Shown here: positions 1 to 64,000 of the stretch, in pieces
Layout: each line of letters opens with the position of its first letter
Position numbering within the stretch: the stretch's first letter is position 1
Virus record (IMG/VR): IMGVR_UViG_3300035454_001303
Span: 1 to 64,000 of that record
DNA from: a virus
Taxonomy: Duplodnaviria > Caudoviricetes
Length of the DNA: 64,000 nt
Strand: one strand, 5' to 3'
Made by a program: the position numbers and the translations under genes
The notes under the pieces: generated by a model
What the model was told of the DNA's origin: nothing
Databases searched by the model: none
The model's input: the letters and a program-made list of their open reading frames with translations, nothing else

Positions 1-116
1 GTGTGATAAATAACCAAAATCAAATGGGACACAAATGAATGTAGGTATATTTTTAGGTGTAGGCTGGAAATTGATAATTATTAATGAGCAATGATTGCAG
101 CCAATTACGCTTATTT

Positions 117-139
117 TTCAATCCCAGTACCGCCTACCA
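117..139 (+). other. att core = 3' end of a tRNA (T-loop to CCA), probably tRNA-Val-like
   Basis: TTCAATC-CCAGT-ACCGCCT-A-CCA parses as T-loop, 3' T-stem, acceptor strand, discriminator and CCA. No 5' tRNA half upstream. Lies 200 bp before the integrase. The isotype is inferred. Confidence 0.7.
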
Positions 140-168
140 TTTGACAATTCAGCAAGTTTCAATAAAGC

Positions 169-198
169 AAAAAACCCGTTAGAAATAGCGGGTTTTTT
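169..198 (+). terminator. Intrinsic terminator (bidirectional-type hairpin)
   Basis: AAAAAACCCG...CGGGTTTTTT inverted repeat just after the tRNA-like core. Confidence 0.7.
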
Positions 199-342
199 GT
201 TGTCTGACGTTCAACGAATATCAATAAGAATTGACTAAAGCCAAGTTTTTTGAGTATAGGATACGTCACAAGATATACCAATGGGCGTTAAAATATACTA
301 ACGCATTTCCCAAAGATATACCAAAAGCCGAAAGGAGGCGCC

Positions 343-1551
343 ATGCCAAGACAGGTTGTGCCATTGACAGATATGAAAGTGCAAAGATCAAAGCCCAAAG
401 ATAAGCCTTATAGTATATTTGATGGCGGAGGGTTATATATCCACATTTTGCCTGCGGGCGGCAAGTTGTGGCGATTTAAATATCGGTTCGATGGCAAAGA
501 AAGACTAATATCTTTCGGAAAATATCCAGAGGTTAGCCTTTCGGATGCAAGAAGAAAAAAGGATGAATCCAGGAAGCTGATTTCTGATGGCATTGATCCC
601 TCTACGGCAAGGAAAGCGCAGAAAGAGACGGCCATGAAGGATGCTGACACATTTGAGGCGATAGCGCGTGAATGGTATAAAAAGTTTCTCCATACATGGA
701 TTCCCGGATATTACTTAAGGATCATTTCTTCGCTGGAACGTGATGTTTTTCCAGATATCGGACAGAGGCCAATCAGGGAAATATTGGCCCCCGATCTACT
801 TTCTGTTCTTCGCAAGATAGAAGAACGGGGAGCCATTGATACCGCCCATAGAGTCAAAGCTTTTTGTGGGCGAATATTTCGATATGCAATCGCCACGGGC
901 CGGGCCGACCGTGACCCCTCCGGGGATCTCAGGGGTGCAATACCTCCGCCCGCGCCTGGGCACATGGCCGCCATAACCGATCCAGAGCGCGTCGCTGAAT
1001 TATTAAGGGCAATTGATAGTTACGGCGGTAGCTTCCCGGTTCTGTGTGCCCTTAAACTTGCGCCGATGCTCTTTGTCCGCCCCGGAGAATTGAGAAAGGC
1101 GGAATGGGTAGAAATCAACCTCGATGAAGCCGTTTGGAACATCCCAGCGGAAAAGATGAAAATGAGGTCCGCTCACCTTGTTCCTCTGCCAAAGCAAGCC
1201 GTTGACATACTGAGAGAGCTTTATAGATACACAGGGGGAAGCATATATTGCTTCCCTTCCGCGAGGTCATTTAATCGGCCCATGTCAGATAATGCTGTTT
1301 TGGCGGCACTGCGACGTATGGACTATGCAAAAGACGAGATGTCCGGGCATGGGTTTCGGGCGATGGCGAGGACGATTCTCGATGAAGTGCTGGGGGTTAG
1401 ACCGGATATTATTGAGCATCAATTAGCTCATCAAGTAAAAGACCCATTGGGCAGGGCGTACAACCGGACGAAATTTCTGGATGAACGCCGAAAGATGATG
1501 CAACAATGGGCCGATTATCTTGATGGGCTGAAGGTTGATAAAGATCATTAA
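343..1551 (+). CDS. int: P4-family tyrosine integrase with N-terminal arm-binding domain
   Basis: N-term DGGGLY...GKLWRFKYRFDGKE; catalytic residues in FVRPGE, HGFR and HQLAH...AYNR. Confidence 0.95.
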   Translation: MPRQVVPLTDMKVQRSKPKDKPYSIFDGGGLYIHILPAGGKLWRFKYRFDGKERLISFGKYPEVSLSDARRKKDESRKLISDGIDPSTARKAQKETAMKDADTFEAIAREWYKKFLHTWIPGYYLRIISSLERDVFPDIGQRPIREILAPDLLSVLRKIEERGAIDTAHRVKAFCGRIFRYAIATGRADRDPSGDLRGAIPPPAPGHMAAITDPERVAELLRAIDSYGGSFPVLCALKLAPMLFVRPGELRKAEWVEINLDEAVWNIPAEKMKMRSAHLVPLPKQAVDILRELYRYTGGSIYCFPSARSFNRPMSDNAVLAALRRMDYAKDEMSGHGFRAMARTILDEVLGVRPDIIEHQLAHQVKDPLGRAYNRTKFLDERRKMMQQWADYLDGLKVDKDH

Positions 1552-1790
1552 GATTGTTCAACTAATCTTCTGATGTCAGACACTTTCCATGCGACTGTTC
1601 TCTCTCCAAGTCTAACCGGCTTTGGGAATTTTCCCGATTTAACCCCATTAAGGAAGCTCGTTTTTGAAATCGGAATTATGGCCGGGATAGCCGGAATATT
1701 CTTTTGGGGATCTGCCTTTCTGCCAATTATTTGAATTAGTCTCAAAAATCCATCAATCGGCAATTCTTTCATTTCTTGTAAATTGTTCAC
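1548..1790 (-). CDS. AlpA-family excisionase/regulator
   Basis: FLRLIQII...ISKTSFLNGVKSGKFPKPVRLGERTVAWKVSDI; convergent with int; probable GTG start after GGGAGG. Confidence 0.85.
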   Translation of the reverse strand: MNNLQEMKELPIDGFLRLIQIIGRKADPQKNIPAIPAIIPISKTSFLNGVKSGKFPKPVRLGERTVAWKVSDIRRLVEQS

Positions 1791-1794
1791 TACA

Positions 1795-2679
1795 TTATCC
1801 TCCCGTAACGATCTTTGAAAGGGTCTCATATTTGGATGTCAAGGCGCTCAGGCTTGGTGCTACGGTCACGCAAACATACCCGGATGTGAATAGCTGGGAC
1901 GAAGACGAAGGGGCTCCCGTTTCATTACGCAGGCGGTGCAGGTATGTTCCTTCGCCAGGGGCGAGAACGATCCGGTAAACTCCTGTTTCCTGCATTTGCT
2001 TGACCATATTCTTTGTGGCCGACAGTCCCTTATTTATTGCCGATGCAGCCCGCCCTGACTGATTCACGGTCGCAAGAAGGGATTTTGTGGACTTGGAAAG
2101 CTTATTTGTGGCCTTTGCAACCCCTTCCGCGTATCCTCCGAACACGTCTTTGAGCGACGCCGTTTTCCATTCATCGGTCGTGAACAGCTCAGACCAATCA
2201 ATGGCGGCAATTGACTCTTCATCGATCTCGGATAGGTCTTCAGGTTCCTCTTCGGGCTCAAAATCGCTGAAATCGAACGGATTGACGATATTAGAGGCAT
2301 CGGCCATCGGCTTCTTCACTGCATCCAAGATGCCCTGATAGGATCGCGTGACTGTCGAAAGGTCTGGCGCCACGGTGATCACCGCCGTACCACAACAATA
2401 ATTCAGATTTGGGGGGGCGTTCGGCGCCGACGAAAGACGTGATGACCATGACCCCTTCTTCGGAGAGAGGGTTATCATATAGAATCCCGAATCCATGAGT
2501 TTGTCCAGGGTCCCCTTGCTTGACGATACAATGCTTGCGGCCCGGGTCATATTGTCTCGAATCTGGTTAACTTGGTTGTTGAGCTTGTTAAGGCCACTTT
2601 GGACTTGGGAAATGGCCTCGTTTGCCTTTGATGCGATCCCCCCCATTGATTCAGCGAGATTAGTTGTTTGCCAAGGCAT
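1795..2679 (-). CDS. Hypothetical protein with internal tandem duplication
   Basis: Two similar halves (WQTTNL/WKTASL; GFYMITLSP/GVYRIVLAP; AVITVAPDL/VCVTVAPSL) joined by an acidic linker. Confidence 0.6.
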   Translation of the reverse strand: MPWQTTNLAESMGGIASKANEAISQVQSGLNKLNNQVNQIRDNMTRAASIVSSSKGTLDKLMDSGFYMITLSPKKGSWSSRLSSAPNAPPNLNYCCGTAVITVAPDLSTVTRSYQGILDAVKKPMADASNIVNPFDFSDFEPEEEPEDLSEIDEESIAAIDWSELFTTDEWKTASLKDVFGGYAEGVAKATNKLSKSTKSLLATVNQSGRAASAINKGLSATKNMVKQMQETGVYRIVLAPGEGTYLHRLRNETGAPSSSSQLFTSGYVCVTVAPSLSALTSKYETLSKIVTGG

Positions 2680-2691
2680 ATGATCTCCTTC

Positions 2692-3555
2692 CTACAGTAG
2701 GCACGCCTGTTCCATTGGCTCACGGAACGGGTATCTGTCAAAACTTTCGTACTTGATATGTTCATACCATCGTAAATGATTGTAGTATTGCATCATCTTC
2801 CTCAATTCGGCCTCGGTCCACCCTTTGGCAACATGAGAATTCTTGACAAGAGCATCAAGAGGCTGGAACCTCATGGCGTTTGGCCGAATTCCCCAAGATC
2901 TGACCAACTCAAGGCGGCCACGGGCATCATCTGGAGAATCATCGAACCCAATAAGGCAATAGACGCCGATGTCGTTCAGTCCTTGGCTTTTGCACAGCTC
3001 AATAGCATCATGAACAGACGTTTCCTCTGCCCATGAATCAAATGCGAATCGGATCTTGACCGCCTTCAATTCACAGAGGTCACTGACGTGGTAGATTGTG
3101 AGTCGGCGCGCTTCCAATCCTTGATTGAAGTCGGCATATGGAAACTTTTTCAAAGAGCGAATCACTTGACTGAAATGCGTCCTAGTGCCAGCAAGGATAT
3201 TGTTGTCGCAGACCACCGGGGCGGGCTTCCATTTGTCAAACTGTTTGAACTCGCCTTCGATCTTCGGTACCGCACAGAACTCACAACCGTTCGGGCATCC
3301 TCTCGATGTGAATGTGGCCAGTGGGTTATGGAAGGCCAGAACATCGAAAGGAACGGCTTCAGGCGTCTCGGCAAAAGAAAGGTCAAAGCATCCATTCTTC
3401 TTTGCTAATACGACGGCAGGTCCACCAGCGACAACCTTGCCTTTATGGGCAGCGGCCATCTCTTTGGCCTTGGGAAGCATCCATGTGAATGGAATGCTCA
3501 AATAGAGGATAGTCCCGACATTCCATGACGCTATGTCTTTTCGCCACTGATTCAT
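2692..3555 (-). CDS. Radical SAM protein
   Basis: TSRGCPNGCEFCAV CxxxCxxC motif, DNNI and DFNQGL motifs; stop/start overlap with the upstream methyltransferase. Confidence 0.85.
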   Translation of the reverse strand: MNQWRKDIASWNVGTILYLSIPFTWMLPKAKEMAAAHKGKVVAGGPAVVLAKKNGCFDLSFAETPEAVPFDVLAFHNPLATFTSRGCPNGCEFCAVPKIEGEFKQFDKWKPAPVVCDNNILAGTRTHFSQVIRSLKKFPYADFNQGLEARRLTIYHVSDLCELKAVKIRFAFDSWAEETSVHDAIELCKSQGLNDIGVYCLIGFDDSPDDARGRLELVRSWGIRPNAMRFQPLDALVKNSHVAKGWTEAELRKMMQYYNHLRWYEHIKYESFDRYPFREPMEQACLL

Positions 3556-5141
3556 TGCTTTGCCGCCAGTAGAGATCTGCAGAGCGCCGTTGCGGTTCTG
3601 ACTGGAACGGCGTTACCGATTTGCTTTATCTTGTCGCCTTTATTCCCCGAGAACTGATATTTTGGATCGAATGACATTGCAGCAGCCAACTCGTGGGGTT
3701 GAAGCATACGAAACCGGATGTCATAAACGGTCTCTCCGTCTGAACATGGCTCTACGAGAGCGAATCTGTCTTTTGTTGTGATCGTGTTAAGTGGAGCATC
3801 TACGCTTTGCCCGATGGATCGGCCTTGATAATGAGAAATGAAGGGCTCGCAAAGGCAAAGATGGGGATTCGTTGTTATCGTCGGTACCGGGCTGTCGATG
3901 TCTCTGGTTTTGCTCTGCCCCTTCATAATAGTAATGAAAGGTTCCACGAGAGCATAGCGGTTCGAGGTGTCGAGAGTCGGCAAAGGTTTGTCAACCTCAT
4001 GTGTTCTTTGCTCTCCATCGCTTTTGCCTTGATGATTTCCGTGATAACGGATCATAAATGGTTCAACTAACGCCATCTCTCCGCGATGCGCACACGTGAT
4101 TGTCGGGATCGGCTTATCAACATCGTGGACGCGATCTCCGCCAGCGTGATTCGTGTGAATCAGGAAAGGCTCTACCAGAGCAATGGCTCCAGCCGTGCAT
4201 ATAGTGGGAAGGGGTTCGTCAACGCTTCTCGGTGCAGCGCAAGACTGTTGGCCCAACACAAATGGTTCGCACAACCCAATATGATTCCCTCCCGCCGTAA
4301 TGGTTGGCATGGGCCTATCCAAAGACCGTGCATCGTTTGATCCGTACATCATCACAAGGAACGGCTCAGCGTTCTTTCCGCCGTACTTCCGAAGACCAGC
4401 GGCGATCCGCGCCATTGTCGCCGGCGCGAGGGCCTTCTTGCGTTTGAAAATACTTTCGCCTGGTAGATCCCAGTCGATGATCTCGCGGGCTGTTCGGTAT
4501 GGCCTGAGTTCATCACCGAAAAGATTCGGACCCACGGTTTCCGCAAAGGCCGCTTTTGGCCAAACGATCTTTTTGTGGCCACGTCTGGCCATGATGAAGA
4601 GGCGATGTCTCGAGGTCGGATCCCCATAATCTGCCGCATTCAATATGCGGTCCTCAACGGTGTAATTCAGGGATCTTAATGCGGACAAGAAAGCCTGATA
4701 CGTCTCTCCTTTGCGGCTTTTAATTGGCTTTCCGTTAGAGCCGGTCGGCCCCCAGTCGCGAAACTCACGAACGTTCTCAACCAGGATATTTTCGATGTTT
4801 AGCAATTCAATCCATCGCAGAAGATGCCATGCGGATGCTCGCAATTGATCGTTGACAGGCTTTCCGCCACGGGCAACGGAATGATGGGTGCATTCAGGGG
4901 AAGCAACCATGATGTCCAGGCGTCCGGACGGGACGGCTATTCGTGGATCAATGCTTTCCAGGGTTGCGCAGATGTGCCGTGCATCCGGATGGTTCGTTTT
5001 GTGGGTCTCAATGGCCCTTGCCCAATGATTTATGGCCACCAGGTCAAGACTGGCTCCCATGTGAGCGCAGGCATGGTAAAGTCCGGACGATGTCCCTCCC
5101 GCTCCGCAAAAGAGGTCTGCCGCTTGGATAAGCCTACCCAT
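3552..5141 (-). CDS. Orphan DNA cytosine-C5 methyltransferase
   Basis: DLFCGAGG, ASPECTH, ENV, RHRLF and QIGNAVP motifs; six internal repeats of type xxD.P.PTIT...LVEPF. Confidence 0.93.
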   Translation of the reverse strand: MGRLIQAADLFCGAGGTSSGLYHACAHMGASLDLVAINHWARAIETHKTNHPDARHICATLESIDPRIAVPSGRLDIMVASPECTHHSVARGGKPVNDQLRASAWHLLRWIELLNIENILVENVREFRDWGPTGSNGKPIKSRKGETYQAFLSALRSLNYTVEDRILNAADYGDPTSRHRLFIMARRGHKKIVWPKAAFAETVGPNLFGDELRPYRTAREIIDWDLPGESIFKRKKALAPATMARIAAGLRKYGGKNAEPFLVMMYGSNDARSLDRPMPTITAGGNHIGLCEPFVLGQQSCAAPRSVDEPLPTICTAGAIALVEPFLIHTNHAGGDRVHDVDKPIPTITCAHRGEMALVEPFMIRYHGNHQGKSDGEQRTHEVDKPLPTLDTSNRYALVEPFITIMKGQSKTRDIDSPVPTITTNPHLCLCEPFISHYQGRSIGQSVDAPLNTITTKDRFALVEPCSDGETVYDIRFRMLQPHELAAAMSFDPKYQFSGNKGDKIKQIGNAVPVRTATALCRSLLAAKQ

Positions 5142-5550
5142 TTATGACCTCCTTTATGAACTCATCGGGTACGTTGAAAAATCCCTGGCTCCCTTTGTAG
5201 GGGATGGGCTCATCGAAGGCTTTAAAGGAGTCGGTTATCCAGGCATATCGGCCATAAGAATAGTCTCCATAGAGACGTTCAAGGGCTGACACGCCTTGAA
5301 CGATATCTTCTGTCCTTTTAACGTCCACGAGGTTCACGATACCAACGATGGCCATGAGCGGAAGTCTCGCCGGCAACCTTCCGAGCGCCCGCTCGGTCAT
5401 TGCGAAATCCCTGGCCGTGGCTGGGAACGCTTTGGCGGCATGGATCAGCAATTGACCTCGATAGTTTGTTGACCAAGACCGTGTTTCATTCTTTTTTATC
5501 CCAGCGACCATTGCATAGGCCCACGGTTGCCACAGTGATATTGCTTTCAT
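5134..5550 (-). CDS. ASCH domain protein
   Basis: MKAISLWQPWA...GIKKNETRSWSTNYRGQLLIHAAK...GSQGFFNV. Confidence 0.9.
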   Translation of the reverse strand: MKAISLWQPWAYAMVAGIKKNETRSWSTNYRGQLLIHAAKAFPATARDFAMTERALGRLPARLPLMAIVGIVNLVDVKRTEDIVQGVSALERLYGDYSYGRYAWITDSFKAFDEPIPYKGSQGFFNVPDEFIKEVING

Positions 5551-5551
5551 T

Positions 5552-6319
5552 CTATTTTCCCTCCCTGGCAGGATTCACGTATGGGAAAACAACGTCGGCT
5601 CTTCGATCTCTTCCCAGTGCGCTCAGTCTTCCCTGTATCCATGTGAACCATTGGCGGTGAGTGGCTGCCAGGGGAATGAACCGGGTGTCCGCCGCGATTC
5701 GCCGATACTCGAAAAGCTCTCCGCTTGCCCATGCCCTTGGAAGGTATGTCCAGGACCGCTCAAATAAGATGCTCAGCTTGTCTGCCCAACAAAGGATAGA
5801 CGGTTCTTGGCCTGCATTTCTGGCATAGTGACGGGAATGGTAAAGGCAGAGGTCGTGATATTTCGGCCCAAACATCCGTCCCGCTATCTTGGCTCCCAGC
5901 TCGGGGTGCCGTTCGCCATCTTCATCGTCCATGTTCGCTTTGCCCCAGTACCCCCAGTCGTGAACGGCGATGCAGACGGTCTCACGCCACGACGGAAGGG
6001 AGCGGTAGAGCCAGACCCATGCCGCATAGACGGTGAGGGGATGAATGAAGAATTGATGCACGCCGAAGAGAAGGCTTTTCGTGCCCGTTTTCAGTATCCG
6101 GACCGAGGGGATATTTCGATGCAACCACAATCCCCTCGCGTGATTCAGGGTGAACCATATGCTGACGAGAAATACGCCCCATTGCCCATCGGAGAAGGAT
6201 GCGAAGAACCAGAACGGCTGTCCACAAAGACCGGCGATGAATCCCAGCCGGTATCGTTTCCCGGAAAGAGCCCATATCGAAAATCCAGAAAAGAAAACTA
6301 TCGCCGCTTGAACTATCAT
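5552..6319 (-). CDS. Fusion of a PnuC-like membrane hairpin and an HD-like domain
   Basis: Hydrophobic N-term (GFIAGLCGQPFWFF...QWGVFLVSIWF), then KTGTKSLLFGVHQF...HDWGYW...HPELGA...HSRH. Confidence 0.55.
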   Translation of the reverse strand: MIVQAAIVFFSGFSIWALSGKRYRLGFIAGLCGQPFWFFASFSDGQWGVFLVSIWFTLNHARGLWLHRNIPSVRILKTGTKSLLFGVHQFFIHPLTVYAAWVWLYRSLPSWRETVCIAVHDWGYWGKANMDDEDGERHPELGAKIAGRMFGPKYHDLCLYHSRHYARNAGQEPSILCWADKLSILFERSWTYLPRAWASGELFEYRRIAADTRFIPLAATHRQWFTWIQGRLSALGRDRRADVVFPYVNPAREGK

Positions 6320-6759
6320 CGCTCATTCCCCTTGAATTCCCAAGAACTTGAACTTGTTTTCGTCCATCCCTCCAGAAGCATCCCTTCTTCCCTGAGTGTC
6401 TTCATGAGGTCGTAAAGTTTTGGGCACTTCCCGGAAGGACGTTCCTCTTCGTAGAGGCGCTCAAGCTCATCCCATCGGTCTGCCATCGGTTTCCATTTTG
6501 GGAATATCTCTCCCATTCTGGCGATCCCGCTTCGCCAGTCCGGGAAGAGTTTTAAAAGGCGATGGCAACGCCCAAAATCGGCAGGGTCAAAGGGGATGTC
6601 ATAGGTCAGGTCAAGGGTTCGACTTGCGAATCCGCATCGCTGTCCCGGAGCTATCGCCACCCCCATCATGACAGCCCATATCGTCTTGGATGAAACGCCC
6701 GTGTCGCTACTCAATATCCATTCATTCGGGTTCATATTACAGGCCATCCTCGTTTTCAT
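6316..6759 (-). CDS. Phage hypothetical protein
   Basis: Coupled ORF in the operon; DTGVSSKTI...PFDPADFGRC motif recalled from phage accessory proteins. Confidence 0.6.
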   Translation of the reverse strand: MKTRMACNMNPNEWILSSDTGVSSKTIWAVMMGVAIAPGQRCGFASRTLDLTYDIPFDPADFGRCHRLLKLFPDWRSGIARMGEIFPKWKPMADRWDELERLYEEERPSGKCPKLYDLMKTLREEGMLLEGWTKTSSSSWEFKGNER

Positions 6760-7051
6760 AGGCTGGCTCAGGAAGAGCCATTTTATCCTTCAGCATGTCC
6801 TTCACTGTCCATTGGTCCATAGGGACCGGCTTGTAGTATTCCGCAGCGGCAATCGCTGTTTCTTCATCGGTGATCGTGATCGAGTAGATCGCGCCGGGGC
6901 CGAAGAGCTTTGTGAAGGGTTTCTGTTCCCCAATCGCGGGCACGTCCACGCGCACGAAAGACGACCCACCTACCTGTTGTTCCGAGATCTTTCCGGCTAT
7001 TCTCTGATGTCCGAAGAGGTCAATGATTGCCCATTCCTCAAATTTTTCCAT
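6737..7051 (-). CDS. Phage hypothetical protein
   Basis: WAIIDLFGHQRIAG...FVRVDVP...GAIYSIT; recurrent prophage family of unknown function. Confidence 0.65.
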   Translation of the reverse strand: MEKFEEWAIIDLFGHQRIAGKISEQQVGGSSFVRVDVPAIGEQKPFTKLFGPGAIYSITITDEETAIAAAEYYKPVPMDQWTVKDMLKDKMALPEPAYENEDGL

Positions 7052-7076
7052 GATTGCGCCGTCCTTTCCGTGCGGT

Positions 7077-7640
7077 CTATTTCTTGCTGTTGATCCACTT
7101 ATTGATCTGCTCGAACATATCCAGGCTGTGATAGCAGTCCATCGGCCATTTCATCGCGTCGCTTCCGTCATACCAATGGCCGGTGTAGGGATTCGCCTTG
7201 CCATCCTCAAACCAATCAGGATGTTCCTCTTTGGCTTTCTTCAGCCATTCCTCCCTTTGCGGGTTCCTGGTACAGAAGCAGCACGGACGCTCTCCGGATG
7301 GTTGTCCGGGGAAGGGATGAGCCGCCGACGAATGGCAGCATCCGAAGCAAAATAGCGGATTCTCGTTTTCGGTCTGATGATGCTCCTCTGCCTCTGCTCG
7401 CTGAGGAACCCTCTCTTCTTTGCTCCCTGACGCGTCCAGAGGCCACAGAACGGAGTCTTCAAATTCATTGCTTTTAACTATGTCTATGATCGATTGCGAT
7501 GCGGGAAACGTCTTGTGGTGCCATCCCTGCACGCCAAGAGGACAGTCCCCATGCGCCTCGATAAAAACGTAAACCTGGGTAAGTTCGTCCTCAATTACGA
7601 ACCTCACTTCTTTGTATTCCATGCTCGCCTTGCCCATCAC
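7077..7640 (-). CDS. Hypothetical protein with Cys/His-rich segment
   Basis: In operon orientation; CFGCCH...CCFC. Confidence 0.45.
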   Translation of the reverse strand: MMGKASMEYKEVRFVIEDELTQVYVFIEAHGDCPLGVQGWHHKTFPASQSIIDIVKSNEFEDSVLWPLDASGSKEERVPQRAEAEEHHQTENENPLFCFGCCHSSAAHPFPGQPSGERPCCFCTRNPQREEWLKKAKEEHPDWFEDGKANPYTGHWYDGSDAMKWPMDCYHSLDMFEQINKWINSKK

Positions 7641-7665
7641 ATCCCCCTGATTTTAAGAATTTCCA

Positions 7666-7723
7666 AAGGGGGCGGGCTGTCGCCCGCCCCACAGATTTAC
7701 AGACTACGCTCAACCGATATAGG
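7666..7723 (-). promoter_or_regulatory. DGR IMH plus GC-rich hairpin of the distal target
   Basis: 58 bp identical to 57591-57648, including GGGGCGGGC-GACA-GCCCGCCCC. Confidence 0.9.
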
Positions 7724-8693
7724 CGAGGCGGAACCCGAGGGCCGTGTACACGCCCGTGCGCGCGCTGCCGAGGTCCAACGCAGCGACCCCGGCACTGGCA
7801 CCGCCGCCCCAGTACCCAAAGCGGATCGGAACGCAAGTGGCGCGGGCGGAGTTATCGGCCCACATATACCCGAGTGGTTCGGGGTGATCGTCTTTCTTTG
7901 TCAGCGAACTGGGGGCGATAAGGGCTTGCCGCAAGGAGACGGGAACGCCATATCCTGCCTTGATCGATACATCCTTAAAGGACTGTGAAAGCCAGTCGCG
8001 CCGCGTGATTTCATCTGAGATTTGAATTCCGTCAACGCCATCGATCCTTGCCCCTGTGTCGGGCCAATTCTTTTCGGGCAGCGTGAAGTCGTTGTCGGAA
8101 GGCATGACGATCTTTCCGCCCACGAGCTTCAGGCCGTCCTGATGCTCCCAAATATTCCCCACCAGGTCAGCGACGCCGGCGATGGTTCCGTCATGACGCC
8201 ATGAGAGCGGCCCCGATCCGGTCATGGTTTTGCCGTATTCGCACACCATTCCCTTTTCTTCGGGGCACGAGTGCGACTTCCCGTAATCGGTGTTCCCCCT
8301 AGGGAGTCCGTTTTTCATGCACCACAAGGCAAGGGCCGCAGATTCCCAGTTGGTCATCATGTGAAAATTGGGACCGCAGGCGAGACATGTCTTGATTGCG
8401 TCATCGTGATTGATCGAGGCGCGCGGGTTTTGATAGGGGAGCGAAAGGGCTTGGCCGTCTTGAACGATGGATAGGTACGTGCCGATCATCATCTCCGTGA
8501 CTTCTCTTCCGCCTACGATGAAGGCCGGGTGAAGACCGGTTCCAAGGTCTTCGGCAATATCTTCGCATCTAAAGGCCGGGATGATGGTCATGAAGGTTGG
8601 CAAGCCCTTTTCCGTATAAAGGACGGTGCATTTTCCTTCCGTGGCCGCTTCGACTGATTTCCGCAGTGGATCAGGTGTCAAAATTGTTGTCAT
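7710..8693 (-). CDS. Distal DGR target protein, CLec/FGE-sulfatase-like fold; paralog of 56588..57604
   Basis: DPLRKSVEAATEG..., HPAFIVGG, SGPLSWRHDGT, GNIWE; C-terminal VR ending LGFRLAYIG, the same as the tail target. Confidence 0.9.
   Translation of the reverse strand: MTTILTPDPLRKSVEAATEGKCTVLYTEKGLPTFMTIIPAFRCEDIAEDLGTGLHPAFIVGGREVTEMMIGTYLSIVQDGQALSLPYQNPRASINHDDAIKTCLACGPNFHMMTNWESAALALWCMKNGLPRGNTDYGKSHSCPEEKGMVCEYGKTMTGSGPLSWRHDGTIAGVADLVGNIWEHQDGLKLVGGKIVMPSDNDFTLPEKNWPDTGARIDGVDGIQISDEITRRDWLSQSFKDVSIKAGYGVPVSLRQALIAPSSLTKKDDHPEPLGYMWADNSARATCVPIRFGYWGGGASAGVAALDLGSARTGVYTALGFRLAYIG
7724..7834 (-). repeat. DGR variable repeat VR2
   Basis: Hand alignment to TR 58053-58163: 111 nt, 16 mismatches, all at TR adenines. 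Confidence 0.95.
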
Positions 8694-8738
8694 AACTCTC
8701 TCCTTTTTCTGTAAAATGACGGTAAAATATGCCTCAAA

Positions 8739-9800
8739 TTATTCCTGTGATTCTTCAGCCCAGGCCAGCATTGCGGAAAGCTCTTGTGCCCATTCCGTTG
8801 ATATCCGAATCCGAAGGAACGTCTTGAAAAGCTCATCCATCACGTCGATCATGGCGGACACCATGAACAGCCTCTCCAGGTTTCGGCCTTCTGGTGTCTC
8901 GTTTTCCTCCACTTCGGCGCTCATGGGGAGCTTCACGGACTGGAACTGGAAGGAATCCCCCTTGTAGCCAAACTCCCAAGCCGTACCGTCCTTTTCGATT
9001 CTAAGCCGGGCATCCTTGACCTTTTTCCCCTGCCGAAGGGCCTCTTTTGCTTCGTTGAGATCGAAGTTCACCCCGGAGCATACGACGGTCTCGGTCATCT
9101 CTCCTTCGCCGGACTCAAGGGCCATGCGACGGACAAAGTTGACGGCATAGTCTTCACCATTCATGGCAATTTTCCCGTCTCTTTGCTGGCTCTTGAACCA
9201 CAGCCAGGTCATGAATTCGCGGCCTACTGTCATCAGAGACAGTCCGGCTTTCTCCAGGTCTTCATTGCTCACCAGGTCAAAGAATTTGACGCGTAACCCG
9301 AAAGCTTCCTTAAAAATGTCCATGAATTCCTGAATCAATTTATTGGTGAGGAATGACACATAGACGATCCCCGAAGTGGTATTGATCGCCACGTCGTATA
9401 TGGCGGTTACGGGAGGGATATTTTTGAGAAGCTCCGTCCGCACGGCTTCCCTGATACGCTCACGCTGTTCTCTGTAAAGCCTCTTCTGCCCGCTTTCCTG
9501 AAGGTACTTTTTCGTTTCTTCAAGGACCCGGATCTTCATTGTCGAGGCGGGAATTGCGCGCCGGTCGATCCGCAGAGAAAACACGCGATAATCTCCCAAA
9601 AGGGTCGTTTCGGTTATGAAATTTGCATCCAAGCAGTCATTGATCGAGACGAAGCCAGCATTCTTTTCCGCATTTTCGGGGAATAGATTGCTGAAGGCCA
9701 TCTTCTTGATTTGCTCATCGAACATCGGCAAGGACATATCCTCTCCATCGATTTGAAGCCGCGTTATTCCCGAAATGTTTCCGACAAAAAATCCGCTCAT
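8739..9800 (-). CDS. rdgC: Recombination-associated protein RdgC (fused two-domain form)
   Basis: N-term ...FSLRIDRRAIPAST...VRTELLKNIPP; C-term GREFMTWLWFKS resembles the second gene of the deltaproteobacterial rdgC pair. Confidence 0.75.
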   Translation of the reverse strand: MSGFFVGNISGITRLQIDGEDMSLPMFDEQIKKMAFSNLFPENAEKNAGFVSINDCLDANFITETTLLGDYRVFSLRIDRRAIPASTMKIRVLEETKKYLQESGQKRLYREQRERIREAVRTELLKNIPPVTAIYDVAINTTSGIVYVSFLTNKLIQEFMDIFKEAFGLRVKFFDLVSNEDLEKAGLSLMTVGREFMTWLWFKSQQRDGKIAMNGEDYAVNFVRRMALESGEGEMTETVVCSGVNFDLNEAKEALRQGKKVKDARLRIEKDGTAWEFGYKGDSFQFQSVKLPMSAEVEENETPEGRNLERLFMVSAMIDVMDELFKTFLRIRISTEWAQELSAMLAWAEESQE

Positions 9801-9821
9801 AGTTCTCTCCTTTTCAAATAG

Positions 9822-10631
9822 TTATCCAATTTCTTCTTCCGGCAATCCCAAGATCTTCTTGATGCTATCCTTCCAATGAACTTGCGGCTTTTCATTCAGG
9901 CGCCTATAGAGGTCCTTTATGAATTCGTTCGATTGGGCATCGAAGACGCGATGCAGGAACGATCTTTCCTTGCTTGACCATCCATCAGTATTGACGCGGT
10001 GGGAAATCCGGTTCATCTTTCCGATCCAGATCGAATCCGTCACGAGTAATGAAACCGCATTGACCAACTCGTAAATCTTGTTGTCGAGGTAGGGTTCACA
10101 AGACACGGACGTTTCAAACCCGCTTGCATAAGCAGTCCACAGGCTTTCGTATCGTTCGTCATATGTCGGTGCTCCGGGCTCCCAAAATGCCAGGATATCG
10201 TTGTTCATGCTGCCAATAGTGAACCTGAAGACGATCTGCCTGCGATACTTCAGAAGCTCTCCGCAGAGGTGCTTCACGACATCATGATGGGGCTTCGTAA
10301 CGATCAAGACCTGATTTAGGCTCGAAGCCTCCAGCATCGATTTGAGGGTTGCCGTAACAACATCAAGATGCTCAGGAAAGAGATCGTGGGTGGACGGGAA
10401 CATGATCCGGCGCGGCTGGGCAAAAAGCCGAGCGGCTTTCTTGCGCGCCAGATCGCTTTCGGCCCTTTTGTTCAGCCTCATTTCTTTCCACTGGCCCGCT
10501 GCCTTGATCTGTCCGAATCGCAGGGCGTTTGCTCTGGCGTAGCAGTAACGGCAATCGTGCCGGCATCCGACATAGAGGTTCCTGGTATCGTTTGCCCATT
10601 CCCTGGTTCCTTTTTTTCGTGCTGGTTCCAT
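9822..10631 (-). CDS. DUF5131/Gp37Gp68-like radical-SAM-type protein
   Basis: TREWA...NLYVGCRHDCRYCYA, THDLF, LIVTKP, VSCEP motifs. Confidence 0.75.
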   Translation of the reverse strand: MEPARKKGTREWANDTRNLYVGCRHDCRYCYARANALRFGQIKAAGQWKEMRLNKRAESDLARKKAARLFAQPRRIMFPSTHDLFPEHLDVVTATLKSMLEASSLNQVLIVTKPHHDVVKHLCGELLKYRRQIVFRFTIGSMNNDILAFWEPGAPTYDERYESLWTAYASGFETSVSCEPYLDNKIYELVNAVSLLVTDSIWIGKMNRISHRVNTDGWSSKERSFLHRVFDAQSNEFIKDLYRRLNEKPQVHWKDSIKKILGLPEEEIG

Positions 10632-10846
10632 TATGCAGCCATCTCCTTTTTTAAGGTCTTTCCCTGCTTACAGTCCGCACACATGGCATACGTGAGCTTC
10701 TTTTTCGCCGCGTCTCTGCCCGATGTATATTCCCGGAAAGACACGGCCTGTTCTTGCCTCTTCAGGCATGTTAGCCGGGGAAGGGCGCAGGCCATCTTCT
10801 CGCACCGGAAATAGTTCTGTTGCCCGAGTATTTCTGTCGCTATCAT
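10631..10846 (-). CDS. Small Cys-rich hypothetical protein
   Basis: CEKMAC...CLKRQ...CADCKQG; coupled to the downstream gene. Confidence 0.5.
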   Translation of the reverse strand: MIATEILGQQNYFRCEKMACALPRLTCLKRQEQAVSFREYTSGRDAAKKKLTYAMCADCKQGKTLKKEMAA

Positions 10847-11270
10847 GAAAAACCTCTTGCTGTGCCATTTTGACGATTTCCCTCCAAGGAACCCGGAAGC
10901 GCCGTGTCACTGTCGAAGCGGCGACTGGAGCCCATGACATGAAATCGCCATATATCGGGTACCGGGCAACCAGCCCGAGAAGGTATTCATTGGTGTATCT
11001 TGCCCTGAATGGGCGCTTTTTCCCTTTCGGCCATCCCTTTCTTGTCGTTCCGACGCCTCGGCATTCTGGCCTCATTTCCCGTTGGGGTTTGAAGTATTGA
11101 TGGAGATTGAACCTCGTGCAAAGCTGACGAAAATAAGACAGATTGAAGTGGAGGATATTAGCCGTTGCAGCCCGAGAATAACCCATCACGGCGAATCCCC
11201 TTACGACATCCCGAAACGGCTCTCCAAATTCACGTCTTACCTGGTGGACCTTCGTCATCATCATCTCCAT
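10668..11270 (-). CDS. Hypothetical basic protein, possibly HTH
   Basis: Start overlaps the helicase stop; the C-terminal part overlaps 10631..10846, so the true end is uncertain. Confidence 0.45.
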   Translation of the reverse strand: MEMMMTKVHQVRREFGEPFRDVVRGFAVMGYSRAATANILHFNLSYFRQLCTRFNLHQYFKPQREMRPECRGVGTTRKGWPKGKKRPFRARYTNEYLLGLVARYPIYGDFMSWAPVAASTVTRRFRVPWREIVKMAQQEVFHDSDRNTRATELFPVREDGLRPSPANMPEEARTGRVFPGIYIGQRRGEKEAHVCHVCGL

Positions 11271-12988
11271 TGCATATCGAAGCGAGTCGCCTTGTTCGGG
11301 ACGCGCCTATGGCCGGTTCCACGGATATGGCTCATGGGATACGTTGTCTTGACGTGGGACAGGCAGCTTTTCAGCTCCTTAATGGTCATGTCGCGCCGCT
11401 TCTTACCGAAATAGCTATAGACTTCGGCGTTGATTTTCTTGGGGTTGTAGCGGTTCTGAAAAGAATAAGTCCGAATGTGACTTTCAATCTGTTCAAGAAG
11501 ATTGGCCTCGATCTCCGAGCTTGTCTGTGCGGGGGCATCCTCTCTGCCTTCAGGACCGCCCAGGATGATTTCTTTCTTGTCGGTCATACGAGAGGATAGG
11601 GGAACGATTCCCCCTGGGGCCTGGGCCTCGAGAACGAACTCGCCGTTCCCGGATCCGGATTTCGATTTTCCCATGCTCTCTTCCTGCTTGCGTACCTGTT
11701 CCAGAAATGGAACCTGTTCCGCTTCGATGTTGGCGACAATCTGCTTGAAGAGCGGATCGGATGGAGCAAAGACGTGACCGAATTGGAGGCGATACGGCCC
11801 CGCTTTCTTGTCGATCCGGTTGGCGCGAGCCGTCATCTGTTCGATCCAAGGGGTTGATCGGATTCGAGTGAGACATATGATGTGGGATATAGACTCAATC
11901 GAGAGCCCTTCGTAGGCCATGGCCACAGTCACGAGTATGTCAATCTCGCCGGCCTTCATTTTCTTTATGGCAACAAGGGCCTTGTCCGATTCATCCGACG
12001 TGGCAATTTCAAAACGTGCCCTTATCCCCCATTCTTTCAGGTTTTCAGCATGACGCTTTGCCTGTCTGATATCAGAACAGACGACCAGGCAGGTGGCTCC
12101 CGGATTCGATTTTCGGCATGAAAGCCAGTGATCGAGCCCGGCTTTTAGGAGATCTTCGGCGAATTCGGTATGAAGGGCGGTATAGATAGCTTTTGAGGCA
12201 TCGAATTCCGTCATCCGATCCATACTGGCAACGTGGACATTGCGGCCCGTGTTCGATTGCCAGCTTGCCTGGCCATCACTCAGATGGAAGGTGAGGGGAA
12301 TTATCGCGCGCTCGCGTAATGCGTCCTCGCGCGTGTAACGAATAACCTTGGTATCGGCCTTGTCCTGAAGATCCGGAATGAGCCCGGTACCGTTCGCCTT
12401 GTAAGGCATGAAGCCGATCTTGGTCCCGTCTCCGCGTTCCAGGGTGCCGCTCATCATGACGCGGAATTGAGCCATGAAGAAGAGAGGGGCAATTTTCTTA
12501 TGCCAGAGAGAATTATCCTGAATGTGGTGGAATTCGTCACAGATCAAGATATAGCGCCGGAGATCAAACTCATTGAAGAGAATGCCGTCATCCAGGCCAG
12601 CGGCGTTATAGGTAGTCGCGAATCCATGAAGCCCCCTGCAGGGATTGTTTTCGTTCGTGCTGGCCCTAATCTGCAGGCGGTGCCCCAAGGTTTCCCGGAA
12701 GTAAGGGTTGATGAATTCGCGTTCTGCCTGGTCAATGAGGGAAAGGCGGGGGGCTATCCACATCATCTTGTCGGCAAAGCCCTTCTCAATCAGCTTGCCG
12801 GCCAGAAGTGGCAGGATGCTTTTTCCGCCTCCCGGCGTGACGTGACAGTAGATATTCCTGATTCCGGATCCCGAAACGATCCCATCTATGGTTTCTTTGA
12901 ATTCCGTTTGATGTTTCCTGAGCATTTTGCTGTCCTGTTTTATTGTCAGTGTGTGACTATCCCTTTCGACTCCATGACGATCCTGCAA
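11261..12988 (-). CDS. SF2 (DEAD/DEAH, Res-subunit-like) helicase
   Basis: TPGGGKS, ICDEFHH, MSGT, MAYEGLS, QMTARANR; likely start at 12925 (MLRKHQ). Confidence 0.88.
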   Translation of the reverse strand: MQDRHGVERDSHTLTIKQDSKMLRKHQTEFKETIDGIVSGSGIRNIYCHVTPGGGKSILPLLAGKLIEKGFADKMMWIAPRLSLIDQAEREFINPYFRETLGHRLQIRASTNENNPCRGLHGFATTYNAAGLDDGILFNEFDLRRYILICDEFHHIQDNSLWHKKIAPLFFMAQFRVMMSGTLERGDGTKIGFMPYKANGTGLIPDLQDKADTKVIRYTREDALRERAIIPLTFHLSDGQASWQSNTGRNVHVASMDRMTEFDASKAIYTALHTEFAEDLLKAGLDHWLSCRKSNPGATCLVVCSDIRQAKRHAENLKEWGIRARFEIATSDESDKALVAIKKMKAGEIDILVTVAMAYEGLSIESISHIICLTRIRSTPWIEQMTARANRIDKKAGPYRLQFGHVFAPSDPLFKQIVANIEAEQVPFLEQVRKQEESMGKSKSGSGNGEFVLEAQAPGGIVPLSSRMTDKKEIILGGPEGREDAPAQTSSEIEANLLEQIESHIRTYSFQNRYNPKKINAEVYSYFGKKRRDMTIKELKSCLSHVKTTYPMSHIRGTGHRRVPNKATRFDMQWR

Positions 12989-13143
12989 ATGATCCTGTCG
13001 GTCTCGTTCTCAAACGCTTCGGCTCTGCGGTCCGCTTCGTCCCCAGCTTCCTGCATATTCCCTGTGAAGATGTTCTCTTCGCCCAGGTAGCACCCGCCTT
13101 GATCGTGGACGGCGTAGAATTTCCATCGGCGCTTTAGATTCAT
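12946..13143 (-). CDS. Hypothetical protein
   Basis: Fills the gap in the operon with coupled boundaries. Confidence 0.45.
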   Translation of the reverse strand: MNLKRRWKFYAVHDQGGCYLGEENIFTGNMQEAGDEADRRAEAFENETDRIICRIVMESKGIVTH

Positions 13144-13144
13144 A

Positions 13145-13567
13145 TCAGCCTGCCTTCCGCCATCCGCGATATTCGACTTGTCGGGGATCGGGAATGAAGA
13201 CCCCGTATTCCTGGGCGGCCCATCTGACGACCCTGTTCACGTACTCATTGAACTCGTCAGTGCTCAATCGGGTTGTGCTTTTCACCGAAACGAGATCCGG
13301 TGATTTATCGTTCCTGATCTTCAGGAAGTGGAACTTAAGGGCCTCGTGCATCTCTTCGGGGTCATAACCAAAGTGCTTCGATAGGATCTCGATCACGACT
13401 CCCCAGTAGTAGGAATTTTGCTGAAGGCTTCGCTGGCCCCGTCGCTTCCTGAGAATCAGTTCGATCTTCTTCCCATTCAGAGAGGCGAGTTGCACCAGAT
13501 ACCGTTGCGGGTTATCCAGGGTCAGCGTGCCTTTTTCGATGATGCCGGTGAAGATAGGGGTGTTCAT
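13145..13567 (-). CDS. NinB/Orf-like recombination accessory protein
   Basis: RSLQQNSYYWGVV...HEALK...STTRLSTDEFNEYVNRV...GVFIPDP. Confidence 0.7.
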   Translation of the reverse strand: MNTPIFTGIIEKGTLTLDNPQRYLVQLASLNGKKIELILRKRRGQRSLQQNSYYWGVVIEILSKHFGYDPEEMHEALKFHFLKIRNDKSPDLVSVKSTTRLSTDEFNEYVNRVVRWAAQEYGVFIPDPRQVEYRGWRKAG

Positions 13568-13569
13568 GA

Positions 13570-14244
13570 TCAATCCTTGTAGTCTCGGCGAAGAGAACAG
13601 CCGCCCCTTTTCCGGCAATGCTTGATCCTGTATTCAACGTCATCCCAGTGGATGGCGCCGCACTTATCGCACCATGCGTAATCGTCAGACGAGTAAAGGG
13701 AGTCATAGCCAACGGGAACCGCAAGGCGCACATCATGTGAATCAAGGTACTGATCGAACATGGTTATTACGGCATCTGCTTGCTCTATGGTGAGCGACTT
13801 GGCATCGAAAGACATCCCTTCCGAATCTCTACCGCGCATCGTTTCATAGAGGGCTTGCATCCGGGCGATGTAATATTCTTTCGTCCATCTTGACGTGGGA
13901 ACGATGATGGTCTGAAGCCCGTGCCAGAATTCCTTGGCGTCATCCTGGGTGATAATTTCGCCATCTGCCGGGGGGGTTTCTGCCCATTTGCTGAAATCTG
14001 AATAGAGGTATCTCACGAACATATTATGTTCTTCTGCGACTTCGCAGTATGTTTCATCCGATACCCCTTCTTTTGGTTTCGTTGTCTTCCAGTGCTTAGG
14101 GTTGTCGCGATATTGCTCCGTTTCGTACCCAAGCTCTGATTCAACCCATTGAACATGGTCCACGATCCGCTTGAGCGTCCCCTTGGGGACCGTCATGGGG
14201 CCGGAAAACCCCTGCGAAAATTCAAAGAAAACGTGAAAGCTCAT
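13570..14244 (-). CDS. Hypothetical protein, C-terminal Cys cluster
   Basis: Start MSFHVFF directly after the sbcC stop; WCDKCG...HCRKRGGC. Confidence 0.55.
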   Translation of the reverse strand: MSFHVFFEFSQGFSGPMTVPKGTLKRIVDHVQWVESELGYETEQYRDNPKHWKTTKPKEGVSDETYCEVAEEHNMFVRYLYSDFSKWAETPPADGEIITQDDAKEFWHGLQTIIVPTSRWTKEYYIARMQALYETMRGRDSEGMSFDAKSLTIEQADAVITMFDQYLDSHDVRLAVPVGYDSLYSSDDYAWCDKCGAIHWDDVEYRIKHCRKRGGCSLRRDYKD

Positions 14245-14246
14245 GA

Positions 14247-17018
14247 TTACCCCCACACCGGATTCTTGCCGCCGTCGAAAAGCAGAATGTTGTCGGCGAG
14301 CGCTTGGCATTCCGGTTTGTGGCTGATGAAGAACAGATCCTTGAACCCTCCGATTTGCATGAAAGGCCGATAGAGGGCTGCGAATTTGCGCGCATTCTCG
14401 ACATCGAGGGCGCCATCCTGTTCGTCAGCGCCGAAGTAATCGAACTGCCGGCTTGATTTCTTTTGATTGAGCAACGACATGGCGAGCCACAGCGCTTGAA
14501 TGTTCCAGACGCACTGTCCACCGGATATGTCGTCAAGATCGATTTCCTGTCCGTTCTCGGGGATGATCTTGACCTCCAGGCATTCTTTCCCGGTCGCTTC
14601 ATCAAATGTCTTCAGCTTTACTGAGCAATACGATCCATAGGTGCTGTTCAGGAGTTCGTTCGCGTCGGCAATAATCTGCGGTGCCGCCCCTTCGATTTCG
14701 GTAGCAGGGATGTCTTTCCCAACGGCATTTCTGAGAAAGGCCCATTCAGCCACTTCTTTGGCGAACGACTCTTTCTCCGCTTTTGCCTCAACCAATTCCT
14801 TCTCGGCTGCTTCTCCGGATGCGATATTGGTTTGCATAGCGGCAAGGCTTTCCCGAATGGCGGTAATCTCGGTTTCGACAGCGGGTAGGTCTGTTTTCTC
14901 TGTCCTGGAGATCGCTTCTTCGATGGCCTTCAGTCGGTCGCAGGCATCCTTATCTATCGCCTTCTCTACCTCCGAAAGCGATTTCTGAAGTGATTCGATT
15001 GCGGCAGTGGCGGCGGCTTCTTTTGTTTGCCACGCCTCTTTCTTTGCCGTCCCTTGATCGCAGACTTCGGAGATTTGCCTGTCCAGATCCTCCTTGCGGG
15101 ATGCTGCCGTCGTGATATCGTTCAGCTTCTCAGCAAGGGTCCGTTGCTTTGCGATTTCATGTCTGAGGGTGGCCAACTTCTGACGGGCGGTCGTCTGTGA
15201 TGAGGATTTCTGAGTAATGACATCCCGTTCAGCGCTCGCGACGCTCTTTTTTTCATCAATGTCCTTGGAAATCAGCCCTTTCTCTTCTGCAATCTTTTTG
15301 GCCCGCGCTGCTTTTCTGGCCGTGGATTGATCTTTCTTCGCGTTAAGGTCATCAATTGCCGACTGTGTGAGCTTGCGACTGCCCTCAATCAGATCCAGCA
15401 GCCGCTTTCGTTCGTCCGCCACTTCTTCCTTCCTGGTGGCGAGTCGGCCCTCGGCATCAGTCCTTTTGGTCGTAAGGGTGTCGATGGTGCTGCAAATAGA
15501 CGCCTTTTTTTCTTCGATTGCATTCAGGCGGGACGTATATTTCGCTTTCGCTTCAGGAAGGTCCCGTTCGGCTTTCGAGGCAGCCGCTACAGCAACGCAG
15601 GTTGTGCTTTGGCACTTCTCCCCAGGGGTGCATTCATAGCAGTCTCGTTCCGCAGCGCGCGCTGAAAGATTATCGATCTCCAACTTCATCCGCTGAAGAT
15701 CCATGTCGTTATCGAGATCCTTGACCTCTTGGTTATGGGTTGCAATTGACGCCAGTATCGATGCCAGCTCCGTGGAGACATCTTTCGTGGTTGGATCGCT
15801 ATCAAGATCTCTGATCTTCCCCTCAATGTCCTTTGTCGTCATTTCGAGAGAGTGAGAGTTTTCGGTAATCTGAGAGTCGAGACGCGAAATTTCCTCGTTT
15901 ATCTCCTTGAGTTCGTTGTCAGAATCAAGGTTTCGGATCGATGCTTCCAAGGATCGAATGTCAAGCTCTAAGGTGTGTACTGTTTCCTGGTGTTTTGCGA
16001 GTTCATCGCCAAGCTGTTCAAGCTCAGGGGCCAGCTTGTCTATTTCTTCCTGAAGTTCCTTTTCTTTCTTCGAGGCATTCAGAACAGCATCTTTGTCCAC
16101 CAAAATCGCGTTTATCTTATCCAGTTCCGGCTTCAGCTCTTTGTATTTGTCAGCGAGGACTTGCCGCTCGGCGGCGGCGGCCTTTCTCTCTTCTTCGAGT
16201 GCCGATTTCGCCTTGTCGATTTGGGCGCCGAGGTCTGCCCTCCGTTGTTCCTGGATAGCATTCTGTGCGATGATCTCCTTTGTCGATCCGGCCTGCAGGC
16301 GCAATTCGGAAAGACTATCCAACATCCCCTTCTTTCTCGCATCAAGCTCTTCCGCCTTACTCATTTCTTGCGAGTAGGCCGCCCTTAGCTCTTCGAGCCC
16401 CTTTATCCGTTCCTGGAGGGCGTCAATTCGGGAGGATAGCTGAGTCAACTGAGCGGCGATTGCGCTTCCACACTGCTTCGCTTTTTCGCCTTTTTCCGTG
16501 TACTGTTGGAGATTGAGGAATTCCGTCAGCAACTCCTTGAAGACGCCGGCAGTCATGTTTTCCAGTTGCATATCCTTTGTCTTCCGGCGCTTTTGCGGGC
16601 AAAACTGGCTTCTGAAATACGTGAACGGCTGCCCGAAGATCTTGTTCACGTGCTCCTTGTAGGCAGAGATTTTCCCGTTTACGACCGGCTTTCCGTTTAC
16701 CCACAGATAGCCTTCGGTCTTTTGCGATTGCGCATCGATCTTGATGAGGGATCTGTAACGGTCGCCCATAAACTCGCTCTCGAACTCCTTTTCAGAGTTG
16801 CGGAGAAGGACATGCTGCCAAAGCGCTCCATCACGACTCACGAGTTGCGGGTAATGGTGCAAACATTCCAGGACCGTGCTTTTTCCGCTTCCGCACTTTC
16901 CGACAAAACCGGTAAGGCCGTGGCGACCCGTAAAGTCGATTTCGATTTCATCCATGCCGGACCAGTCGAGCAGCGGAGTCGCTTTAATTCCCTTGAAGCC
17001 TTTCAATCTGAGTTTCAT
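14247..17018 (-). CDS. sbcC: SbcC/Rad50-like SMC ATPase
   Basis: Walker A GKCGSGKS, long coiled coil with central Cys hook, ISGGQ signature, DEQDGALD, ISHK. Confidence 0.9.
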   Translation of the reverse strand: MKLRLKGFKGIKATPLLDWSGMDEIEIDFTGRHGLTGFVGKCGSGKSTVLECLHHYPQLVSRDGALWQHVLLRNSEKEFESEFMGDRYRSLIKIDAQSQKTEGYLWVNGKPVVNGKISAYKEHVNKIFGQPFTYFRSQFCPQKRRKTKDMQLENMTAGVFKELLTEFLNLQQYTEKGEKAKQCGSAIAAQLTQLSSRIDALQERIKGLEELRAAYSQEMSKAEELDARKKGMLDSLSELRLQAGSTKEIIAQNAIQEQRRADLGAQIDKAKSALEEERKAAAAERQVLADKYKELKPELDKINAILVDKDAVLNASKKEKELQEEIDKLAPELEQLGDELAKHQETVHTLELDIRSLEASIRNLDSDNELKEINEEISRLDSQITENSHSLEMTTKDIEGKIRDLDSDPTTKDVSTELASILASIATHNQEVKDLDNDMDLQRMKLEIDNLSARAAERDCYECTPGEKCQSTTCVAVAAASKAERDLPEAKAKYTSRLNAIEEKKASICSTIDTLTTKRTDAEGRLATRKEEVADERKRLLDLIEGSRKLTQSAIDDLNAKKDQSTARKAARAKKIAEEKGLISKDIDEKKSVASAERDVITQKSSSQTTARQKLATLRHEIAKQRTLAEKLNDITTAASRKEDLDRQISEVCDQGTAKKEAWQTKEAAATAAIESLQKSLSEVEKAIDKDACDRLKAIEEAISRTEKTDLPAVETEITAIRESLAAMQTNIASGEAAEKELVEAKAEKESFAKEVAEWAFLRNAVGKDIPATEIEGAAPQIIADANELLNSTYGSYCSVKLKTFDEATGKECLEVKIIPENGQEIDLDDISGGQCVWNIQALWLAMSLLNQKKSSRQFDYFGADEQDGALDVENARKFAALYRPFMQIGGFKDLFFISHKPECQALADNILLFDGGKNPVWG

Positions 17019-18283
17019 TATGCTGCCCTCCTTTCCGTGTCGTTTGCGCCGGTGATGACTTTGAGGATGTCTTCGAGTGGCATTGAATCCAGCATTCTGG
17101 CCTTAACGAGTATCGACTCCGGAACCTTTTCTCCCTTGATCTCGGACATGGCCACGAGCTTGTCTTCGAGATTTGCAGCCGCCAGGACCTTTTCAGAGCG
17201 AACGTTTTCACGCGGTACCGGGACGATCCTGATGTCAGCATCAAGAGCGCCTGCCGCGAGGTAGAACTCTTTGATTTGTTTCTTGTCCACAAGGGCCGTT
17301 TCATCTTGCCAGACCTTGATTTCGTGGCGGACTATGGTTCCCGAAACGTCTGGAACAATCACGCCTTCGCCGCCGATCAAGCAGTCGGTAATCGTCAGCC
17401 CAGCCCGGTCGTTGTCGGGTGTCGAGAAATCGTCGGATAGACGGACAGTCTTCTTGCTTGGGGTGTCAAAGTAACGGGACCCAAGGAAAAACTTCCCATT
17501 GGCATCCGGGGTCAGATCGTGAATCCAAAAGCCGGTTTTCTGTTCATCCACTTTCGTGGCGTAAATTGGTCCAGAGAAGAAGAATCGGCCACCAAGCTGT
17601 TGGGCGATGTGAATATGCCCAAGACACCCGAGATCAGGATTTGCCAGCATCATCTGGTCGGTCGAGATCTCGATATCCATTCCGATTCGTTCGTAGCCGC
17701 TGGGGAGTTTCGATCCTGAGATGTTCCAGTGGCCGACAAGAATATGCGGACACCCATAAGGCGCTGCTTGCGCTCCGAACATCTTGAAAAGACCGGACAT
17801 CGCTTCCGCGATTTCGTGATCACTCTCTTTGATTCCGGAAGTCGTTTGAAAGTATTGCTTTGTAGGGGTCGGGACCAAAGAGATAATGGCGTCAGGCATT
17901 CGTGTGCACCCACTAAATGGAAGCTCAAAGAATGCCCCATCAATCATTGCAACCTGTAACGGCATGTCCGCTACTGCAATAGGGAAGGAGCCACGGACGT
18001 GCGCCAGGATCGAAGGGGCGTTACCATCATGGGAGATGGTTCCTCGAACGATTACGACCGGAGAGATGTCGGCCAAAGCTGAAACCCTTGTGATCGCCAG
18101 AAGTGCCGCTTTCGATCCGGCCTCAATGTCCTGGGAATCAAATATGTCGGCTGCAATCGTGATCAGGTCGGGTTTTTCTTCAAGCGCCGTGTCCATGACA
18201 GCACCGGTGCATTTCTCACACTCATCTATGTCTTTGTCGCGTAGATGCCAGTCGGCGGTATGCAAAACCTTAAAAGTCTTCAT
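17018..18283 (-). CDS. sbcD: SbcD/Mre11-like metallophosphoesterase nuclease
   Basis: HTADWHL, ADIFD, RGTISHD, GHW and GHIH motifs; adjacent to sbcC. Confidence 0.9.
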   Translation of the reverse strand: MKTFKVLHTADWHLRDKDIDECEKCTGAVMDTALEEKPDLITIAADIFDSQDIEAGSKAALLAITRVSALADISPVVIVRGTISHDGNAPSILAHVRGSFPIAVADMPLQVAMIDGAFFELPFSGCTRMPDAIISLVPTPTKQYFQTTSGIKESDHEIAEAMSGLFKMFGAQAAPYGCPHILVGHWNISGSKLPSGYERIGMDIEISTDQMMLANPDLGCLGHIHIAQQLGGRFFFSGPIYATKVDEQKTGFWIHDLTPDANGKFFLGSRYFDTPSKKTVRLSDDFSTPDNDRAGLTITDCLIGGEGVIVPDVSGTIVRHEIKVWQDETALVDKKQIKEFYLAAGALDADIRIVPVPRENVRSEKVLAAANLEDKLVAMSEIKGEKVPESILVKARMLDSMPLEDILKVITGANDTERRAA

Positions 18284-18296
18284 GGCTATACCTCGC

Positions 18297-19385
18297 TTAT
18301 CGTTTTTCAGCGGGATGGGCTGAGGTTGCGTCTTTCAGCGACATCAGGTGTTTGAAAAGTTCGAGGCGTTTTTCCGGGGCAACATCAACCAGGGGCTTCT
18401 TGACCTTTTCCAGCCACCCGGCGAGGTGGTAACCTTTTTTCTTCGCCATACCTTCCAACGTTTTTGCCTGATCCTCTGGAGGGCTGTTTTGGAAATCAAT
18501 GGTGCTGCCGTCGACCGGGGTGGCTGAGCTACTGCCCTTTTCGTTCCCTGTATCGGGTTTCTTCTGATCTGAATTTCCAGTGCTCGGAGGAATGTCAATG
18601 GGTGGATCTTGGCCAAAGATATTCTTGGCGGCCTGCTTCCCGCTTTCGATTGCCTGAGCGCGGGTTGTCGAATTGGAATAGTCGGGGCGCAAGATGACGC
18701 GAGCGGTGATGAACGGTTTCCTTAACTGCTTCAGGCTGTACGAGTTTTTTAACCCGATAGCTCCGCGAATTACCCGCTCCATCGCCCCAGTCTCCACGAT
18801 GGCGAGCTTGTGTTCACGCTTCTGCATCAGATCCCTTTTGACACAGTAGGTGATATATTCTTCTTTCTCCTTGTCTGTGGCCGCCCTCTCTCCGCCCTTG
18901 TCTTTCTTCGTCAGCTTCTTGGCCTTGGCTATGTATGATTCACGATACTTCTCTTCAAGAACGATAAAATCCAGGTCGTCATGCCCGACGAACGGAACCT
19001 CTTGCCCGTCCGGAGAGAGTATTGATCCGACCGACTTGAATGCGATGTAGTCGCGTTCATGCTTTTCGATACCGGATTCCTTGGGCCACCATTTTAAGCC
19101 GGCCATGTAGGGGCCTGAGATTCTCATTAGAGCGGTTTTGTGAAGGCGGTATCGTTTCGCTTCACTTGCTGCCGCGTTGTCGTCTGCGTAGATTTCACCA
19201 TCAGCAAGGTCGGTACTGACGGTTGTCTGCGCGATGGCCAGCGCGTATTGATCGGCAAGGCCGACAATAAGCGTTTCCGGAATAAGCACATTCCATCCGG
19301 CTTTTTTCGCCTCATCGAAGAGGTTTTTTACCTCAGTGAGGTCGGTTGACATCGATGGTATTGTCAGAGACTTTTCTTCTGCCAT
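18297..19385 (-). CDS. Hypothetical protein, candidate recombinase/annealing partner of SbcCD
   Basis: Directly upstream of sbcD; natural-looking 362-aa ORF; function inferred from position only. Confidence 0.5.
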   Translation of the reverse strand: MAEEKSLTIPSMSTDLTEVKNLFDEAKKAGWNVLIPETLIVGLADQYALAIAQTTVSTDLADGEIYADDNAAASEAKRYRLHKTALMRISGPYMAGLKWWPKESGIEKHERDYIAFKSVGSILSPDGQEVPFVGHDDLDFIVLEEKYRESYIAKAKKLTKKDKGGERAATDKEKEEYITYCVKRDLMQKREHKLAIVETGAMERVIRGAIGLKNSYSLKQLRKPFITARVILRPDYSNSTTRAQAIESGKQAAKNIFGQDPPIDIPPSTGNSDQKKPDTGNEKGSSSATPVDGSTIDFQNSPPEDQAKTLEGMAKKKGYHLAGWLEKVKKPLVDVAPEKRLELFKHLMSLKDATSAHPAEKR

Positions 19386-19425
19386 GATTGGCCTCCAGTC
19401 CGCGCCGTTTACGGCGCCTATAGGG

Positions 19426-19692
19426 TTAAGCTGCTACAGTTTTTCCGCCAGCGATCCGGTATTCCCAATACCCTCCTCCCAGCGGCGATGCTGCTACGTC
19501 CATTCCGTGATCCTTCAAATATTCACGGACTTCCGAAATCCTGCCTGTGCTATTAAGAATGCACATTTCCTTTACAATCTTGACATTGGTTACCGGGCCT
19601 TGCTTTAGCCGCTCATAAACCCTGTAGTTCTGAGATCCCTTCTTGAAAGGGTTTGCAGGGTAAGGAGTGAAGTCAAAACCCATCTGAGTCAT
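19426..19692 (-). CDS. Small winged-HTH protein
   Basis: SQNYRVYERLKQGPVT...NSTGRISEVREYLKDHG...WEYRI. Confidence 0.6.
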   Translation of the reverse strand: MTQMGFDFTPYPANPFKKGSQNYRVYERLKQGPVTNVKIVKEMCILNSTGRISEVREYLKDHGMDVAASPLGGGYWEYRIAGGKTVAA

Positions 19693-19874
19693 TCTTCGTT
19701 CTCCCTGTACTGTTTCAGGCATCGTTTGCAGATAGGACCCTTCTTTGATGATGCGTCCTTCATCTTTCCCAGCCGAGGGCACAGGATGTATCGAAAGCGC
19801 TCAGGCCCGTTCGATATGTGCCGGGTTCGTCCCAGCCCGAGAGTTACGAATGAATGAGGGTGCTTGAGGTTCAT
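19689..19874 (-). CDS. Hypothetical protein
   Basis: ATGA-coupled on both sides; CKRC motif. Confidence 0.5.
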   Translation of the reverse strand: MNLKHPHSFVTLGLGRTRHISNGPERFRYILCPRLGKMKDASSKKGPICKRCLKQYRENEE

Positions 19875-20119
19875 TTAAACGCGCACCGCCTTCCTTTTGC
19901 GTCGATGAAGTAGGGATCTTTCGGCCATTCATAGATGATCGAAATCTGCTTATGAAGGCCGTGCTTCTTCAAGAGCCTCTGAAACTCAAGGCGCTCGCCA
20001 TACGATTTGAAGCCGCCACAATCCTCGTACTGCCAAACGGACGCAGTGGGAATTTGCCCTGGCCAGAAGATCAGAAGAAAGAAGGCCGCGAGCGAGATGA
20101 TGACGATCCGCCGCCTCAT
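19871..20119 (-). CDS. Small exported/membrane hypothetical protein
   Basis: MRRRIVIISLAAFFLLIFW signal-like N-terminus; coupled boundaries. Confidence 0.5.
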   Translation of the reverse strand: MRRRIVIISLAAFFLLIFWPGQIPTASVWQYEDCGGFKSYGERLEFQRLLKKHGLHKQISIIYEWPKDPYFIDAKGRRCAFK

Positions 20120-20268
20120 CCCTGGAAGATCCTCACAACCGCGAAGGCGAAGTAGCCCATCGCAAATGCGACAAACAGTTCCATCGGTCTTTCGAGTTTC
20201 TTGAAAAAGCATTCAGCCTGTTTCTCGAAACGACCACTCTCAACCCAATCCCTGATACGATCTGCCAT
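20116..20268 (-). CDS. Small membrane hypothetical protein, first gene of the PL operon
   Basis: MADRIRDW...LFVAFAMGYFAFAVVRIFQG; purine-rich SD upstream. Confidence 0.45.
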   Translation of the reverse strand: MADRIRDWVESGRFEKQAECFFKKLERPMELFVAFAMGYFAFAVVRIFQG

Positions 20269-20458
20269 TCCGTCCCTTCTCCTTTCTGAGGGAGGGGGTG
20301 CGGCCCTATGGCGAAGGCCGCACCCACAATGAGAATCCGCATACCGTATGGCCGGTATCACGCCACTTTGACGGATTCGTGGGCTTAGGCCGGGCTTTGG
20401 AGCCACCCGGGACAATCCAGCGTCTTGAAGCGCCAAACAGCGGGCATCCGTCGCGTTC

Positions 20459-20531
20459 TGGTGGCGGGGCGTGGAATCGAACCACGAGAACCGGGCTTAT
20501 GAGGCCCAGCGAGATACCAATCTTCCCCGCA
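20459..20531 (-). tRNA. tRNA-Met(CAT)-like, initiator-type, with shortened D-arm
   Basis: Minus strand reads TGCGGGG...TGGGC-CTCATAA-GCCCG...CGTGG-TTCGATT-CCACG-CCCCGCC-A-CCA; 1:72 mismatch; D-arm only (A)GAT-TGGT-ATC(T). Confidence 0.8.
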
Positions 20532-20681
20532 ATAAAAAGAACCTTGCTGCTTTTCCGTTCTCCGGGTCTTCCCGAGTGGGAGCCGGTTCACGACTTGCCG
20601 ATGTCCATGTGCCGCGTTCGGTTCAGCGCTGTTCAGTTGGCTGCCGGTTGACGGCGGACTGTCGAACAATCAAGAGGAACG

Positions 20682-20694
20682 GTTTTCAAAGATC
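20682..20694 (-). promoter_or_regulatory. boxA-like antitermination element in the PL leader
   Basis: GATCTTTGAAAAC on the minus strand, directly after a CCCCTCC...GGAGGGG hairpin (20694-20744). Confidence 0.55.
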
Positions 20695-20775
20695 CCCTCC
20701 GACTTTGGCGGTCACGGCCCTGGGGCTACGCCTGGCGGGAGGGGTGAACGACGCTTTGTCGCTCTGTTGGGTGGG

Positions 20776-20828
20776 ATAATACACAGATTAATCTGCGCTT
20801 GTCAAGAGAATTTTACAGATTAATCTGT
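20776..20828 (-). promoter_or_regulatory. PL promoter with two repressor operators
   Basis: TTGACA (20800-20805)-18 nt-TATTAT (20776-20781); palindromes CAGATTAATCTG (20784-20795) and ACAGATTAATCTGT (20815-20828). Confidence 0.8.
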
Positions 20829-20997
20829 TTTGAAATAACACATTGGATATGCTAAAGAAAATAATGATTTGTGGGCAAGTTATGGAGGAAGCTACTGGAG
20901 GGGGAAAGAAAAAATCAACCACAAAAGCTATCAGGTACGACACCTTCCGTGATCGGGAGTGGCGGTCTTTGGTTGGTTTTTAAGAACGATCATGCAG

Positions 20998-21576
20998 CTA
21001 TTGCTTGAGAATATTTCCTTCTGCATCAATGGCGCGCACAATTTCGCTCTTCGCATGTTTGCTTGAAATCTTCAAGCCGTTCGCGCTGCCGTCCTGAATG
21101 GATATTACGACATCGTTTGAGGCTTTGAACCCATAGGAATAGAGCTTTTCGATGGATATAGTTCCTTTTGGTTCATCACTGAAATAGGCTTGCGCGGAAG
21201 TGTATGCGTTTTTTAGATCAATTATAGTAGCCTTCTCGTATCCGCGTTCTACATAGCCATTATAGCAATTAGTGTAAGACAATTGCATGCCTTGGTTGAC
21301 TGCGGATGTCGGTTGTTTGCCTACGCGACCATATGAATCATAACCGTCTTGGCAAGCCATCTGCACAAGTCCTTCTGGATAATTGGCATTTTTAATGCTT
21401 TTCAACATCTGATCGGGAAGCATCCCCTTTGCGGATTTGTAATAGCAGTCCTTCTTTATTCTCACATAATCGGAGCAAACGCGACGGGCCTCTTGTTCCA
21501 GCGACTCGGAAAATACAATCGCAGGCGATATAATAAGAAAAAGAATGCTCAAAAAACTAAAGAATAACCTTTTCAT
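20998..21576 (-). CDS. Exported protein with C-terminal type IV pilin-like head domain
   Basis: Signal peptide; ATIIDLKNAYTSAQAYFSD...YGFKAS...ISSKH resembles the C-terminal part of deltaproteobacterial pilins. Confidence 0.55.
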   Translation of the reverse strand: MKRLFFSFLSILFLIISPAIVFSESLEQEARRVCSDYVRIKKDCYYKSAKGMLPDQMLKSIKNANYPEGLVQMACQDGYDSYGRVGKQPTSAVNQGMQLSYTNCYNGYVERGYEKATIIDLKNAYTSAQAYFSDEPKGTISIEKLYSYGFKASNDVVISIQDGSANGLKISSKHAKSEIVRAIDAEGNILKQ

Positions 21577-21589
21577 TTGCTACCTTCCT

Positions 21590-22864
21590 TTATTCGGACC
21601 AAGGCTCCACAGAAACTTCGATTTTCGTCACATATTTCAGCTTTTCCACGTCCATAGACACGGGGACATTCATCTTGAATGCCGCGTCTTCAATAATCAT
21701 TATATGGCTTGTCTTGGAGTCCCTCCAAAGAATTCCGGGAGGATAGAAGGCGGAAAATTCATTTCCTCCTTCAAGAACTCGGTCAGTATCATGACTTATT
21801 GATTTGGCTTTCTTCTCTTTTGTGACCCTTTTCGCTGACGGCTTCGGGTTGTCGTCGGTAAGGCCGAACATTCCCTTGACGAAACTTCCTATTGTGCTGT
21901 CTTCGCGCTCTTTCACTCTTTTTCTGAAATCGTCTTTGCTCTTGAAGGTGTATGACGATGCAGCTACACTTTGACCATCATTATCTTTAAAAACAAGGGA
22001 TATGGACATGCTATCAGGACGCGGGGGAAGGTTTAAAAGGGTGAAGGCGCTCTTGCTTTTTTGTGCCTTGGAAAAAGGTTGCTCATGCACCAATTGCCTA
22101 TCCAGGACGTAGCATCTTTCGGCCTTTCCAATCCATGCCATTGAATTTGTCGAAAAGCAAACAACTTGATCGTTTTCCGGGTTATATCGAGATCCCTTTT
22201 CAAAAGAAGAAATCCCAACCGAGCCGTAGTCTTTCATGGAAACATTCCGAATGGTTTCTCTGAAGCCTCTCGTGAATTCTTTATCCCATCTTACCGTTAT
22301 GGGAATATTCACGCTGGCTGTCTCTTGACGGTGATCCGTCCCGTTGATCACGGGCTTGCCTATATCAAATTTATAGGCGGCTTGCGGGTACCTGGAGAGA
22401 GCCGCCCCCAGCAATTTCGATCCGCTTTGCTTCTGATCTATCTTGCTGATCGCCTCCCCGAACAGGCTTTCACCTTCCACTTTTTTCGTGGCGATATTCA
22501 GGGATTCAATCTTTTGCGCCAGCTTTGTCGATATGACCAGCGCTTCAATCTTTATTACGGTTAGCCCATCATCATTCTTTTCTTCCGATATTACGCGAGA
22601 ATCCTTCACATAGCCGGCGCTGTGCGTCAGGACCTCATCTTTCAGGACCTGGGCATTCTGGACAATAGTATCGGATGAAACATAAAGGCCGATGACCTGT
22701 TCAACGGCGTTCCGGATCGCGCTCCGCGTGGCCTTTTCGGAATCTATCCCGGTACCGGTCGCAACAACCTTCTCTATACGTTCTGGAGATTGGACTTGGG
22801 GCAGGGCATATGATGGGAGTAGTAGTAAAAAAATGAGCGACAAAACAAAAACGCTGCGCTTCAT
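21590..22864 (-). CDS. Exported protein with LPP20/FlgT-N-like domain
   Basis: Signal peptide, then VVATGTG...AIRNAVEQVIGLYVSSDTIVQN...DEVLTHSAGYV. Confidence 0.6.
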   Translation of the reverse strand: MKRSVFVLSLIFLLLLPSYALPQVQSPERIEKVVATGTGIDSEKATRSAIRNAVEQVIGLYVSSDTIVQNAQVLKDEVLTHSAGYVKDSRVISEEKNDDGLTVIKIEALVISTKLAQKIESLNIATKKVEGESLFGEAISKIDQKQSGSKLLGAALSRYPQAAYKFDIGKPVINGTDHRQETASVNIPITVRWDKEFTRGFRETIRNVSMKDYGSVGISSFEKGSRYNPENDQVVCFSTNSMAWIGKAERCYVLDRQLVHEQPFSKAQKSKSAFTLLNLPPRPDSMSISLVFKDNDGQSVAASSYTFKSKDDFRKRVKEREDSTIGSFVKGMFGLTDDNPKPSAKRVTKEKKAKSISHDTDRVLEGGNEFSAFYPPGILWRDSKTSHIMIIEDAAFKMNVPVSMDVEKLKYVTKIEVSVEPWSE

Positions 22865-22874
22865 TAAGGAAACC

Positions 22875-23093
22875 TCAACTATTAAGAATTGTTTGATTTA
22901 TCTTCTTGAACTTCCCTCTCATGGCAAGCCAGGCCGGGAACCCGATTATCCATAGAAGCAATGTCACAAAGAACCATCCACCCGGTCCCATGTTTGCCAG
23001 TCCCGTAACTTGGCCTTTCTTCACACCGATAGACTTCGCGTCGAAATAAACCCAAATTGCGGTGCCGATGACAACGAGCCAGATGATTTCCAT
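22875..23093 (-). CDS. Small two-TM membrane protein
   Basis: IAIWVYFDAK...GWFFVTLLLWIIGFPAWL-type two hydrophobic segments; follows cI. Confidence 0.65.
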   Translation of the reverse strand: MEIIWLVVIGTAIWVYFDAKSIGVKKGQVTGLANMGPGGWFFVTLLLWIIGFPAWLAMRGKFKKINQTILNS

Positions 23094-23190
23094 GAAATTT
23101 CCCTCCTATTATCCTACAGTTGCCGCCTATTTTTTGCCGGGAATTCCCCCTTTATTACGACTGCACCGGGTCGGAGGTCCAGCAAGTATA

Positions 23191-23733
23191 TCACATTGCC
23201 TTCTTTTTTTTGATAGACGATTCTCTTTTTTTCTCTTTTGTACCCGAGCAGTCTTGCCGTTCCCGGTTCTTTAATTCCCTTACGTCTTCTTCGAGTTTTT
23301 CAATCTTCGCATCACGCTGTGCCGCCTTTTCATCTTTGATTACAGATTCTTTGAACTCTCTTATATTCGATGACAGCGCTTGCTTTACGCCAGGATTCTT
23401 TGAGTTAAAAATATATTCGAGATCCGGATAGACGGCCCGCAACTCAGAGGGCATAAGCACAATTGGGATATCTACATCGGGAGGTGCCGGGGAAGATGCG
23501 TCCTTGTTCCCTCTCCCTGTCAGCAACCAGTCGATGTTTATATCCAAGTATTCCTTTATTAGTAATAACTGCCGGATATCTGGAAGAGATTGGCCCAAAC
23601 ACCATACCCTAACCGTTTCCATGGCTACGTCTACGGCTTTAGCAAATTCGCTTTTATTTCTGTTTTCGATAGCTTTTTTCAGACGGTCGCCAAAGCCATC
23701 GTAAACAGATTTATCTGGCTTTTTTCTTGACAT
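23191..23733 (-). CDS. CI-like repressor (XRE HTH)
   Basis: FGDRLKKAI...SEFAKAVDVAMETVRVWCLGQSLPD...INIDWLLTG; divergent from PR; no S24 peptidase domain visible. Confidence 0.85.
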   Translation of the reverse strand: MSRKKPDKSVYDGFGDRLKKAIENRNKSEFAKAVDVAMETVRVWCLGQSLPDIRQLLLIKEYLDINIDWLLTGRGNKDASSPAPPDVDIPIVLMPSELRAVYPDLEYIFNSKNPGVKQALSSNIREFKESVIKDEKAAQRDAKIEKLEEDVRELKNRERQDCSGTKEKKRESSIKKKKAM

Positions 23734-23755
23734 CGCAGATTAACCTGTGTATCTT
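23706..23755 (+). promoter_or_regulatory. PR promoter with two operators
   Basis: TTGACA (23727-23732)-17 nt-TATCTT (23750-23755); CAGATTTATCTG (23706-23717) and CAGATTAACCTG (23736-23747). Confidence 0.8.
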
Positions 23756-23820
23756 ACCACCCGAAATCATATCCTGACCAAAGGAGGTCCGATGGACGAC
23801 ATTGATTATGTTTTGCAAGC

Positions 23821-24066
23821 CTATGATCGCTTGCCTATCCCGAGCATGACGCGCACTGCGTCGCGCCGCTCAGCTTTATCCAGGTCCTTAAAGCCTGCCG
23901 TGTTTTCCGTAATGTCTTGCAGGCGTCGGGTTTGCCCGAGAATGTCAACAAAGAGGCGCTCTTTGTCATCATCTTCGAGGCTGCCGTGTTGCGCAAAATA
24001 AAGCATCTGCGCTGTGTACCAGGCATTGACGAGCATGGCGGTGTAAATGTCTTTATTGTCCATCAC
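23821..24066 (-). CDS. Hypothetical protein antisense within the PR leader
   Basis: Natural amphipathic composition; AAAGGA SD upstream. Confidence 0.45.
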   Translation of the reverse strand: MMDNKDIYTAMLVNAWYTAQMLYFAQHGSLEDDDKERLFVDILGQTRRLQDITENTAGFKDLDKAERRDAVRVMLGIGKRS

Positions 24067-24138
24067 AATTCCTTTGTTCTGAGAAAAATCCTACTCGTCG
24101 GAGTAGGAAAACCACTTAATATTGGGTGAAACAACATC

Positions 24139-24408
24139 ATGATCGAAGATCTCCGAATCGAATGCGAGGTCCTTAGAGCCAAGCTCAGACTCAACAAAAA
24201 AGGGAGCTGCAAAGAGCTTGCCGAATCCATTGGGGTCAACAGCAATTCGCTCAATATGGCCTTGTCCGGATTGCGTAATGGCCCTGGGTCCGAACAGCTT
24301 TTGACCAAGCTGCGGGACCACTTGTCCAATCTGTTCGCGCTCCGCAAGAAAGGTTCGGCGATTTCGCGGGACTGCGGAGATCAGTTGCCGAGAGCGGCGA
24401 ACGGATGA
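24139..24408 (+). CDS. Cro-like HTH regulator
   Basis: KELAESIGVNSNSLNMALSG HTH; first clear HTH gene right of PR. Confidence 0.65.
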   Translation: MIEDLRIECEVLRAKLRLNKKGSCKELAESIGVNSNSLNMALSGLRNGPGSEQLLTKLRDHLSNLFALRKKGSAISRDCGDQLPRAANG

Positions 24409-24528
24409 CCCTTTTACCCTTATGGTGGGACATAACACAGTTTTCATGTCAAGACAAAACCTTTTTTTGGTTAGAAGCATAATGAACAGATGAATTTATC
24501 TCAATTATAGACTTGCGGGGGGATCATA

Positions 24529-25002
24529 ATGAAATCATACGAGGCCATCCAGAGGGCGGTAGCTGGGAAAACGATAGAACACGCGAAGCGGCTCCATAAA
24601 TCGGTGCCGCTTCTTCATAAATGGATGGAGCCCTCGACTGACTTCGATGATTCCGGATCGTACAACCCCCTTGATCGTATCGAAACGATCATCGAAACAA
24701 GCCTATCTCTCGGGTGCCATCCAGATGATGCGGTCGCACCCATCCAATACCTTGCCGAACGTTTCAGCCTCATAGTCATTTCCATCCCCAAAACAAACGG
24801 GAAGATGGAAGACCTGTCGAAAGAACTCCTGAAGACCATTTCTGAGTTTGGTGATCTCTCGAAGGAAGCATCGAAGTCCATGAGGAACGGAACCATATCT
24901 ATGAGCGAAGCAAAGCGGATTGAAAAAGAAGCCTGGGAGTTGAGCCGCCAAGTATCCGTGTTCATCCAAAAGGTGAACCTGGTGGCCGCTTCGAGAGGGT
25001 AA
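24529..25002 (+). CDS. Phage regulatory protein, CII/CP76-like
   Basis: AKRLHKSVPLLHKW...NPLD...IQYLAERF...EFGDL...DGTIS-like C-terminus. Confidence 0.7.
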   Translation: MKSYEAIQRAVAGKTIEHAKRLHKSVPLLHKWMEPSTDFDDSGSYNPLDRIETIIETSLSLGCHPDDAVAPIQYLAERFSLIVISIPKTNGKMEDLSKELLKTISEFGDLSKEASKSMRNGTISMSEAKRIEKEAWELSRQVSVFIQKVNLVAASRG

Positions 25003-25006
25003 GGAT

Positions 25007-25162
25007 ATGGAAGAGGAAAAGAAACCATGCACCAAATGTGACGGGAAAGGGCAGATCGTTTACGGGTCCGACACCGAAGGCGGTCGTGAATCCTCAAAAT
25101 GTGACTGCATGGATAAGGTTTTGAAGCTGTTTGAGCCGACGCCAGATGTCGTCGCTGATTGA
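25007..25162 (+). CDS. Small zinc-finger-like protein (not in the ORF track)
   Basis: Translated by hand: MEEEKKPCTKCDGKGQ...KCDCMDK (51 aa). Confidence 0.5.
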   Translation: MEEEKKPCTKCDGKGQIVYGSDTEGGRESSKCDCMDKVLKLFEPTPDVVAD

Positions 25163-25532
25163 TCGGGCGGATGGGATATGGAGCGGGATCATAAAAGAGC
25201 GCGATCCAGTTTGCCGGATCTGCGGAATGGAACCGACCACCGAAGCTCATCACATCGCCCACAGGGGAAGATTCGCGACGAGATATCTTCTCGAGAACGG
25301 TCTCGGACTCGGCACATGGTGCCATCACGAAAACGGTCATGATCGGCCTGAATATTTTGAAAGCGAGATCCGCCGTGTAATCGGCGATGAACTTTACGAC
25401 AGGCTGATGGAGATGTCCCACAGGCTCGTAAAGCGCAATAGATGGTTCATTCAAGAACAGATTGAAAACATGAAGAGGGGGCGTGCGGCCCTTCTTGAAG
25501 AAAGAAAAAACCTGAGAGAGGGGCGGAGGTAA
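25131..25532 (+). CDS. NinG/HNH-like nuclease
   Basis: ERDPVCRICG...EAHH...ENGLGL..WCHH; likely start 25146. Confidence 0.7.
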   Translation: MSRRQMSSLIDRADGIWSGIIKERDPVCRICGMEPTTEAHHIAHRGRFATRYLLENGLGLGTWCHHENGHDRPEYFESEIRRVIGDELYDRLMEMSHRLVKRNRWFIQEQIENMKRGRAALLEERKNLREGRR

Positions 25533-25585
25533 GGACGGGGTCTGAAAAGACCTGTACCTGAGTCCCGCCCCAAAAGCGAAACGCT

Positions 25586-25978
25586 ATGACCCTACGCCTT
25601 AACAGCATGGTTGAATATCAGGCCCTTGTCGCCAGGATGAAAAGCAAAGACCTGCCGGCAATACCATGCGAGGCGCCGAAGGAAAGCAAATTCCATTCGG
25701 TGATCACCGAGGCCCTGGGGATCAAGTTCCACAGCAAAAAAGAGGCGAGATACTTCCTTGAGTTGGTTTGTCGCCAGAAGGCGGGGGAGATCAAATATTT
25801 CTTCCGGCAAGTCCCGATCCGGTTGCCGGGAAACACGAAATACATTGTGGACTTTCAGGAGTTCCATGCGGACGGATCGGTTCACTACATTGACGTGAAG
25901 GGTAAAAAGACGCCGGCCTACATCAAGAACAAGAAGCAGGTTGAAGCCCTTTACCCAATCATCATCGAAGAGGCATGA
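25586..25978 (+). CDS. DUF1064 family PD-(D/E)XK nuclease-like protein
   Basis: SKFHS...GIKFHSKKEARYF...RQVP...YIVDF...IDVKG. Confidence 0.8.
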   Translation: MTLRLNSMVEYQALVARMKSKDLPAIPCEAPKESKFHSVITEALGIKFHSKKEARYFLELVCRQKAGEIKYFFRQVPIRLPGNTKYIVDFQEFHADGSVHYIDVKGKKTPAYIKNKKQVEALYPIIIEEA

Positions 25979-25979
25979 A

Positions 25980-27275
25980 TTGAGGATTGACTACATCCAT
26001 AACGGCAATGCCCTTGATGTGCTGAAAGCCCTCCCTTCGGAGTCGGTTCAAACGTGCATCACGAGCCCGCCGTATTGGGGGTTGCGTGATTACGGCATCG
26101 AACCTCAAATATGGGATGGAGATCCGAATTGCGAACATGAGTGGTCAGAAGGAAGCGCCAGGCGAAACGGAAGGGACTGGGACCCGACAGTCGGAAAATC
26201 ACGGGTTGGAAGGAATGAAAACGGGTCAACTGGGTCATTTTGTGCCAAGTGCGGAGCGTGGAAAGGGGCGTTCGGGCTTGAGCCGTCGCCTGATCTATAT
26301 CTGACCCATGCAGTGGAAATATTCAGGGAGGTTCGTCGGGTACTGAAAAACGACGGTACTGCCTGGGTGAACATGGGCGATTCGTATGCCGGGTACTGGG
26401 GCGATAAATATTCCCACAAGCCCTTCGGACGCGACGAAGCCCCTGACGAAAGCACCCCTCCAAGTCGGCCATCATTCGATTTCAGGTCGTCTCATATCAA
26501 ACCCAAAGACATGATTGGTATGCCGTGGAGACTGGCTTTTGCGCTGCAGGCCGATGGATGGTATCTCAGGCAGGACATCATCTGGCACAAGCTCCAAGCC
26601 ATGCCGGAATCCGTTCATGATCGATGCACGAAGGCGCACGAATATGTCTTTTTGCTCTCGAAGTCCAAGCGCTACTATTACGACCAGAACGCGATAAAAG
26701 AACCGGCCTCGGCAGACACGCACGCGCGATATGCACGCGGCAGGTCTGACGATCACAAGTGGGCCGATGGCGGACCGGGAAACCAGACCATAGCCAAGTC
26801 AATGGCGCACATGCTTAAAGGGGTGAACCCGAAGGCGGCATCTGTCCCCGTAAGAGGGTGGCAATCAGGACCGGGGGCGCACTCCGTCATCGATCACGAC
26901 CAGCCGCAAGAATTCCCCACGAAGTTTCCAAAGCCAAAACAGAACCCGTCCTTCTCGAATGCCGTGAAGGATGTCGTTGAATTCAGAAACAAGCGTTCCG
27001 TTTGGTCCGTATCGCCAGAACCGTTTTCGGGCGCTCATTTCGCAACCTTTCCGCAAAAACTCATCTTCCCGATGGTCCTTGCCGGCGCCCCCCCCCACGG
27101 GGTTGTCCTCGATCCTTTCATGGGATCGGGAACGGTAGCCGTCGTCTCGAAAAAGCTAAATCGTCACTTCGTTGGTATCGAACTGAACCCTGCTTACATC
27201 GAAATGGCCTGGGACCGCCTGGAAAAGGAAATAGGACTTTTATTTTTAAGGAGGGAGGTTTGTCATGCGCTTTGA
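25980..27275 (+). CDS. DNA N4-cytosine/N6-adenine methyltransferase (beta class)
   Basis: CITSPPYW, NMGDSY, LRQDIIWHK, HFATFP and VLDPFMGSGT motifs; probable TTG start. Confidence 0.92.
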   Translation: MRIDYIHNGNALDVLKALPSESVQTCITSPPYWGLRDYGIEPQIWDGDPNCEHEWSEGSARRNGRDWDPTVGKSRVGRNENGSTGSFCAKCGAWKGAFGLEPSPDLYLTHAVEIFREVRRVLKNDGTAWVNMGDSYAGYWGDKYSHKPFGRDEAPDESTPPSRPSFDFRSSHIKPKDMIGMPWRLAFALQADGWYLRQDIIWHKLQAMPESVHDRCTKAHEYVFLLSKSKRYYYDQNAIKEPASADTHARYARGRSDDHKWADGGPGNQTIAKSMAHMLKGVNPKAASVPVRGWQSGPGAHSVIDHDQPQEFPTKFPKPKQNPSFSNAVKDVVEFRNKRSVWSVSPEPFSGAHFATFPQKLIFPMVLAGAPPHGVVLDPFMGSGTVAVVSKKLNRHFVGIELNPAYIEMAWDRLEKEIGLLFLRREVCHAL

Positions 27276-27597
27276 TTTTAAGAGGTTTTTCTTTGTCGTA
27301 GGCGTGTTGTGGATGCTCATTCTTTGGATGCTCTTTGCTGTCTATGGAGTTATCCAGTTTTGGGATCGCCACGTCACAAGGTGGCTCGCGGGAACGGCTG
27401 ATTTTGTCGGATTCTGCATTCTTGCCATCACGGTCTTATGGGTGCTCTTCATTTTCAAAACTCTCAAAGAGGAAATGGACGAATATGATCCGGAACATGT
27501 GGATATAGGAACCGAGTATCATGAAGGGTTGTCTATCAGGAATAAAAGCAGCGATCAAGGGCGCGTCGTCGCCAACCGACAAGCTGTCGAGAGTTGA
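27265..27597 (+). CDS. Two-TM membrane protein
   Basis: Two hydrophobic segments; overlaps the MTase stop. Confidence 0.55.
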   Translation: MRFDFKRFFFVVGVLWMLILWMLFAVYGVIQFWDRHVTRWLAGTADFVGFCILAITVLWVLFIFKTLKEEMDEYDPEHVDIGTEYHEGLSIRNKSSDQGRVVANRQAVES

Positions 27598-27709
27598 AAG
27601 TATTATCAGCGACTTCAATGTTAATCATGAATCGTTGTGTGAGGAATTTGGACATGGCGGATAGGGCAGATCACCCGACAAGGGCGGGTTCCCGGCCCGC
27701 TCTTCCGCC

Positions 27710-28585
27710 TTGATTAAGCGACCGGTTAATACTGCGGGGGTATCTCGGGTGTCAGTAAAGAAGCTACCAGCGTTTCAGTTTTATCCTGGCGACTGGGTAC
27801 AAGACACGAGGCCGCTATCGTTGGCGGCCAAGGGTGCATGGATCGACCTGTTATGTGCAATGTGGCGTTCTCAGACCAGGGGAATGCTCTCATTGCCTTG
27901 GCAAGGGTATGCCCGTTTGATTGGTGCCACGGTAGACCAGACCAAAGCAGCAATCGGCGAGCTTATTGACATGGGTATCTGTAGCCTGGAAGGAGAAGAG
28001 GAAGCGGTCTCATTGGACATGGATGTAACGGACGGTAACGGCAATGTAACGATAATAAATCGAAGAATGTACAGAGAAGAAAAAGAAAGAGAATCAACAA
28101 GATATAGAGTTCAAAGACATCGTAACGGCGGTATGAAACGCGATTGTAACGACGATGTAACGCCTCTTTCTTCATCTTCATCTTCTTCTTCATGTACTAA
28201 AGTACATTTAGAATCATCTGAAGATGATTCTTCCCCGCCGCTTCCTGAAGCCGAAATATTCATTTCCGTCCCATTGGTGGATAAGACCGAATTCCAAGTC
28301 ACGACACCGATGATCGAGGAATGGAGAAACCTTTATCCGAAAGTCGATGTTGAACAAGCATTGAGAAACATCCGGGGATGGAACCTGTCTCACACGAAGG
28401 AACGTAAAACAAGAGCCGGGATCTTAAAGCACATAACCGGATGGTTGGCCAGAGAACAAGATCGAGGTGGAAGCAATGGCGGAAGTAGACAGCAAAATAC
28501 TGGAAGGGGCTCAGGCCAGGTTGCTGGAACGGCGGCAGTCGCAAAAAGTGACTCAGCCCCTTACCCGATTGACCACACATTCTGA
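27710..28585 (+). CDS. Phage replication initiator (DUF1376/YdaU-like N-terminus)
   Basis: PAFQFYPGDW...LSLAAKGAWIDLLCAMW; C-term YPKVDVEQAL..IRGW...KT..GILKHITGWLAREQD; precedes the loader gene. Confidence 0.85.
   Translation: MIKRPVNTAGVSRVSVKKLPAFQFYPGDWVQDTRPLSLAAKGAWIDLLCAMWRSQTRGMLSLPWQGYARLIGATVDQTKAAIGELIDMGICSLEGEEEAVSLDMDVTDGNGNVTIINRRMYREEKERESTRYRVQRHRNGGMKRDCNDDVTPLSSSSSSSSCTKVHLESSEDDSSPPLPEAEIFISVPLVDKTEFQVTTPMIEEWRNLYPKVDVEQALRNIRGWNLSHTKERKTRAGILKHITGWLAREQDRGGSNGGSRQQNTGRGSGQVAGTAAVAKSDSAPYPIDHTF
28024..28162 (+). repeat. Iteron-like repeats (putative origin) inside the initiator gene
   Basis: TGTAACG-type 7-mers at 28024, 28034, 28045, 28121, 28134, 28145 and 28156, with an A-rich spacer between the two clusters. 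Confidence 0.65.
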
Positions 28586-29213
28586 GATGAAAAAGCTCGG
28601 AACGCATAAGATCGGTGTCGTGTCTTTTCCAGACGAAGAAGAGCGGCCCAAAAAGGTCAATTGGATGAGAAGGTGCGGGGTTCCGACCAGGTACGAAACG
28701 TTCAGTCTCGACACCTACGGAGGGAACGATGCCCTTGTTGAACTACTAAGGAGCCACATTCATTCCGAGGATAGCATCACCCTGTGTGGAAATACCGGGT
28801 GCGGAAAGACGCATCTGGCCGTAGGGATGCTGGCCGAGTTCATTAAGCGGAACACTGACGCCGTATTCATTACCGTGCCCGAATTGCTTCTCCGGATAAG
28901 GGCCTCGTTTGGAGAAAGGGCCACGTTAACCGAAGAGGAACTGATTGACCAGTACACGTCGCGATCCCTGCTTGTCCTGGATGATCTCGGAGCGGAAAAA
29001 TCCACAGACTTTTCCATCACGACCTTGTACCTGATCATCGACCGGCGAAACCGCTACGGTCGAAAGACGATCATCACCACAAACTTCATGAGCCTGGAAG
29101 CAGTAGAGGAAGGTCTTGGCGCCCGAATTTCGTCAAGGCTGGCTGACTCGAAAATAATCCAGATCACAACCATGCCGGATTACCGGAAGAAAAGGGGAAA
29201 CCATGCTCAATAA
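28467..29213 (+). CDS. DnaC/IstB-like AAA+ helicase loader
   Basis: [26 protein letters not shown]...TIITTN. Confidence 0.9.
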
Positions 29214-29592
29214 AGTCATGCTTATCGGAAGGCTCGGGGGAAACCCGGAAGTCAGATACACCCAATCGGGGACACCGACCGCATCTTTCACCATCGCGAC
29301 GACCGAAACGTGGAAGAAAGATGGCGAGCGGAAGGAAAAGACTGAATGGCATCGAATTGTTGCCTGGGACAAGCTCGCGGAGATTTGCGGCGAGTATTTA
29401 ACGAAAGGCAAGCTCGTTTATATCGAAGGGAAGCTCCAGACGCGAAAGTGGCAGGACAAGGAAGGAAACGACAAGTACACGACCGAAATCATCGCCTCTA
29501 ACATGAAGATGCTGGGAGGAAAGTCTGAGAGCGATTCAGGTGGTGAAGGTGGCGGACATCGGGAACCCGGAGATGATGACGTGCCATTCTAA
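29203..29592 (+). CDS. ssb: Single-stranded DNA-binding protein
   Basis: [12 protein letters not shown]...TEWHRIV...[15 protein letters not shown]; acidic tail DDDVPF. Confidence 0.96.
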
Positions 29593-29612
29593 GGAAAGGG
29601 GATTTGCGCGAC

Positions 29613-29777
29613 GTGGAGTTCGATAAAATCATTGAAACAATGCGAAGAATTATCAGGTCCGATGGATCGAGCCAAGAGAAGATGAGGCGGATATGGGAAT
29701 ATCTGGAAGCTATCGAAAAGGAGGCGAAGAGTGCCAAGCCTTCGACAACAGGTGTAGGGAGATCTGAGAATGGATGA
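29613..29777 (+). CDS. Small hypothetical protein (not in the ORF track)
   Basis: GTG start after a purine-rich SD; 54 aa helical sequence filling the gap. Confidence 0.35.
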   Translation: MEFDKIIETMRRIIRSDGSSQEKMRRIWEYLEAIEKEAKSAKPSTTGVGRSENG

Positions 29778-30000
29778 TGATTTGCTTGTCGGGAGAAAAG
29801 AAATCCTTGATTTTCTTCGTCTATCAGACTGGGAAGCTGTGATTGGCAGAATAAAAGAGGGGCTGCCAGTCGAAAAGGTTTGCGGTCGCCTCGAAATGAG
29901 CAAGCGGAAGTATCGCGCCTGGAGGGATGAAATAAGGCCCGGCAGGGGGATAGTCGGAGAAGACGGAGAGAAAAGGCCACGGGTAGGAGCGCAGGCGTGA
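29770..30000 (+). CDS. Small HTH/excisionase-like DNA-binding protein
   Basis: LLVGRKEILDFLR.SDW...KEGLPVEKVCGRLEMSK. Confidence 0.55.
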   Translation: MDDDLLVGRKEILDFLRLSDWEAVIGRIKEGLPVEKVCGRLEMSKRKYRAWRDEIRPGRGIVGEDGEKRPRVGAQA

Positions 30001-30428
30001 GCGGAGACGGATTTCTTGAATTCAAGGAATCTCCAGAGCTTGTAAGTCTGGCGATGGACATCATTCAACGATATGAAATATTTGAATTTATCAATATCGA
30101 AGAGATTCTTTTCTTGCGTGAGATGAAGTCCAGGCCAAAGGCGCTTGCGCGGTGTTACCGGTTTGGGGATCACCCGATCAGTTTCTTTACCGACAAGCTA
30201 TATGCAATCGTCTTTTATGAATCTAACTGTGATTACATGACGTTGGAGCAACGGGCATTGCTCATGTACCACGAGCTGAGACATATCGGGAAGCCGTTCA
30301 ATCGGCTGAATGACCATACGGTTAAGGATTTCAAGGAGTTGTTGGCTGTGAATCTTGACTGGGCGGAAAGAGAGGCGAAGGTGCCGAATATCCTGAAGGG
30401 GAAACGGTCATGGGCAATAAAGAAGTGA
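29997..30428 (+). CDS. Putative phage metallopeptidase
   Basis: LLMYHELRHI HExxH motif, HTVKDF; directly before the terminase. Confidence 0.75.
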   Translation: MSGDGFLEFKESPELVSLAMDIIQRYEIFEFINIEEILFLREMKSRPKALARCYRFGDHPISFFTDKLYAIVFYESNCDYMTLEQRALLMYHELRHIGKPFNRLNDHTVKDFKELLAVNLDWAEREAKVPNILKGKRSWAIKK

Positions 30429-31345
30429 AAACAAAGGCATCTGCAATTGCACAAAAGACAGCCAAAAAAGGAGCGCCCGAAAAACCAAAGAAGGGGGCCG
30501 TGAAGCAGAGGGGTAAAAAGGGCGCGGCCAAGAAGGAGTCTGTATCAAAAACCCCTCAAAAGGAGCCCGAGAAAAAGACCAAGGGGAAGAAAAAGGCGTC
30601 AGTAACGCAACCGGTCCCGAAGAAGGAAACCACAAAGAAAGGGGCGGCGAAGAAGCCAGCGAAAAAAAGGGGGAGCAAGAACCCTCCCCGGATCGGGAGC
30701 CGCAGAAAGGAACTCACGAAGGCATGTCAGGACAAATTCCTCGAGGCGCTCGCGAGCAACCGGTTTTGCATATACAAGGCGTGCAAGGAGGCCGGAATAT
30801 CACGGCGGACCTTCTACCATTGGCGGGACACGGATGAAGCCTTCATGGAGAAATATGACGACCTTAACGAGGCAAAGATTGACGCATGGGAAGAGGCCCT
30901 GCACCGGAATATCCTCGCCGGCGCCGAGGTGTCCACGATATTCGGGCTGAAAACGAAGGGGAGGAAACGAGGGTATGGAGACAAAGCCATGCCGAGCAAA
31001 GAGGCGATTGCTATTGTGAAGAGGCTTCTTGCCGACGAGATCACGACAAAAGAAGCGGCCTATCAGCTTTACATGATCGGCGAACAGATCCCCGAGGTCA
31101 TGAAGATCGAACTGGAAAAGACGCCTCCAGACATGCCGCCGCCAGAGTTGCCGCCCGCGATGTCCGATGAGGAGCTTGAGGAGCGTTACCAGAAAGGACT
31201 TGCCACACAGAACCAACAAAAAGAAACGTTCGTTCCAGAGCGCCGCAAGGAAGTTCAGGCGATAAAAGAGGAATTGAAAGATATCGAATCGTTCGGCCCG
31301 AATGCTGAAATGAGACAAGGGGACCATGGCCAGAGCAAGGAATGA
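30410..31345 (+). CDS. pacA: Terminase small subunit, P1 PacA-like, with Lys-rich N-terminus
   Basis: HTH KACKEAGISRRTFYHW; C-term ELEERY...FVPERRKEV similar to recalled P1 PacA; precedes PacB. Confidence 0.75.
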   Translation: MGNKEVKTKASAIAQKTAKKGAPEKPKKGAVKQRGKKGAAKKESVSKTPQKEPEKKTKGKKKASVTQPVPKKETTKKGAAKKPAKKRGSKNPPRIGSRRKELTKACQDKFLEALASNRFCIYKACKEAGISRRTFYHWRDTDEAFMEKYDDLNEAKIDAWEEALHRNILAGAEVSTIFGLKTKGRKRGYGDKAMPSKEAIAIVKRLLADEITTKEAAYQLYMIGEQIPEVMKIELEKTPPDMPPPELPPAMSDEELEERYQKGLATQNQQKETFVPERRKEVQAIKEELKDIESFGPNAEMRQGDHGQSKE

Positions 31346-32837
31346 GAGCATACTTTCTGCCCCAAGCGCAGTTCTCAGCCGCTATAAGGATTTCTGTATA
31401 CGGTACAGGCATCAGCTCAATAGGTATGCGATTGAAGTTACTGGCATGGAACCGACGTGGCAGCAACGGGAGCTTTTCGAGGCCATTGAGAAGCCGGGAA
31501 GCCGTACCGCCTGCGCGAGTGGGCACGGTACCGGGAAGAGCCGGTGCTATGCCGTCACATGCGATTGGCTTTTGAAGGTATATCCGTGGAGCAACACAAT
31601 GTTGACCTCCACGAACGTTTCACAGCTACGGACTGTCGTTTGGAAAGAACTGGACACCGTAACAGCTCAAGTTGCCGAGCGTTACCCTTGGCTGAATGAA
31701 TATTTTCTCAAAGAGACGCAACGGTACTATGCACGGGGACATAAGGATAGCTGGTATGTCATCCCAAAGACGGCCCCAAAGCACAAACCCGAGGGTGTGG
31801 CCGGTCAACATCGCCAATGGTACACAGTTTTGGTTGATGAGGCGAGCGGGGTAGAAGACGAGATTCATGGGGTCCTACGTGGAGGGCTGACGAATGCAGA
31901 AAACCGCTACTGCATGATCTCACAGCCGACGCGGACGGTCGGCCACTTTGCAGACGCCTTTAAGTCGCTGAAGGACATCTACAAATGTCTTTCATTCAAC
32001 TCGGAAGAGAGCCCGCTTGTATCGAAAGAGTTCATCCGGGAAAAACTGATTGAGTACGGCGGGCACCATAGTCCGGAATATCAGATCAAGGTGCTTGGGA
32101 GATTCCCCGACAACCTGTCAGGCTTCCTGATTCCCCGAAGCTGGCTTGAAGAGTCGAGGCTGCTTGTCATTGTTCATCCGACACCCTGGGGATGGGTGAT
32201 CACCGGCGACGTTGGGGAGGGCGTTCACCGCGATTCGTCCGTATGGACCCTTGCAAAGGTCTCGGGATATGGGGCAGAGCGCCGGGTGCAGGTCGTTGAC
32301 AGTATGGAATATAACGATCTGAATGAAAAGCAGTTTGCCCACAAGATGCACGAAAGGGTTATGGGGCTGTCGAATGTCACCATAGCCGTGGACGCAGATG
32401 GTGCCGGGCGAGCGACCATCCTGGAACTTGAAGAGCTTGGTGGTCATGTTGTCGAACGAATCCACTGGGGCCTTCCTCCGCATACAGAGGCGGACAAGAG
32501 GCGCTACAAGAACCTTCGCGCATACTCGCACGTGAAGACGCGGGAAGCGATCTTTGAGGGAAGGATGAGGATCGACGGGCATAAAAAGACCGTAGAGCAA
32601 GGATCTTTGCTTCCCTACAAGATCGATGATGCCGGGCGGTATCAGATGATGCCAAAGGAGCAAATGAAGGCCAATGGGATCAAGAGCCCGGATAGGTTTG
32701 ATACCCATTGCTTTTTCTTCCTGGTTGATTACACGCCGGCAGGGGAAGAAACGGAGCTGCTTACGACGACGAGTAGCGAAGAGAACGCGATCCTGGAAAT
32801 GGCTCGCAAGATCATTGCAGAAGGAGAGGCGGCATAG
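31326..32837 (+). CDS. pacB: Terminase large subunit, P1 PacB-like
   Basis: PTWQQ...SGHGTGKS Walker A, LVDEASG Walker B, ISQPTR, GDVGEG and SPDRFD nuclease motifs. Confidence 0.92.
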   Translation: MARARNESILSAPSAVLSRYKDFCIRYRHQLNRYAIEVTGMEPTWQQRELFEAIEKPGSRTACASGHGTGKSRCYAVTCDWLLKVYPWSNTMLTSTNVSQLRTVVWKELDTVTAQVAERYPWLNEYFLKETQRYYARGHKDSWYVIPKTAPKHKPEGVAGQHRQWYTVLVDEASGVEDEIHGVLRGGLTNAENRYCMISQPTRTVGHFADAFKSLKDIYKCLSFNSEESPLVSKEFIREKLIEYGGHHSPEYQIKVLGRFPDNLSGFLIPRSWLEESRLLVIVHPTPWGWVITGDVGEGVHRDSSVWTLAKVSGYGAERRVQVVDSMEYNDLNEKQFAHKMHERVMGLSNVTIAVDADGAGRATILELEELGGHVVERIHWGLPPHTEADKRRYKNLRAYSHVKTREAIFEGRMRIDGHKKTVEQGSLLPYKIDDAGRYQMMPKEQMKANGIKSPDRFDTHCFFFLVDYTPAGEETELLTTTSSEENAILEMARKIIAEGEAA

Positions 32838-32839
32838 CA

Positions 32840-33004
32840 ATGCACGCAAAAGGCAAGCCAGAGATCCCCGACGACATGGGGATGATTGATATAATGCCGG
32901 AACACGGGGAATGCGGAAGCTTAATAGAGTTTTATCGGGAGATGTTTCACCAATTGCAGATCGTGATTTCCGTGCCAAGTGCTTTCTTGGGGCCAGATAA
33001 ATGA
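32840..33004 (+). CDS. Small hypothetical protein (not in the ORF track)
   Basis: 54 aa; stop overlaps the next start (ATGA). Confidence 0.4.
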   Translation: MHAKGKPEIPDDMGMIDIMPEHGECGSLIEFYREMFHQLQIVISVPSAFLGPDK

Positions 33005-33639
33005 GCGAAGAGATTCTGAAAATAATGACCATTTCTCTCATGGGAGCGAATCGCAGCAAGGCTTACGCCGTGTTCAACGGTGAACAACTCGTTGTCACGC
33101 GAGTCGATACGATTGCCGGCATGTTCGGCCTTTGGAGAAAACCGATAATTGATGAGATCATCGACAAAAAAGACAAGGGTTACGCCGTTATCGTGGAAGA
33201 GAAGACCGATCTGATAGCACAACATGCGACGCAGTACCTCCTTGAAGACATCGAAGAGAGAAGTAATCTCTATGATGCTCTTGACTGGTATTTCGCCCTG
33301 CAGGACATGGGAAACCTGATAGTCGATAGCGATGCTCAACGGTTCCTTATCCGAGCTGGCGGCGAAGGCCAGAAGGTAGAAAAAAAGCAGGACGAAAAAG
33401 GGAAGCCTTACTACTCAATCGATTGGCCTTCTTTCACGGGTGGTCATCGGGCGATTCTTCTCTGTGTCGTTGCCGCCATGACGGAGCCTATAAGTGAGCG
33501 GTTCCTGAAGGCCATGTATGGCAAGGAAGCAGAAGAGCCAGAGGATGATAATCCGGTCAGGCGATGGACAAGGATACTTGCCGCCAGAGACCTGGAGAGG
33601 GGCAAAAATCTGGAAACGGAAAGGGAAAACAGGGGATGA
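33001..33639 (+). CDS. P1 Mat-like particle maturation protein
   Basis: Recalled similarity (AVFNGEQLVVT; YSIDW...HRAILLC) and position in the P1-like module. Confidence 0.5.
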   Translation: MSEEILKIMTISLMGANRSKAYAVFNGEQLVVTRVDTIAGMFGLWRKPIIDEIIDKKDKGYAVIVEEKTDLIAQHATQYLLEDIEERSNLYDALDWYFALQDMGNLIVDSDAQRFLIRAGGEGQKVEKKQDEKGKPYYSIDWPSFTGGHRAILLCVVAAMTEPISERFLKAMYGKEAEEPEDDNPVRRWTRILAARDLERGKNLETERENRG

Positions 33640-33983
33640 CGCCAAGCAAGATCAAAGAGCTTTTGGCCGGTTATCGTTTCGATACGTCATGTGAAGCGAT
33701 ATTGCAGGCCCAAATCGAAAAGGTTTTCCAGGACAGCGGGGCTCCATATCAGCGGGAAGTGCGGCTGTCCGCACGGGACCGGATTGACTTTATGCTGGAT
33801 GGGATCGGTGTTGAGGTGAAAATCAAAGGCCAGGCAAAGGAAATATTCCGCCAGTGTCAACGGTACTGCACTTATGACCAGATCACGGCGATTGTCCTGG
33901 TTACGGGGCGATCTATGGGGTTCCCCGAAACCATCGAAGGGAAGCCTTGCTATTATCACAACCTGGGGCGAAACTGGCTATGA
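33637..33983 (+). CDS. PD-(D/E)XK nuclease-like protein
   Basis: E.ILQAQIE...REVRL...RIDFMLDGIGVEVKIKG. Confidence 0.7.
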
Positions 33984-35812
33984 GAACCTACGGAAATATT
34001 TCACTTCATGGAAGCCGATGGGAGCTTACCGGCCTTGAGCCGCATGTGTCCATCAAGCTGAAGAACATCTTCCCGAAGATACCAAAGACATCGGTAGGCC
34101 CCTTTCGCTTCGACAATACCCCGGAGGCGTGCATAGACCTGGAATGGTTTATGTCTCGCTATCCGTTGGGTATTTCCGATGAGCACCTTCAGGTATTGCA
34201 GGGCAATAGAACGCTCTTCCTGGAAACTCAGGCCGAGATGGAACGGATCATGCGGCCCGATTTCGTTCCCGGAAGCTACGCCCTGAAGGAGGGGCAGGCA
34301 ATCAGACCCTATCAGGCCCAAGCAATCGAGATCTTCCAAAGGTCCCGGGCGTTGATGATCGGCGATGATGTTGGACTCGGAAAGACTTACATCGGGATAG
34401 GGGCATGTCTGAAGCCAGAACAGCTTCCCGCCATTGTTGCCGTTCAGACACACCTTCACCGTCAATGGAAGGAGAAGATCGAGGCGTTTTCAAACCTGAA
34501 GGTTCATCTGATAGCCGGAACGCGGCCTTATAATCTTCCGCCCGCCGACATCTATGTCATCAAGTATTCGTGCATTTCCGGGTGGGTGGATATCTTCAAG
34601 CAGGGATATTTCAAGACGGCCATCTTTGATGAGGTTCAGGAGCTTCGGCGGGGTGTTTGCTCTGATAAGGGCATGGCGGCAAAAATCCTTTCCGGAAGTG
34701 CTGATTACCGTCTCGGCCTGAGCGCGACGCCGATCTACAACTATGCAGACGAGATCTGGAATGTCATGGACATCCTCAATGAGCATTGCCTTGGGACCCG
34801 TGACGAGTTTTTGAGGGAATGGGGTGCCGAGCAGTACGGAATGACCAAGATTATCATTAAGGACCCCAAGGCCCTGGGCTCCTATCTCCGCGAGAAATAC
34901 CTTTTCCTTCGCCGGACGAAAGCGGACGTGGGGCAATACCTGAAGCCGGTCAACACGGTTGTCGAAACGGTTGGCTTCGATGCGCAGTCAGTGAAATCCG
35001 CCGAAGAGCTTGCCGTCAAGCTTGCCCTGAAAGCATCGCAAGGGAGCTTTATCGAACGCGGCCAGGCCGCCCGCGAGCTTGATCTGATGGTCAGGCACAT
35101 GACCGGGGTGTCGAAGGCGAAGTACGTCGCTGAGTTCGTCCGGATCCTGCTTGAGAGCGGAGAGCCTGTTGTCTTGGCGGGCTGGCACAGGGATGTTTAT
35201 GAGATATGGCTCAGGGAACTCGCTGAGTTCAAGCCCGTCATGTACACGGGGACCGAGAGCGCGACGCAAAAGGACAAAGCCAAGAATGCCTTCGTGAATG
35301 GCGAGACGAATCTTTTCATCATCTCCCTTCGGTCCGGGATCGGGTTGGACGGCCTTCAGTTCCGCTGCTCAACGGTCGTTTTCGGAGAGTTGGATTGGTC
35401 CCCGCAGGTCCATTATCAGGTCGTTGGACGCCTTGACCGAGAAGGCCAGAAGAATCCCGTTATGGCCATCTATCTTTGCAGTGATAGCGGGTCCGATCCG
35501 CTCATGATCGATCTGCTTGGCCTGAAGAAGGCACAAGCGCAGGCCATCATTGACCCGAGCCTTGGCGTGCAATCCGTTTACAGTGATCAGTCAAGGATTC
35601 AGATGCTTGTGAAAAAATACCTGAAAAACAAGAAGGCTGGAGGAAATGGAGACATGAAGGCAAATTGGGAACCAGCAACGCCATTGAAGACAGGCGACAA
35701 GGTGATGCTCAATGGACAAATGATGCTCATCACAGGCGAAGGGGAAAGCGAGGAAACATCGCAAGAAAGGAGCAATCATGGCAACGACGCTATCGCGGCT
35801 TTCGCCGTATAA
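33980..35812 (+). CDS. SNF2-like SF2 helicase
   Basis: GDDVGLGKT, IFDEVQ, LSATP, SGIGLDGLQ, QVVGRLDR; ATGA-coupled to the nuclease. Confidence 0.88.
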   Translation: MRTYGNISLHGSRWELTGLEPHVSIKLKNIFPKIPKTSVGPFRFDNTPEACIDLEWFMSRYPLGISDEHLQVLQGNRTLFLETQAEMERIMRPDFVPGSYALKEGQAIRPYQAQAIEIFQRSRALMIGDDVGLGKTYIGIGACLKPEQLPAIVAVQTHLHRQWKEKIEAFSNLKVHLIAGTRPYNLPPADIYVIKYSCISGWVDIFKQGYFKTAIFDEVQELRRGVCSDKGMAAKILSGSADYRLGLSATPIYNYADEIWNVMDILNEHCLGTRDEFLREWGAEQYGMTKIIIKDPKALGSYLREKYLFLRRTKADVGQYLKPVNTVVETVGFDAQSVKSAEELAVKLALKASQGSFIERGQAARELDLMVRHMTGVSKAKYVAEFVRILLESGEPVVLAGWHRDVYEIWLRELAEFKPVMYTGTESATQKDKAKNAFVNGETNLFIISLRSGIGLDGLQFRCSTVVFGELDWSPQVHYQVVGRLDREGQKNPVMAIYLCSDSGSDPLMIDLLGLKKAQAQAIIDPSLGVQSVYSDQSRIQMLVKKYLKNKKAGGNGDMKANWEPATPLKTGDKVMLNGQMMLITGEGESEETSQERSNHGNDAIAAFAV

Positions 35813-36095
35813 CATCACAGATGACCTTCTGCGGTCGGACCTATATCGAGAGGTTCGGACCGGAAATGACAGTTGGCCGGAATACGAAATAAAGCCGGAT
35901 GAGGTCTTCAGGCCCGAGCTGGTTGCCTACCGCTTCTATGGGACCGACCTTCTGAAGTGGGTTGTACTCGTTGCCGCTGGCCTGGATGACATGAGGGAAA
36001 CGCTTGAAGCAGGCGAAAAGATTAAGCTGCCCCCTACCGTTTGGATACGCGAGCGGATCAAGTATTACGCTGGCGATTATGAAAATGAGGGCTGA
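35778..36095 (+). CDS. P1 gp26-like baseplate protein (T4 gp53/LysM-like)
   Basis: PDEVFRPELVAYRFYG...KWVVLVAAGL...LPPTVWIRE. Confidence 0.8.
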   Translation: MATTLSRLSPYNITDDLLRSDLYREVRTGNDSWPEYEIKPDEVFRPELVAYRFYGTDLLKWVVLVAAGLDDMRETLEAGEKIKLPPTVWIRERIKYYAGDYENEG

Positions 36096-36100
36096 TTATA

Positions 36101-37288
36101 ATGGCTTTTTTCGGTCTCTTCGGTGATAAGAAAAAAGACGAGTTCAAACAGTTTGAGAAGATTTTCAAACAGGTTTGGGCGAGGAAGAGCACCCGGCGTC
36201 AATCGGATAAGAGGGACGCATTTCTTACGCCTGATGTTTTGCGCCGGCGCCGCGAGCTTACCAAGAGCGGAAAGCAAAAGCTCATCCTTGATTTCGGGAC
36301 CAAGGGCGCGAAGGTATCCTATACCCTGTCCGATCTTAACCGCATGGCCATGGCTATGGATAAGGCCGAAGGGAAGTTCGGCGAGGCGACGAGGGGTGTC
36401 ACGGTTGCTGAGCTGTTGCGGTCTTCCAGGAAGGTGGATATTGAGAGGGCAAAGCAGATTACGAACTCGACCCTCTATAAATTCGATGGGTCAATATTGC
36501 TCTTCCGGGTACGCGCGGGAGATGACAGCGAGTACGCTTACCACCAGGTGAAGGTTCGCCTTGAGGACTGGGAGCATGAAGTCAGAGCCGGACAAGGCAA
36601 CGCATACTTGCCGGCAGCCACGAATGCAGCTCGTGGAAGAATATCATTCGACTGTGATTGTGGCCGACATCAATATTGGTATCGGTATCTTGCGACTATC
36701 GGCGGGTTTGCTTTGGACCCCAAAGAATTCGCTTTCCCGAAGATCCGAAACCCGAAGTTGCAGGGATGTTGCTGCAAACACGTGATCAAGACCTTGGCCG
36801 TTCTTCAGACGCCGTTTGTGCAAAGCCGAATCGCCCTGGAGATGAAAGATCAGGCTCAGAAGAAAGGGTGGTTCAGCCGTCTTTTGAACGGAGATCGCCC
36901 GACCGAAACCTTTATGCAGGGGGAGGATCTTCAGGCTTCGGAAGCCAGTGGGAATGTCGATATCCAAAAGGCATTCACCGACATGAAAAAGGCCCGCAGG
37001 AGCTTCGGGCAAAAGATGAAGGACCTCTTGAGAGGGAGGCCAAGAAAGGCGGAAAAGAAAGTGGACATCACCGGAAAGGGGACTGTGGCCGAGACCGTGG
37101 CAAAGAAGGAGATCGGCAAGAGGCGAGAACTCGAACGGGACATGGCTATTCAGAAAATGGCGACGGGCCTTGCGGTTAAAATCTACCGAGATGGAATGAA
37201 ACGAGCCGAAGCCATAAAATCATATGCCAAAGAAAACAAGCTTGATCTCAGTGAGGCCAATGAGATGGCCAAGCAAGTCAATATATAG
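36101..37288 (+). CDS. P1 gp25-like tail protein
   Basis: GRISFDCDCGRHQYWYRY...KEFAFPKIRNP...CCKHV. Confidence 0.85.
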   Translation: MAFFGLFGDKKKDEFKQFEKIFKQVWARKSTRRQSDKRDAFLTPDVLRRRRELTKSGKQKLILDFGTKGAKVSYTLSDLNRMAMAMDKAEGKFGEATRGVTVAELLRSSRKVDIERAKQITNSTLYKFDGSILLFRVRAGDDSEYAYHQVKVRLEDWEHEVRAGQGNAYLPAATNAARGRISFDCDCGRHQYWYRYLATIGGFALDPKEFAFPKIRNPKLQGCCCKHVIKTLAVLQTPFVQSRIALEMKDQAQKKGWFSRLLNGDRPTETFMQGEDLQASEASGNVDIQKAFTDMKKARRSFGQKMKDLLRGRPRKAEKKVDITGKGTVAETVAKKEIGKRRELERDMAIQKMATGLAVKIYRDGMKRAEAIKSYAKENKLDLSEANEMAKQVNI

Positions 37289-37299
37289 GAGGGGGCGAT

Positions 37300-38118
37300 A
37301 TGAAGGCACGTGATTACAGAGACTTCAACAAGGCAATGTCGGAAGATTTCATGGTATTTGTCCGGTCTCATCCCGACGCCTTCGATATTCTTCTTTTCAA
37401 GCCAGATCCGGAGTCCCTTGAAAAAGTGGCAGTCGATCAGGATGTGGTCGGCGCCCTGGAATCAGAGGAAAGGTCCCTCGAATATCTTGACCCCATTATG
37501 ACCAAGGCCGTCTTAATTCCGGATGAATTCCCCTTCGGAGCTGTGGACGCGGGCGGGGAGCCGGATGGAAATATGGAACAGCCGGTAGCTCTCTTGATAG
37601 CTGACCCCGAGGTTCCGAAGCAATGTGTAGTTCAATACCGCGAGTATATCAACGACACGGATGTCAGGGTTGTCTCTCTCTATGTGCTGAGAAGCGAAAT
37701 CATAGGCGAGGCCCCCGGTGTCTGCGAAAAGCATTACTGTGTTCCTTTCCAGGTCTTTGATTACGAGTTCATCGAGCCTCCCCTGAACGAACAGCCGGAA
37801 GACGAGTGCGATGGAATCGGAGAGACGCCAGCGCTACAGGCAAGCGAATTCGTTGTACATGGAGCGAACGATACGCACGGAAAGAGTCAATGGCAGATCC
37901 GGTCCGATGGCGGGACCTATGACGATCCGGTTTACGATAGCCAGGCAAGTGCGGATTTGAGAAGCCATACCATACCGGCAGGAAACCTTGAGGCCGATCA
38001 TGCCTATTTCTGGCGTGTCAGGTATCGGGGTGCTGCGGGTGATGAGGAAGGTGAAGAGGCAGCATGGTCTGATTGGTCCGAAGAGACAATCTTTTCCACG
38101 ATGGAGGCATTTGAATGA
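37300..38118 (+). CDS. P1 gp7-like neck/tail protein with C-terminal Fn3/Ig-like domain
   Basis: N-term HPDAFDILL similar to recalled gp7 and syntenic (26-25-7-24-6-5); C-term SQWQI...YFWRVRY...WSDWS. Confidence 0.7.
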   Translation: MKARDYRDFNKAMSEDFMVFVRSHPDAFDILLFKPDPESLEKVAVDQDVVGALESEERSLEYLDPIMTKAVLIPDEFPFGAVDAGGEPDGNMEQPVALLIADPEVPKQCVVQYREYINDTDVRVVSLYVLRSEIIGEAPGVCEKHYCVPFQVFDYEFIEPPLNEQPEDECDGIGETPALQASEFVVHGANDTHGKSQWQIRSDGGTYDDPVYDSQASADLRSHTIPAGNLEADHAYFWRVRYRGAAGDEEGEEAAWSDWSEETIFSTMEAFE

Positions 38119-38843
38119 GCAACGAATTTTCCGAGCTGCAGGCCGTTGATTTCGGTCTCGGGGCCTTTATAGCGGCGGCCTTTTCCGGGTTGAATGCACA
38201 AGCGGGGCCGAAAGAATTCCGGGAATTCCTGGGCAGACCGACAAACAGGAAAATCTACCGGCACGACGCGAACACCCCGGAAGAATTTCTGAAGGCATAC
38301 CGTAGCGCGAAGGCAGCCGAAAAGACGGTAGGGGGCGCAAAAGCGAATCTGATTGAATTGCCCCTCATCTACTACTTCCGGAAGCCGGGCCTGACCAATG
38401 GGACAGATAAGGAGGTAACGAGGCGCGGGCGCTTCATGTTCTCTGAAGGGGATGAGCCGAATGCCTATAAATTCACAGTCATTCCTTTGGTTCTTGATTA
38501 CAGGCTGTTCTTTCTCGCCTGGGATAAGCCAAGCCTCGATAAACTACAGCTTGCCTGGTATGCCTATGCCGTGAGGAATGACAAATTCACGTGCAGGTAT
38601 CAGATCGGCAGCAATGCGGATGTGTTTGAGGTTCCCGCGTATCTACTGGACCACAAGTCCCTTCTGTGTGCCGATGAAAGCGTGGCGCCCGGGCAGGATA
38701 TGAGCCGGGTCTATGCCGTGTCGACCGGGATGCAGATCGCCACGGATGTCATCTTTGGCGCTGGTGTGGATGTCCCTGAAGAGTTTGCAATCCAAGGGGC
38801 GCTCTCCAGCCTGACCAACTATGGAGACCCATCAAATGGCTGA
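38115..38843 (+). CDS. P1 gp24-like tail completion protein
   Basis: Synteny; EFLKAYR...LPLIYYFR; C-term A.STGMQIATDV. Confidence 0.65.
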   Translation: MSNEFSELQAVDFGLGAFIAAAFSGLNAQAGPKEFREFLGRPTNRKIYRHDANTPEEFLKAYRSAKAAEKTVGGAKANLIELPLIYYFRKPGLTNGTDKEVTRRGRFMFSEGDEPNAYKFTVIPLVLDYRLFFLAWDKPSLDKLQLAWYAYAVRNDKFTCRYQIGSNADVFEVPAYLLDHKSLLCADESVAPGQDMSRVYAVSTGMQIATDVIFGAGVDVPEEFAIQGALSSLTNYGDPSNG

Positions 38844-39840
38844 GCTTGTGAATCAGGAAGACTTCCTTCTGCAGAAGGTGAAGTTGATCAGAAACGGCAC
38901 CGAAGCCGGGGTATTTGACTTGTCCTTCCTGAAGGAAGTGACCTTCGTGGAGACAGTTGACCTATCAGGTCCCCGCCTCATAATGACCTTTGACGACACG
39001 CATTCCATTATCCGGGACAGCATGAAGGTTAAGGAAAAGGATGTCCTTGAGATCAGGATTGCCGACGTGTGGGAACGCGACGGAATTGATCAGACAATTC
39101 AGTTCGTAGTATGGACGATGCCGAATGCGGGAAGCTCGATAACGCTGAACTGTATGCAGCGAAACGTTGACCTTCTGAAGACGCCTGCGAAAGAGACTAT
39201 CCTTTTCCCGAAGAAACCTGTCGAGACCATCCTGAAACGCCTTGCGCCAGGTCTCAAGTATGACGTTGGGAACTTTCCGGCCCTTGAAGACTACCACCTC
39301 TTGCCGGGTGAGCGCCCGACAAGACTCTTGCGACAAATGGCAAAAGAGAAGGCAGGATTATGCTTCTATCGGCGGGGTTCAATCGTTTTCCGAAAGCTCT
39401 CAGAGTTGGCAAAGAAGGAAGCGAAGCACACCTTTGAGTATGACAACCCCACGGCAAAGAACCAGATCATTTATTTCACGCGGGAAAACTCCAAGGCGGT
39501 TATCAAGGATAGAGTCGAGCGCAATATCATCGGCTGGGACATGGTGAAGGGCCTTGTGAAGTCGGGAAAGAAGACGACGAAACCGCCTGAATTTGTCTCC
39601 GTCTTCAATCAGCCGACCATGAGCGGGCTGTTGGAGATCCCTTTCCCGTCCATTGATTTCATCACTTTGGGGAACGGGGCGCTTGTCCCGGGCCTCCCTC
39701 TTTCCATAAAGTGGAACATCAACAAGATCGACGCGCCAATTGACGAGAGCTTGCCGGCGAAGGTCGTCATAGGCACGGTATCCCACTATTACTCGGCGCA
39801 AAAATACTTTTGCAGAATCAAGGGGGTGCTTCCCGCATGA
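38836..39840 (+). CDS. P1 gp6-like baseplate hub protein
   Basis: YHLLPGERPTRLLRQMAKEKAGLCFYRRG...FEYDNP; IDESLP. Confidence 0.75.
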   Translation: MAELVNQEDFLLQKVKLIRNGTEAGVFDLSFLKEVTFVETVDLSGPRLIMTFDDTHSIIRDSMKVKEKDVLEIRIADVWERDGIDQTIQFVVWTMPNAGSSITLNCMQRNVDLLKTPAKETILFPKKPVETILKRLAPGLKYDVGNFPALEDYHLLPGERPTRLLRQMAKEKAGLCFYRRGSIVFRKLSELAKKEAKHTFEYDNPTAKNQIIYFTRENSKAVIKDRVERNIIGWDMVKGLVKSGKKTTKPPEFVSVFNQPTMSGLLEIPFPSIDFITLGNGALVPGLPLSIKWNINKIDAPIDESLPAKVVIGTVSHYYSAQKYFCRIKGVLPA

Positions 39841-40667
39841 CCGACGAACGACCGAAAGGGCAGCAGCAGAACCGGTTTTATGGTGACTACATTGCCGTAG
39901 TCGAGAGCGTGAGCGATCCGGAGAACCTTATGCGGGTTCAGGTGCGCGTCTATGGCGTCTTCACGGACAAGGTTCCCAAGGCAGATTTGCCATGGGCGGA
40001 GTATCTTTTACCCATCGGAGCAAGGACCAATGACGGGTATTTTACTCCTGTCGATGTAGGCGACTATGTGTGGGTGCGCTTTCCTTATGACGGCGACACC
40101 AGGCGGCCCATGATCGTCGGTTCGGTCCATCATGCGCCAAGCAAGATCCCAAGTTTCCCCCATGAGTCGTTTGCGGGATCCGAAAAGCTGACCCATAAGA
40201 CGACCGGCGAAGAGCCGGCGCCCGCAGCGGCGGAATATCACAAAAACTGTGTCTATACTCAGCACGGCATAACCATAGAGGTCAATGCAGACAAGTCCGT
40301 CTCCATCACCCAGCGGGCAACCGGAACGGCGATCCGCGTATCTCCCCAAGGGGACATCACGCTACACGGCGAAAAGAACATCTTCATGTCGGCTATTGAA
40401 AACCTGAAAGTGATCGTGGAAGGAAACGCACAATTTGACGTGTCCGGGAAAGCCGATGTCACAGTACGGGAGACGTGCAACCTGAAGGCCATGGATGCCG
40501 TCACGGTAAATTCAGATGCCTCCGTGTCCATCGTGGGGGCCGAATCGGTGTCAATCGACGGTGGCACCGGGGACCTTGAAGGAGTCATCACAGGAAAGAG
40601 CGTTTGCCCTCTGACCGGCAAGCCCCACAGTGATCCCAGCACGAACGTCAAGGCGTCTCACGGATAA
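39837..40667 (+). CDS. Baseplate spike (P1 gp5/gpV-like)
   Basis: OB-fold YIAVVESVSDPENLMRVQVRV...LPWAE...GDYVWVRF..GD.RRPMIVG; beta-helix repeats; C-term CPLTGKPH. Confidence 0.88.
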   Translation: MTDERPKGQQQNRFYGDYIAVVESVSDPENLMRVQVRVYGVFTDKVPKADLPWAEYLLPIGARTNDGYFTPVDVGDYVWVRFPYDGDTRRPMIVGSVHHAPSKIPSFPHESFAGSEKLTHKTTGEEPAPAAAEYHKNCVYTQHGITIEVNADKSVSITQRATGTAIRVSPQGDITLHGEKNIFMSAIENLKVIVEGNAQFDVSGKADVTVRETCNLKAMDAVTVNSDASVSIVGAESVSIDGGTGDLEGVITGKSVCPLTGKPHSDPSTNVKASHG

Positions 40668-40689
40668 CTATCCCCGCAATTCTCAGAAA

Positions 40690-40722
40690 CCTGCGTTTTT
40701 CTGCCATAATCCTGCGTTTTTC
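40690..40722 (+). repeat. Direct repeat upstream of the major capsid gene
   Basis: CCTGCGTTTTTC at 40690 and 40711 (21-bp period). Confidence 0.45.
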
Positions 40723-40856
40723 CCATATTTCAATTAATCTCGCTTCACCTTAACCTTCCTTCAAAGGCCCATTTTCTATGCGGCAACCCCCGCGCCGCGA
40801 TTGGAGGAACGAGCAAACGATCAAAACAGTCATGAGAAATGGAGGTTAAGGGTGAA

Positions 40857-42464
40857 ATGAAAGAATATCATGAGCGAGTAAAGGCGGTCACGGAAAAGGC
40901 GAACCATCTCAGAGATGTGCTGTTGGTTCCGGTCTTCGACACGGCGACCGGCAAATTCATCAACGATCATCGGGCAAGGGCAGAACGCTTGGAGTCCGTG
41001 ACGAAATCGAGCATCTTTGAAGGACTCGGAAAGGGCGCGGCCACGATTCAGGCGACCTGGTCAAACGCGCTTCGTCAGTATTGCAACCAGCGCGGCCAAA
41101 TGCCGTCCGACGAGCTGCTTGCCAGCGCTCATCAGGCAATTGAGAATGCCATCTTCGCGACGGCGGGCAAGGGAAGGCAGGATATCGGCGGCCTGATCCT
41201 TGAGGCGGCGAACATCTCTACAACGGAAGGCATCCTCATGCGGGATCGCATGGTGGCACTCATCCTGCCCGTTATGCTCCTTTCCGTTACCGGGAACATC
41301 GTTTCGTACATCCCCGGGACCTTCAACCAGAGCGAAATCTTCAAGATCTGGAGGGTGGCAGCCAGCACGTTCGGAGACCTGTCGTCCGGCGACAAGATTA
41401 CCCATAGCTTTGCCGGCCAGTATTCCAGCATGGACCAGCGGTTCCTTACCGGAACTGGCAATGGGACGAAAACCGGGTCCTCGAACGAGTTCGATCTGAA
41501 TTCCAACTCCAAGTGGGGCGGAATCAGGCCGTTCAAGAAAAAATCCATCAAGATTCTTCACGACAGAAATATCGTGGCAAAGGATGATGGTGCGAACGCC
41601 CTGCACGGAAGCTTTGTTGTTGGCGGCTCCACCATAACCGTTACCGGTACGGTCAATTACGCTTCTGGTATCGTTCACCCCGTCTTCTCCACGGCGCCGG
41701 CGAATGGCATCGAAGTGCATGTCTGCATTGACATCGACATCGAAAAAGACCCGACCCTTATCCCTGCGGTAAACCACGAGATGGATTCTCGCACAGTCTA
41801 TCCGCACGAATCGGCCATTGAAGCGAGCACTACGCTCCAGTCCCTGTGGGCTCTGCGACGCGAGCTTAACCTTAATGCCGACAGTATGGCCATGCTCGCC
41901 ATGAGAAACCTTCTGAGCGCGGACAAGGACCGCAAGCACCTTGCCGACATGTACTTCTACATGAAGGGTCAGAAATCCTGGAACATGCACGTGCCCGACA
42001 GTACCTATTTCCAGGAACATTACGAGACGGTCAAACAGACCTTGCTCGAAATCGATGCGGTGCTCATGGCGCAAACCGGTACGTCCGGCCTTGTCGGGAT
42101 CGTCGCGGACTCCAAGTCCGCCGTCCTGTTCAAGAGCATGAAGGAGCCGAACTTTGTTCCCGCTCCCGGATATGCCCGGATTCCCCAGCCTCACTATGTC
42201 GGGAAGCTCTTCGGCATGTGGGATCTGTATGAGGATCCGCAACGGTCCACAGACTACAGCAGCCTTTGCTACGCGAAGGGCAAGAGCATCGGCGAAGCGG
42301 GCTATATTGCTGGGGATGCCATTCCCGCAATGGCTTTCAAGCACGCCATGCAGAGCGATCTGAAGTACGAAAACACGCTGTGGGAGCTGGCCTATCGCGA
42401 TCTGAACCCGTTTGACGGTCGCGAATATTTCATGGAGTTGGCCATCACCGATACGGCGGTATAA
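40857..42464 (+). CDS. Major capsid protein, P1 gp23-like
   Basis: IQATWSNALRQY...ELLASAHQAIEN...ILPVML; YEDP; position ahead of the sheath gene. Confidence 0.85.
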   Translation: MKEYHERVKAVTEKANHLRDVLLVPVFDTATGKFINDHRARAERLESVTKSSIFEGLGKGAATIQATWSNALRQYCNQRGQMPSDELLASAHQAIENAIFATAGKGRQDIGGLILEAANISTTEGILMRDRMVALILPVMLLSVTGNIVSYIPGTFNQSEIFKIWRVAASTFGDLSSGDKITHSFAGQYSSMDQRFLTGTGNGTKTGSSNEFDLNSNSKWGGIRPFKKKSIKILHDRNIVAKDDGANALHGSFVVGGSTITVTGTVNYASGIVHPVFSTAPANGIEVHVCIDIDIEKDPTLIPAVNHEMDSRTVYPHESAIEASTTLQSLWALRRELNLNADSMAMLAMRNLLSADKDRKHLADMYFYMKGQKSWNMHVPDSTYFQEHYETVKQTLLEIDAVLMAQTGTSGLVGIVADSKSAVLFKSMKEPNFVPAPGYARIPQPHYVGKLFGMWDLYEDPQRSTDYSSLCYAKGKSIGEAGYIAGDAIPAMAFKHAMQSDLKYENTLWELAYRDLNPFDGREYFMELAITDTAV

Positions 42465-42467
42465 ATC

Positions 42468-42519
42468 TGCCGGGATAGCCCGCCCGTGATCTTGCGGGCG
42501 GGTTTATCCCTTTCGGCAG
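42468..42519 (+). terminator. Long hairpin after the capsid gene (terminator or processing site)
   Basis: CTGCCG-GGATA-GCCCGCCCG...CGGGCGGGT-T-TATCCC-TTT-CGGCAG. Confidence 0.5.
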
Positions 42520-42531
42520 AAGGAGGCCAAC

Positions 42532-42984
42532 ATGAAAATTAAGTTCGATAATAACAGCGTGTCGGGCGTCAACCGGAAATACCGGGGGTTCGTTCTCGAC
42601 ATACCCGGTCATTCATCGCAAGAAATTGATGTTCCTCCGCAATACGTCAAAGATGTCCTCTCCTATCTGAGCTACAGGCACCCTGCAGTTATCTGCACCT
42701 CCGTTGTCGAAGAGAAAGACGAAGCACCCCAGTCAACGGAAATGGATTCCGTTGCGAGTCAAGCAGAGGAACCGACGACGGGTGAATCGGAGCCCGATGC
42801 GGAAACCGGCGAGGAAACGGCGGGATCGGGCAATACCGAAGAAGGGGCCGTAACAGACAGCCAGGACGTACAGGGCGAGGCAGAGGCGAAAGACGTTGCT
42901 CCCAAGGTGAAACCGGGATCGGCGACGAAGGAGGCCGGGAAAGGCGATAAGAAGAAAAACAAAAAGAGTGGAGGTAAGAAATGA
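42532..42984 (+). CDS. Hypothetical virion-associated protein
   Basis: GGAGG SD; folded N-term, acidic linker, Lys-rich end; lies between capsid and sheath genes. Confidence 0.6.
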   Translation: MKIKFDNNSVSGVNRKYRGFVLDIPGHSSQEIDVPPQYVKDVLSYLSYRHPAVICTSVVEEKDEAPQSTEMDSVASQAEEPTTGESEPDAETGEETAGSGNTEEGAVTDSQDVQGEAEAKDVAPKVKPGSATKEAGKGDKKKNKKSGGKK

Positions 42985-44852
42985 AATCAATCATCACGAA
43001 TGCCGCCGAAATCACCGTCCTGCGGCTGATTGACAATACATATAAGACGGGCGGCGGCCCCGTGTCCGTTGGTGCTACGGTGGTAGTTGCCAGCAAGGGG
43101 CCTGTCGGAAAAGTGACCCAAGTGCGTGACGACAACTGGCAGGATTTGTTCGGCAAGCCGCTCCCCAAGCGATCAAGCTTTATGGAAGGGCTCCGCCATT
43201 TGTCGGATGCCGTCCAGAATTGCAATTATGTCAACGTCGTGCGCGTAGTCCACGACGATGCGAAATTCCCGTCCCTGTTGGTCAAGCTGATCAGCTACCA
43301 CGGCGAATGGACCTCCGGGCACGCCTATGTTGCTGGCGATGTCGTCACGAAAAGCAACGTCAAGTATATCTGCGTTCTTGCTCATACCGCATCCGAGGAA
43401 AACGACCCCCCCAATGTGACGAACTGGGCAGTTTTTACAAGCTCCCTCGAAGTTGGGCAGACCTCCGGTTCCAATGGTCATCCCTACGGGACGACTCTTT
43501 CCTTGGGGAACGGCTACGTCCTGGAGATCTGGCCCATTGACGGAGATCCGAGCACGAACAGGTCGTTCGAGATCGCGAACGTCATTACCGAAAAGGGCGC
43601 CTGGGTCACCGCAACAGCCTATGAAGTCAATGATGTGATCACCGTGACGGGCGGGAAGCTCATCTGCACAACCGCGCACACCTCTTCAGGAGATGCCCCG
43701 ACCTTGGCCGTTCCTACCACGAGTTGGAAGGCGTACAAGGGCGAGTATGATCAGCGCTTCACCTTGAACATCTACGACAAGGATGACAATGGCGACGAGT
43801 ACCTTCTCGAAACTTACTTGGCCGGCATTGCCCCCACGGACAAAGACGACATGGGGCGTCCCGCGTTCATCGAAACCGTCCTGGAACAGAACAGCGACCG
43901 GTTCCGGTGCAACATTGATGAGACGCTTACATGGAGTGCGATCAAAGACAGTCTGAAGTATGCCGGAAAGACCGCATTTGTGGGCGGGACGAACGGAAGC
44001 GACCCGGAAACCGAAGACTGGATTGCCGCGTGGGATCTGTTCAGAAATGAAACCTTCCTTTGCAACCTCATGTTTGCAGCCGGCGTCTACGACGAAGACG
44101 TGCTCGCAAACTGCATTGATATCGCGGGTGAGCGGCATTGCTCGTTCTTCTTCGATGTCAACCCGAACCTTCAGTCCGATCAGGCCATTGCATGGATCAA
44201 GGGAACGGGCCTCGAAAACCGGCAGGCAGCCGTTTATTACTGCCCCTTTTCCGCCAATGATCGTTGGTATGGCGGAAAGACGGTTTGGGGAGCCTCTGGT
44301 GCCGCCGCAAACGCTTGCGCGAAGGGCGACGCGAACATGACCGGAGCCATTCCCGGTATCCATTACGCGCCTGCGGGAATCAACAGGGGTATGCTTGAGC
44401 GCACGGGCGTAAAAGCCCTCTACCCCGAGGATGTCATTAACCGCGATGATTTCTACGATGCGCGGATCAACCCCATCGTGGCCAGCGAGTCGAGTGGCGG
44501 GGCCATGATTGATGACTGTCTGACGATCCATTACAAACAGAATTACAGCCGGTTCATTTGGGTCAACCGAATCGCGAACTACATCGATCACCGCTTCGTA
44601 GAAGGGGCGGCCTACATGAAGTTCGAGCCGGATGGATTGACCAGGCAGGGCCTCACCAGACTGACGAAGGAGATCCTTGATCAGCTCGTTACGTCCGGTG
44701 CGTTGGTTACCCCCCGCGATTCGGCTGACGGCAACCAGCCTTACAAGCTGGTCGTCAAACAGGAAGAGATCGACCTGTGGCTCGTGACTTGGGATTTCTG
44801 TCCGACCGGCGCGGCTCGCCGTATCGCCGGACAGCCGAGACTCATTAAATAA
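42981..44852 (+). CDS. Contractile tail sheath, P1 gp22-like, with two CBM5/12-like inserts
   Basis: YAPAG.NRG, RINPI, VNRIANYI, FEPDG, CPTGAARRI; inserts W..G.AY..GDVV...KYIC..AHT. Confidence 0.9.
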   Translation: MKSIITNAAEITVLRLIDNTYKTGGGPVSVGATVVVASKGPVGKVTQVRDDNWQDLFGKPLPKRSSFMEGLRHLSDAVQNCNYVNVVRVVHDDAKFPSLLVKLISYHGEWTSGHAYVAGDVVTKSNVKYICVLAHTASEENDPPNVTNWAVFTSSLEVGQTSGSNGHPYGTTLSLGNGYVLEIWPIDGDPSTNRSFEIANVITEKGAWVTATAYEVNDVITVTGGKLICTTAHTSSGDAPTLAVPTTSWKAYKGEYDQRFTLNIYDKDDNGDEYLLETYLAGIAPTDKDDMGRPAFIETVLEQNSDRFRCNIDETLTWSAIKDSLKYAGKTAFVGGTNGSDPETEDWIAAWDLFRNETFLCNLMFAAGVYDEDVLANCIDIAGERHCSFFFDVNPNLQSDQAIAWIKGTGLENRQAAVYYCPFSANDRWYGGKTVWGASGAAANACAKGDANMTGAIPGIHYAPAGINRGMLERTGVKALYPEDVINRDDFYDARINPIVASESSGGAMIDDCLTIHYKQNYSRFIWVNRIANYIDHRFVEGAAYMKFEPDGLTRQGLTRLTKEILDQLVTSGALVTPRDSADGNQPYKLVVKQEEIDLWLVTWDFCPTGAARRIAGQPRLIK

Positions 44853-44864
44853 GGAGGATAGGAT

Positions 44865-45512
44865 ATGTTTGGAATGAACGAAGCGAATGAAATCTTTGGC
44901 GATCTCATTCTTGAGAGGGCCTCTGAAGACCGCAAGATCTTCGAGGAAGCCGCCGATGCCGGATCAATCGAAGATTTCGCAAAGAAGCAGTTGCGCTCCC
45001 AAGCAATGGCGTGCTGCCTCGGATGGATTGATGCGGGTGACTATTCTTTCGGGGCTCTTGCCGATTCCGTGGCAACGATTGCCGATCTGGATGGGGATGA
45101 AGAATATACCCCCGATGAGGAAGCCTACTACAATGAACTTCTGACCGAAGTCGGTTATGCACTGACCGCGTTGGGTGCCGATGCCGGCAACGTTCAATCT
45201 TTCATCGAGAATGAAGACGACGAAGAGGGCGCGAAGCTGGGAGCCTTTTTGTCTGAGAAGATGCAGAGTGTCGAAGATGACGACGAGACCCTCATCGGAA
45301 ATTATGCCGTCAGCGATCAACCGATCATGGAATCCATGATCAAGGTTGTGCGAGGCGGCAAGATTGTCCTGAAAAAGAAGCGGCTTCGCAGGGTCAAACT
45401 GTCGGCGGCACAGCGGGCGGGCCTCAAAGCTGCCCGTCGCAAGGCGTTTACCGGGGCCGCGAAACTGCACCGGGCGAAATCAATGAGACTGCGGCGTAAA
45501 AGAGGGATCTAA
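44865..45512 (+). CDS. P1 gp21-like protein
   Basis: Acidic body and basic tail KVVRGG.IVLKKKR...LSAAQRAGLKAARRKA..GAAK..RAKSMRLRRKRG. Confidence 0.75.
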   Translation: MFGMNEANEIFGDLILERASEDRKIFEEAADAGSIEDFAKKQLRSQAMACCLGWIDAGDYSFGALADSVATIADLDGDEEYTPDEEAYYNELLTEVGYALTALGADAGNVQSFIENEDDEEGAKLGAFLSEKMQSVEDDDETLIGNYAVSDQPIMESMIKVVRGGKIVLKKKRLRRVKLSAAQRAGLKAARRKAFTGAAKLHRAKSMRLRRKRGI

Positions 45513-46196
45513 GTGGCCCTTACGGATGCTGAAAAGAAGTCCGCCCAAGGGAAGGCCGGTAGCCTTCAAATCTTCGGGAATGCCGACGAAAAGGTGAGCC
45601 CGTACTTGAAGGCGTGGGTTTCCCAGCCGGATGAAGAAAGCAAGCTGAGCGTCTGCGTGGTCGGATTGATAGGGCCGGGAACAACTCGGTCCCTACAGGC
45701 CAATTGGAACAGCCCTTTCGAGCAAAGCAACCTCGGGGGGATGTTTGAGAAGACAGGCGGGCTCCTTCAGGCGACGACCGAAAAGACATCCGTGACAACT
45801 CTCTCTTCGACTCAAATTTGGGAGGGGAACAGGCCACACACCTTCAACCTGACCCTTTCCTTCTACGCCATAAGCAATGCGCTGAAGGAAGTGATGTATC
45901 CCCTTCGCGAGCTTGAAAGAATGATGGGGCCGAATGTGGCGGCGGGAGATCCGAACGCTGGCGGTGTGATGGAGCTTGTCAAGAGCGCTATACCAGCGGG
46001 CCGAATACCGCTTCCTGTCATTCTGAATATCGGTCGGCGAATGCTGATCCCCAACTGCGTGATCGAATCCATGTCCGTTCCTTTGGACAAGGAGAGAACC
46101 AAGGAAGGGTATCTGGTGAGAGCCGATGCAACTTTGTCTATATCCACAAAGGTCATGCTCAATAAGGAAAATATTGGAACGACATGGCCTCAATAA
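45513..46196 (+). CDS. pmgG: P1 PmgG-like tail/baseplate protein
   Basis: NWNSPFE...QIWEG..PHTFNL...IP..VILNIGRR; synteny. Confidence 0.7.
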   Translation: MALTDAEKKSAQGKAGSLQIFGNADEKVSPYLKAWVSQPDEESKLSVCVVGLIGPGTTRSLQANWNSPFEQSNLGGMFEKTGGLLQATTEKTSVTTLSSTQIWEGNRPHTFNLTLSFYAISNALKEVMYPLRELERMMGPNVAAGDPNAGGVMELVKSAIPAGRIPLPVILNIGRRMLIPNCVIESMSVPLDKERTKEGYLVRADATLSISTKVMLNKENIGTTWPQ

Positions 46197-46213
46197 AGAA
46201 AGGAGACACGTAA

Positions 46214-46741
46214 ATGCCTAACATCTCCAATGTTCAGCAGAACGTCCCGCTGGTGAAGAATTCCTATAAGAACCTGGTTTCGATGGGCGAAGGCGCGAAG
46301 GCTGACGATTTCAGGATGACCATTGAAGGTTATCCTGATCTCGAATACCTCGTGCAGTCCACCCAGCTCCCGGCACTCAAGCGGGAGATGATCGAATCCA
46401 AGGGGCCGCATGGTGTCATGTTTAATCAGCAGGGTAATTTCATGAACGCCCAGGACATCACCATTGCCTTCAAGGAAGTCATTTCCGGGAAGGCCCTGGA
46501 AGCCCTGCGGTCATGGGTTACGAACAAAGAATATCTCCAGATTACTTTGGCGCTCGTTTCCGAAAGCCAGCCGGAATCCGTCTATGCGAACTCCGTCGTT
46601 CTGGAAGACGCCTGGATCGAGATCGACGCGGTTGATCTGTCCGTCGATGACACGACGGTTCTGGTGAAGCCGTCCGGGACCATTCACGGCAACTGGGTGA
46701 CGTGGCCTGACGAAGAACAGGAAACGCTTCCCTGGGAATAA
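46214..46741 (+). CDS. bplB: Tail tube protein, P1 BplB-like
   Basis: F.MTIEGYPDL..LVQSTQLPALKRE.IE..GPHGV.FNQQG. Confidence 0.8.
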   Translation: MPNISNVQQNVPLVKNSYKNLVSMGEGAKADDFRMTIEGYPDLEYLVQSTQLPALKREMIESKGPHGVMFNQQGNFMNAQDITIAFKEVISGKALEALRSWVTNKEYLQITLALVSESQPESVYANSVVLEDAWIEIDAVDLSVDDTTVLVKPSGTIHGNWVTWPDEEQETLPWE

Positions 46742-46744
46742 GCC

Positions 46745-47308
46745 ATGACCCCTAATGAACTATTGAACCTGGTGAAAACACAATTCCAGGTTCTCTATGT
46801 TGAATCCGGAAAACTCACCAACCTTCTGAAGCAGGCCCTTGGGACCTATCAGGACAGGGCGGGCGTGATCCGGAAATTACAGTTCGGCGATGACGACACA
46901 GAGGCCGACACGCCGGCTGATCTGCTGGAAGTGATCTGCGTGGCCGATGCCGAGGGGCGCTGGCATGAGCACCGGATTGATGGGGATACCATCACCGTCA
47001 TTGAGCAGCTTCGCCCAGGGCTTTCCATAAGGAAGAGCGTCAGGCCATATACGGTTTCGTACTTTGTCAATTTACGGGACATGGACATCGAAAAGGATGT
47101 CTTGCCGCCTGAAACGGTGGGTCCTCTGCGTGAATATCTGGAGGCCCTGATTGCCATTCCCAATACGGCAAGGGCGCGTCAGATAGCCACGGCGACCGGA
47201 ATACAGGCGGAATACCCGTCCGACGATGAGCTGAGGACAAGGAAGGAAAACCTTGAACTGGCCATGGAGGATCTGCAGGCCATAATCCCGATGGCGACGG
47301 TGTACTGA
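46745..47308 (+). CDS. pmgC: P1 PmgC-like head-tail adaptor
   Basis: LLKQALGTYQDRAG; SYFVNLRDMD; EYLEALIAIPNT.R.R. Confidence 0.7.
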   Translation: MTPNELLNLVKTQFQVLYVESGKLTNLLKQALGTYQDRAGVIRKLQFGDDDTEADTPADLLEVICVADAEGRWHEHRIDGDTITVIEQLRPGLSIRKSVRPYTVSYFVNLRDMDIEKDVLPPETVGPLREYLEALIAIPNTARARQIATATGIQAEYPSDDELRTRKENLELAMEDLQAIIPMATVY

Positions 47309-47802
47309 TGCTGGAAGATTTCAATCAGCTCAGGCTTCTGACGAAGCAATTGGTTCACACCCCCTTTCAGGAGGGGTGGCAATTTCGTCTGGATATTGAC
47401 GACGAAAACGCTCCCAGTGACCTTGATATCTATGTCAAGGACATCACCTTCGGGCCGATTGAGATCGAGACCGAGGCAATCAAGGCCGGGATGCAGACCT
47501 TGACGTTTCCGACCGGGACCGTTCCGGTCGGGTTGTCGATGACCATGAGAGACAATCAGGACCGAAGAATCTACGATTGGTTCACGGCATGGTCAAAGGC
47601 GATGGTTAATGATGACGGGACGGTAAATCTCCCGTCTGAATACGTGAGAAAGGCGGAACGAATCAATCTGGCGACCGATGAAATCCAAGATACATGGTTC
47701 GTATTTCCGACCAAGCTGGGGGACATCACGGAATCTGTAGATTCAGAGGGGTTCCTTGAATTCCCTATTTCTTTCATACAGTTTAGATCATGGGGTGAAT
47801 GA
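47308..47802 (+). CDS. tub: P1 Tub-like tube/baseplate protein
   Basis: QEGWQFRLDID...YVKDIT...MTMRD...DWF...VNDDGTVNLPSEY. Confidence 0.75.
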   Translation: MLEDFNQLRLLTKQLVHTPFQEGWQFRLDIDDENAPSDLDIYVKDITFGPIEIETEAIKAGMQTLTFPTGTVPVGLSMTMRDNQDRRIYDWFTAWSKAMVNDDGTVNLPSEYVRKAERINLATDEIQDTWFVFPTKLGDITESVDSEGFLEFPISFIQFRSWGE

Positions 47803-48569
47803 TGATTTCTCCTTTTTCCCTGCCTTCCAATCCGAATATCGTCATCCAACTACGCGAAGCGACCGTGGCCGATGCCATTGACTTTGCGGATGTGGACGAG
47901 AGTCACGAGGAAGAGCTGACCACCATGTTTTTGGGGCGGATGCAGGATGCCGGCGCGATACGTGATCCCAGGAAATGGACCGACGCGGATCGGCGCTTCG
48001 CTCTTTATTGGTACTGGCTGCATACGGCCAAGGACCATGAAATCCCCCTTTCGTATGATTGCCGACATTGCGGGGAGAAGCACATTTACCTTCAGAATTT
48101 GCGGGAGCTTGCCGACAGCTATACGCCGATCAACGGAGCTGAGCGAGAAGGAAAATGGAAGGGGGAGAAAATAATCGTTCGGCCCCTTACCGGATGGAAC
48201 ATGGAGGCCCTGGAACGGATGAAGCTCGGCCTTGATGTCTCCAAGGGGATCAGCCGCAAAAAAGGACAAGCATCAATGATGTTTGAACGGCTTGCGATGT
48301 TCATTTCGTTTGCCGGGGATAAGGAGCCGGACAGGGTAAAACGGGGAGAGAAGAAGAGAAAGAGGCTCATGGCGATGCCTCTGGATGAATTCACGGAGTT
48401 CTCGGATATGGTCTATGGCCTGGCTGCAGAAATGAGGCACGGCCTGGAGATGGAGTACGAAGAGGGCCGCCTGTATCTTCTCATGCCGCCCCATAAATGT
48501 CCGGAAAGGGGGGAACAAACGCGCCTGCGTTATCCCTTTCGGAATAACGACTACATTCCAGGTTTATAG
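47799..48569 (+). CDS. pmgB: P1 PmgB-like tail assembly chaperone
   Basis: PFSLPSNP...ATVADAIDF...W...DRRFALYWY; C..CG..H; directly before the tape measure gene. Confidence 0.7.
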   Translation: MMISPFSLPSNPNIVIQLREATVADAIDFADVDESHEEELTTMFLGRMQDAGAIRDPRKWTDADRRFALYWYWLHTAKDHEIPLSYDCRHCGEKHIYLQNLRELADSYTPINGAEREGKWKGEKIIVRPLTGWNMEALERMKLGLDVSKGISRKKGQASMMFERLAMFISFAGDKEPDRVKRGEKKRKRLMAMPLDEFTEFSDMVYGLAAEMRHGLEMEYEEGRLYLLMPPHKCPERGEQTRLRYPFRNNDYIPGL

Positions 48570-48717
48570 CGAGCGATCCTGGAACATCATTGTCGAGAAT
48601 CTGTGCTTGTACGGCGGACAGAGCATCGACGGGTTGCTGAGGGTTCCTCAGAGCCGGGTAATTTCACTGCATGAAGCCTTGAAACGAAAAATGAAGGCTA
48701 CCAAGAGGCGAAGATGA
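48538..48717 (+). CDS. +1-frame extension of the PmgB-like gene (putative frameshift product)
   Basis: Open +1 frame from CCC-TTT-CGG (48534-48542) to TGA 48715-48717, overlapping the sit ATG; no ATG/GTG/TTG in that frame between the stop at 48433 and 48607. Confidence 0.6.
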   Translation, partial: FGITTTFQVYSERSWNIIVENLCLYGGQSIDGLLRVPQSRVISLHEALKRKMKATKRRR

Positions 48718-51557
48718 TCAAGAGCGAAGCCAGAATGGAGAAGACGACGACCGCAGTCGCCCCTATCTCTGATAATGAAGAGAAGCTCTTCGCCTTTGAT
48801 GAAATCCTCAGAGGGATTGAGGAAAAAAACAATAGGGAAATCATTCCGATCCTGGAAAGGATCGAATTCAATACTTCGTTCCTGAAGAAAACTTCCAAAC
48901 AGACAGCGGCAGAAAGCAGGCCCGTCACAGCGCAAGGGATATTCCCTCGAGTCGCGCCTTTGAGACGCCGCGACGAGAAGGGCCGGTTTGCGCTGGATGA
49001 GGGGACAAAGAAGGCCCCGAAAGTTCCTGTTGTTACCGCGAGACTGGCAACGGAAGAGGATCTTGTGCACGAAGAAAAAAAGAGGCAGGCAACGTCCTCC
49101 GCGACCGCTGTTACTACGGTCGGTCCCGAACCTGCCATGCAACAACGACCCCAGGAAGCGGCCACAGAGGCGGCCCCGGTGAAAAAGGAACAGGTGGCTT
49201 CCAAATCTCCCAGGGGAAAAGTTCCCGACGAGACAAAGGGAGAGCGGGACAATCGCGGGCGTTTCATCGGCAAGAGCAAATCCCAGGAAGCCAGATCCGA
49301 ACAGAGGAACAAGGATGAAAAGAAGTCCCTGTTTGAATCCCTGAAAGATGGCATCGGCGGTGTGGGCGCCAAAGGGAAATCGGCAGTTGCGGCCAACGCC
49401 GGCACTATCGAAGAGGCGGCGGGACGCGCTGCGGGCGGTCCCATTTTTGAAGCGGCCATGGAACTTAAAGGCGCTGTCGATTCGGCACGCGATGAAGACA
49501 GCATGATCGGGAAGGCTGCACGGTGGGCCGGAAAGAAAACGGGGATCTCGAAAGGCGAAGAAGAAAAGCCTTCCAAGGAAGGCCGCGACGAGAAGGGCCG
49601 GTTTCTGACGGGTACAGCGAAGGCTGATGACGGAAGCAAGAAAATTATCGAAACCCTGAAGGGCTCTGAAAATGAAGACGAAAAACGTCACGAAGAGCTT
49701 ATCAAGACCATCCTGAAAGGCAACAAGGAGAAAGGCCCTGAAAGCATGGGTCTCCCTTCTGCCAGGCGGACGGGGCCGGGCGCGCGCGCTAAAGAAAAAT
49801 TGCAGAAAGCCATGAAAAAGTCCCAGCTCCCAACCGTCGCAAAAGCACCTCGGATGCCCGGGGGCGGTGGGCCGGGTGGTGGGATTTTGAGCACGCTTCT
49901 CAGTCGCTTTGCTCTTCCGGGTATGGCCGTTGTAGGAGCGGGGCTTGCTGGCGCCGCTGTCGGGACAGCGATCAACAGTTTGATCAACTCTATTACAGAG
50001 AAGGTATCGGATGGAAAACACAAGACGGCAGGTGATGCTTTCCATGATTTCGTAAATCCGGAATCGAAAGGCGTCAGAAATATCATAGGAGACGTTGAGT
50101 CCGGTCGCAAAGGATACTCGGCTTATCAAAACAAGGACAGCGGCATTGTCTCTGCGGGAAAGTATCAGTTCACGGCGGCGGGCGGTGAAAAAAGCTCCCT
50201 TGCCAAAGTGCTCGATAACTATGCCGGCGCTGGGGGAGCGCGCACGCAGGAAGCCCAAAAATATTCCGCAATCATAAAGAGCGGGAAAGCTGAATCGCTA
50301 CGAAATGACGCGGGTTTTAGGTCGTTCCTTGAACAGACCGGGAACGACAAAATAATGCAGCAGGCCCAGGAAAAAACATTTGATCAGAACTATTTCAACC
50401 CGGCCATTGGTTATGCACAAAGACAGGGAATCAACGCCATTAAAATGCCGAAGCTGGCTGCAATGATGGTTGATACCAATATTCAGGGCGGCATGGCGGA
50501 CGTTACTCAGGCGACCAGCAGGCGCTTGGCACAACAGGGGAAGACTTTCAAGACGGCCTCTGAAGAAGAGATCATGAATCTCTTTGTCGAGGAGAGAAAA
50601 AATCGCCTTGACCGGGTTGCAAGCCAAAAGGAAGCCAAAGGAGACACAAAAACGGCATCTATGCTTCGTAACAGCAAGGGCCGCGTAGACAATGTGCGAG
50701 CCGCGCTGGATAAAAACGAAAAAGCTTTGCGCGGGGACGCTTATGACATTGCCGTCGCTACAAATAAGGAGAGGGTGCAACCATCGCAGGATGAACAACA
50801 GCCTGTCGCGTCTGGCCCAAGTGATAAAGCATCTCCGGCGAAGTCGGCAGCCACGGTCGCAAAGACAGCCCCGTCTCCGGCCGTAAACATCGTGGCGAGC
50901 AAGGATGATAGTACGCAATCGACATCGAAAACAATCCCAACTGAAACTGTCACGCCAGTAAAACCAATAAAGAAACGGGCTTTCCGTGCAGTAGCGAGAA
51001 AGGAGCCCCCGGCAATAGGAGGCGAAATCACGCGAGAAAAAGCCTCTTCCACGGATCAGCCCGCAAATCTTGCGAAGGGAGAATCATCCCGCGAAAAGGC
51101 GTCTCCAATGGCGGCCACCACCGTCGAGCCAGTAGAGCCGATTGTGACGGCCACAGCAACCCCGGTTGCCGACATCCGCAAGCGAATTCTTTCAAGGACC
51201 CGGGCGCGGACCGCAGCATTGGGGGGCGGGAGCTTGGAGGCGAAACCTATTGAGGGCGGCGCCATGGCGACGGAACCGGCCACCTCGCTGGCCACAGGAA
51301 TGCCGGCGCGCTCGGTAAGGCAGCCGGAACGAATGACCACGGCCAGGGCAGAGATACCGGAAGCGCCTTCATCCATTCCGGGGCCGAAGCAAGCCGGATC
51401 TGACATGAACGGCGTGTTCATGGCGGCCATCGATAAGCTCAATGCGACCATGGCCAAGATGACAGGACAAGATGAGGCAAAGCGTTCCGGGGTGCCGCCG
51501 ATCCGGACTGAGTTTGATGACACCATGCTGACCCTCATGGCTTACGACAGGGTGTGA
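48714..51557 (+). CDS. sit: Tape measure protein (P1 Sit-like) with a lysozyme-like domain
   Basis: 947 aa; low-complexity helical body with RDxxGRF repeats; central IGDVESG...SAGKYQF domain; synteny. Confidence 0.8.
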   Translation: MIKSEARMEKTTTAVAPISDNEEKLFAFDEILRGIEEKNNREIIPILERIEFNTSFLKKTSKQTAAESRPVTAQGIFPRVAPLRRRDEKGRFALDEGTKKAPKVPVVTARLATEEDLVHEEKKRQATSSATAVTTVGPEPAMQQRPQEAATEAAPVKKEQVASKSPRGKVPDETKGERDNRGRFIGKSKSQEARSEQRNKDEKKSLFESLKDGIGGVGAKGKSAVAANAGTIEEAAGRAAGGPIFEAAMELKGAVDSARDEDSMIGKAARWAGKKTGISKGEEEKPSKEGRDEKGRFLTGTAKADDGSKKIIETLKGSENEDEKRHEELIKTILKGNKEKGPESMGLPSARRTGPGARAKEKLQKAMKKSQLPTVAKAPRMPGGGGPGGGILSTLLSRFALPGMAVVGAGLAGAAVGTAINSLINSITEKVSDGKHKTAGDAFHDFVNPESKGVRNIIGDVESGRKGYSAYQNKDSGIVSAGKYQFTAAGGEKSSLAKVLDNYAGAGGARTQEAQKYSAIIKSGKAESLRNDAGFRSFLEQTGNDKIMQQAQEKTFDQNYFNPAIGYAQRQGINAIKMPKLAAMMVDTNIQGGMADVTQATSRRLAQQGKTFKTASEEEIMNLFVEERKNRLDRVASQKEAKGDTKTASMLRNSKGRVDNVRAALDKNEKALRGDAYDIAVATNKERVQPSQDEQQPVASGPSDKASPAKSAATVAKTAPSPAVNIVASKDDSTQSTSKTIPTETVTPVKPIKKRAFRAVARKEPPAIGGEITREKASSTDQPANLAKGESSREKASPMAATTVEPVEPIVTATATPVADIRKRILSRTRARTAALGGGSLEAKPIEGGAMATEPATSLATGMPARSVRQPERMTTARAEIPEAPSSIPGPKQAGSDMNGVFMAAIDKLNATMAKMTGQDEAKRSGVPPIRTEFDDTMLTLMAYDRV

Positions 51558-51910
51558 TTATGGCCGCTATTGAAGAATTCGATCACCTGATTGAGCTGAA
51601 CCCGTCCACGGAGGTGAAGAAATACGAGGATGAGGACGCACTACAGGACCGGATCTTTGAATGGTTTGAGACTCCCCAAGGGACAGTGGCGGATCTTCCG
51701 GGGTGGGGCCATAACCTGCTTCCCCTGAAGCATGAGCCCCAGGGGGTAAGTCTAAATGTCATGGCGGAAATGAGCATCACAATCAAGATGCCGCAGGACA
51801 TTGAAAACCTGGTCATTGAAAGCGTGAGCGTTGAATTCACAGAGATCGATCTGTGTCAGATCATTATCAGGCATCGCCTTGGGGTTTTTGAGGAGAAAAT
51901 AGAGCTGTGA
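51554..51910 (+). CDS. pmgA: P1 PmgA-like (T4 gp25-like) baseplate wedge protein
   Basis: RIFEWFETPQG.V..LPGWGH.L..LKHEP. Confidence 0.75.
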   Translation: MIMAAIEEFDHLIELNPSTEVKKYEDEDALQDRIFEWFETPQGTVADLPGWGHNLLPLKHEPQGVSLNVMAEMSITIKMPQDIENLVIESVSVEFTEIDLCQIIIRHRLGVFEEKIEL

Positions 51911-53310
51911 TTACAAAAGAAGAGGCAATCCAAAAATTTAAAGACATTCTGCTTGCGAAGGCGTCATGGAAAACCTTGTCGAAATCGCAGTTCGTCAATC
52001 ACCTTGCCGTTTTCATGAGCTGGGCGCTGCGGGAAGCGTTGTGGAAGATCGAAAGGACCTTCCAGGAATACTTTCTGTCCACGGCCTTGAATGAAGCCAG
52101 TGTGCTGGCCCATGTGGAAGATCGAGAATACCTCCCGCGCAAGCGCACGCCGTCTTCGGGATCCGGCACGATCACGAACAACGGTACGAGCGTTTTGTAT
52201 TTGCCGGCATACCAGCCGTTTTCGTCTGATGCCGACCTCGATTATGTCACCGACCGGGCCTTGTCACTCGCCGCAGGTGAAGCGGCGGAAGTCGAATTTT
52301 CACAGATGGTCAAGGAAGAGATCGTTCACGAGGTTACGGAAGAGAAGCCGTTCTACGAGATCCTTTTCGATAAGGCCCTAACGGAGAAAATCCACGATTT
52401 CACGGTCCAAGTCGATTTGGGATACGGCTATGAAGAATGGGATTGCTCGCGGCTCTTCCAGAACGCCAACGAGGGCGATCATGTTTACGATGAATTCTAT
52501 ACGCACGCCGGACAAACAGGAATCAGATTCGGGAATGACTACATCGGAACCATTCTTCCCGTTGGAACATCCGTGAAGGTCTCCCTGTGGTTGACTGATG
52601 GGGAAACCTATCTTGCAGAAGGGCAACCCCTGTACCCTGTTGGCGAGGTCCTGGATGCTTCGGGGCAGGTAGCCGATATGGAGGCCATCACGACCGAGGC
52701 CATCACTGACGGTCAGGCAAAAGAGACCGTTTCGGAGATGCGACAGAACCTCCAATACTGGCCCATCTATAACGAAAAGCTGGTATGGCGTGACGATTAT
52801 GTCTTCTTCATCAAGAGAGCTGTGGCAAGCATCCTGTGGATCAACGTGTGGGGCGAAACAGAGGCCGAGGCGATCCACGGGCCACGATTCGAGTTCATCA
52901 ATAAAATCTTTGTGTCTTCCTATGCTGAAGACCGTCCGAATCTTGAAACGGAGGTCATGAGCGCCCTTTCCGATGTCCACATTCTGAACCGAAAATTCGA
53001 GTGGGTTGCGCCGTTGCTTTCCACGTTCCACCTGACCATCACGGGGAAGGTCCCCAGGACGGTAATCATATCCGATGTGCAGGCAGCCATTATTGAAGCT
53101 CTGACAGATAATTATGGAAAAGATTCCTCAAGCCGTCTGTCGGAGGTTCTTGTGAAGGACTTTTATCGGATCATCAACGCAACCGGATATTTCTCCACAA
53201 CCGGTGCCTATTTCAACGTGACCCATGCCGGGACGCTGGAGCCGACAGAACTAAACGAGATGGTTCACATCGACATGGATGCGACCACGATTTCATTGAG
53301 CTACTTATGA
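51907..53310 (+). CDS. bplA: Baseplate wedge protein, P1 BplA-like
   Basis: SQFVNHL...EYFLSTA....SVLA; GIRFGND.IG; VWRDDY.FF; INKIFVS. Confidence 0.85.
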   Translation: MITKEEAIQKFKDILLAKASWKTLSKSQFVNHLAVFMSWALREALWKIERTFQEYFLSTALNEASVLAHVEDREYLPRKRTPSSGSGTITNNGTSVLYLPAYQPFSSDADLDYVTDRALSLAAGEAAEVEFSQMVKEEIVHEVTEEKPFYEILFDKALTEKIHDFTVQVDLGYGYEEWDCSRLFQNANEGDHVYDEFYTHAGQTGIRFGNDYIGTILPVGTSVKVSLWLTDGETYLAEGQPLYPVGEVLDASGQVADMEAITTEAITDGQAKETVSEMRQNLQYWPIYNEKLVWRDDYVFFIKRAVASILWINVWGETEAEAIHGPRFEFINKIFVSSYAEDRPNLETEVMSALSDVHILNRKFEWVAPLLSTFHLTITGKVPRTVIISDVQAAIIEALTDNYGKDSSSRLSEVLVKDFYRIINATGYFSTTGAYFNVTHAGTLEPTELNEMVHIDMDATTISLSYL

Positions 53311-54839
53311 TCGACTGGCTGAAAAAAAGATTATCGCCCGTAAAGAGGGATTCCTCGCGATGGAGGGATCTCGCTGAAGCCATTCAGGGGTTTTGGGCGG
53401 AAAACTTTGACCCGAGCTATGACGTGCTCGCCGGTTTGCGGTCGATCTATACGGCTGACGATACGAATCAGAAGCGGATCGTTGTGGAGCTGGGCCATTA
53501 TTTCGAAGATGGGATCTCCGACGAGAACATCCCGGTCAGCGTTGCAACCCGCAAGATGGAGCTTCACCAAAAGGAAACGAACGTTCCTCTTGTCCGGTCT
53601 ATGGCGCGGATCGGCTTCGTCGCTGAATGGGCTCCCCTCTATGCCCCCAGGGGCGAGATTTATGGGACGGCATTTTATACGGAAGACGAGCTTGAAGCGG
53701 CGGGCCTGGACATCAATGCGGAACTACTTCGCCTGGATGGGTCGTGGCATGTTGGCGACGACCCGGCTGTGCATCTGGCTTCCGATGGCGTTTATCTGAC
53801 ATCTCGCGCGAAGATGGTCATTGATCTGTCAAGCGGGCGTGCACCCGAAATGATAGACGTGGCTCGCCGACGAATCATGCAGATCAAGCCGCTTCACATC
53901 GTTTTTGACGGCTTCAAGTATAAGATTTGGCTCGAAATATCGGCCATTCCGACCCACGAAATGCACCTGGCCATGACAAAAGTCGTTGCCCAACATTATC
54001 CCTGGTGCACGCCGAAGCTCAATGGGCTTTGGAAGATCGGTACGAACATCACCATCGCGCACCGGCACCTGAACGGATCATGGAAGCTGAACGGAGCGGC
54101 AGACCTTGGGTCCTATCAGATATCCGGGACGGTTTACCGGCAGTTACTCCAATGCACCATCACAAGCAGCATGGGACTCGCCAAGCATATCGAAAGGCCG
54201 GATGCCTATTTCGTGAACCGGCTCAGCGAATCGCTCTTGAAGCTCAATGGCCTGTGGCATGTCGGCATGAACCGGGTTCTGATCCTGAGCGGAAAGCGAA
54301 AGCTCAGGAAATCAATTGATTTGCCGTCCATTCCATCGGTCGGATTCGGATCGGGAGAGGGATGGACCGTTCAGTATCCGGTCTCCCCAAGGAAGCTGGG
54401 AGTTCTTCCGGCCCTAGTTTCGTATAGACGGCTTGATGGAACGTGGCAAGTCGGTGAGCCTGTCAGGAGCGTAATCCTTGACGGTACATGGAAGGTCCGG
54501 TCTCCGGGCATCAAGGCGGAATCGCGCCTGAAATTGGTAAAATTTCTTGGACACGCGGGGGTGTTTGGGAAGGTGGGGCGCTACACGGCCCAGGTCGGCA
54601 ACGGATGGTCTCGCAAACTTGACGGCATGTGGGGCGTTGGGGCCTATTGTGACGTTGACGGCACTTGGCGGCTCGATGGGTCAAAACGGCTTGGCGCAAT
54701 TCGCATCGGAAGATATTACCGCCGCCTCGACGGATCATGGAGGGTTGGGGAAGTGACGAAGCACCTGGATGGTTCGTGGCGCATAGGCCAGCCGGGACCG
54801 GTATGCGAATGCGAAATAAACATCAGAAAGGCGGCGTAA
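53307..54839 (+). CDS. P1 gp16-like baseplate protein with C-terminal LDGxW repeats
   Basis: LSPVK...DLAEAIQ; W.PLYAP; KPLHIVFDG; about 10 L[DN]G.W repeats. Confidence 0.75.
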   Translation: MIDWLKKRLSPVKRDSSRWRDLAEAIQGFWAENFDPSYDVLAGLRSIYTADDTNQKRIVVELGHYFEDGISDENIPVSVATRKMELHQKETNVPLVRSMARIGFVAEWAPLYAPRGEIYGTAFYTEDELEAAGLDINAELLRLDGSWHVGDDPAVHLASDGVYLTSRAKMVIDLSSGRAPEMIDVARRRIMQIKPLHIVFDGFKYKIWLEISAIPTHEMHLAMTKVVAQHYPWCTPKLNGLWKIGTNITIAHRHLNGSWKLNGAADLGSYQISGTVYRQLLQCTITSSMGLAKHIERPDAYFVNRLSESLLKLNGLWHVGMNRVLILSGKRKLRKSIDLPSIPSVGFGSGEGWTVQYPVSPRKLGVLPALVSYRRLDGTWQVGEPVRSVILDGTWKVRSPGIKAESRLKLVKFLGHAGVFGKVGRYTAQVGNGWSRKLDGMWGVGAYCDVDGTWRLDGSKRLGAIRIGRYYRRLDGSWRVGEVTKHLDGSWRIGQPGPVCECEINIRKAA

Positions 54840-54851
54840 AGGAGAAGAGAA

Positions 54852-55232
54852 ATGTCAGAAGCAACGACTACAAACAGTTTCAGGCAGAGGTTGGCGCGGC
54901 ACCATTATGACGGGACAGCACTCCCACAGGTGGCGCAAATGTCCTTCGGGGATGGCGGGCATAACCCGGACGGATCACCAAAGACCCCGAATGCGGCACA
55001 GACGGCCCTCGTTCATGAAGTGCTCAGGAAGAACCTGAGCGCGATCACGCAGGAAGATCTCTACTCCGTGACCGGGACGGGCATTGTCGCGGAGGCGGAA
55101 CTTGTGGGCACCCATATTTCAGAGGCCGGCCTTTTGGATGCGTCAGGGAATCTTCTCGGCTTTAGGAACTTCGCACCGAAAATCAAGGAAGCCGATGAAA
55201 CCTATGAAATCAAAATCAAATTGAAGTTTTAA
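54852..55232 (+). CDS. Tail-collar/fibre anchor protein (DUF3751-like)
   Basis: MSFGDGG...QTALVHEVLR...ISEAGLLDASGNL. Confidence 0.7.
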   Translation: MSEATTTNSFRQRLARHHYDGTALPQVAQMSFGDGGHNPDGSPKTPNAAQTALVHEVLRKNLSAITQEDLYSVTGTGIVAEAELVGTHISEAGLLDASGNLLGFRNFAPKIKEADETYEIKIKLKF

Positions 55233-55256
55233 CCCGAAGGAAAGGAGGACATTCAA

Positions 55257-56162
55257 ATGGCATTACCACATGCAGCAATTACGCCCATACCGAACAATGA
55301 GCCCGATGCCGTTCCCAGTCTTTGGAATGATCGTTATCTGGAAATTGACGAGAATTTTGAAAACTTGGATGAACGGGCGGCGGCCCTGGAAAGCGAGGTG
55401 CAGGCTGCGCGAGGCGGTCAGGCGTCTATGGATCAGCGCCTTGATCAGATCGAAACCAACGTGGAGGGGCTTGATCCCGAGTTTCAGAACAACCTGATTG
55501 CGGCTGTTCTGGCGGCCACGGACTTGGCAGCCCTGGCAAATAAGGAACTGGACCGGTTCCGGCGCGTCCGTATTCAGGAAGGGGAAACGACTATCTATAA
55601 TCGGGGAATCATTTCCGGTTGCGCGATTACACGAAAGGCAGCGGATGTAAGAATCCTGAGCCTGGCCCTTGGGAGTCTGTTTATCCACGGGCGCTCATAC
55701 AGCGTGCCAGCCGATGCCGACGCCACTTCCGTACCGCCGAACCCCGGAGCCAGTTCCGCAACCTGCTATGTCTATCTCTACATCGATGAGACTGGCACGG
55801 TCGAATGCCAATGCACGGCGCTGAATGCGGCGGCACCATCCACAGGCCTTGTAGTCTACACGATTACGGTTCCCGCTGGCAGCACGAATGACGGAGACGC
55901 CTTCACAATCACGGATGCACGGCGTGTATGTACGGGCTGGCCCAATGTGTTCGTGTCTCCCATCTATGCTTCGATTGCCCTGCCCTATGTCCTGCCCGAC
56001 GCGAATTATGCAGTGCATCTGGATGTGGCGTCCTGCGAAGGCGGGCGGCAGCAGATCGGGGCGCTGGAAGTCGAGGACCGGCTGACGAACGGATTTAAAA
56101 TTTACCTGGCGGGGGCGGCGGATGCAGTGAAGGTGCGCTACCACGTCCAGCGGATGATTTAA
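55257..56162 (+). CDS. Tail fibre shaft protein
   Basis: N-terminal coiled coil; C-terminal LPD.NY.V...TNGFKI gp53-like domain. Confidence 0.65.
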   Translation: MALPHAAITPIPNNEPDAVPSLWNDRYLEIDENFENLDERAAALESEVQAARGGQASMDQRLDQIETNVEGLDPEFQNNLIAAVLAATDLAALANKELDRFRRVRIQEGETTIYNRGIISGCAITRKAADVRILSLALGSLFIHGRSYSVPADADATSVPPNPGASSATCYVYLYIDETGTVECQCTALNAAAPSTGLVVYTITVPAGSTNDGDAFTITDARRVCTGWPNVFVSPIYASIALPYVLPDANYAVHLDVASCEGGRQQIGALEVEDRLTNGFKIYLAGAADAVKVRYHVQRMI

Positions 56163-56176
56163 AGGGGGGTGAGCAC

Positions 56177-56557
56177 ATGCAGGTTGAAGTCTTGGGAAAC
56201 GGCCCTTTGGTCGAATACGCGGTGAACGGAAGCGTCGTGAAGATCGGCGGCGACGGCGGAATTGAAATCGATTGCGCTGCAATTCAGGTAGACGCGGCGA
56301 TTGCGGTGGATATTTGCCGCGATGTAGCGGGAAACCTGGTGCAGGGCGTGAGCGAGGGCGTGTCCTATGTGGCGTCTCTCGTTGTGCCGCCGAAGGAAAA
56401 GAGCGAACAGCCAAAAGTCGAGGACGGAGAACCCGTTTTGGATGACAACGGCAACCAGGTTTATGAGGTTGTCGTCGCTCCCTTGAACATGAACAAGGTG
56501 CGGCTGTCCTTATGGCCCTTTGTGAACCCGGTTCCGGTATCGGAACGCGAAATCTGA
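56177..56557 (+). CDS. Small tail fibre adaptor protein
   Basis: Lies between the fibre gene and the DGR target; all-beta composition. Confidence 0.5.
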   Translation: MQVEVLGNGPLVEYAVNGSVVKIGGDGGIEIDCAAIQVDAAIAVDICRDVAGNLVQGVSEGVSYVASLVVPPKEKSEQPKVEDGEPVLDDNGNQVYEVVVAPLNMNKVRLSLWPFVNPVPVSEREI

Positions 56558-56587
56558 AAAAACAAAAAAGAATAGGAGGTTTAAGCA

Positions 56588-57604
56588 ATGCTGATTTTCA
56601 ATAAAGATCCTTTGAGGGCTTCGGTAGAGGCGGCAACTGGCGGCAGGGTTACGGTGCTCTATGACGATAAGGGGTATCCGTCCTATATGTGCGTGATCCC
56701 GAAATTCCTCGTGGAAACCATCGACGCGGATCTCGGGGCAGGTGTCCATCCGGCCTTCATCGTGAACGGTGTGGAAAAGTCCGAGATCTTCATCGGCCAG
56801 TTCAAGGCCAATGTTCTGGACGGTCGCGCCCTCTCTTTGCCCGGCTACGATCCGACCGCGAGTGTCAATTTTGACACGGCGAAGGGCTACTGCACGGCCA
56901 AGGGGACCGGCTGGCATCTCATGTCAAACTGGGAGGCCGCAGCGCTGGCCCTCTACTGCATCAAGAACGGGCAGCCCCGTGGCAATACCGATTACGGCAG
57001 ACACCACACATCGACTCACGAGTGCGGTCGTCGGCAGGACGGCGTTGCTCCCGGTACCGCCTCCGGCACGGCACGGACCCTGAACGGTTCCGGCCCTGCT
57101 TCCTGGCGTCATGATGGCACCCTTGCCGGAGTGGACGGCCTGTGCGGAAACATTTGGGAATGGGTTGACGGGATGAAACTTGTCAACGGTAAATTTTATT
57201 TCCCCGATGACAACTACTTTACCCAGGCTGAAGGGTCCTGGAAGGACCAGGGCGTGATTATGGCCGAAGACACGGGCGACAAGCTAGGTGTGGCCGGTAC
57301 GGATACGTTACACGCCTCTGGCGGCGTCGGGTTCGGGGCATGGAAAGGTCTCACCAGAACCACGGCCTATGCCGCCCTTTCCGACACGATCAAGCGGCGT
57401 TTCATGCAGGCCATGATCGACCCGGCGTTCAACAGTAGCGACCCTGTAGGGTATTTCTATTTCGACACCGATGGCGAGCGCGTTCCGCTCCGCTTTGGGG
57501 GCTGGGGCTACGGTGCCGATGCCGGGGTCGCTGCGTTGTACCTCAGCAACGCGCGCGCGGTCGTGGTCACGACCCTCGGGTTCCGCCTCGCCTATATCGG
57601 TTGA
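56588..57604 (+). CDS. Proximal DGR target: tail adhesin, Mtd-like CLec/FGE-sulfatase fold
   Basis: Last tail gene; HPAFIV, MSNWE, GNIWEWVDG; C-terminal VR ending LGFRLAYIG. Confidence 0.9.
   Translation: MLIFNKDPLRASVEAATGGRVTVLYDDKGYPSYMCVIPKFLVETIDADLGAGVHPAFIVNGVEKSEIFIGQFKANVLDGRALSLPGYDPTASVNFDTAKGYCTAKGTGWHLMSNWEAAALALYCIKNGQPRGNTDYGRHHTSTHECGRRQDGVAPGTASGTARTLNGSGPASWRHDGTLAGVDGLCGNIWEWVDGMKLVNGKFYFPDDNYFTQAEGSWKDQGVIMAEDTGDKLGVAGTDTLHASGGVGFGAWKGLTRTTAYAALSDTIKRRFMQAMIDPAFNSSDPVGYFYFDTDGERVPLRFGGWGYGADAGVAALYLSNARAVVVTTLGFRLAYIG
57478..57590 (+). repeat. DGR variable repeat VR1
   Basis: Hand alignment to TR 58051-58163: 113 nt, 16 mismatches, all at TR adenines. Confidence 0.95.
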
Positions 57605-57648
57605 GCGTAGTCTGTAAATCTGTGGGGCGGGCGACAGCCCGCCCCCTT
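57591..57648 (+). promoter_or_regulatory. DGR IMH plus 9-bp GC hairpin with GACA loop
   Basis: GGGGCGGGC (57624-57632)-GACA-GCCCGCCCC (57637-57645); identical copy at 7666-7723. Confidence 0.9.
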
Positions 57649-57671
57649 AAACCCCATTCACGGGAAACGGA

Positions 57672-58037
57672 ATGACGAAAAATCTGATTATCTACGAAAA
57701 GACTCTGGAAATGATCGAATACGGCACTATCGCGCTCCGTCAATTCCCCCGATATGAGAAATTTGTACTGGCGGCCATGATTCGGCAACAGATGTATGAA
57801 GTTCTGAAGCTGATCGTGGAGACCAATAAACGGACATACCGGAAAACAGCGCTGACCGAACTGGATATTGCCCATGAAACGCTCCGGCATTTGGTGGACC
57901 TCTCCTATCGGCGGTTGAAGTATCTCGATCACAAGAAATACACCCTGTGGATGGAGAAGATCAACGAAGTCGGTAAATTGTTGGGAGGGTGGATTCGCTC
58001 CCAGCGAGAAGGGGCACAGCCTGCAAAGAATGTTTAA
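57672..58037 (+). CDS. avd: DGR accessory variability determinant Avd
   Basis: L.IYEK...QFPRYEKFVL..MIR...LTELD...LV.LS...INEVGKLLGGWI four-helix-bundle pattern; between target and TR. Confidence 0.92.
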   Translation: MTKNLIIYEKTLEMIEYGTIALRQFPRYEKFVLAAMIRQQMYEVLKLIVETNKRTYRKTALTELDIAHETLRHLVDLSYRRLKYLDHKKYTLWMEKINEVGKLLGGWIRSQREGAQPAKNV

Positions 58038-58050
58038 TGAAGCTCTGTTA

Positions 58051-58163
58051 GCGCGTTCCGATCCGCTTTGGGAACTGGAACAACGGTGCCAATGCCGGGG
58101 TCGCTGCGTTGAACCTCAACAACGCGCGCACGAACGTGAACACGAACATCGGGTTCCGCCTCG
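58051..58163 (+). ncRNA. DGR template repeat (TR)
   Basis: AAC-rich template (NWNNGANAG...NLNNARTNVNTNIGFR) matching both VRs except at adenines; IMH* diverges (GACTTTGA vs GCCTATAT). Confidence 0.95.
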
Positions 58164-58318
58164 ACTTTGAATATGCCAGAAGGCGCCTGCTTACGGGCAG
58201 AGGCCCAGTGCAATTTCATAGGGAGGCTGTGTCCTTCCCGAAAGGGAAGATAGCCCAAAAGCCTTCATGTCTGAGTAGCAATGCCGAAACGTCATGAAGG
58301 CACTTTTAAAAGGAAAAG

Positions 58319-59347
58319 ATGAAACGTTATCATCATTTATATTCAAGAATCTGCGACATGGATAATCTTGAGGCGGCATGGAAGTACGTCCGTCTTGGAA
58401 AACGGTACGATAAGGAGGTTCTGCGCTTCGGATACTACACCCTGCAAAACGTCATCCAACTTCATAATGAACTGACCTGGAAGAACTATCGAATCGGTCA
58501 GTATCGCGAATTTATTATTAAGGATCCGAAAGAGCGCCTCATCCAATACTTACCCCTGCGCGACCGCATCGTTCAGCAGGCCCTTCACCAGGTGATCGAG
58601 CCCATCTTTGACAAGGGCTTCATTGATGACTCCTATGCCTGTCGTAAAGGCAAGGGCACGCACCGTGCCATGAAGCGACTGCAATACTTTTTGAATGCAG
58701 CTCGCGAAAAATGGCCTGGGAAGGAAATTTATTATCTCCATTGTGACATTCGTAAATACTTTCCCCATATCGATCACGACGTTCTTTATGGGCTCATGAG
58801 CCGGAAGATCAAGTGCGCCGACACGCTAAAGCTCATCAGGGCCATTATTGATAGCAGTACCTCAGATCCGGGGCTTCCCATAGGCAGCCTCTTCAGTCAG
58901 CTTTCCGCCAATGTGTATTTGAACGTCCTGGATCAGTTCGCCAAGCACGACCTTCGCGAGCGCTATTACCTTCGCTACATGGATAACTTCATCATCGTTC
59001 ATCACGACAAAAAGCATTTGCAACGGGTGAAGGATGAGATTCAAGGGCTTCTTAATAATCGATTGCGCCTGGAATTCAATCCGAAGGGGACCCGGATCGA
59101 CAAAGTGGCGGGAGGAATCGAATTCGTCGGCTATCGGGTCTATGTAGACCGGGTCAAGATCAAAAAGGCAAGCATCAAGAGAATGAAGAAGCGCCTGCGG
59201 GCCATGCGGGTTATGTACCGGGAAGGAAGGGCGTCGATCTGGAACATCAGCCAGCGCATACGGTCCTGGCTGGGGCATTGTTGTCATGCCGACGCAAAAG
59301 GGATCGCCGAAAGCGTTCTGTCCGGGGCAGTATTCACACGAGGATAA
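58319..59347 (+). CDS. DGR reverse transcriptase
   Basis: PKER.I...RDRIVQQAL, SYACRKGKG, DIRKYF, GLPIGSLFSQ (DGR GxxxSQ), RYMDN, FVGY. Confidence 0.96.
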   Translation: MKRYHHLYSRICDMDNLEAAWKYVRLGKRYDKEVLRFGYYTLQNVIQLHNELTWKNYRIGQYREFIIKDPKERLIQYLPLRDRIVQQALHQVIEPIFDKGFIDDSYACRKGKGTHRAMKRLQYFLNAAREKWPGKEIYYLHCDIRKYFPHIDHDVLYGLMSRKIKCADTLKLIRAIIDSSTSDPGLPIGSLFSQLSANVYLNVLDQFAKHDLRERYYLRYMDNFIIVHHDKKHLQRVKDEIQGLLNNRLRLEFNPKGTRIDKVAGGIEFVGYRVYVDRVKIKKASIKRMKKRLRAMRVMYREGRASIWNISQRIRSWLGHCCHADAKGIAESVLSGAVFTRG

Positions 59348-59362
59348 GGAAGGAGGTTTATC

Positions 59363-59956
59363 ATGATTCATATTGATTTTGAGAAGTTCAACAAAGCGGG
59401 CTTGAAGCCAATCCTGGATAAGTTCGAGAAGGCTGCCTTGCCAATTGCCAGCGTGGACGCGGACAATAAGGCAAAGCGCGAATCCGGCTTTCAGGTAAAG
59501 ACGGCCATCATCAATTTTGAAAGCGGCCAAAAGTTGCAGGTGAAGGCCAAGGCCGGGGGATCGATCTTTCAGGTGAAGCTGAACAGCAAGGTCCTCGCCA
59601 TCAAGTACGTTGACGACCTCGATAAGGCAATTCAGGAGGTCATCGATTATGTCAAGGAAAACGAGAAATCCTACCAAAAACAGAAGGAAAAGCAGCTTGC
59701 CCGGCAGAAGGTGAACGTTCCGAAGATCAAACCGGCAAATGTGTCCGTTTCGGAACAGATCACTCAATTCCAGACAGCCATTGATGAGACCAAGGCCGCT
59801 GATGACTCGCTGAATGAGCAGATCGCGGAAGCCGAAAACTCGAAAACCGAAAAAAGCACTGTCGTAACGACTCTCGAGACGGAGCTGAGCGGTCTGGTTG
59901 CGACGGGCGAGAATCTTCAGGCCGAATATGATCAATTGAAGGAGGTGGCAGCATGA
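59363..59956 (+). CDS. hdf: P1 Hdf-like protein
   Basis: DFEKFNKAGLKPILDKF...KR.SG...FESGQ...GSIFQVKLN; C-terminal coiled coil; precedes darA. Confidence 0.8.
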   Translation: MIHIDFEKFNKAGLKPILDKFEKAALPIASVDADNKAKRESGFQVKTAIINFESGQKLQVKAKAGGSIFQVKLNSKVLAIKYVDDLDKAIQEVIDYVKENEKSYQKQKEKQLARQKVNVPKIKPANVSVSEQITQFQTAIDETKAADDSLNEQIAEAENSKTEKSTVVTTLETELSGLVATGENLQAEYDQLKEVAA

Positions 59957-62097
59957 ATCCACTGACGGAAGGAAAAAGAATCAAGCTGGGTTATGACTAC
60001 TTCGCCACGGGTTTTTCGGGGATTCAGCTTTCGGAAGCATATTACAGGCTGATTGCCGACAAGCAGCAAGAACGCCTCCTTTTCGAGACGGCGACCATTG
60101 ACGAGGTTGACGAGGCTTATAACCCCTGTGACGAAAACGACCGGATGACGACCGAAGAACTTGTTTTAGAGGCTATCCGGATTCAGCGTTTCAATCGCAC
60201 AGAATCCAAGATGACCGCCCTTGTGCGCGTCTTCAATGGGTATTTGAAGGAAAAGAACATTGAGGCCATGGCGCCGGTCATCGGAATGCCGAAGAAATCG
60301 GGCCTCTTTGCGACCGTGACCGTGCAGATTCCTTTCAGCGACGGGCAGGTGGTAAGCATTATTTTCCACAGCCCCGACAACAACAAGATGAAGATCGCGG
60401 CGGATGATGAAATCATCGCTTTTCGGTGGCTCTTGAACAAGCGGGACATCACCCATGTGGTTTCTCCGGAAAACGATGCCGAAGTCAGCCTTCAGGAAAT
60501 CGGGAAGCGAACGGCCCAGTTGGTTGAAAAGAACAGCGCCCGGTTCCAGGTCATGCAGAAGGAGCTTGTGGCGCAACGGAAGACACTTGAAGAATTGAAG
60601 ACTCAGGCCGATGAGGGGGTGAAGCATCACGATGAACTCATGGCCAAGCTGAAGGAGGGGCAGGATGCCATTGAAGCGATGGATACGAAAATCGCCAACC
60701 TCCGCAGTCAGATTGAGAAGCAGAAGGCTTTCAATGACGACCTTCAAGGAAAAGTTGACGCTCTGAAGGCGAAGCAGGCCGGGAATGACGGCAAGGCGAC
60801 CGGGGGCGAGACCCCGAAAACCGAAGCGGAAATGAAGGCAGAACAAGAACGGACGGCCTATGAAGAGAAGCGGGCGGCACTGGGAAGTGAATTGACCGGG
60901 CGCGGATTCATAGATAACGGCATGGGCGGTGTCTGGAATAAAGAGGGATTCGGATATGTCCAGGCCAGTGGCGTGGATGGATACAGCATCGCGGTAGGTT
61001 TGGCCGATGGCAGCAAGAAGACGTTCTCTTCGGCCACCGTTGCCGGTTTCGACAAGCAGGCGACCAAGGCCCTGTCCATGATCGACAAGAAGCTCAAAGC
61101 GGCTGAGATCAAGATTGACCCTGCCGTCTCAGCCCTTGATGCTACGAACGGCTTTGCGGAATTCCTCATGAAGCAGGACGAAGGCCATGTCGAAGGGTAC
61201 AGCCCGAAAGAAAGCGTTCTCAATATTGATGCGAGCGCCAAAAGCGAGGGCCTTGATGCGAAATGGTCTGAAGGGGATGATGGCGGAATGCCCGTTGCAG
61301 TCGGAACTTTCACCATCGCGGGAGGCAACCAGATCGGTGGCGTGCGGATCAGCCCGGACGGGAAGGCAATATTCTTCCTGAACGGTGAGAGATTCAGGGG
61401 TGATTACTACTTCGCAAGCGCCGACAACGAGACCCAGGACGCGGCAATGAAGGAACTCGCCGTCATTATCAAAGCAGCGAAAGAGAAGGAAGAGAGGGCC
61501 AAGCAGGTGGATGAAACAAACCGTCTTATTGAAGTCGGGAAAAATGCGGTACCGGGAGTTCGCCTTCAGGATGCGGAGGAAGCCGGGAAGCTATGGGAGA
61601 TGAAAGGACGCGGCGAGTTGTCCGAGGAAGACTGGGGCAAATATGTCGAAGACCTTAAGGCGTCGAACAAGATTGCGAAATCCAACGGGCCTCAAGCCCT
61701 CATTGGCTCAACTATGACCTCTGACGACGAAAAACGCATTCTTGCCGAGCTTGCCAACCTTGGAGAAGAGGAATTGACGCGCAGGCATGAGGAAATTCGG
61801 GCCTATATGGAAGGTCCAGACTTCGAGGATCAAGACCCCGATTACAAGAAGTCCCTCCAAAACACCGAGTTCCTGCTGTTCACGGCAAAGAGCAACGTTC
61901 CGGATGAACCAGTTGCCGTGACCGTTCTCAACGACATCCTTGCCGGAAAATATGACGGCGACTCCACGAAGCTGGGAGAGGCCCTTGACCAGGCGGCTTC
62001 CGACCTGGAGAAGGATGGGAAGGCGGAACAATATGATGCTCTTCTGAATCAAGCAGCGGACTATCTGACGGAAATTCTGAAAAAGGAGGCGGCGTAA
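59953..62097 (+). CDS. darA: P1 DarA-like antirestriction/head protein
   Basis: IPFSDGQ.VSIIFHSP...IAFRWLLNKRDITH.VSP...LVEKNSARFQ; C-term LLNQAADYL. Confidence 0.85.
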   Translation: MNPLTEGKRIKLGYDYFATGFSGIQLSEAYYRLIADKQQERLLFETATIDEVDEAYNPCDENDRMTTEELVLEAIRIQRFNRTESKMTALVRVFNGYLKEKNIEAMAPVIGMPKKSGLFATVTVQIPFSDGQVVSIIFHSPDNNKMKIAADDEIIAFRWLLNKRDITHVVSPENDAEVSLQEIGKRTAQLVEKNSARFQVMQKELVAQRKTLEELKTQADEGVKHHDELMAKLKEGQDAIEAMDTKIANLRSQIEKQKAFNDDLQGKVDALKAKQAGNDGKATGGETPKTEAEMKAEQERTAYEEKRAALGSELTGRGFIDNGMGGVWNKEGFGYVQASGVDGYSIAVGLADGSKKTFSSATVAGFDKQATKALSMIDKKLKAAEIKIDPAVSALDATNGFAEFLMKQDEGHVEGYSPKESVLNIDASAKSEGLDAKWSEGDDGGMPVAVGTFTIAGGNQIGGVRISPDGKAIFFLNGERFRGDYYFASADNETQDAAMKELAVIIKAAKEKEERAKQVDETNRLIEVGKNAVPGVRLQDAEEAGKLWEMKGRGELSEEDWGKYVEDLKASNKIAKSNGPQALIGSTMTSDDEKRILAELANLGEEELTRRHEEIRAYMEGPDFEDQDPDYKKSLQNTEFLLFTAKSNVPDEPVAVTVLNDILAGKYDGDSTKLGEALDQAASDLEKDGKAEQYDALLNQAADYLTEILKKEAA

Positions 62098-63102
62098 ATG
62101 GCTCTATCATTCTCCGAAAAGCGATCCCTGCAGAAGGTGATCGCCACGAACCTTGCCAGCCTTCAGGCGGGCAACCTGTCCTTCCAGGACAAGCGGAAGT
62201 TTCAAAAAGAGATTCAGGACGCCTTTGCCAGACTGAAGGAGGCCGTTGAACTGAAGCCCGAGGCACAGAACCAAAAGCTCGCCGATCTGATTGCCGGGAA
62301 ATACAACAACGAGCCTCCCGAGGGATTTCTGAAGGTACTGAAGGAGATCGTTGAAGAGATCAACGACATTGAGCCGGTGAAGCCGCCCACGATTGCCTAT
62401 ATCGAAGTCAATCAGGACAAAGTGAATTCGATCATGGAAAGCGCCCTGGGTGAGGTATTTGGGAAACTGTGGGATAAAACGAAGGGATTCCCTATTCCGA
62501 TCATCGGAACATCCTCTTCGCAGCAAGCCACCAACGACGCCGTCAGGGTCAAGCCGCAGGACGGCGACTACGGGCCTCCAAAAAAAATCAGTATCGACAT
62601 CGATGACGATTTCTACGGCCCTACTTCTTTTCGTGCCGTGATCAGGGCCATCGAAGAGGCCCGGGCGGGAGACACGATTGAAATCAAGCTCAACTCCAAC
62701 GGCGGAGATACCCAGGCGGCGCAAGCCATTTACGTGGCGCTCCTGAAAACGCTGGCGAAAACGAAAGCGATCATCATCAACGCCTATTCTGCGGGGAGCA
62801 TCGTCGCAATGGCCTGTGATGAGATCGAACCGACGCCCTTCTGTACCATGATGATTCACAACGCATCGACATTCAGTGGCGGGAAGCTCGGGGATCTGGC
62901 AGGGAAAGCGGCATTCCTGAATGATTACTTCGGGGAATGGTTCCAACAGCTTTACGCGGGGTTCCTTACCGAGGAAGAGCTGAAAGACATCATCAAGGGC
63001 CAGGATTTCTGGTTGAAAGAACCTCAGATCAGGGAACGCCTGAAGAACTGGAAGCCGATCCGCCAAAGACTCCAAGAAAATGGAACCATAAAGGCGGCCT
63101 GA
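62098..63102 (+). CDS. DdrA-like N-terminal domain fused to a ClpP-like serine protease
   Basis: N-term about 115 aa resembles recalled P1 DdrA and is syntenic; then LNSNGG, AYSAG, MIHN and QDFWL. Confidence 0.75.
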   Translation: MALSFSEKRSLQKVIATNLASLQAGNLSFQDKRKFQKEIQDAFARLKEAVELKPEAQNQKLADLIAGKYNNEPPEGFLKVLKEIVEEINDIEPVKPPTIAYIEVNQDKVNSIMESALGEVFGKLWDKTKGFPIPIIGTSSSQQATNDAVRVKPQDGDYGPPKKISIDIDDDFYGPTSFRAVIRAIEEARAGDTIEIKLNSNGGDTQAAQAIYVALLKTLAKTKAIIINAYSAGSIVAMACDEIEPTPFCTMMIHNASTFSGGKLGDLAGKAAFLNDYFGEWFQQLYAGFLTEEELKDIIKGQDFWLKEPQIRERLKNWKPIRQRLQENGTIKAA

Positions 63103-63104
63103 AG

Positions 63105-64000
63105 ATGCCCATTCCGCTCATAAAGAAACTCGCCGAAGAAAATGGCATTGACCTTCCGGAGGCCGAAAAGCGCTGGGAGAAGGCAAAGAAAATTGCCGAG
63201 GAACAGGCTGGTCTTTCCGAAGCCGATGGAGAGGACTACTGGAAGTACGTTGTTGGCGTTTTCAAGAAGTCCATGGGTGTCGGTGAGGACAATGTTTTGG
63301 AAAGCGCAGACGTGCAGCCCTGGGACAAGGAAAGGTTGGCTGTGGCCTATCCCCAAAGAGTCAGGGAGGCAAGATCGTTTTCCGATATCCTTGTGATCTT
63401 CTCCGCCCTCTTTCCTTATGCCGTCGATAGCCGACTTTGGGAAGGAGAATATGACGCGGCCAAGAAGTTCCGGGTTCTTTTTGAAGAGTTCCAGACGGAA
63501 ACCGATATGGAACTCAAATATGAGATTGCCCAGGAAATGGGGGATCTGGCGAACGCCAACAGGTTCAAGAGCGCTTTTGAGACGATGGCCGGTCCGGGGC
63601 TTCGGTCCAGCGATCTGGTTATGTTCTCGAATTCGTCCATCGGCGGCTTTCTCCTAAAGAGGAACTGCGAAGACGGCGAACGAATGGCGGAGTCCATCAT
63701 CCCCGGTTATGGGGAGAAGTTGAAGACCCGGAACGACATTCAGACGAGCATAGACCAGATCCAGAAGGAATATGATTTTTTGGTTGCCGACCAGGTGAAA
63801 AAGAAAAAAGACGAGATGGACGCCATCCGCAAGGATTGCGGTGCCCTCGATCTACAGACCAGGTCTGCGGCCATGAATGAAGAGCATTGGAAATGGGTTG
63901 GACAGCATTCCAAAAACATACCTCCGTATGATTCGGAGGAATATGCCAAATGGAAGCAGGAACTTGATGACTACAACAAGGGGTATGAAAAGCAGTTCCG
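63105..64000 (+). CDS. Partial large protein at the ddrB position (runs off the window; not in the ORF track)
   Basis: Open from ATG 63105 to the window end: MPIPLIKKLAEE...KRWEKAKK...YWKYVVGVFKKSMG...VLESADV. Confidence 0.7.
   Translation, partial: MPIPLIKKLAEENGIDLPEAEKRWEKAKKIAEEQAGLSEADGEDYWKYVVGVFKKSMGVGEDNVLESADVQPWDKERLAVAYPQRVREARSFSDILVIFSALFPYAVDSRLWEGEYDAAKKFRVLFEEFQTETDMELKYEIAQEMGDLANANRFKSAFETMAGPGLRSSDLVMFSNSSIGGFLLKRNCEDGERMAESIIPGYGEKLKTRNDIQTSIDQIQKEYDFLVADQVKKKKDEMDAIRKDCGALDLQTRSAAMNEEHWKWVGQHSKNIPPYDSEEYAKWKQELDDYNKGYEKQF

Follow-up and report, generated by a model that had tools for sequence, protein, structure and literature searches.

Does the single DGR of a phage diversify two paralogous proteins, one of them encoded some 50 kb away among genes of DNA metabolism, and what might such a remote target be used for? 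The question is raised by an 82,186-bp virus record from IMG/VR, the bases 1-64000 of which constitute the window analyzed here (i.e. the whole stretch of 64,000 nt). An initial annotation of this window had answered the first part in the affirmative and had left several roles for the remote protein to choose from.

The phage and the two targets of its DGR

The element is bordered at both ends by a 139-bp direct repeat (1-139 = 81930-82068), while no match to its left end is found in the terminal 118 nt of the record. In an ENA contig, both phage ends are fused via a single copy of this repeat, which together with the flanking repeat itself indicates an integrating phage of ~81.9 kb that also occurs in an excised or circular form. 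A repressor-like gene and a CII-like gene mark a divergent switch in this temperate phage. The landmarks of this map are:

1-139, att core, direct repeat of 81930-82068 in the full record
343-1551, integrase
23191-23733, minus strand, repressor-like gene
24529-25002, plus strand, CII-like gene

The minus-strand arm, which extends from the switch to the integrase, encodes SbcCD-like, NinB, helicase, radical SAM (two copies), RdgC-like and DNA methyltransferase proteins. It is in this leftward arm, among the recombination genes, that the remote target (T2) is located, in agreement with the DNA-metabolism setting claimed for it initially. The adjacent target (T1), the DGR cassette and the remote locus comprise the following features:

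55257-56162, plus strand, TF301, a 301-aa tail-module protein conserved upstream of T1-type targets
56588-57604, plus strand, T1, adjacent DGR target, 338 aa, TaqVP-like, at the end of the tail-fibre/baseplate block
57480-57590, plus strand, VR1, 16 of 16 mismatches versus TR at TR adenines
57591-57648, plus strand, recognition element after VR1 (hairpin 57624-57645)
57672-58037, plus strand, avd, accessory variability determinant (PF22296 bAvd, 9.6e-27)
58053-58163, plus strand, template repeat (TR), followed by IMH*, which departs from the VR flank at 58164
58319-59347, plus strand, DGR reverse transcriptase (RVT_1, 8.8e-19; the sole RVT_1 match in the genome)
7666-7723, minus strand, recognition element after VR2: IMH end, spacer with two TCTG motifs, GC hairpin (7669-7690)
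7710-8693, minus strand, T2, remote DGR target, 327 aa, TaqVP-like C-type lectin of the FGE subtype (phrog_2889, 1e-97)
7724-7834, minus strand, VR2, variable repeat of T2, 16 of 16 mismatches versus TR at TR adenines
8739-9800, minus strand, RdgC-like gene, immediate upstream neighbor of T2 (likewise in the relative L117, see below)

TR, VR1 and VR2 align without gaps over 111 nt. As TR contains 24 adenines in these 111 nt, the chance that all 16 mismatches land on A is ~9e-14 per VR. The two substitution patterns differ from each other (15 positions between VR1 and VR2), and both this geometry and the peptides quoted for the two repeats in the initial annotation turned out to be correct. Every adenine of TR falls on codon position 1 or 2 in both target frames, and both VRs stop 14 nt short of the stop codon of their ORF. 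In the whole 82,186-bp record, the repeat occurs just three times and RT and TR once each, and VR2 is not part of a second DGR. The proposed arrangement, in which an adjacent and a remote paralog are both targets of one Avd-TR-RT cassette, is thus upheld; VR2 is separated from TR by 50.2 kb in the map of the prophage, and by ~31.5 kb when the circular form is measured across att.

Past the end of the TR homology, the two loci continue with 58 nt that are 100% identical (57591-57648 = 7723-7666), exactly the shared IMH/hairpin that had been pointed out before. It includes a hairpin with a 9-bp GC stem and a GACA loop (57624-57645 = 7690-7669), located 33 nt from the end of the TR homology, which agrees in stem, loop and spacing with the rule established for phage DGR targets (GC stem of 7-10 bp, 4-nt GRNA loop, 4-34 bp from the VR; Guo et al. 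2011, PMC3240598). Altogether, the T1 and T2 loci have 169 nt in common at 91% identity, the last 71 nt on the 3' side being identical. In the region that leads from the stop codon to the hairpin, members of the target family exhibit 2-5 TCTG motifs spaced ~8-10 nt apart (none follow TR), with a mean density in this spacer of 2.7 per 70 nt versus 0.24 expected.

T2 and T1 are 47% identical over their full length (327 vs 338 aa), as expected from the initial description of the distal gene as a full-length paralog of the tail gene. Pfam searches (E <0.01) revealed no FGE-sulfatase match for either protein, and the family was assigned by PDB profile search and fold instead. The profile of the target family matched the structure of TaqVP (5VF4; hmmsearch E 2e-106, positions 3-323), the identity of TaqVP to the family being 35%, and the AF2 model of T2 (pLDDT 93.4) was matched to 5VF4 by Foldseek with TM 0.89 and E 1.7e-36. 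The model consists of a single domain and lacks the N-terminal beta-prism and beta-sandwich trimerization domains of the Mtd type (Foldseek versus Mtd, 1yu0 to 1yu4: TM 0.30-0.35, E >0.03). TaqVP has been described as a monomeric single-domain protein with the FGE-type C-type lectin fold, without the trimerizing domains of Mtd (PMC6328139); hence, the N-terminus conserved in T1 and T2 is a part of the fold and not a separate docking domain. Inspection of the T2 translation by eye revealed no N-terminal hydrophobic stretch. The nearest named relatives of the target family come from Geobacter/Geobacteraceae, Desulfobacteraceae and other MAGs, with identities of at most 52%, which gives a mere hint as to the host.

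The T1 gene sits in the tail module beside the fibre genes, as an Mtd-type tip would, and judging by its gene position only we regard the product as a putative tail adhesin. T2 is not placed in a tail module: its neighbors are the RdgC-like, radical SAM, helicase and methyltransferase genes. The T2 gene is intact, with a start codon, a GGAG Shine-Dalgarno sequence and tight operon spacing, and its scaffold is under purifying selection (dN/dS 0.06-0.11), with a constraint as strong as that on T1 (dN/dS 0.105). A promoter and terminator scan of the minus strand between 7000 and 10000 detected no site of T2's own, which is a weak negative. The suggestion that T2 is transcribed from PL and expressed early is a reasonable analogy, based on the strand, the tight gene spacing and this lack of a promoter- or terminator-like site of its own.

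Variation between near-identical genomes

A protein-cluster look-up identified a near-identical phage in the ENA sample ERZ27315072 (contig k141_869791), so the evidence for activity comes from the comparison of assemblies, not reads. Within the left arm (18,693 nt), the two genomes differ at 19 positions, of which 17 are concentrated in the 111 nt of VR2 (binomial p 2e-36); 16 of these 17 correspond to adenines of TR and one to a thymine. The check for adenine-specific polymorphism at VR2 that had been proposed along with the initial annotation therefore gave a positive answer. In the 11.5 kb surrounding the DGR, VR1 holds 15 of the 21 differences and TR is unchanged, and altogether five haplotypes of VR1 were found on a nearly invariant scaffold. 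The adenine-site changes in both VR1 and VR2 between near-identical genomes indicate that both targets are diversified in nature, and we consider it nearly certain that this is one DGR with two active targets.

The same data dispose of the concern, raised together with the original proposal, that VR2 could have been produced by a misjoin in the assembly or copied from VR1 by a very recent conversion, a concern to which the 58 identical nt after both repeats lend some substance. The IMG/VR record, the ENA contig, which stems from a separate dataset, and a diverged syntenic relative all have the same locus. The flanking ORF has remained intact and shares only 47% identity with T1, and VR2 not only differs from VR1 at 15 positions, but also changed on its own between the near-identical genomes. 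With independent assemblies, the diverged relative and VR2's own variation against it, this explanation is refuted, and we assign it a negligible probability.

The mechanism we propose is taken from the model of BPP-1, of which every cis and trans requirement is present in the sequence. The RT-Avd complex would reverse-transcribe the TR RNA, incorporating random bases opposite adenines, and the resulting cDNA would replace either VR, the recipient being marked by the common 3' element, i.e. IMH, a short TCTG spacer and the 9-bp GC hairpin with a GRNA loop. Since this element is identical at both loci, VR1 and VR2 could be rewritten independently from one template. RT, Avd and TR of BPP-1 are known to work in trans on any sequence with the cis elements (PMC3240598). 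The system analyzed here resembles that of BPP-1 (mtd-avd-TR-brt) in the order target-avd-TR-RT, in the A-specific transfer from TR to VR, and in the succession of IMH and a GC hairpin with a GRNA loop; it differs from it in having two targets instead of one and in the position of the hairpin, 33 nt from the end of the TR homology with TCTG motifs in between.

Remote targets in other phages

A tree of 81 family members from viral contigs (quick IQ-TREE search, SH-aLRT support only) placed T2 in a clade of 19 rows (SH-aLRT 99), the sister group of which is formed by the adjacent targets of the phages G003 and G004 (see below), and T1 elsewhere, together with its orthologs L032 and L035. By this tree, T2 belongs to a separate, well-supported clade, and the remote gene is no duplicate of the tail gene. 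Homologs of TF301 lie upstream of none of the 17 assessable T2-clade genes versus 34 of the 56 assessable targets outside the clade (Fisher p 3e-6, with kinship ignored). The genomic neighborhoods of the clade members include the early region of Mu-like phages after gam (L004, L120/121), the vicinity of ParB/primase genes with their own Avd-TR-RT (L005, L010, L014, L016, L028), an early operon immediately behind the repressor and followed by Avd (L118), a replication/HNH block (L122), and the borders of terminase genes (L006-8, L009-15, L021, L119). A search of metagenome contigs with T2 as a query yielded no confirmed relative.

The closest of these relationships connect phages with little else in common. 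The T2 protein is 75-79% identical to its homologs in the Mu-like phage and in the ParB/primase context, with an almost identical N-terminus, and at the nucleotide level its homology to L004 and L005 extends from the start codon to just past the hairpin. At the thresholds used, the only other genes common with these two are the DGR (L005) and one small ORF with 34% identity (L004). The DGR-adjacent target of L005 is 79% identical to T2, and hence its ortholog, as compared to 45% identity to T1. The GC hairpin with a GRNA-type loop is kept in most T2-clade genes without a nearby RT, and in five contigs a T2-clade protein is the sole target beside the DGR. These comparisons indicate that the T2 clade moves between unrelated phages as a self-contained unit composed of the ORF, IMH and hairpin.

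A survey of related phages, as had been suggested for the two-locus layout, revealed the combination of an adjacent and a remote target in three further phages of 76-90 kb. In G003 (90.5 kb, CheckV 100%), TR is located by the tail-adjacent target and the remote VR lies ~50 kb off, deviating from TR at 11 positions, all of them A. In G004 (79.9 kb), TR and the remote VR are 62 kb apart, and the mismatches of this VR fall on 10 A and 3 G. In both of them, the sequences after the VRs are nearly identical within the genome through the hairpin, and different between the genomes. Together with the phage described above, there are three genomes in which the 3' elements of the two loci are almost the same, which shows that some form of concerted evolution is at work. 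The syntenic relative L117 (NCBI JAHFKK010000002.1), with 65-80% nucleotide identity along the arm, has a T2 of 73% identity that again immediately follows the RdgC-like gene, i.e. the position of T2 is kept in a relative that is ~27% diverged at the nucleotide level. In an ENA contig with the T2 protein of L117, the same tail genes are likewise followed by a T1-type target, Avd and RT; this contig is counted as the fourth two-target phage by gene order alone.

The layout with an adjacent and a remote target is already published (PMC5758913, PMC8008677). Wu et al. (2018, PMC5758913) reported "many examples" of prophage DGRs with an adjacent and a non-adjacent target within ~50 kb, calling the targets from A-to-N-only differences versus TR. 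VR2 would be classified as non-adjacent in the same way (A-to-N-only, no other DGR, same phage), whereas that study is without the gene context, phylogeny and population variation of non-adjacent phage targets presented here. In Quimbyvirus ("Quimbyviridae", phages of Bacteroides), one DGR with two C-type-lectin targets was described by Benler et al. (2021, PMC8008677), who obtained the adenine-specific variation from comparison of near-identical genomes and proposed a non-structural, conflict-related role (PMC8008677). There, as here, one target follows the tail-fibre genes and the second one is distal, on the opposite strand, amid nuclease, methyltransferase and repair genes; this likeness of T2 is one of gene context alone. 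Unlike Quimbyvirus, our phage belongs to another lineage and probably has another host (its relatives are found in Geobacter/Desulfobacterota-type MAGs), and both its targets are full-length paralogs of the TaqVP type.

TaqVP itself, from the prophage DGR of Thermus aquaticus (PDB 5VF4), belongs to the same protein family, with the same fold and a C-terminal VR, but in that DGR it is the only target, encoded in the adjacent position (Handa et al. 2019, PMC6328139). One TR and two VRs in different genes, with variation across related genomes, have also been reported for the gut phages nd4 and nd12 (Baykov et al. 2023, PMC10743442); their targets have different topologies (a tentaclin with an N-terminal VR and the small tgt2) and are presented there as belonging to the cassette, in contrast to the paralogs 50 kb apart found in this work. 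What is new here is the analysis of the clade, the mobility of the self-contained cassette, the concerted 3' elements within genomes, and the direct evidence that both VRs vary. A large metagenome survey of DGRs could not, by its own statement, detect remote targets (Roux et al. 2021, PMC8144416), and for this reason phage targets outside the tail modules are undercounted.

Possible roles of the remote target

We suggest that T2 could be a soluble binding protein unrelated to the tail, expressed at an early stage of lytic growth from the leftward (recombination/accessory) operon and with a role outside the virion, whose diversified pocket would allow the phage population to track a variable molecule of the host or of a competitor; we consider this plausible, while stopping short of calling it probable. 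The contexts of the clade members, their movement without a tail partner, the strand and the neighbors of T2 in this phage, and the parallel with Quimbyvirus argue for such a role. The broader statement, namely that a temperate phage carries a bona fide two-target DGR and that T2 serves a purpose other than in the tail, is in our estimation correct on balance.

On the other hand, T2 could be a second, alternative receptor-binding tip on the tail fibre of T1, made or held in reserve, which would endow the phage with two independently diversified specificities. T2 is a full-length homolog of T1 (47%) with the same TaqVP fold and no extra domain, and the TR common to both implies that the same pocket is randomized, all of which speaks against a non-tail role and for a tip. 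The targets of phage DGRs are usually taken to be receptor-binding proteins, a tail-adjacent target is paired with a T2-clade one in four phages, and the sole DGR target of some phages (the five contigs mentioned above) is a T2-clade gene. In several phages, the T2-clade gene immediately precedes or follows the terminase genes and is encoded, like them, on the late strand, so that it could be expressed late. It is difficult to reconcile with this explanation that TF301 never adjoins T2-clade genes, and that nearly the same T2 occurs in Mu-like and ParB/primase phages without other common genes, so that no docking partner travels with it. T2 is encoded on the opposite strand, in the recombination arm, and TaqVP is a single-domain monomer without the trimerizing domains of Mtd (PMC6328139). 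Moreover, in the segment 215-275 the remote and adjacent proteins within each phage are only 13-15% identical, as compared to 33-38% among the remote proteins of different phages. Altogether, we regard the alternative tip as possible but doubtful, and slightly favor the non-tail early binder over it.

A third role considered in the initial annotation, that of a silent reserve allele occasionally recombined into the tail locus via the common VR and 3' element, seems very improbable. The 169 nt of 91% identity with 71 identical nt at the 3' end could in principle support gene conversion, and the near-identical 3' elements within each of three genomes show that some concerted evolution does take place. 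Nevertheless, a silent allele would hardly be expected to have retained its start codon, Shine-Dalgarno sequence and operon spacing, to experience purifying selection of the same strength as T1, to be diversified on its own, and to keep a stable position in a relative with ~27% nucleotide divergence, and upstream of the VR the homology (47% at the amino acid level) is too low for an exchange of cassettes.

Returning to the non-tail binder, we speculate, with considerable reserve, that the whole T2 clade may comprise mobile, DGR-diversified cytoplasmic binders, a kind of "intracellular antibody" directed against variable proteins of host defense or of rival phages. The ORF-IMH-hairpin cassette would plug into any phage with a compatible DGR or travel with its own, and would be expressed alongside early, recombination or anti-defense genes. 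If so, the phage would be engaged in two simultaneous arms races, one over adsorption with the tail target and one in intracellular conflict with the remote target. Should the T2 clade indeed act inside the cell, DGR hypermutation would serve counter-defense or host takeover besides the switching of host range, and T2 would provide a natural scaffold with a thermostable fold for selectable binders.

The RT of this DGR deserves a separate comment. Its closest relatives (37-86% identical) adjoin Avd and TaqVP-like targets at other loci. It is encoded by one ORF, as compared to three overlapping frames in Quimbyvirus, and its motif C is YMDN instead of YMDD. A literature search found no paper on a reverse transcriptase with YMDN, and solely from the population data we infer that the enzyme is active despite this substitution. 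Among the 150 nearest RT cluster representatives, 146 exhibit xxDD, and YMDN is found in only three others.

Sequences flanking the adjacent and remote targets

The flanks 3' of the variable repeat (VR) in the adjacent target and of that in the remote target are identical or nearly so inside each of three phages, but differ between genomes. The pairs compared, on the present phage and on related loci of other viral contigs, are as follows:

Window 57591-57648 versus 7723-7666, adjacent and remote flanks of the present phage
L023:11034-11135 versus L021:7659-7760, adjacent and remote flanks of phage G004
L027:11034-11110 versus L011:10941-11017, adjacent and remote flanks of the third pair

In the three phages the within-genome match reaches 57-102 nt past the homology to the template repeat (TR). 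This matching is concerted evolution, for which cDNA derived from the TR cannot account; gene conversion, or selection to match the cognate machinery, is indicated instead.

TaqVP-like DGR targets carry, in the stretch from the stop codon or IMH to the GC hairpin, 2-5 copies of TCTG spaced ~8-10 nt apart:

Window 57605-57623, TCTG spacer of the adjacent target
Window 7691-7709, TCTG spacer of the remote target
L004-L082, related loci with TCTG copies 3' of the target stop codons

Their density 3' of the targets averages 2.67 per 70 nt versus 0.24 expected (75 loci); downstream of the TR the motif is absent. The repeats are a candidate additional determinant of the recipient site; we found no description of them in the DGR literature compared.

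The remote VR of G004 (L023:11483-11594 vs L021:7567-7678) departs from its TR at 10 A positions and at three G positions, the latter reading GGGCGCGAGC in the TR and GTACACGGGC in the remote VR. The G004 TR may have lost adenines since the remote VR was last rewritten, in which case this VR would be partly fossil. Some proteins (P0022, P0042; L120, L121, L122) of the T2 clade, the tree clade containing the remote target, recur with exactly identical sequences, including the VR, on 21-24 contigs that lack an RT within 8 kb. In the Mu-like and other phages concerned, these proteins may represent orphan or inactive targets.

Motif C of the reverse transcriptase

Motif C of the DGR RT (window 58976-58987, residues 220-223) reads YMDN rather than the catalytic YMDD. 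YMDN is common to the closest RTs (L005, L032, L035), and the 150 nearest representatives of 50% clusters comprise 146 with xxDD, 3 with YMDN and one with YMDV. The YMDN enzyme is the sole RT in the phage genome, yet both VR1 and VR2 vary between near-identical genomes, which suggests that the DN variant may be active, possibly with altered fidelity. A literature search for YMDN together with reverse transcriptase returned no paper.

Prophage ends and gene neighborhood

The prophage is bordered by a direct repeat, accompanied by an integrase gene:

Window 1-139 and record 81930-82068, 139-bp att core
Window 343-1551, integrase

One ENA contig connects both phage ends via a single repeat copy, and a second, of 82,070 bp (k=141), resembles a circular assembly; together with the flanking repeat, these assemblies indicate that the phage occurs both integrated and excised. 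Directly 3' of the RT, window 59363-63102 encodes DarA_N-domain proteins and a ClpP-like protease (Pfam matches), which places the DGR with tail-fibre genes on one side and a P1 Dar-like block on the other. The leftward arm carries a phage-encoded tRNA-Met (CAT) at window 20459-20531, minus strand.

Follow-up and report, generated by a model that had tools for sequence, protein, structure and literature searches.

Gene content and P1-type flanks

The window analysed here, positions 1-64,000 of IMG/VR virus record IMGVR_UViG_3300035454_001303, is part of an 82,186-bp contig with a CheckV completeness of 91%. On its plus strand, a tail-fibre cassette that includes a complete DGR lies between pmgC-tub-pmgB-sit-pmgA-bplA-16 and hdf-darA-ddrA (Table 1). 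By tblastn, about 25 ORFs of the contig are homologues of P1 genes, at 24-55% identity and in a P1-like local order, with matches to 26, 25, 6, 5, 23, 22, 21, pmgG, bplB, pmgC, tub, pmgB, pmgA, bplA, 16, darA, ddrB, darB, ulx, prt, pro, pacB, mat and ssb; PHROG matches added hdf and ddrA to this set. The gene-16 homologue has 510 aa versus 278 aa in P1, with a C-terminal extension of ~260 aa, and this extended form is common to the relatives L005, L006, L016, L033 and L034. A megablast search with the 11-kb region found no match among GenBank phages.

The P1 regions characteristic of the plasmid prophage (repA/parAB, cre-lox and c1) had no tblastn match on the contig, and a tyrosine integrase was identified. 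The contig is best read as a temperate myovirus with an integrating lifestyle, and P1 has distant homologues of its virion and Dar anti-restriction modules (about 30-40% amino acid identity).

The annotated P1 record reads bplA-16-R-S-U-(U'-Sv')-cin-lydC-lydA-lydB-hdf-darA-ddrA, so that the interval between gene 16 and hdf holds R-S-U-cin-lydCAB in P1 and the fibre cassette with the DGR here. The sequence-only reading had given the P1 order correctly; the order that it gave for the window, bplA-16-anchor-fibre-adaptor-target-avd-TR-RT-hdf-darA-ddrA, was borne out by profile matches, and the flanking genes bplA, 16, hdf, darA and ddrA are P1 homologues, as it had assumed, by tblastn together with PHROG and Pfam searches.

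Table 1 Features of the fibre-DGR locus, its flanks and the remote target
Feature	Position	Strand	Evidence
Tyrosine integrase with arm-binding domain	343-1551		
DGR target 2 (remote), paralogue of target 1	7710-8693	-	47% identity to target 1, BLASTP E 6e-95
VR2 (in target 2)	7721-7834	-	114 nt vs TR: 17 mismatches, 17/17 at TR adenines
bplA homologue (baseplate wedge), left conserved flank	51907-53310	+	phrog_1369 2e-110; P1 bplA 30% identity, full length
Gene-16 homologue	53307-54839	+	phrog_2015 on residues 3-216; tblastn to P1 gene 16 E 1e-13
Fibre anchor, 126 aa, baseplate-proximal, tail-collar-fibre N-terminal domain	54852-55232	+	PF12571 1e-09; phrog_1780
Distal fibre protein, 301 aa, mosaic	55257-56162	+	Residues 8-43 and 47-300 with different relatives
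Small beta-sandwich protein, 126 aa	56177-56557	+	phrog_8734 1e-20; 72-75% identity in L006 and L016
DGR target 1, 338 aa, C-type-lectin-fold variable protein	56588-57604	+	phmmer to PDB 5VF4 (TaqVP) E 5e-70; phrog_2889 2.5e-108
VR1	57477-57593	+	117 nt vs TR: 17 mismatches, 17/17 at TR adenines
VR 3' flank with GC hairpin	57594-57650	+	Stem 57624-57632/57637-57645
avd (accessory variability determinant)	57672-58037	+	PF22296 bAvd 1e-26, above cut-off; phrog_3206 5e-38
TR (template repeat), 26 adenines	58050-58166	+	117 nt, paired with VR1
Structured RNA, Rfam RT-14 motif	58165-58302	+	RF02921, 50.2 bits (gathering score 48.1), E 7.5e-05, full-length
DGR RT	58319-59347	+	PF00078 9e-19; phrog_1423 2e-124; phmmer to BPP-1 bRT 8UB7 E 1e-57
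hdf homologue, right conserved flank	59363-59956	+	phrog_1620 Hdf-like 7e-33; DarA_N 5e-07
darA homologue	59953-62097	+	DarA_N 3e-28; tblastn to P1 darA E 8.5e-27
DdrA-like N-terminus fused to ClpP-like protease domain	62098-63102	+	phrog_1855 residues 1-106 E 6.6e-06; phrog_1827 and PF00574 residues 160-320

Components of the DGR

The DGR is genuine: it comprises the RT, avd, TR/VR pairs with mismatches at adenines only, a C-type-lectin target, the RT-14 RNA and the hairpin. Pfam returned no FGE-sulfatase or lectin match for either target; the C-type-lectin fold is assigned by homology to 5VF4, which in target 1 extends over the VR segment. Target 1 is also 39-46% identical to VHML ORF35 and the Bise targets. 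VR1 spans codons 297-336 of 338, with 12 AAC/AAT codons and ~1.8e15 possible peptides. The 53 nt 3' of VR1 and VR2 are identical and include the 9-bp GC hairpin, which could also be a terminator. The flank folds as DNA at -13.9 kcal/mol (z -3.2), the hairpin is kept in relative L016 via compensatory changes, and flank and hairpin are probably a target-recognition element. The RT-14 RNA between TR and RT is, by its position and motif, a probable DGR spacer or priming RNA. A single TR feeds two targets ~50 kb apart, and the neighbours of target 2 are recombination-type genes; with this second, non-fibre-linked target being mutated, the DGR is not only a tropism device.

The RT has an intact IGSLFSQ, in keeping with the [I/L/V]GxxxSQ motif of the DGR clade. 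Its catalytic box deviates from YxDD and reads RYMDNF, with Asn in place of the second Asp; both aspartates were 100% conserved in a survey of DGR RTs (Schillinger et al. 2012, PMC3521204). YMDN occurs in 37 of the 38 nearest RT cluster representatives (57-100% identity), the remaining one, P0023, being unmatched by the pattern, and RTs more distant than these clusters have YMDD. The substitution is thus a trait of a clade, not the lesion of a single copy. The literature searched, which covered few subscription journals and is therefore weak evidence, did not mention YMDN in connection with RTs. Should the Asn be functional, this would be a natural active-site variant of an RT that may alter metal use or fidelity; the YMDN clade is the least expected item of the locus and is open to biochemical testing.

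Anchor, fibre and small beta-sandwich protein

The anchor is constant within the lineage, with identities of 97% in L005/L006, 88% in L016, 69% in L033/L034, in which hdf is the next gene, and 36-39% in L009, L010, L031 and L032. We do not claim it as a split-off N-terminus of S: BLASTP against P1 gpS gave no significant similarity, and the PF12571 match would be the sole basis.

The 301-aa fibre protein is a mosaic. Residues 8-43 are 58% identical to the 627-aa fibre of L009, and residues 47-300 are 38% identical to a 309-aa protein of Bise (E 1e-54). As judged from these alignments, an N-terminal plug of ~45 aa is common to P1-like relatives and the remainder to Bise, with the junction near residue 45. 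The AF2 model (pLDDT 84) predicts long helices at residues 20-105 followed by beta domains, and VIA-align matched it with tailspike or tail-fibre tips and H-type lectins at middling scores (Z 8.0-8.8). The small beta-sandwich protein (pLDDT 78) is possibly an adaptor between fibre and target; its fold matches are weak (SPP1 gp22, Z 5.2; Mtd residues 57-171, Z 3.0), and the likeness to the Mtd beta-sandwich was set aside as too weak for use. Foldseek against PDB found no match at E <= 0.001 for either model.

Fillings of the slot in related loci

We collected 36 related loci from pattern scans, which do not amount to an exhaustive census; an alignment-based scan of genome contigs gave matches where a single-protein scan had given none. 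L005 and L006 (bplA 84% identical) carry the same cassette with a TR/VR pair of their own that differs at 13 positions, all adenines. The non-A differences between their TR and that of the window recur in their VR, which points to TR-to-VR transfer after the lineages split. The closest integrated relative, L016 (bplA 72%), lies in the 5.5-Mb chromosome of a Syntrophorhabdaceae MAG and has retained gene 16 along with the anchor, fibre, adaptor and target genes. The avd-TR-RT part is gone in a clean 1.6-kb deletion: homology to the window ends 43 nt into avd (57714) and restarts 32 nt before the RT stop (59315). No DGR-type RT was found elsewhere in this genome; a genome search with the TR DNA gave no match, and local blastn finds a VR-like segment of 74% identity.

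The nearest DGR-less relatives (L007, L027, L041 and L008, bplA 63-71%) have a plain fibre and a chaperone in the slot. Three more distant P1-like contigs (L031, L032 and L043, bplA 42-47%) hold unrelated DGRs at the same place, with RTs 34-39% identical to that of the window, targets without a tblastn match, and 27/32, 14/14 and 11/11 VR/TR mismatches at A, respectively. The Erwinia and Serratia P1-likes, the closest enterobacterial ones sampled, read 16-R-S-U-lydA-lydB-hdf. On the bplA tree, the DGR state changes at least three times, always in the clade with Thermodesulfobacteriota-derived rows. That P1-type phages of Thermodesulfobacteriota took up DGRs in the gene-16-to-hdf fibre slot on three or more separate occasions, together with an RT from a conserved, evidently active YMDN clade, is a proposition whose chances we see as evenly balanced. 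The loci form a comparative series on the benefit of a DGR: intact (window, L005/L006), core-deleted (L016), plain fibres (L007, L008, L027, L041) and unrelated DGRs (L031, L032, L043).

Activity of the DGR and role of its target

As the RT lacks the second catalytic Asp, present-day activity is deduced from sequence patterns alone, which suggest that the DGR is currently active. It could instead be a decaying or inactive relic, with a dead YMDN RT and fossil VR/TR differences, a reading to which the replacement of an Asp reported as 100% conserved and the loss of the core in L016 lend some weight. We consider it improbable, because the occurrence of YMDN in all 37 readable clusters, down to 57% identity, argues for purifying selection, and adenine-only mismatches recur in three elements with a YMDN RT (17/17 twice in the window, 13/13 in L006 and 21/21 in L045). 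Moreover, the ORFs are intact, TR and VR have co-diverged, and both targets are free of stop codons and frameshifts.

From its context and fold, we infer that target 1 is a virion-borne receptor-binding tip that would determine host range. We think it just as improbable that the target beside the fibre genes is something other than a receptor-binding protein and that the DGR serves another role, e.g., through a binding protein of the type of the remote paralogue, secreted or intracellular. That paralogue and the cassette of L045 do lie in non-structural regions, Pfam shows no tail domain in the target, and the nearest homologue of solved structure, TaqVP, does not come from a phage. The avd-RT core most similar to that of the window (90% and 81% identity) is found on another contig, L045, where it adjoins a target of the same type as target 2 in a replication region; the original partner of the core may therefore not be the fibre-linked target. 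Against this, the target comes straight after the anchor, fibre and adaptor in a tight run of genes on one strand, spaced 12-31 nt apart. Bise has this order as well, downstream of its baseplate genes J and I, and in VHML a gene for a fibre N-domain precedes ORF35. The target also has a weak match to phrog_5302 ('tail protein') and persists in L016 despite the loss of the DGR core, as expected of a structural gene.

Origin of the cassette

We consider it very probable that the DGR tail-fibre cassette is one of several interchangeable fillings of a fibre slot in the P1 supergroup, gained by cassette exchange and not as a replacement of Cin. The gene 16-hdf interval would be a receptor-binding-module slot across the whole supergroup, occupied here by the constant anchor, the fibre with its plug for the anchor, the beta protein, the C-type-lectin target and the DGR core. 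Reverse transcription of the TR RNA would be error-prone at adenines, and the resulting cDNA, guided to its site by the common 3' flank and hairpin, would take the place of VR1 in the 3'-terminal part of the target gene. Judging from the known DGR mechanism, as many as 16 codons for the ligand-binding face would be re-randomised in this way, and the paralogue 50 kb away would be served by the same TR. The distal part (fibre residue 47 on, target, avd, TR and RT) would have been acquired by cassette exchange, its putative source being a module also present in non-P1 myoviruses, such as Pseudomonas phage Bise and, for part of the module, Vibrio phage VHML. Cin would be limited to the P1/P7 branch, the slots of other branches holding plain fibres, R-S-U or unrelated DGRs.

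The sequence-only reading had proposed that a P1-type virion swapped Cin inversion for mutagenic retrohoming at the same locus. The shared interval and the true P1 flanks stand, as does the absence of a cin-type cassette elsewhere: PF00239 (resolvase/invertase) had no match in the 82-kb, 91% complete contig, while a control matched 12 of 14 genomes. The swap itself is not supported, as there is no sign that the lineage ever had Cin: none of the 36 loci has a Cin homologue in the 10 kb around bplA, the Erwinia and Serratia P1-likes included, PF00239 is absent from the records of five relatives and from Vibrio p0908, and the nearest DGR-less relatives have plain fibres. A true swap, in which the cassette displaced the Cin-invertible S/U segment of a P1-like ancestor at the same site, is very unlikely even though the interval equals the R-S-U-cin-lyd block of P1 and both systems diversify the distal fibre, because, besides the missing Cin and PF00239 homologues, the slot holds no S, U or lyd genes and no cix-like remnant (positions 54000-60500 contain just two weak inverted repeats of 27-30 nt and 70%, neither flanking the fibre genes), and the C segment in the P1 record is annotated as 92-94% identical to the G region of phage Mu, suggesting that the P1 branch gained it late. 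With no sign of an ancestral Cin and with its varied contents, the slot appears to be a hot-spot for fibre cassettes, in which the Cin of P1 and the DGRs found here are independent fillings.

Comparison with known systems

The DGR resembles that of BPP-1 (Mtd, Avd, TR, bRT) in its homologous RT, in Avd and adenine-specific TR-to-VR mutagenesis, in a C-type-lectin variable protein with a C-terminal VR, in the hairpin 3' of the VR and in the link to a tail fibre. BPP-1, however, is podovirus-like, with one target, Mtd, and a YMDD RT, whereas the contig combines a P1-type contractile tail, two targets of which the fibre-linked one is of the TaqVP/VHML type, and a YMDN RT. Closer are the DGRs of VHML (ORF35) and Bise, with the same avd-TR-RT order and similar targets; Bise also shares the order baseplate, small protein, ~300 aa, ~110 aa, target, avd, TR, RT, its 309-aa upstream protein being homologous to the fibre. 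Both are small myoviruses (38-43 kb) with P2-type baseplate genes, while the cassette in the contig is grafted on a P1-type baseplate via a P1-clade-specific anchor and the 45-aa plug.

The Cin/C-segment system occupies the same slot in P1 and, like Gin and the G segment of Mu, has the same presumed purpose, a change of distal fibre specificity. Unlike these, the contig has no serine invertase, cix-type inverted repeats, alternative S/U C-termini or lyd genes in the slot, and variation would come by mutagenic retrohoming, with ~1e15 variants instead of two states. RBP hot-spots have been described in P2-like phages (Z/fun, with invertases) and in Toutatisvirus (with a DGR) (bioRxiv 10.1101/2024.10.15.618418); there, too, a variable locus lies between conserved tail and downstream genes and is filled by fibre swaps, invertases or DGRs. 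As invertases and DGRs are known as alternative fillings in other phage groups, our finding is an extension and not a new principle. A search of the literature for 'P1-like' and DGR, again weak evidence with few subscription journals covered, returned no description of such a hot-spot with P1-type virion modules. DGR-diversified receptor binding would extend to a virion type studied for decades with the Cin switch only, and the start of the exchangeable module maps past the constant 126-aa anchor, ~45 residues into the fibre protein.

Genome organisation and the fibre slot

The viral contig whose first 64 kb form the window (82,186 bp, IMG/VR, rated 91% complete) matches P1 on one strand from ~30 kb on, at 24-55% identity (tblastn, PHROG). 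Left of the slot, the interval between gene 16 and hdf, the homologues run pacB, mat, 26, 25, 6, 5, 23, 22, 21, pmgG, bplB, pmgC, tub, pmgB, a sit-like tape measure gene, pmgA, bplA and 16; darA, ddrB, darB, ulx, prt and pro lie to the right of the diversity-generating retroelement (DGR) cassette. The annotated P1 record reads bplA-16-R-S-U-(U'-Sv')-cin-lydC-lydA-lydB-hdf-darA-ddrA, which agrees with the P1 map given in the sequence-only reading. That reading had also put the DGR in the same slot as the fibre block of P1, and this identity is exact, with gene 16 and hdf-darA flanking both. The slot contains, in order, a 126-aa tail-collar-fibre N-domain protein (the anchor), a 301-aa fibre protein, a second 126-aa protein, the 338-aa target 1, avd, a 280-nt non-coding stretch and the reverse transcriptase (RT) gene, tightly packed with gaps of ≤70 nt, the TR/RNA region excepted.

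A tyrosine integrase with an arm-DNA-binding domain is encoded at the left end of the contig, and no homologues of repA, par, cre or c1 of P1 were matched in the contig by tblastn. The phage is not a P1-type plasmid prophage but combines a P1-type virion with a temperate genome that integrates.

At 510 aa, the product of the gene-16 homologue is longer than that of P1 (278 aa), and its extra C-terminal half contains internal repeats, with a family of 34-nt repeats at 54014 and 54239. The long gene 16 was found together with the anchor in L005, L006, L016, L033 and L034, all related loci. In the Dar operon of the window, one gene product joins a DdrA-like N-terminus (residues 1-106) to a ClpP/S14-like protease domain (PF00574); in P1, DdrA is small and stands alone.

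Coordinates of features in the window
Feature	Position	Strand	Remark
Tyrosine integrase	343-1551	+
Target 2	7710-8693	-	paralogue of target 1
VR2	7721-7834	-	3' end of target 2 gene
Gene 16	53307-54839	+	left edge of slot
Anchor	54852-55232		126 aa
Fibre protein	55257-56162		301 aa
Second 126-aa protein	56177-56557
Target 1	56588-57604		338 aa
VR1	57477-57593		117 nt
TR	58050-58166		117 nt
RT-14 RNA	58165-58302	+
YMDN motif of RT	58979-58990		residues Y220-N223
hdf	59363-59956	+	right edge of slot
DdrA-like/protease fusion	62098-63102	+

Components of the DGR

The DGR in the window is genuine. IGSLFSQ, the DGR hallmark, is present in its RT, which matches the solved bRT of BPP-1 (E 1e-57), and Avd scores above the Pfam threshold. 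VR1 differs from TR at 17 positions, 17/17 of them at TR adenines; read in frame, TR contains 12 AAC/AAT codons and could encode ~1.8e15 peptides. The Thermus aquaticus DGR variable protein (5VF4) and target 1 are clearly homologous (E 5e-70), with the VR segment within the alignment. The Rfam RT-14 RNA (RF02921) has a full-length match above the gathering score in the gap separating TR from the RT start codon; it is probably the spacer or priming RNA of the DGR. The 53 nt after VR1 and after VR2 are identical, including a 9-bp GC hairpin.

The RT motif RYMDNF has YMDN where DGR RTs have the catalytic YxDD, both aspartates of which were invariant in DGR RTs in a 2012 survey (PMC3521204). Among RT cluster representatives, the nearest 37 that were readable (57-100% identity) have YMDN, and more distant ones have YMDD. 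The YMDN enzyme is very probably active, because in three elements with such RTs (the window, L006 and L045, a non-P1 contig with a close avd-RT core) VR and TR differ purely at adenines. We infer that target 1 is located on the virion with a role in host range and that the DGR is active at present.

Slot content among related loci

Pattern scans with bplA of IMG/VR, GTDB genomes and plasmids yielded a sample of 36 related loci, nearly all of which show gene 16, then a variable interval of 2-9 kb, then hdf-darA; the slot is therefore conserved across the P1 supergroup. No cin-type invertase was found: the invertase family PF00239 gave no match in the whole contig, and control genomes gave matches. 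Around its fibre genes the window shows no inverted repeats of note, and its slot has no homologues of S, U or lyd. The further proposal, that this lineage traded Cin inversion for a DGR, is not borne out, as none of the 36 loci encodes a Cin homologue and slot contents vary.

L005 and L006 (bplA 84% identical to the window) carry the same cassette, with a TR/VR pair of their own showing 13 mismatches, 13/13 at A. Non-adenine differences of their TR from the window TR recur in their VR, and this mirroring implies that TR-to-VR transfer took place once the two lineages had split. In L016 (bplA 72%), a prophage in the chromosome of Syntrophorhabdaceae MAG OY762209, gene 16, the anchor, both the 301-aa and the second 126-aa protein, and the target (86% identical) are still present. 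Homology between L016 and the window is lost 43 nt into avd and picks up again 32 nt short of the RT stop codon (L016:15741-15935), and no DGR-type RT was found elsewhere in this genome. L016 is a natural deletion allele, from which the avd-TR-RT core was cleanly removed and the target kept; compensatory changes preserve the hairpin downstream of the former VR.

Other slots are filled differently. L007, L027, L041 and L008 (63-71%) have an ordinary fibre and a fibre-assembly chaperone, and in L033 and L034 hdf directly follows the long gene 16 and the anchor. Plain fibres or R-S-U-lydA-lydB were found in the marine and enterobacterial branch. Other DGRs occupy the slot in L031, L032 and L043 (42-47%); their RTs are 34-39% identical to that of the window, their targets gave no tblastn match, and VR/TR mismatches fall at adenines in 27/32, 14/14 and 11/11 cases, respectively. 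In the distant P1-like contig L043 (13552-19654), a 682-aa target, avd, TR and RT come first and then another large fibre-like gene (522 aa), which shares with the target gene a 300-nt segment, 80% identical, and may be an undiversified alternative fibre.

The bplA tree requires at least three changes of DGR state, all within the clade holding Syntrophorhabdaceae and Desulfobacteraceae rows and none in the clade of P1 and marine gammaproteobacterial loci. The slot is a fibre-cassette hot-spot filled independently by different branches of the P1 supergroup. It holds a Mu-like invertible segment in P1 and plain fibres in most branches, and DGR cassettes would have entered several times in the branch infecting Thermodesulfobacteriota-type hosts. 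The principle of a fibre hot-spot is not new, being already published for P2-like and Toutatisvirus phages; for a DGR in a P1-type phage we found no description within the coverage of the searchable literature.

Origin of the cassette

The 38-kb Pseudomonas phage Bise has, after baseplate J and I, a small protein, a 309-aa protein, a 106-aa protein, a target, a four-helix-bundle protein, TR and RT, the same order as the window. Residues 47-300 of the 301-aa protein are 38% identical to the Bise 309-aa protein. Residues 8-43 are 58% identical to the N-terminus of an otherwise unrelated 627-aa fibre from a P1-like contig without a DGR, and the same ~45-aa N-terminus occurs on fibres of L010, L025, L031 and L032. 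Within the lineage, no protein of the region is more conserved than the anchor (97% in L005/L006). Because N-terminus and anchor group with the P1-like relatives and residues 47-300 with Bise, these alignments place the exchange boundary ~45 residues into the 301-aa protein. This N-terminal plug and the anchor are part of the P1-type baseplate, and the remainder is a mobile distal module.

As modelled by AF2 (pLDDT 84), the 301-aa protein has long helices followed by beta domains; the best structural matches to the latter, with middling Z scores of 8.0-8.8, come from H-type lectins and from the C-terminal domains of phage tailspikes and tail fibres, and phage receptor-binding proteins make up most of the list. 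The second 126-aa protein gave weak structural matches only and, to judge by its position, might be an adaptor.

Second target and mobility of the core

Target 2 is located 50 kb away from the fibre-linked target and is 47% identical to it; VR2 differs from TR at TR adenines only (17/17). The closest avd-RT core found elsewhere, in L045 (Avd 90%, RT 81% identity), lies among ParB-like and primase genes of a replication region, and the target directly beside it is 79% identical to target 2, and is not of the fibre-linked type. Since this core adjoins a target of the second type in a non-P1 contig, the DGR core is itself mobile, and its original partner in the window could be either the fibre-linked or the remote target. 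The neighbours of target 2 in the window are recombination-type genes.
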